Source of the DNA: Promethearchaeota archaeon
Lineage (GTDB): Archaea; Asgardarchaeota; Lokiarchaeia; Sigyniarchaeales; SOKP01
DNA: 11,423 nt
Direction of reading: 5' to 3'
Assembly: GCA_016926735.1 (NCBI GenBank)
Contig: JAFGOA010000190.1
Span: 1 to 11,423, forward strand
How positions within the stretch are numbered: position 1 is the first letter of the stretch; every line of letters starts with the position of its first letter. A model generated the notes under the pieces. That model had not been told where the DNA came from, did no database searches, and worked only from the letters and a program-made list of their open reading frames with translations. The position numbers were made by a program, and so were the translations under genes. Positions 1 through 11,423 of this stretch are shown here, piece after piece.

Positions 1-258
1 GCAATAGAAGAGTTAAAACATCATCACCCTAAAATAATTCTCTTAGATATTATACTACCTGATTTAAGTGGTTATGATTTATGTAAAAGTATTCATACTG
101 AAAAAAAAACAAAAAATATACCTGTTTATCTACTTACAGCAATCCCTGGTTCAGAAGTAGAAAAGAAGCTAGAGGAAACCTTAGCAGATGGATATATTTT
201 AAAACCATTTGATTTCAATGATTTTACCCCTATTTTTGATTATTTGAATAATTATTAA
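1..258 (+). CDS. Response regulator receiver (CheY-like REC) domain protein, 5'-truncated by the window edge
   Basis: Not in the ORF track. Frame 1 reads AIEELKHHHPKIILLDIILPDLSGYDLCKSIHTEKKTKNIPVYLLTAIPGSEVEKKLEETLADGYILKPFDFNDFTPIFDYLNNY, with TAA at 256-258. It has the phospho-acceptor Asp in ILLDIILPDLSG, the conserved Thr in LLTA and the GYILKPF motif typical of REC domains. Confidence 0.93.
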   Translation, partial: AIEELKHHHPKIILLDIILPDLSGYDLCKSIHTEKKTKNIPVYLLTAIPGSEVEKKLEETLADGYILKPFDFNDFTPIFDYLNNY

Positions 259-262
259 ATTT

Positions 263-745
263 CTATTCCGAAATAATCTCAAAAACCATTTTTTCAATAA
301 TTGGTTTCTTAGTATAACGTTTATCGTAGTACCATCCTACAAGATGGGGTTTTTGTTCTTTTTCTTCAATAGTTGGAATAATAATTATCATAACTCCATT
401 TGATAGATATTTTAAAATACGTTTATCAATTGTATGAAGTTTATCTCTACCTTCGGGATGAGTATGAGCTTGCCAAACAATATCTACTCCCAATTCTTCT
501 TTAAATTTTCGCATATTATAAATTTTTGATTTTTTATATCGCATCCAACTTCTTGGTTTTACATGTTTTTTTGTTTTCTTAAGATCATTATTAACAACAA
601 ATTTACTTACAATACCAAAATTTTCTTTTCTATCAGCAAAGATCCAATAGTGTTCAATATATGGATATGCTTCTTTAGCTTTTTGAGTTAATTCATTAAA
701 AATCCGTTCGGGTATTAAATACCTAAAATCCTCAGCACCACTCAT
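263..745 (-). CDS. JAB/MPN (JAMM)-like metalloprotease-domain protein, 160 aa
   Basis: N-terminal Glu in YPYIEHYWIF, a WQAHTHP-x6-H-TID motif matching the spacing of JAMM E...HxH-x7-S-x2-D, and a following hydrophobic strand (VMIIII). The size fits a stand-alone MPN domain. Confidence 0.7.
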   Translation of the reverse strand: MSGAEDFRYLIPERIFNELTQKAKEAYPYIEHYWIFADRKENFGIVSKFVVNNDLKKTKKHVKPRSWMRYKKSKIYNMRKFKEELGVDIVWQAHTHPEGRDKLHTIDKRILKYLSNGVMIIIIPTIEEKEQKPHLVGWYYDKRYTKKPIIEKMVFEIISE

Positions 746-924
746 TTTAGAATCTTGTATGTAAATGATTGATAAAATTTATATTTTTCTTTTATATGAA
801 AGGAAATTTCTATATTCTATATAAGAGGTCTTTTATTTTTTATACTAAAGATACTAAAGAATCATTTTGTTTAGAATCGAAAAAATAATATATTTGCATA
901 CATTTTTTAGTATCACTAAATTTA

Positions 925-938
925 GATAAAGTTAAATA
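925..938 (+). promoter_or_regulatory. Putative archaeal BRE/TATA promoter of tRNA-Ser
   Basis: A purine-rich GATAAAG is followed by TTAAATA at 932-938, about 21-27 nt upstream of the tRNA 5' end at 959. The background is AT-rich, so specificity is low. Confidence 0.35.
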
Positions 939-958
939 TTAGGATTATATTCAGAAAA

Positions 959-1057
959 GCAGATGTAGCCTAGTGGTAAGACGCCAGCCTTGAGGATTAA
1001 AAAATCAAGCAAGCTGGTGCGCGTAAGCGCTCGGGGGTTCAAATCCCCCCATCTGCG
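959..1057 (+). tRNA. tRNA-Ser(UGA) with a 17-nt canonical 37/38 intron (995-1011)
   Basis: Acceptor stem GCAGATG (959-965)/CATCTGC (1050-1056) with discriminator G1057. Anticodon stem CCAGC/GCTGG, anticodon TGA at 991-993. Long variable arm GCGC-GTAA-GCGC (type II, Ser). T arm GGGGG-TTCAAAT-CCCCC. BHB motif: CTTG (989-992) pairs with CAAG (1006-1009), with bulges AG|G and CA|A. CCA is not encoded. Confidence 0.95.
1037..1057 (+). repeat. att-like direct repeat, copy 1 (3' end of tRNA-Ser)
   Basis: GTTCAAATCCCCCCATCTGCG matches 2652-2672 at 20 of 21 positions. Confidence 0.9.
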
Positions 1058-1435
1058 TTGCTTTTCTATTTATTCTATTATTTATGTTTGATTTTTTTAA
1101 ACTTTGGATAAATAAATCAATAATCTTTAAGAAATATTTAAATTTACAAAATTTTTTTTAAAGAACTTTTAAAATTATATTTATAATTATCAAAAAATAG
1201 CATTATTATATATTGTTTTATTTCCCTAACTCTATTAGATAAACACAAGACTAATATTTTTATTAGAATAATCAATATTAATGAAGATAAACCTATTGAT
1301 TATAAAAAAAACTTCTCTCTGCTTATTAATGATGAGAAAATATATACTTTGGTATAAAAGATGATTAAAAATAAACATAAAAAAAATGGATAATAATCCC
1401 AAACATATCAACAAAATTATCAATATTTTATTAAT

Positions 1436-1798
1436 TTATCTCCAATTAGTACTAAATTTAAAACCTGGTTTAATTGTTTTTCGATATGCTGTACCTCTTG
1501 GATGAATATCTAATATTATCAGCTGGTCTAGTGAATTAGTATCACATTGTTCGCAATTAAAATATTTTGCAAATTCTTCAAAACATTGACGACAGTAGAG
1601 AAAAAGTATTCTTGATGAACCATAGGTAATTCTTTTAAAAAATTTAAGAGGTCCCTTAAGATTTGTGATCCTCTTAACATCTATTAATGTTATGTGATTT
1701 AATTCATATATAACATTTTTTCTTTTATTTTTTTTAACATAAATTTTAAAATTATTTTTAAAGTCTTCAGTGTATGCAATTGGAAGAGTTCCTGACAT
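1436..1798 (-). CDS. RelE/ParE-superfamily toxin-like protein with a CxxC-x9-CxxC insertion, 120 aa
   Basis: It shows the RelE-like layout: IAYTEDFKNNFK (beta1-alpha1), LKGPLKFFKRITYGSSRILF (the LkG...R...G.yRiif segment) and a C-terminal IILDIHPRGTAY (i.i.hR..Y). The protein is basic, and its ATG lies 2 nt after the upstream gene's stop. Confidence 0.75.
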   Translation of the reverse strand: MSGTLPIAYTEDFKNNFKIYVKKNKRKNVIYELNHITLIDVKRITNLKGPLKFFKRITYGSSRILFLYCRQCFEEFAKYFNCEQCDTNSLDQLIILDIHPRGTAYRKTIKPGFKFSTNWR

Positions 1799-1800
1799 TT

Positions 1801-2403
1801 TTAAAGTTGCACAAAATTAGCTGTTATACAATCTTTTATCCCTTTTTGAATATTCTGAAGAATTTTTGGATTTAATAATATTTCCACAGTATCATACCAA
1901 TCCTCATCAAGTTCGAATTTATATTTTGGATTGGAGATATTTCTTGGATCAATTATCGATTCAAACTCTTCATATTCATAAAATGATTGTCTTTTTATTC
2001 CTATATGTGGTAGATCATATATATATTTAGCCAAATCATCTCCATTAAATCCTTGAAACTCGTCGATAATATTATCAAAAATATTAAATAGATTACTATT
2101 TTCTTGAATTAGATCATCTATTTGTTTAAGAAATACACCAGTAGTTTCATTTTTATAATATCTGTTAGAATATTTAATATAAGTATTTTCTGCCAAATTA
2201 TCTAGATTTCGTTGAAATTTTTGATTATAAGGGCCCATTTGGCATTTTATCATATTATAGTGAGGTCCAATTGATTTTTTTAACAACATATCTTCCTCAA
2301 GGAGAAATATAAATTTAGCAACTCTTTTTCTACCTCCTCCTTTCTCTAATTTATTTAATAGGTAAAGATCTAAAATTAGATCCTCATAATTCACTCTATT
2401 CAC
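1801..2403 (-). CDS. Putative antitoxin: Panacea(SocA/DUF4065)/YwgA-like winged-helix domain with a Phd/YefM/RelB-like C-terminal helix, 200 aa
   Basis: GRKRVAKFIFLLE...YNMIKCQMGPYNQKFQRNLDNL resembles the 'lqKlvfl...y.f...yGPys..l...l..L' signature. The C-terminal DTVEILLNPKILQNIQKGIKD resembles the 'ETleil.np..m..i.....d' toxin-binding helix of Phd/YefM/RelB antitoxins. It has a GTG start with a strong SD and lies directly upstream of the RelE-like gene. Confidence 0.65.
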   Translation of the reverse strand: MNRVNYEDLILDLYLLNKLEKGGGRKRVAKFIFLLEEDMLLKKSIGPHYNMIKCQMGPYNQKFQRNLDNLAENTYIKYSNRYYKNETTGVFLKQIDDLIQENSNLFNIFDNIIDEFQGFNGDDLAKYIYDLPHIGIKRQSFYEYEEFESIIDPRNISNPKYKFELDEDWYDTVEILLNPKILQNIQKGIKDCITANFVQL

Positions 2404-2410
2404 AACACTT

Positions 2411-2416
2411 CCTCCT
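2411..2416 (-). promoter_or_regulatory. Shine-Dalgarno sequence (AGGAGG) of the antitoxin gene
   Basis: CCTCCT on the + strand at 2411-2416, with a 7-nt spacer to the GTG at 2403. Confidence 0.7.
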
Positions 2417-2651
2417 AAAATTTTATAGAAAATGATTTAAAAATAAGGTTTATAGTTTTAACATATTTTTGATCTTTCAATTTACATATAATCTCATCTA
2501 TAAAAAATATTTGGTTTTTTATTTATATTAAACTTTACTAGTAGTATCGAAATTCTGTTTTTTCTATTTAAACAAACTTTAAATGTTTCCAGAATTTTTT
2601 CCATAAATGAGAAAAAATAAAACAAAGTGCTAGTAAAACGATAGCAATTCC

Positions 2652-2672
2652 GTTCAAATCCCCTCATCTGCG
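2652..2672 (+). repeat. att-like direct repeat, copy 2 (displaced tRNA-Ser 3' fragment)
   Basis: GTTCAAATCCCCTCATCTGCG differs from 1037-1057 by one C>T. It is a GC-rich island in very AT-rich surroundings and has no 5' tRNA half upstream. Confidence 0.9.
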
Positions 2673-2829
2673 CTTATCTAATTTTTCGTTTATAAAAAAT
2701 TATATATCTTCATTTAATTTAGAAATGTGTTCAAATTCTATGATAAATTTATTAAAATATCATATATTAAGATCTTTATCTCAAAATTCAAAGAAAGGAT
2801 AGAAAATCTTAATTATAAATTTAAATCTT

Positions 2830-2933
2830 GGGCCATTAGCGCAGGCAGGTAGCGCAGCAGGCTCTTAACCTGAAGGTCGGGGGTTCAAATCTTGAGAAAA
2901 TTATTCTCAAGAGAATACATCCCCCATGGCCCG
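2830..2933 (+). tRNA. tRNA-Lys(CUU) with a 30-nt non-canonical T-loop intron (58/59; 2889-2918)
   Basis: Acceptor stem GGGCCAT (2830-2836)/ATGGCCC (2926-2932) with discriminator G2933. D stem GCGC/GCGC. Anticodon CTT at 2864-2866 in loop CTCTTAA. Removing 2889-2918 restores the T arm GGGGG-TTCAAAT-CCCCC. BHB motif: GTTC/GAAT helix, bulges AA|A and AC|A, and a 9-bp intron stem TCTTGAGAA/TTCTCAAGA. Confidence 0.93.
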
Positions 2934-2997
2934 TTATCTATATAATTTATTATATACTGATCAAAATTATTCCTAAAGATTAAATATTCTTATCATA

Positions 2998-3588
2998 TTA
3001 TGCTTTCATCTCCACCTTTCCTCTCTTATAATTCCATAATGAATTAATCTTCTCTGAAGGAGATTTGAAGGATACTAAATGTTCCCTCAAAGCTACACGT
3101 AAATCATCAAGAGTCTCAAAATATTCATTTGTGTTAATATCTTTCTTTAAGTCTCGCCATAAGATCTCTATAGGATTAAAATCTGGTGAGTAGGGGGGAA
3201 GAAAAATCAATTGTAATCGATCAGCAACACCTCTGAGAAATGGTTCGAGTAGTTTTGCATGATGAGAGGAAGCATTATCTAAAACTAAATATATTTTCCC
3301 TTGGATCATGGTATTTTCTAATAAACCCATAAGAAATCCAAGAAAATGGGGTGCATCCAGCATTTTAATCTCGGCAAAAGTACCTAATTTATTGGTTACA
3401 TCAATAACTCCAATGAGATTAAGATGTTTTCGACCACTATCAATAAAAACTTCAGGTCTCTCACCTTTTATCCACCATATTTTAGATATCCTGCGATTGA
3501 GCTCAAATGACGTTTCATCACAAAAAAGAAGGGCCTCACCGGCTTTCATGCTCAATATAAGTTCATTGAACTCTTTTAAAAACGTCAA
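2998..3588 (-). CDS. IS630 transposase, DDE catalytic part (orfB), joined to orfA by a -1 frameshift
   Basis: The catalytic triad motifs FCDETSF, LVLDNASSHH and LPPYSPDFNPIE are intact. The ORF lies in the -1 frame relative to orfA, directly after the A9 run (T9 at 3591-3599 on the + strand). Confidence 0.93.
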   Translation of the reverse strand: MTFLKEFNELILSMKAGEALLFCDETSFELNRRISKIWWIKGERPEVFIDSGRKHLNLIGVIDVTNKLGTFAEIKMLDAPHFLGFLMGLLENTMIQGKIYLVLDNASSHHAKLLEPFLRGVADRLQLIFLPPYSPDFNPIEILWRDLKKDINTNEYFETLDDLRVALREHLVSFKSPSEKINSLWNYKRGKVEMKA

Positions 3589-4064
3589 TCTTTTTTTTTA
3601 TCAGCTTTTGGTGATTTAGAACGTGGAACTATTAATCGGAATTCCATCCTATCAAGAAGGGCATAAATTCCATTTTGTGTCATTTTTACTCCAAATTTCT
3701 TTTTGATATGATAACAGATAGTTCTTCTATACCAATTTGAGAAATTGTATCCTAATTTTCTTGGGGAGGATAATAAATCAGATTTCAATTCTGATAATTC
3801 TTCCTGCGAAAGTTTTGCTGGGCGTCCAGATGATTTTTTCGGTTTTAAATGTTCTATTCCCTCTTCATTAAAACGCTCTACCCACCTCAAAATAGTCTCT
3901 TCATGAACATGTAAAATATATGTAACATCATCCACAGGAGTAAGATCGCAGAGCAGAGCGAGAGCATGATATCTCATCGCTAGGCGAGCATTATTTTCAT
4001 GTTTATAGAGGTCCCAAAAGGCAAGAGCAGGATCATACTCTAATACTACTTCACATGTATTCAT
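3585..4064 (-). CDS. IS630 transposase, N-terminal HTH part (orfA)
   Basis: Motifs ETILRWVERFNEEGIEHL, SGRPAKLS, PRKLGY..SNW and IKKKFGVKM are typical of the IS630 HTH regions. The likely start is the ATG at 4064 (MNTCEV) rather than the TTG at 4112. It ends just after an A9 run. Confidence 0.9.
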   Translation of the reverse strand: MNTCEVVLEYDPALAFWDLYKHENNARLAMRYHALALLCDLTPVDDVTYILHVHEETILRWVERFNEEGIEHLKPKKSSGRPAKLSQEELSELKSDLLSSPRKLGYNFSNWYRRTICYHIKKKFGVKMTQNGIYALLDRMEFRLIVPRSKSPKADKKKD

Positions 4065-4384
4065 AATTAGAATAAGAAGATTGAGTGAGCTAAATAAATA
4101 TATATTATACAAATATTATACTATCAACAAAAAATATTTTGATTAGTATATCTTTTTTTATCAACTGTTTTTTTTATTTTATCAAATTTATACAATTAAA
4201 ATTTTTAGTTTGCTACTAACTAATGTAATAACAATAAAAGGAGTCTAAATATCGCTTCAAAAAAGGATCTAAATTAAAATCTCAGAGAAAAGTATCAAAT
4301 TTGATGATTCCTCTAATAAATAGCGTTTTATTTAAATATTTTAATTGCTATTAGTATATTATAGCAAAGAATTTTTCTTTTATC

Positions 4385-5602
4385 TTGATAATAGTGAAGG
4401 AATTCCGAATTAATGAGTATTTAAGCGTAAAATTAGAGGATAATAAGACTCAGATTTATGTAGCTGGAGAGCGTTTTATGCAATGCGCGGCGCTTTTATT
4501 TCATCTTCCGGTTAAAGATTTGAATTATTTTGAGGGAATTACTTCGATTGATGATGCTCAGCTAAATTTTGAGAAGATTTATGATGAGACTGGGCTTGCT
4601 ATGGGGGAGGATATCCCGCCAGAGGAGGAATTTTGGGGACACTGCTCCAATTTGCAGGCGTGGTATGAGCATGGCTACGATACTCGACTCCTTCACAGTA
4701 ATCTTGCGTTTCCTCTGCTTAAAAAGCTTTCGGAAGCGGGAGATGAGCAGGCAAAACACATGTTTTTTGAGGAGATAATCTATCGTTATAAGAACGGCAA
4801 TTTATTTACTCGAAGATTCTTATCGGAAGAGCAATTTCTAAATCTTTTGCCAATAGATATGCTTTTACATCTTTATTTAGATTCAGATGAGGAGGTTATG
4901 GCTTTATTCGACCTTTGGGAGGAAGTTGAGAAAGGTATTTCTGAGGAATATAAAAAGTATAAGACTTTTGAAGATTTTATTTATGAATCTTCTGGAGAAT
5001 CATTTAATTATTTTGACAATTATAGATATGTAAGAGAACTTAACCTTTCCCGTTACACTCTTGATAAATTCCCAGAAGCTATTCTTCAATTTAAGCGTCT
5101 TAAGGAGCTAAATCTTACTGGTGTTGGCATCACCTACATTCCAAGGAAAATTTATCGTTTAAAAGAGCTAAAGAGCTTAGATTTAGATTCTAATAAGTTA
5201 AAAACTTTACCAATTTCCATCTGTTCAATGGAGAATTTAGAGTATCTATCGATAAGAAAAAACCAACTTGAGTGCCTTCCTCAGAACATTGGGAATTTAA
5301 AGAAGTTAAAAGAGCTCAATCTAAGGGAAAACAATTTAAAGAGGTTTCCTGATTCGATCGGAGATTTTAAATCCTTAGAAAAACTATATCTAAGCAATAA
5401 TAACATTTCAGAACTTCCTGAATCTATAGGTAATCTTAAAAATCTTAAATCTCTGGATATTAGCAACAATAATCTTAAAACTCTACCAGATTCTATTTAT
5501 GAACTTAACAATTTAAATCATCTAGATATAAGAGGAAATAATTTTGATATTTCTCCAAATATTAGAGAAAGAATGGATTTTTTAAAAGAACCACGGGAAT
5601 AA
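4385..5602 (+). CDS. Leucine-rich repeat protein with a Lokiarchaeia-type N-terminal domain, 405 aa
   Basis: About 8 C-terminal 23-aa LRRs (LxxLxLxxNxLxxLPxxIGxLxx). The N-terminal domain contains EFRINEYLSVKLEDNKTQIYVAGERFMQC and EEEFWGHCSNLQAWYEHGYDTRLLHSNLAFPLLKKL, which I recognise from memory as a family expanded in Lokiarchaeia. The start is TTG at 4385, or alternatively GTG at 4394. Confidence 0.9.
   Translation: MIIVKEFRINEYLSVKLEDNKTQIYVAGERFMQCAALLFHLPVKDLNYFEGITSIDDAQLNFEKIYDETGLAMGEDIPPEEEFWGHCSNLQAWYEHGYDTRLLHSNLAFPLLKKLSEAGDEQAKHMFFEEIIYRYKNGNLFTRRFLSEEQFLNLLPIDMLLHLYLDSDEEVMALFDLWEEVEKGISEEYKKYKTFEDFIYESSGESFNYFDNYRYVRELNLSRYTLDKFPEAILQFKRLKELNLTGVGITYIPRKIYRLKELKSLDLDSNKLKTLPISICSMENLEYLSIRKNQLECLPQNIGNLKKLKELNLRENNLKRFPDSIGDFKSLEKLYLSNNNISELPESIGNLKNLKSLDISNNNLKTLPDSIYELNNLNHLDIRGNNFDISPNIRERMDFLKEPRE
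5030..5549 (+). repeat. LRR coding array (~8 x 69 bp, degenerate at the DNA level)
   Basis: Consecutive units include LKSLDLDSNKLKTLPISICSMEN, LEYLSIRKNQLECLPQNIGNLKK, LKELNLRENNLKRFPDSIGDFKS, LEKLYLSNNNISELPESIGNLKN and LKSLDISNNNLKTLPDSIYELNN. Confidence 0.9.
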
Positions 5603-5621
5603 TACTACAATTATGTATTAA

Positions 5622-8600
5622 TTATTGTTTTTCCTTTTTTAATTCTATAATTCCATCTTTTTGTGGCATATTGAAAAAATTATTAAACCAAGATTTTAAA
5701 TTTATGGCATCATCAAACATCCAGATTGGCCAGCAATCGCCATAATTCCAGATATCCTTACCTCCTATCTTGTTCCATCCTTTTTTCCATTCACCGAGTA
5801 TTTGCCTTCCTTTATCGCTAAGTTTAGCGTTAATTCTTTCCTCTCCTAAACCAATAACATAATCCTCTGAGAAGAGCTCTCGTTGAGAAGCAAATACTCC
5901 ATAACTTGCAACTTCATCTCTCGCTCCCTCCTTAATAAACACCTGTGCATTAAACATCACCATGTAGAATACAATACTTGCGACAAACTGTCTAAATTTG
6001 GCTTCATTGAGAATTTTACTTCCATCCTTTTCAAGATTAAATTCTAATTGATAATTATCTATTAAATCACCAAATTTCGCTGTCATATATTTATTATCAT
6101 CACTATTAATTTTCGAGAATTCCCCAAATCCGAGATTATTCTCAATATGAAATTCAGCAGTAAACTTCTGTCCATTCTCATAGTTATTGGAAAGAATAGT
6201 GCTCAATCTACTATAAAGATGGCTAATTTTATAGGCGAATTCTTTCGTAAGGAGAGAATTAATACTAAATGTCAGATGGTTCTTTTTAATATTATAATAA
6301 TTATAATACAATGCAGGCTGAATTTTGTAGATATTATCTCTAAAAAAAGTCTCGAAAGTCTGCGAATTAAGCGTCAATGTACCATAATTCCTTATATCCC
6401 AGTATATCTCTGTTGGGCCTTCAATATTATTACTGATATATTGAATGGTCTGAACTTCTTGCGTTCCGGTAAAAATCCGTGCTAAAGAAGAAATAGGGTC
6501 TTGATTTCTATTTGGAATGCCTGGAGTTACTACCCATTGAAATAGTTGTGATACTGCAAAATTAATATTTTTTTGGCTCCAAATATCTGCTGAAGGACTA
6601 TATTTAAAGATATTTATATCTAAAATTCTTCCTGCTGATCTTGTAAGCTTGGGTGACATTAATGTTTTTAAAAGCGTGCTAAAATCGTTCATTATTGATG
6701 ATTTTCCGGTAATCATTTTCTTTTCGCTGTAATCAGGGCTTAAATTCTTGTTAAGATAACATGCGATAAAGTTTTCCTTCAGAGCGCCATAATGTCTATA
6801 ATGTTCAGGTTCTTGAAAATTTCCATCAATAATGTTATTTAAAAAGTCATTTGATGCTTTAGTGCGCATTAATTCATTTTTGGAAGTACCTATATCTATT
6901 ATAGTTAAATGGCCAAAAAGTAGGAGAGGTATAAAGACATTTTCTAGGAAATCCTGCGTTTTATATGAGTCTATTGAATCGCTGGATCTTGAATTAATAC
7001 TCCTGACTCCTCTCTTGTAAAGAATATCTCTTAATAAATCATAGTTAAACACGATAGGTTGAATTTTTATTTGTCTATCTTCCATGCTGAGATGTATCAT
7101 TCCGATTTTAAGCAGAGTATAGAATCGATAACCAAATATATTTCGTAATAGATCATCCATTACTTCGACTAGTCGATACTCTTCTTGTGTATATTTATTT
7201 GATTCAAGATCAGAGAATTGAACACTGTTGTACTTCTTTTTATATTGTAAAAGTAAGCTATTTGTTCCAGTATATTTATTGATAAGTTTGTGGAGTGTGC
7301 TAAAGAATTCTTTTTGATTAATTTTGTGGTTAGATAACGTAGTAAGTTCTTGATCTTCTTCAGAAGGATGAAAATCTTTCAATATGTTCTTAATAACCTC
7401 TAAATCTTGGTCATAAAAATCTTCAGAAATAATGAGCTCTGAGATAGATTGTATATTATACTTTTTAGATTCAGAAGGTAAAAAGATCGATGTGAATTGC
7501 TCAATAACGCTTAAAATCTCGACCAACTCCTTTTTAACGTTATCATCATCGATATTTTCAATATCAATAAAATTCTGAACTTTATATTCTTCTTTTTTAA
7601 TAAGACTAAATTGACTATCTCTTACAAGGATATTTGGTAATGGCGATCTATATGGTTCAATATGTTCAACATTTAAAATTGTCTCTTGTAAGCTCATTTG
7701 AATATCCTCCCCAGAAGAAATTAAATACCCTGCATAGAAATTTGATTTATATCCTATTAAATTATTAGTATCATCACGAATCTCTTCATGTATGTAAAAT
7801 TCTTTTGCCCAATTTTGATCGACATTGTTATTTTTATCTTTTCTTATTGCTAAAATAGTTTGAGAGAACTCTAATTTGCTAATTAATCGGACACCTTTAT
7901 TATCAGCTACAAAGATGTCATGATAAATATTTCCCTTGTTATCTTTAAATCCTTCTCGAATGCGAGTATTGGAAAGTTCGCTAATACGATTCACAGGGAC
8001 TAATATTATTCGATCTTCCAAATAATCCTCATGGTGGCAAATAACCAAACCCCCCAATTGAGCAAGACTAATTAAATCATCATCAGTATTAATTTCGTAC
8101 ATATCATCTTTAAAGCTTTTATCGAGAGTATAAATTTTATACTGGCTTGGAAAGTCGCTTATGGAGATTTTCTGATTATTTTCAACCCTAAAATGAGGAT
8201 TATAATTAAATATAAAATTCAATTGTAGGCGTCCAGAGCTGGTCGTTGCAATTAAGTTTTCAAAATTATCTTGATTTATTATTAAATCTGCTAATTGTAT
8301 AAATCCTACTCCATTCTTCAGTTGATTAGCAAAATGATCTGATTTAAAGATATCATAAGCAAGATCGATTGTCTTCTTTCTAAATTCAGAATTTTTGAGT
8401 TTAGGATTTTTAAGAATATTAATAATTTCGTCTCGAAGAACTTCTTTTGTGTTTATTTCTCTTTTAGCAAGTTCTTCATTGATGAGATCCATAAATGCTA
8501 CAAGAAATATCTCATGGTCAGGAAGTTTATTGCCAATATTGTAAATATTCTTAGAATAAAATGTATCTAAAATTTTAATAATATTTTTCGAAGTCTCGTC

Positions 8601-11423
8601 CATATCTTGAACGATAAATGGTGCTATTAATTGAACTAATCGCTGAGGTAGATCTTGTATGCTCTGGCTCGTAGAAATTCTTTTTATTATATCTACAATC
8701 ATTGCAGAAAGACCATCATCACATAAGCTCTCAACAATATAAGAATTCGGTGTCATTCTATCTGCCTCTATAATGGATTTAAACCATGTATTCTTAATAT
8801 GGGTTGATATAATTAATGTTATAAAATCAAATATTCCTCCCCCATCAAAAAACCGTCCAATATTTCTTACTGCTGATCTTATATAAAATTCAATATCATC
8901 ATAATTCAAATTAAATGTATTAATTTCATTATCATTTGGACTATATTTTATTCTATTATATATTTTAATATAATTTAATTGTTCAGGAGTTAACCTCTCA
9001 ACTAGCTCATTAAACCATCCTATAACTTTACCTTTTAACATCGAAAGAAAATATTTACTTTCCCCAATATACCCTTGATACCCCCTTATTTTGTTATTCA
9101 ATGATATTTTATTACTTATTAATGGGTCAACTAGAAAACATTCAGTAAAAATATTGATAAATTTAGTAATGCCTTTTCCTGAATGAAAATCATAATAAAG
9201 CTTATCGATTCTATTATCATCTCCTAAAAATTCACTTAGTCTTTGATTAATATCTTCTGAATTCATTGAAGGATTATCAATTTCACATTCTCTCATGATA
9301 CTATCGAGAATGGTAAACTGAATACGATCAACAACAACACTCATAAAATCTTTTTTCCTAAATTCTCCATTAGCCAATTCATTTCGAGCATCATCAAATC
9401 CTTTGTTGAAGATATTTATATACAAGCTCTCAATGAATTTAAGATAAGCATTCTTGATATCTTCATTCTTAAAAGAATTAAGTGTCTTTGCATCTGCAAA
9501 ATATGAATTCCAATAACTTTTCATTAGATTCTCTATCTGATCAATGAAAGTGAGAACGTCATCTTCGCTCATATCCACGATAGAATTATCATATTTCAAT
9601 CCTTGGATAGAGAGTGTCATTGAACGAGTTAAATCTTGTATCATTTGATATAATTGTTCATATATTGGAGCATTTTCTTGAGTTATAAGTACATCAACTC
9701 GGTTCTTAAACCAATATCCAAATTGCTCTGTATAGAATTTCAATACTTCGGGCGATAGACTTGAAATACCTAAAAAGTTCCCTATAGGAGTTACGCCATT
9801 TGGATTATAATCCAAGATTTCAATTTGATGTGATCTCATCTGCATTAAATCGTCACTTATCCAATCATTATCATCTAATTGTTCAATAAGAGAATTATAT
9901 CCGAGAATATCAAGAAGATCATTAAATTCCATATTCATACTATATTTTTGGACATCTCCAGAATCATAAGTTATTAAAATTTCATTAGAATCAATGGATA
10001 CGGTTATTTCCTTGAAAAATCTTAAATAAATAGACTGCCCTTTTGAAATTTCAAAATTTCTTTTAATTTCATTAAAAGCTTTTTTTACTGTTAATTTACC
10101 ATCTTTTGTAAAAAATGTCCATCCTACAGAATGATCTTCATACTTAAATAATGGATCAACTGCTTCAACACCTTCAGAAGATTTAACTATTGGTAATGCA
10201 AATCGCTCAGTTGTCTGACTTAGATCATTATCAATCGATTGCTCATTTTCCAATATATTTAATGAAATTTGAGAAGATTCAGTATTTTTTATTTTATTTT
10301 TCATTTTTGTTATCGCTTCAGTGATAACGGTTGGCACTTTTAGACTATTCTTAGTCCTATCTATTAGATTTTTAAGGATATTTGCAAAACCAGTTTTTTG
10401 ATTCACATTATCAACTACATCTATTTTATGAATATCATTTATTTGAGGCATTACATTTATAGTAGGTAGTGTTTCTAGACCCTCAATATCTCTATTTATT
10501 AGTGTTTTGGTGTCTGGCGCAGTATTTTGCTTTTGCTGAGTCAATATACTATTTTTATTACTCATTCGATTGTAAAGATGGGATTGGTATGAATGCATGA
10601 GTCTTCTGTCAAGATTATCTAAAAACGTAGTAGAAAAATACTCAATACCAATAGCAGAGCCTATACTTGATAAACCCGGTAAGAAGAGCATTAAGCCTGA
10701 AGCTATAAATAGTGCGCTGAGTTTTTTGATTGTTGGAACTTTCTGCTCATTTGAAAAAATATTGAGTTCACTTATTTTTGAGGTGATGGCTTCTTGATTT
10801 GTAAGGGCAATTTGAGCTTCGCTGAAAGCATTATTATCTTCCTGTGTTAAAAGAGCACTATACCAGCTTTTAAAATCTCTATTGGTCTTTTGAGCTAAAT
10901 AAATTTGCGCACCATAAGAGAGAGATTGTTGAGAGGTGTCTATACCTATATTTCGTGTAAGAAGACCGAAGAATTTACTCTCACGGGCGCTTGTAGCTAA
11001 AGTGCTTAGCCAATATCCCACCTCACTTGACCATCCCCATGATTTCACAATATTCCCTATATAAGTTTCAATCACTCCATCAACAACAACTTCTTGGAGA
11101 ATTTCTGAATAAGTGCCTATAGCAGTTCTTACTGCCATTTGTGTTGCAAGAAGTCCTATTGTCTGCTGGAGCGTCATTTTCTGTACTTGAGCTGAGACCG
11201 TTTTACTTAAAATAGACATTGCGATTTTATTTCCTGATTTGGCGCAGATTTCTATTAACTTTTGCTTAGCCACCTGCGTTAAATATGAGCCAAGTACGAT
11301 CAAAGGAGTCGAAATTAAAGTGGAGATTGCTGTAAGTTTTTTTGTATATTCAAGTTCCCCAATCATTCCAGCAGTCTGGGTTGCAAATGTATATTGATTG
11401 AAATAGTCCATAATGAGATGAGA
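5622..11423 (-). CDS. Giant hypothetical protein, C-terminal part (>=1933 aa; 5' end probably outside the window)
   Basis: A 5.8-kb stop-free frame in AT-rich DNA cannot be chance. The frame stays open upstream of the ATG at 11411 to the window edge (TCT CAT CTC ATT ATG). Hydrophobic segments lie near 11280-11336 and 10645-10721. No domain is confidently recognisable. Confidence 0.85.
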   Translation of the reverse strand, partial: SHLIMDYFNQYTFATQTAGMIGELEYTKKLTAISTLISTPLIVLGSYLTQVAKQKLIEICAKSGNKIAMSILSKTVSAQVQKMTLQQTIGLLATQMAVRTAIGTYSEILQEVVVDGVIETYIGNIVKSWGWSSEVGYWLSTLATSARESKFFGLLTRNIGIDTSQQSLSYGAQIYLAQKTNRDFKSWYSALLTQEDNNAFSEAQIALTNQEAITSKISELNIFSNEQKVPTIKKLSALFIASGLMLFLPGLSSIGSAIGIEYFSTTFLDNLDRRLMHSYQSHLYNRMSNKNSILTQQKQNTAPDTKTLINRDIEGLETLPTINVMPQINDIHKIDVVDNVNQKTGFANILKNLIDRTKNSLKVPTVITEAITKMKNKIKNTESSQISLNILENEQSIDNDLSQTTERFALPIVKSSEGVEAVDPLFKYEDHSVGWTFFTKDGKLTVKKAFNEIKRNFEISKGQSIYLRFFKEITVSIDSNEILITYDSGDVQKYSMNMEFNDLLDILGYNSLIEQLDDNDWISDDLMQMRSHQIEILDYNPNGVTPIGNFLGISSLSPEVLKFYTEQFGYWFKNRVDVLITQENAPIYEQLYQMIQDLTRSMTLSIQGLKYDNSIVDMSEDDVLTFIDQIENLMKSYWNSYFADAKTLNSFKNEDIKNAYLKFIESLYINIFNKGFDDARNELANGEFRKKDFMSVVVDRIQFTILDSIMRECEIDNPSMNSEDINQRLSEFLGDDNRIDKLYYDFHSGKGITKFINIFTECFLVDPLISNKISLNNKIRGYQGYIGESKYFLSMLKGKVIGWFNELVERLTPEQLNYIKIYNRIKYSPNDNEINTFNLNYDDIEFYIRSAVRNIGRFFDGGGIFDFITLIISTHIKNTWFKSIIEADRMTPNSYIVESLCDDGLSAMIVDIIKRISTSQSIQDLPQRLVQLIAPFIVQDMDETSKNIIKILDTFYSKNIYNIGNKLPDHEIFLVAFMDLINEELAKREINTKEVLRDEIINILKNPKLKNSEFRKKTIDLAYDIFKSDHFANQLKNGVGFIQLADLIINQDNFENLIATTSSGRLQLNFIFNYNPHFRVENNQKISISDFPSQYKIYTLDKSFKDDMYEINTDDDLISLAQLGGLVICHHEDYLEDRIILVPVNRISELSNTRIREGFKDNKGNIYHDIFVADNKGVRLISKLEFSQTILAIRKDKNNNVDQNWAKEFYIHEEIRDDTNNLIGYKSNFYAGYLISSGEDIQMSLQETILNVEHIEPYRSPLPNILVRDSQFSLIKKEEYKVQNFIDIENIDDDNVKKELVEILSVIEQFTSIFLPSESKKYNIQSISELIISEDFYDQDLEVIKNILKDFHPSEEDQELTTLSNHKINQKEFFSTLHKLINKYTGTNSLLLQYKKKYNSVQFSDLESNKYTQEEYRLVEVMDDLLRNIFGYRFYTLLKIGMIHLSMEDRQIKIQPIVFNYDLLRDILYKRGVRSINSRSSDSIDSYKTQDFLENVFIPLLLFGHLTIIDIGTSKNELMRTKASNDFLNNIIDGNFQEPEHYRHYGALKENFIACYLNKNLSPDYSEKKMITGKSSIMNDFSTLLKTLMSPKLTRSAGRILDINIFKYSPSADIWSQKNINFAVSQLFQWVVTPGIPNRNQDPISSLARIFTGTQEVQTIQYISNNIEGPTEIYWDIRNYGTLTLNSQTFETFFRDNIYKIQPALYYNYYNIKKNHLTFSINSLLTKEFAYKISHLYSRLSTILSNNYENGQKFTAEFHIENNLGFGEFSKINSDDNKYMTAKFGDLIDNYQLEFNLEKDGSKILNEAKFRQFVASIVFYMVMFNAQVFIKEGARDEVASYGVFASQRELFSEDYVIGLGEERINAKLSDKGRQILGEWKKGWNKIGGKDIWNYGDCWPIWMFDDAINLKSWFNNFFNMPQKDGIIELKKEKQ

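Follow-up and report, generated by a model that had tools for sequence, protein, structure and literature searches.

A candidate PanA-type toxin–antitoxin pair with a four-cysteine RelE-family toxin on a tRNA-flanked islet of an Asgard archaeon

Two small and closely packed genes of an Asgard archaeon raise the question of whether they constitute a toxin–antitoxin (TA) module and, if so, which part of the presumed antitoxin would hold the toxin and what the pair might do for its host. The window, that is the whole stretch of DNA analysed here (11,423 nt), makes up a whole contig of 11.4 kb, from an Asgard genome of 3.9 Mb with a completeness of 99%. On its minus strand, an antitoxin gene with a GTG start (positions 1801 to 2403, 200 aa), of the PanA type with a Panacea core and a Phd/YefM-type tail, is followed by an ATG-started toxin gene of the RelE/ParE superfamily (positions 1436 to 1798, 120 aa). 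Only 2 nt separate the antitoxin stop from the toxin start (TAA-AA-ATG), and a Shine-Dalgarno-like GGAGG (positions 2411 to 2415, minus strand) stands 7 nt ahead of the GTG and is kept in the aligned upstream regions of antitoxin homologues. Antitoxin-first order and tight coupling of this kind are typical of TA operons. A preliminary description of this DNA had reported the tight coupling and strong Shine-Dalgarno, with coordinates that proved exact, together with a series of motifs that are all present, namely the K-F-I-F-L...GPY signature (in AKFIFLLEE and GPY), an acidic linker (ELDEDWYD) and the tail TVEILLNPKILQNIQKGIKD in the antitoxin, and cysteines 69, 72, 82 and 85 in the toxin.

The association of the two genes extends well beyond the window. 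BLASTP retrieved 35 full-length antitoxin homologues from metagenomes (38–59% identity), those bearing a name belonging to Thor- and Promethearchaeota, and scans of genome and metagenome contigs revealed 44 further antitoxin loci. A word-indexed homologue search with the toxin recovered the toxin itself only; its relatives were gathered by tblastn beside antitoxin genes and by an exhaustive HMMER search (16 hits). In most of the 50 loci with room for it, tblastn placed a toxin relative directly downstream of the antitoxin homologue, with antitoxin–toxin gaps of −4 to 34 nt among related loci, and such a recurrence of a 120-aa homologue directly after a 200-aa homologue exceeds chance. Toxin-profile matches were found in 14 of 400 Asgard genomes and, consistent with the conserved gene pair envisaged in the preliminary description, the toxin adjoins an antitoxin-profile match in 10 of these 14 and a Pfam SocA_Panacea match in one more. 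The remaining three include one pseudogene and two genes whose neighbours were unmatched by any antitoxin search. The pairs also comprise far more distant ones in four other Asgard families, which retain an antitoxin C-terminus of the E-T/S-L-E-x-L-L-D type and the CxxC...CxxC of the toxin. At a single locus (L020), the toxin lies on the opposite strand, which counts against the reading of the genes as a TA pair.

Although the window toxin returned no Pfam or NCBIfam hit, structural comparison placed it among RelE-like proteins, as had been proposed from the letters alone. Its AlphaFold2 model, for which 30 sequences were used (pLDDT 82), had Mycobacterium tuberculosis RelE1 as best Foldseek match (E 4.7e-4, probability 1.0), and VIA-align superposed it on Thermus thermophilus RelE with a Z of 9.7 and an rmsd of 2.1 Å, aligning 85 of 89 residues, while the 50 top rows were without exception RelE/ParE-family toxins or RelE-like domains. 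Sequence profiles of the relatives pointed in the same direction. Of eight distant Asgard relatives that carry the toxin's cysteine insertion, five scored 23–27.5 bits against Pfam ParE_toxin (PF05016, cut-off 23), which also weakly matched four of 30 close relatives, and the matches of the relatives end at profile position 70–74 of 89, where a cysteine-rich segment starts. The toxin-family profile in turn retrieved ordinary RelE genes of bacteria, the matches likewise stopping at the cysteine segment; several of these genes adjoin YefM genes, and distant family members are named RelE/ParE or RelE/StbE toxins by NCBI and JGI. Within the toxin family R63 is invariant, Y105 nearly invariant and R101 present in most sequences, and the alignment shows G60, R63, R101 and Y105 to be common to this family and canonical Asgard RelE. 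We take R63, R101 and Y105 to be the equivalents of the catalytic-type residues R61, R81 and Y87 of Escherichia coli RelE. Since this Arg/Arg/Tyr set is kept, we read the toxin as an mRNA interferase and not as a ParE-like gyrase poison; it is probably, as far as sequence and predicted fold can indicate, a RelE-family, ribosome-dependent mRNA endonuclease.

The cysteine segment itself sets this toxin family apart from canonical Asgard RelE, to which the alignment adds ~21 residues at the β3–β4 turn. In the window toxin the turn is replaced by C69-x2-C72...C82-x2-C85 (positions 1544 to 1594, minus strand), and a CxxC-x9-CxxC stands in its place in every relative found, in agreement with the insertion flagged in the preliminary description. 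Across 29 sequences, distant Asgard relatives included, three of the cysteines (C69, C82 and C85) never vary and the fourth, C72, is kept in at least 90%. Several toxin relatives weakly match zinc-ribbon or RING models and, judging from the cysteine pattern, the four-cysteine knuckle presumably binds zinc. A literature search for a zinc-ribbon insertion in RelE returned nothing specific and, as far as the literature searched goes, no earlier description seems to exist of four invariant cysteines inserted into the β-sheet of RelE.

The distribution of these proteins may be wider than the loci described above. A 44%-GC contig in a Patescibacteria-labelled bin encodes a Cys-rich RelE of the toxin's type. 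In addition, look-alikes from the ESM Atlas, which are to be taken as leads only, include bacterial "RelE family toxin" clusters (113–116 aa) and an archaeal 223-aa cluster with PF13274 on 20% of its members, and hint at wider relatives of both proteins in Methanobacteriota and Thermodesulfobacteriota. Taken with the Patescibacteria-labelled contig, these look-alikes suggest that the range may exceed Asgard archaea.

On the antitoxin side, the AlphaFold2 model (pLDDT 93.7, pTM 0.89) shows a globular, winged-helix-like α/β core (about residues 5–146, positions 1966 to 2391, minus strand) with an invariant K30 and G57-P58-Y59. The window antitoxin stays below the cut-off of the Pfam SocA_Panacea model (PF13274, DUF4065; 16.6 vs 25.7 bits, E 0.016), and a six-frame search of its own genome with this model gave no match at E ≤ 0.001. 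At the family level 29 of 35 members match the model with E values of 0.1 or less and down to 3.4e-6, precomputed annotation assigns PF13274 to two homologues, and in a six-frame search the antitoxin belonging to a distant Zn-RelE pair (G012) reached 26 bits. According to Kurata et al. (2022, PMC8832971), the defining mark of a Panacea domain is a GPV motif in β2 that adjoins a conserved central helix. Throughout the antitoxin family, G57, P58 and Y59 are invariant, GP[VY] being the Panacea-type motif, and in the preceding helix K30 is invariant and A29, L34 and E36 nearly so; G57-P58-Y59 is the counterpart of the GPV β2 motif. The Panacea identity of the core, proposed in the preliminary description as a winged-helix-like domain, holds at this family level.

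Among solved structures, the antitoxin core best fits chain 7yk3_D of the DarTG complex from M. tuberculosis (135 aa aligned, residues 5–146, Z 10.4), well ahead of PadR/MarR winged helices (Z ~7), and no entry titled PanA or Panacea came up in the PDB structure searches. The PADLOC DarG profile weakly matches the antitoxin in the C-terminal part of the profile and, from this region and from its length, the 187-residue chain 7yk3_D is most likely the C-terminal toxin-binding domain of DarG. Searches of PDB sequences with full-length antitoxin and toxin profiles gave chance hits only, and a literature search for a DarG–Panacea link returned nothing specific.

In the C-terminus of the antitoxin, following the acidic ELDED, residues 167–200 (positions 1804 to 1905, minus strand) form a 'Phd-C'-like tail, with helices modelled at 167–176 and 179–193. 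Because Asgard Phd/YefM genes are mostly of another tail type, unsuited to comparison, the tail alignment of the antitoxin family was compared by hhalign with Patescibacteria YefM, using 12 genuine PF02604 proteins whose Pfam match reaches the model end. Antitoxin residues 167–200 aligned with YefM 46–79 over 34 columns (probability 92.7%, E 4.2e-7), with a score of 38.9 vs a mean of 9 (sd 1.8) and a maximum of 18.2 in 400 column shuffles, in agreement with the Phd/YefM-like tail of the preliminary description. The full-length antitoxin profile matches YefM solely over these last 34 residues, and the core resembles the DarTG chain and winged helices, so the kinship concerns the tail and the antitoxin is not a whole member of the Phd/YefM family; its profile and structure comparisons also show the N-terminal dimerisation and DNA-binding fold of Phd/YefM to be absent. 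The link of the tail to Phd/YefM came from hhalign alone, over 34 columns, which counts against the TA reading: the last 50 residues gave nothing relevant against PDB and Pfam (HMMER), nor did tblastn of two tails against plasmids.

The genomic context of the pair is that of a mobile accessory element. To the left of the genes lies an intron-containing tRNA (positions 959 to 1057, plus strand; Rfam tRNA 49.3 bits, E 5.9e-9), missed by ARAGORN, whose 3' end (1037–1057) forms the left boundary of an islet; a direct repeat of this end (positions 2652 to 2672, plus strand; repeat family D2), identical at 20 of 21 nt, forms the right boundary. The 1.6-kb islet between these repeats contains only the toxin–antitoxin pair. 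In a genome of the same genus (G019) the tRNA end is joined straight to the right flank, representing an empty site, and in another genome (G117) ~950 bp of other cargo occupy the same place. Judging by the empty site and the alternative cargo, this is an integration hot spot at which the pair was acquired recently as an accessory islet. The islet has an IS630-like transposase as its neighbour. Only six of 400 Asgard species genomes carry the antitoxin in its close form; all six belong to the window's own taxonomic family, and three genomes of the same genus lack it. A plasmid search recovered one ordinary RelE only, without the cysteine insertion.

Related loci also bear traces of degradation. 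At one of them (L041), the toxin is internally deleted and the antitoxin almost unchanged, with two substitutions relative to L039; G296 has a toxin pseudogene and G295 a split antitoxin, and one lineage combines loss of the toxin with a degenerate end of the antitoxin tail. This decay pattern is typical of TA modules.

We consider it likely that the locus is a type II TA module, of PanAT type, on a tRNA-flanked islet, combining a RelE-family toxin with a four-cysteine insertion and a modular PanA whose tail is the likeliest neutraliser. According to this model, the toxin would cleave mRNA, probably at the ribosome, its β3–β4 turn being replaced by the presumed zinc knuckle; the two-helix tail of the antitoxin would most likely wrap the toxin and block its activity; and the Panacea core would be an accessory domain that serves stability, regulation or the sensing of a trigger.

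The last of these functions could be taken further, into abortive-infection defence, if the Panacea core sensed a viral trigger and allosterically released or exposed a RelE toxin held by the tail. Ernits et al. (2023, PMC10440598) have already put forward a sensor role for the Panacea domain of multidomain PanAs. The accessory location of the pair would fit such a module, and the antitoxin weakly matches the PADLOC candidate defence protein PDC-M19A (E 1.3e-6), a limited literature search having found no description of PDC-M19. However, none of 2.9 million viral contigs held a relative of the locus, the 11-kb contig carries no clearly recognised defence genes, the weak PADLOC BilC match of a neighbouring 160-aa ORF being the only hint, and we know of no PanA whose trigger has been established. 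We therefore regard a defence role of this kind as rather unlikely. An elaborated version, in which the four-cysteine knuckle would alter the action of RelE while trigger sensing by Panacea would release the tail, making the pair an archaeal abortive-infection switch, seems to us improbable; the knuckle might then adapt RelE to the eukaryote-like small ribosomal subunit of Asgard archaea, or confer zinc or redox sensitivity.

The division of labour within the antitoxin could also be inverted, in a genuine TA pair whose Panacea core would neutralise the toxin and whose tail would serve dimerisation, core packing or contact with DNA at the operator. Stand-alone Panacea domains do neutralise toxins directly (PMC10440598), and the solved fold closest to the core is the chain that is most likely the toxin-binding domain of DarG. 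Moreover, the monomer pTM of 0.89 suggests a fixed placement of the tail against the core in the model, so that the tail may be docked and does not have to be a loose, disordered arm. In a distance-matrix test (partial Mantel), core distances followed toxin distances more closely than tail distances did (partial r 0.70 vs 0.33), yet such a difference is expected from the fourfold length of the core alone and, the correlation being significant for both parts, the test is uninformative as to which of them co-evolves with the toxin. The tail, for its part, matches exactly the region by which YefM holds its toxin, the toxin profile pulls in ordinary bacterial RelE genes, several beside YefM, and the inspected Asgard Panacea proteins that are not paired with a four-cysteine RelE toxin also lack the tail. 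We consequently judge neutralisation by the core to be unlikely and infer that neutralisation by the tail is the best supported reading. A pair with no poison and no antidote, consisting of a winged-helix transcription factor and a co-regulated, non-toxic zinc protein of RelE fold, for instance one associated with the ribosome or RNA, would accommodate the PadR/MarR matches that rank next after the DarTG chain and the sub-threshold Pfam scores of both window proteins, but is made highly improbable by the conserved RelE-type Arg/Arg/Tyr residues, the antitoxin-first order and tight coupling, the patchy, islet-borne distribution with an empty site in a congener, and the repeated decay of toxins beside persisting antitoxins.

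How much of this is new? The preliminary description had presented the pair as a candidate for a new TA subtype, a claim that does not stand, as the combination of Panacea with a Phd-C tail was published in 2023 (PMC10440598) and PanA–RelE pairs were catalogued in 2022 (PMC8832971). Ernits et al. (2023, PMC10440598) described PanA antitoxins in which Panacea is followed by two C-terminal 'Phd-C' helices that contact the toxin, Doc in the case of C. doosanense, where deletion of the tail abolishes neutralisation and a SUMO-Phd-C fusion alone suffices for it. PanA partners predicted by Kurata et al. (2022, PMC8832971) include toxins of RelE/YoeB/HigB fold in Methanobrevibacter (T14) and Taylorella (T28), and no Asgard entry was found in the part of their Dataset S1 available to us. 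In view of these two precedents, the mechanism envisaged in the preliminary description rediscovers a published model: its anatomy was correct and its novelty overstated. As far as we could find, three elements are new: the Asgard lineage, the conserved four-cysteine insertion, and a RelE toxin as the partner of an antitoxin with a Phd-C-type tail.

The PanAT family has hitherto been studied in bacteria and phages, and these elements add Asgard archaea to its range. They also provide a natural example of a Phd/YefM-type tail that is borne by a Panacea scaffold and has RelE, not Doc, as its partner toxin, in keeping with the published "linear neutralisation module" model of partner swapping among antitoxins. 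The four-cysteine insertion offers a handle on a possible metal dependence of RelE toxins or on a possible adaptation to archaeal ribosomes. Apart from these features, the pair would be an ordinary accessory module of the addiction or defence type.

Set against known systems, the pair shares different parts with each of them. The toxin neutralised by DarG is an ADP-ribosyltransferase, and DarG itself contains a macrodomain. The DarTG chain (PDB 7yk3) is the best solved match to the Panacea core and, if it is the DarG domain, would likewise bind its toxin directly, but it has only 7% sequence identity to the core. Canonical archaeal RelE proteins (Asgard loci L116-L118 and the Pyrococcus horikoshii and Methanocaldococcus jannaschii structures) have the same fold as the toxin described here and share its Gly-x-x-Arg strand and C-terminal Arg-x3-Tyr; they differ from it in that the β3–β4 turn is here a CxxC-x9-CxxC and the antitoxin is of another class, the Asgard canonical RelE genes of L116-L118 adjoining Phd-like antitoxins. 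With YefM–YoeB and Phd/YefM–RelE systems, the pair has in common a toxin of the RelE/YoeB superfamily and a tail motif, [DE]-T-x-E-x-L-x-x-P...G, that aligns with the toxin-binding C-terminus of YefM, whereas a Panacea core of ~150 aa here replaces the N-terminal Phd/YefM fold and the toxin bears its 21-residue four-cysteine insertion. The pairs predicted by Kurata et al. (2022), as listed in the part of Dataset S1 available to us and compared through that listing alone, show the same order of a Panacea antitoxin followed by a RelE-superfamily toxin, and one of the two examples is archaeal. The PanA_Phd-C:Doc system of C. doosanense differs in its toxin, of Fic/Doc and not RelE fold, in its host, which here is an Asgard archaeon, and in the kinship of the tail with YefM, which here comes from profile comparison. 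By its published description, it nevertheless shares with the Asgard pair a two-gene operon, a Panacea core followed by two Phd-type C-terminal helices, and the proposed division of labour, in which the tail would neutralise the toxin and Panacea would act as an accessory domain or sensor.

The islet of 1.6 kb that carries the toxin-antitoxin pair is bordered by the 3' end of a tRNA (959-1057) and by a 20/21-nt copy at 2652-2672. Two genomes of the same genus differ at this position: G019 (L158, G019:C254) has an empty site at the place of the islet, and G117 (L156, G117:C395) holds about 950 bp of other cargo, with a 169-aa hydrophobic ORF. The tRNA itself, which has a long variable arm and is interrupted by a 20-nt intron, was matched by Rfam at 49.3 bits, whereas ARAGORN reported no tRNA anywhere in the window. 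Elsewhere in the window, an IS630-like transposase on the reverse strand (2998-4112) is divided into two overlapping frames, one with HTH domains (3585-4112) and the other with DDE_3 (2998-3588), an organization suggestive of either a frameshift or a defective copy. A 160-aa ORF (263-745, reverse strand) with an HTHPEG-type JAB/MPN-like motif is conserved in other genomes of the genus (DNA identity 81-94%); it had no match in the Pfam search and a weak PADLOC match to BilC (E 6e-4). The 1929-aa ORF at 5622-11411, also on the reverse strand, had no Pfam match at E <= 0.001 over its C-terminal 992 residues.

Related loci revealed rearranged and reduced versions of the pair. At one metagenome locus (L020:1494-2464), the toxin gene lies on the opposite strand to the antitoxin gene and converges on it with a 4-nt overlap of their 3' ends, so that the toxin would require its own promoter. 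Three other loci bear signs of decay: an internal deletion in the toxin of L041 relative to L039, next to a nearly identical antitoxin (2 substitutions); a toxin pseudogene with six stops in an Asgard genome (L102, G296:C347); and an antitoxin split between two frames in another (L073, G295:C41). In the L004 lineage, the toxin is absent and the end of the antitoxin tail is degenerate, and the space downstream is filled by small ORFs (L004:4551-4775, reverse strand, and L004:4922-5107, forward strand) with AbrB/SpoVT-like sequence (…YIPKAY…), which may represent another antitoxin-like gene.

A contig of 75 kb from a Patescibacteria-labelled MAG (L007/L150, G400:C1) also carries a complete pair, which lies between a DNA methylase and an RNase III-like gene. 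The GC content of this locus (27%) is similar to that of the window (29%), and its presence in this MAG could reflect misbinning or gene transfer. In a second such bin, the edge of a contig with 44% GC holds a RelE-like ORF of 103 aa (L151:25-336, G472:C48) that bears a Cys-rich insertion (CxxC...CxxCxxC), and a HigB/HigA-like pair comes after it; the range of the insertion may thus extend beyond Asgard archaea.

Our literature search found no paper linking Panacea to the toxin-binding domain of DarG. The nearest structure to the modelled Panacea-like core of the antitoxin (residues 5-146) was the 187-residue chain of the M. tuberculosis DarTG complex (7yk3; Z 10.4), most likely the C-terminal domain of DarG, which resembles this core more closely than every plain winged helix.
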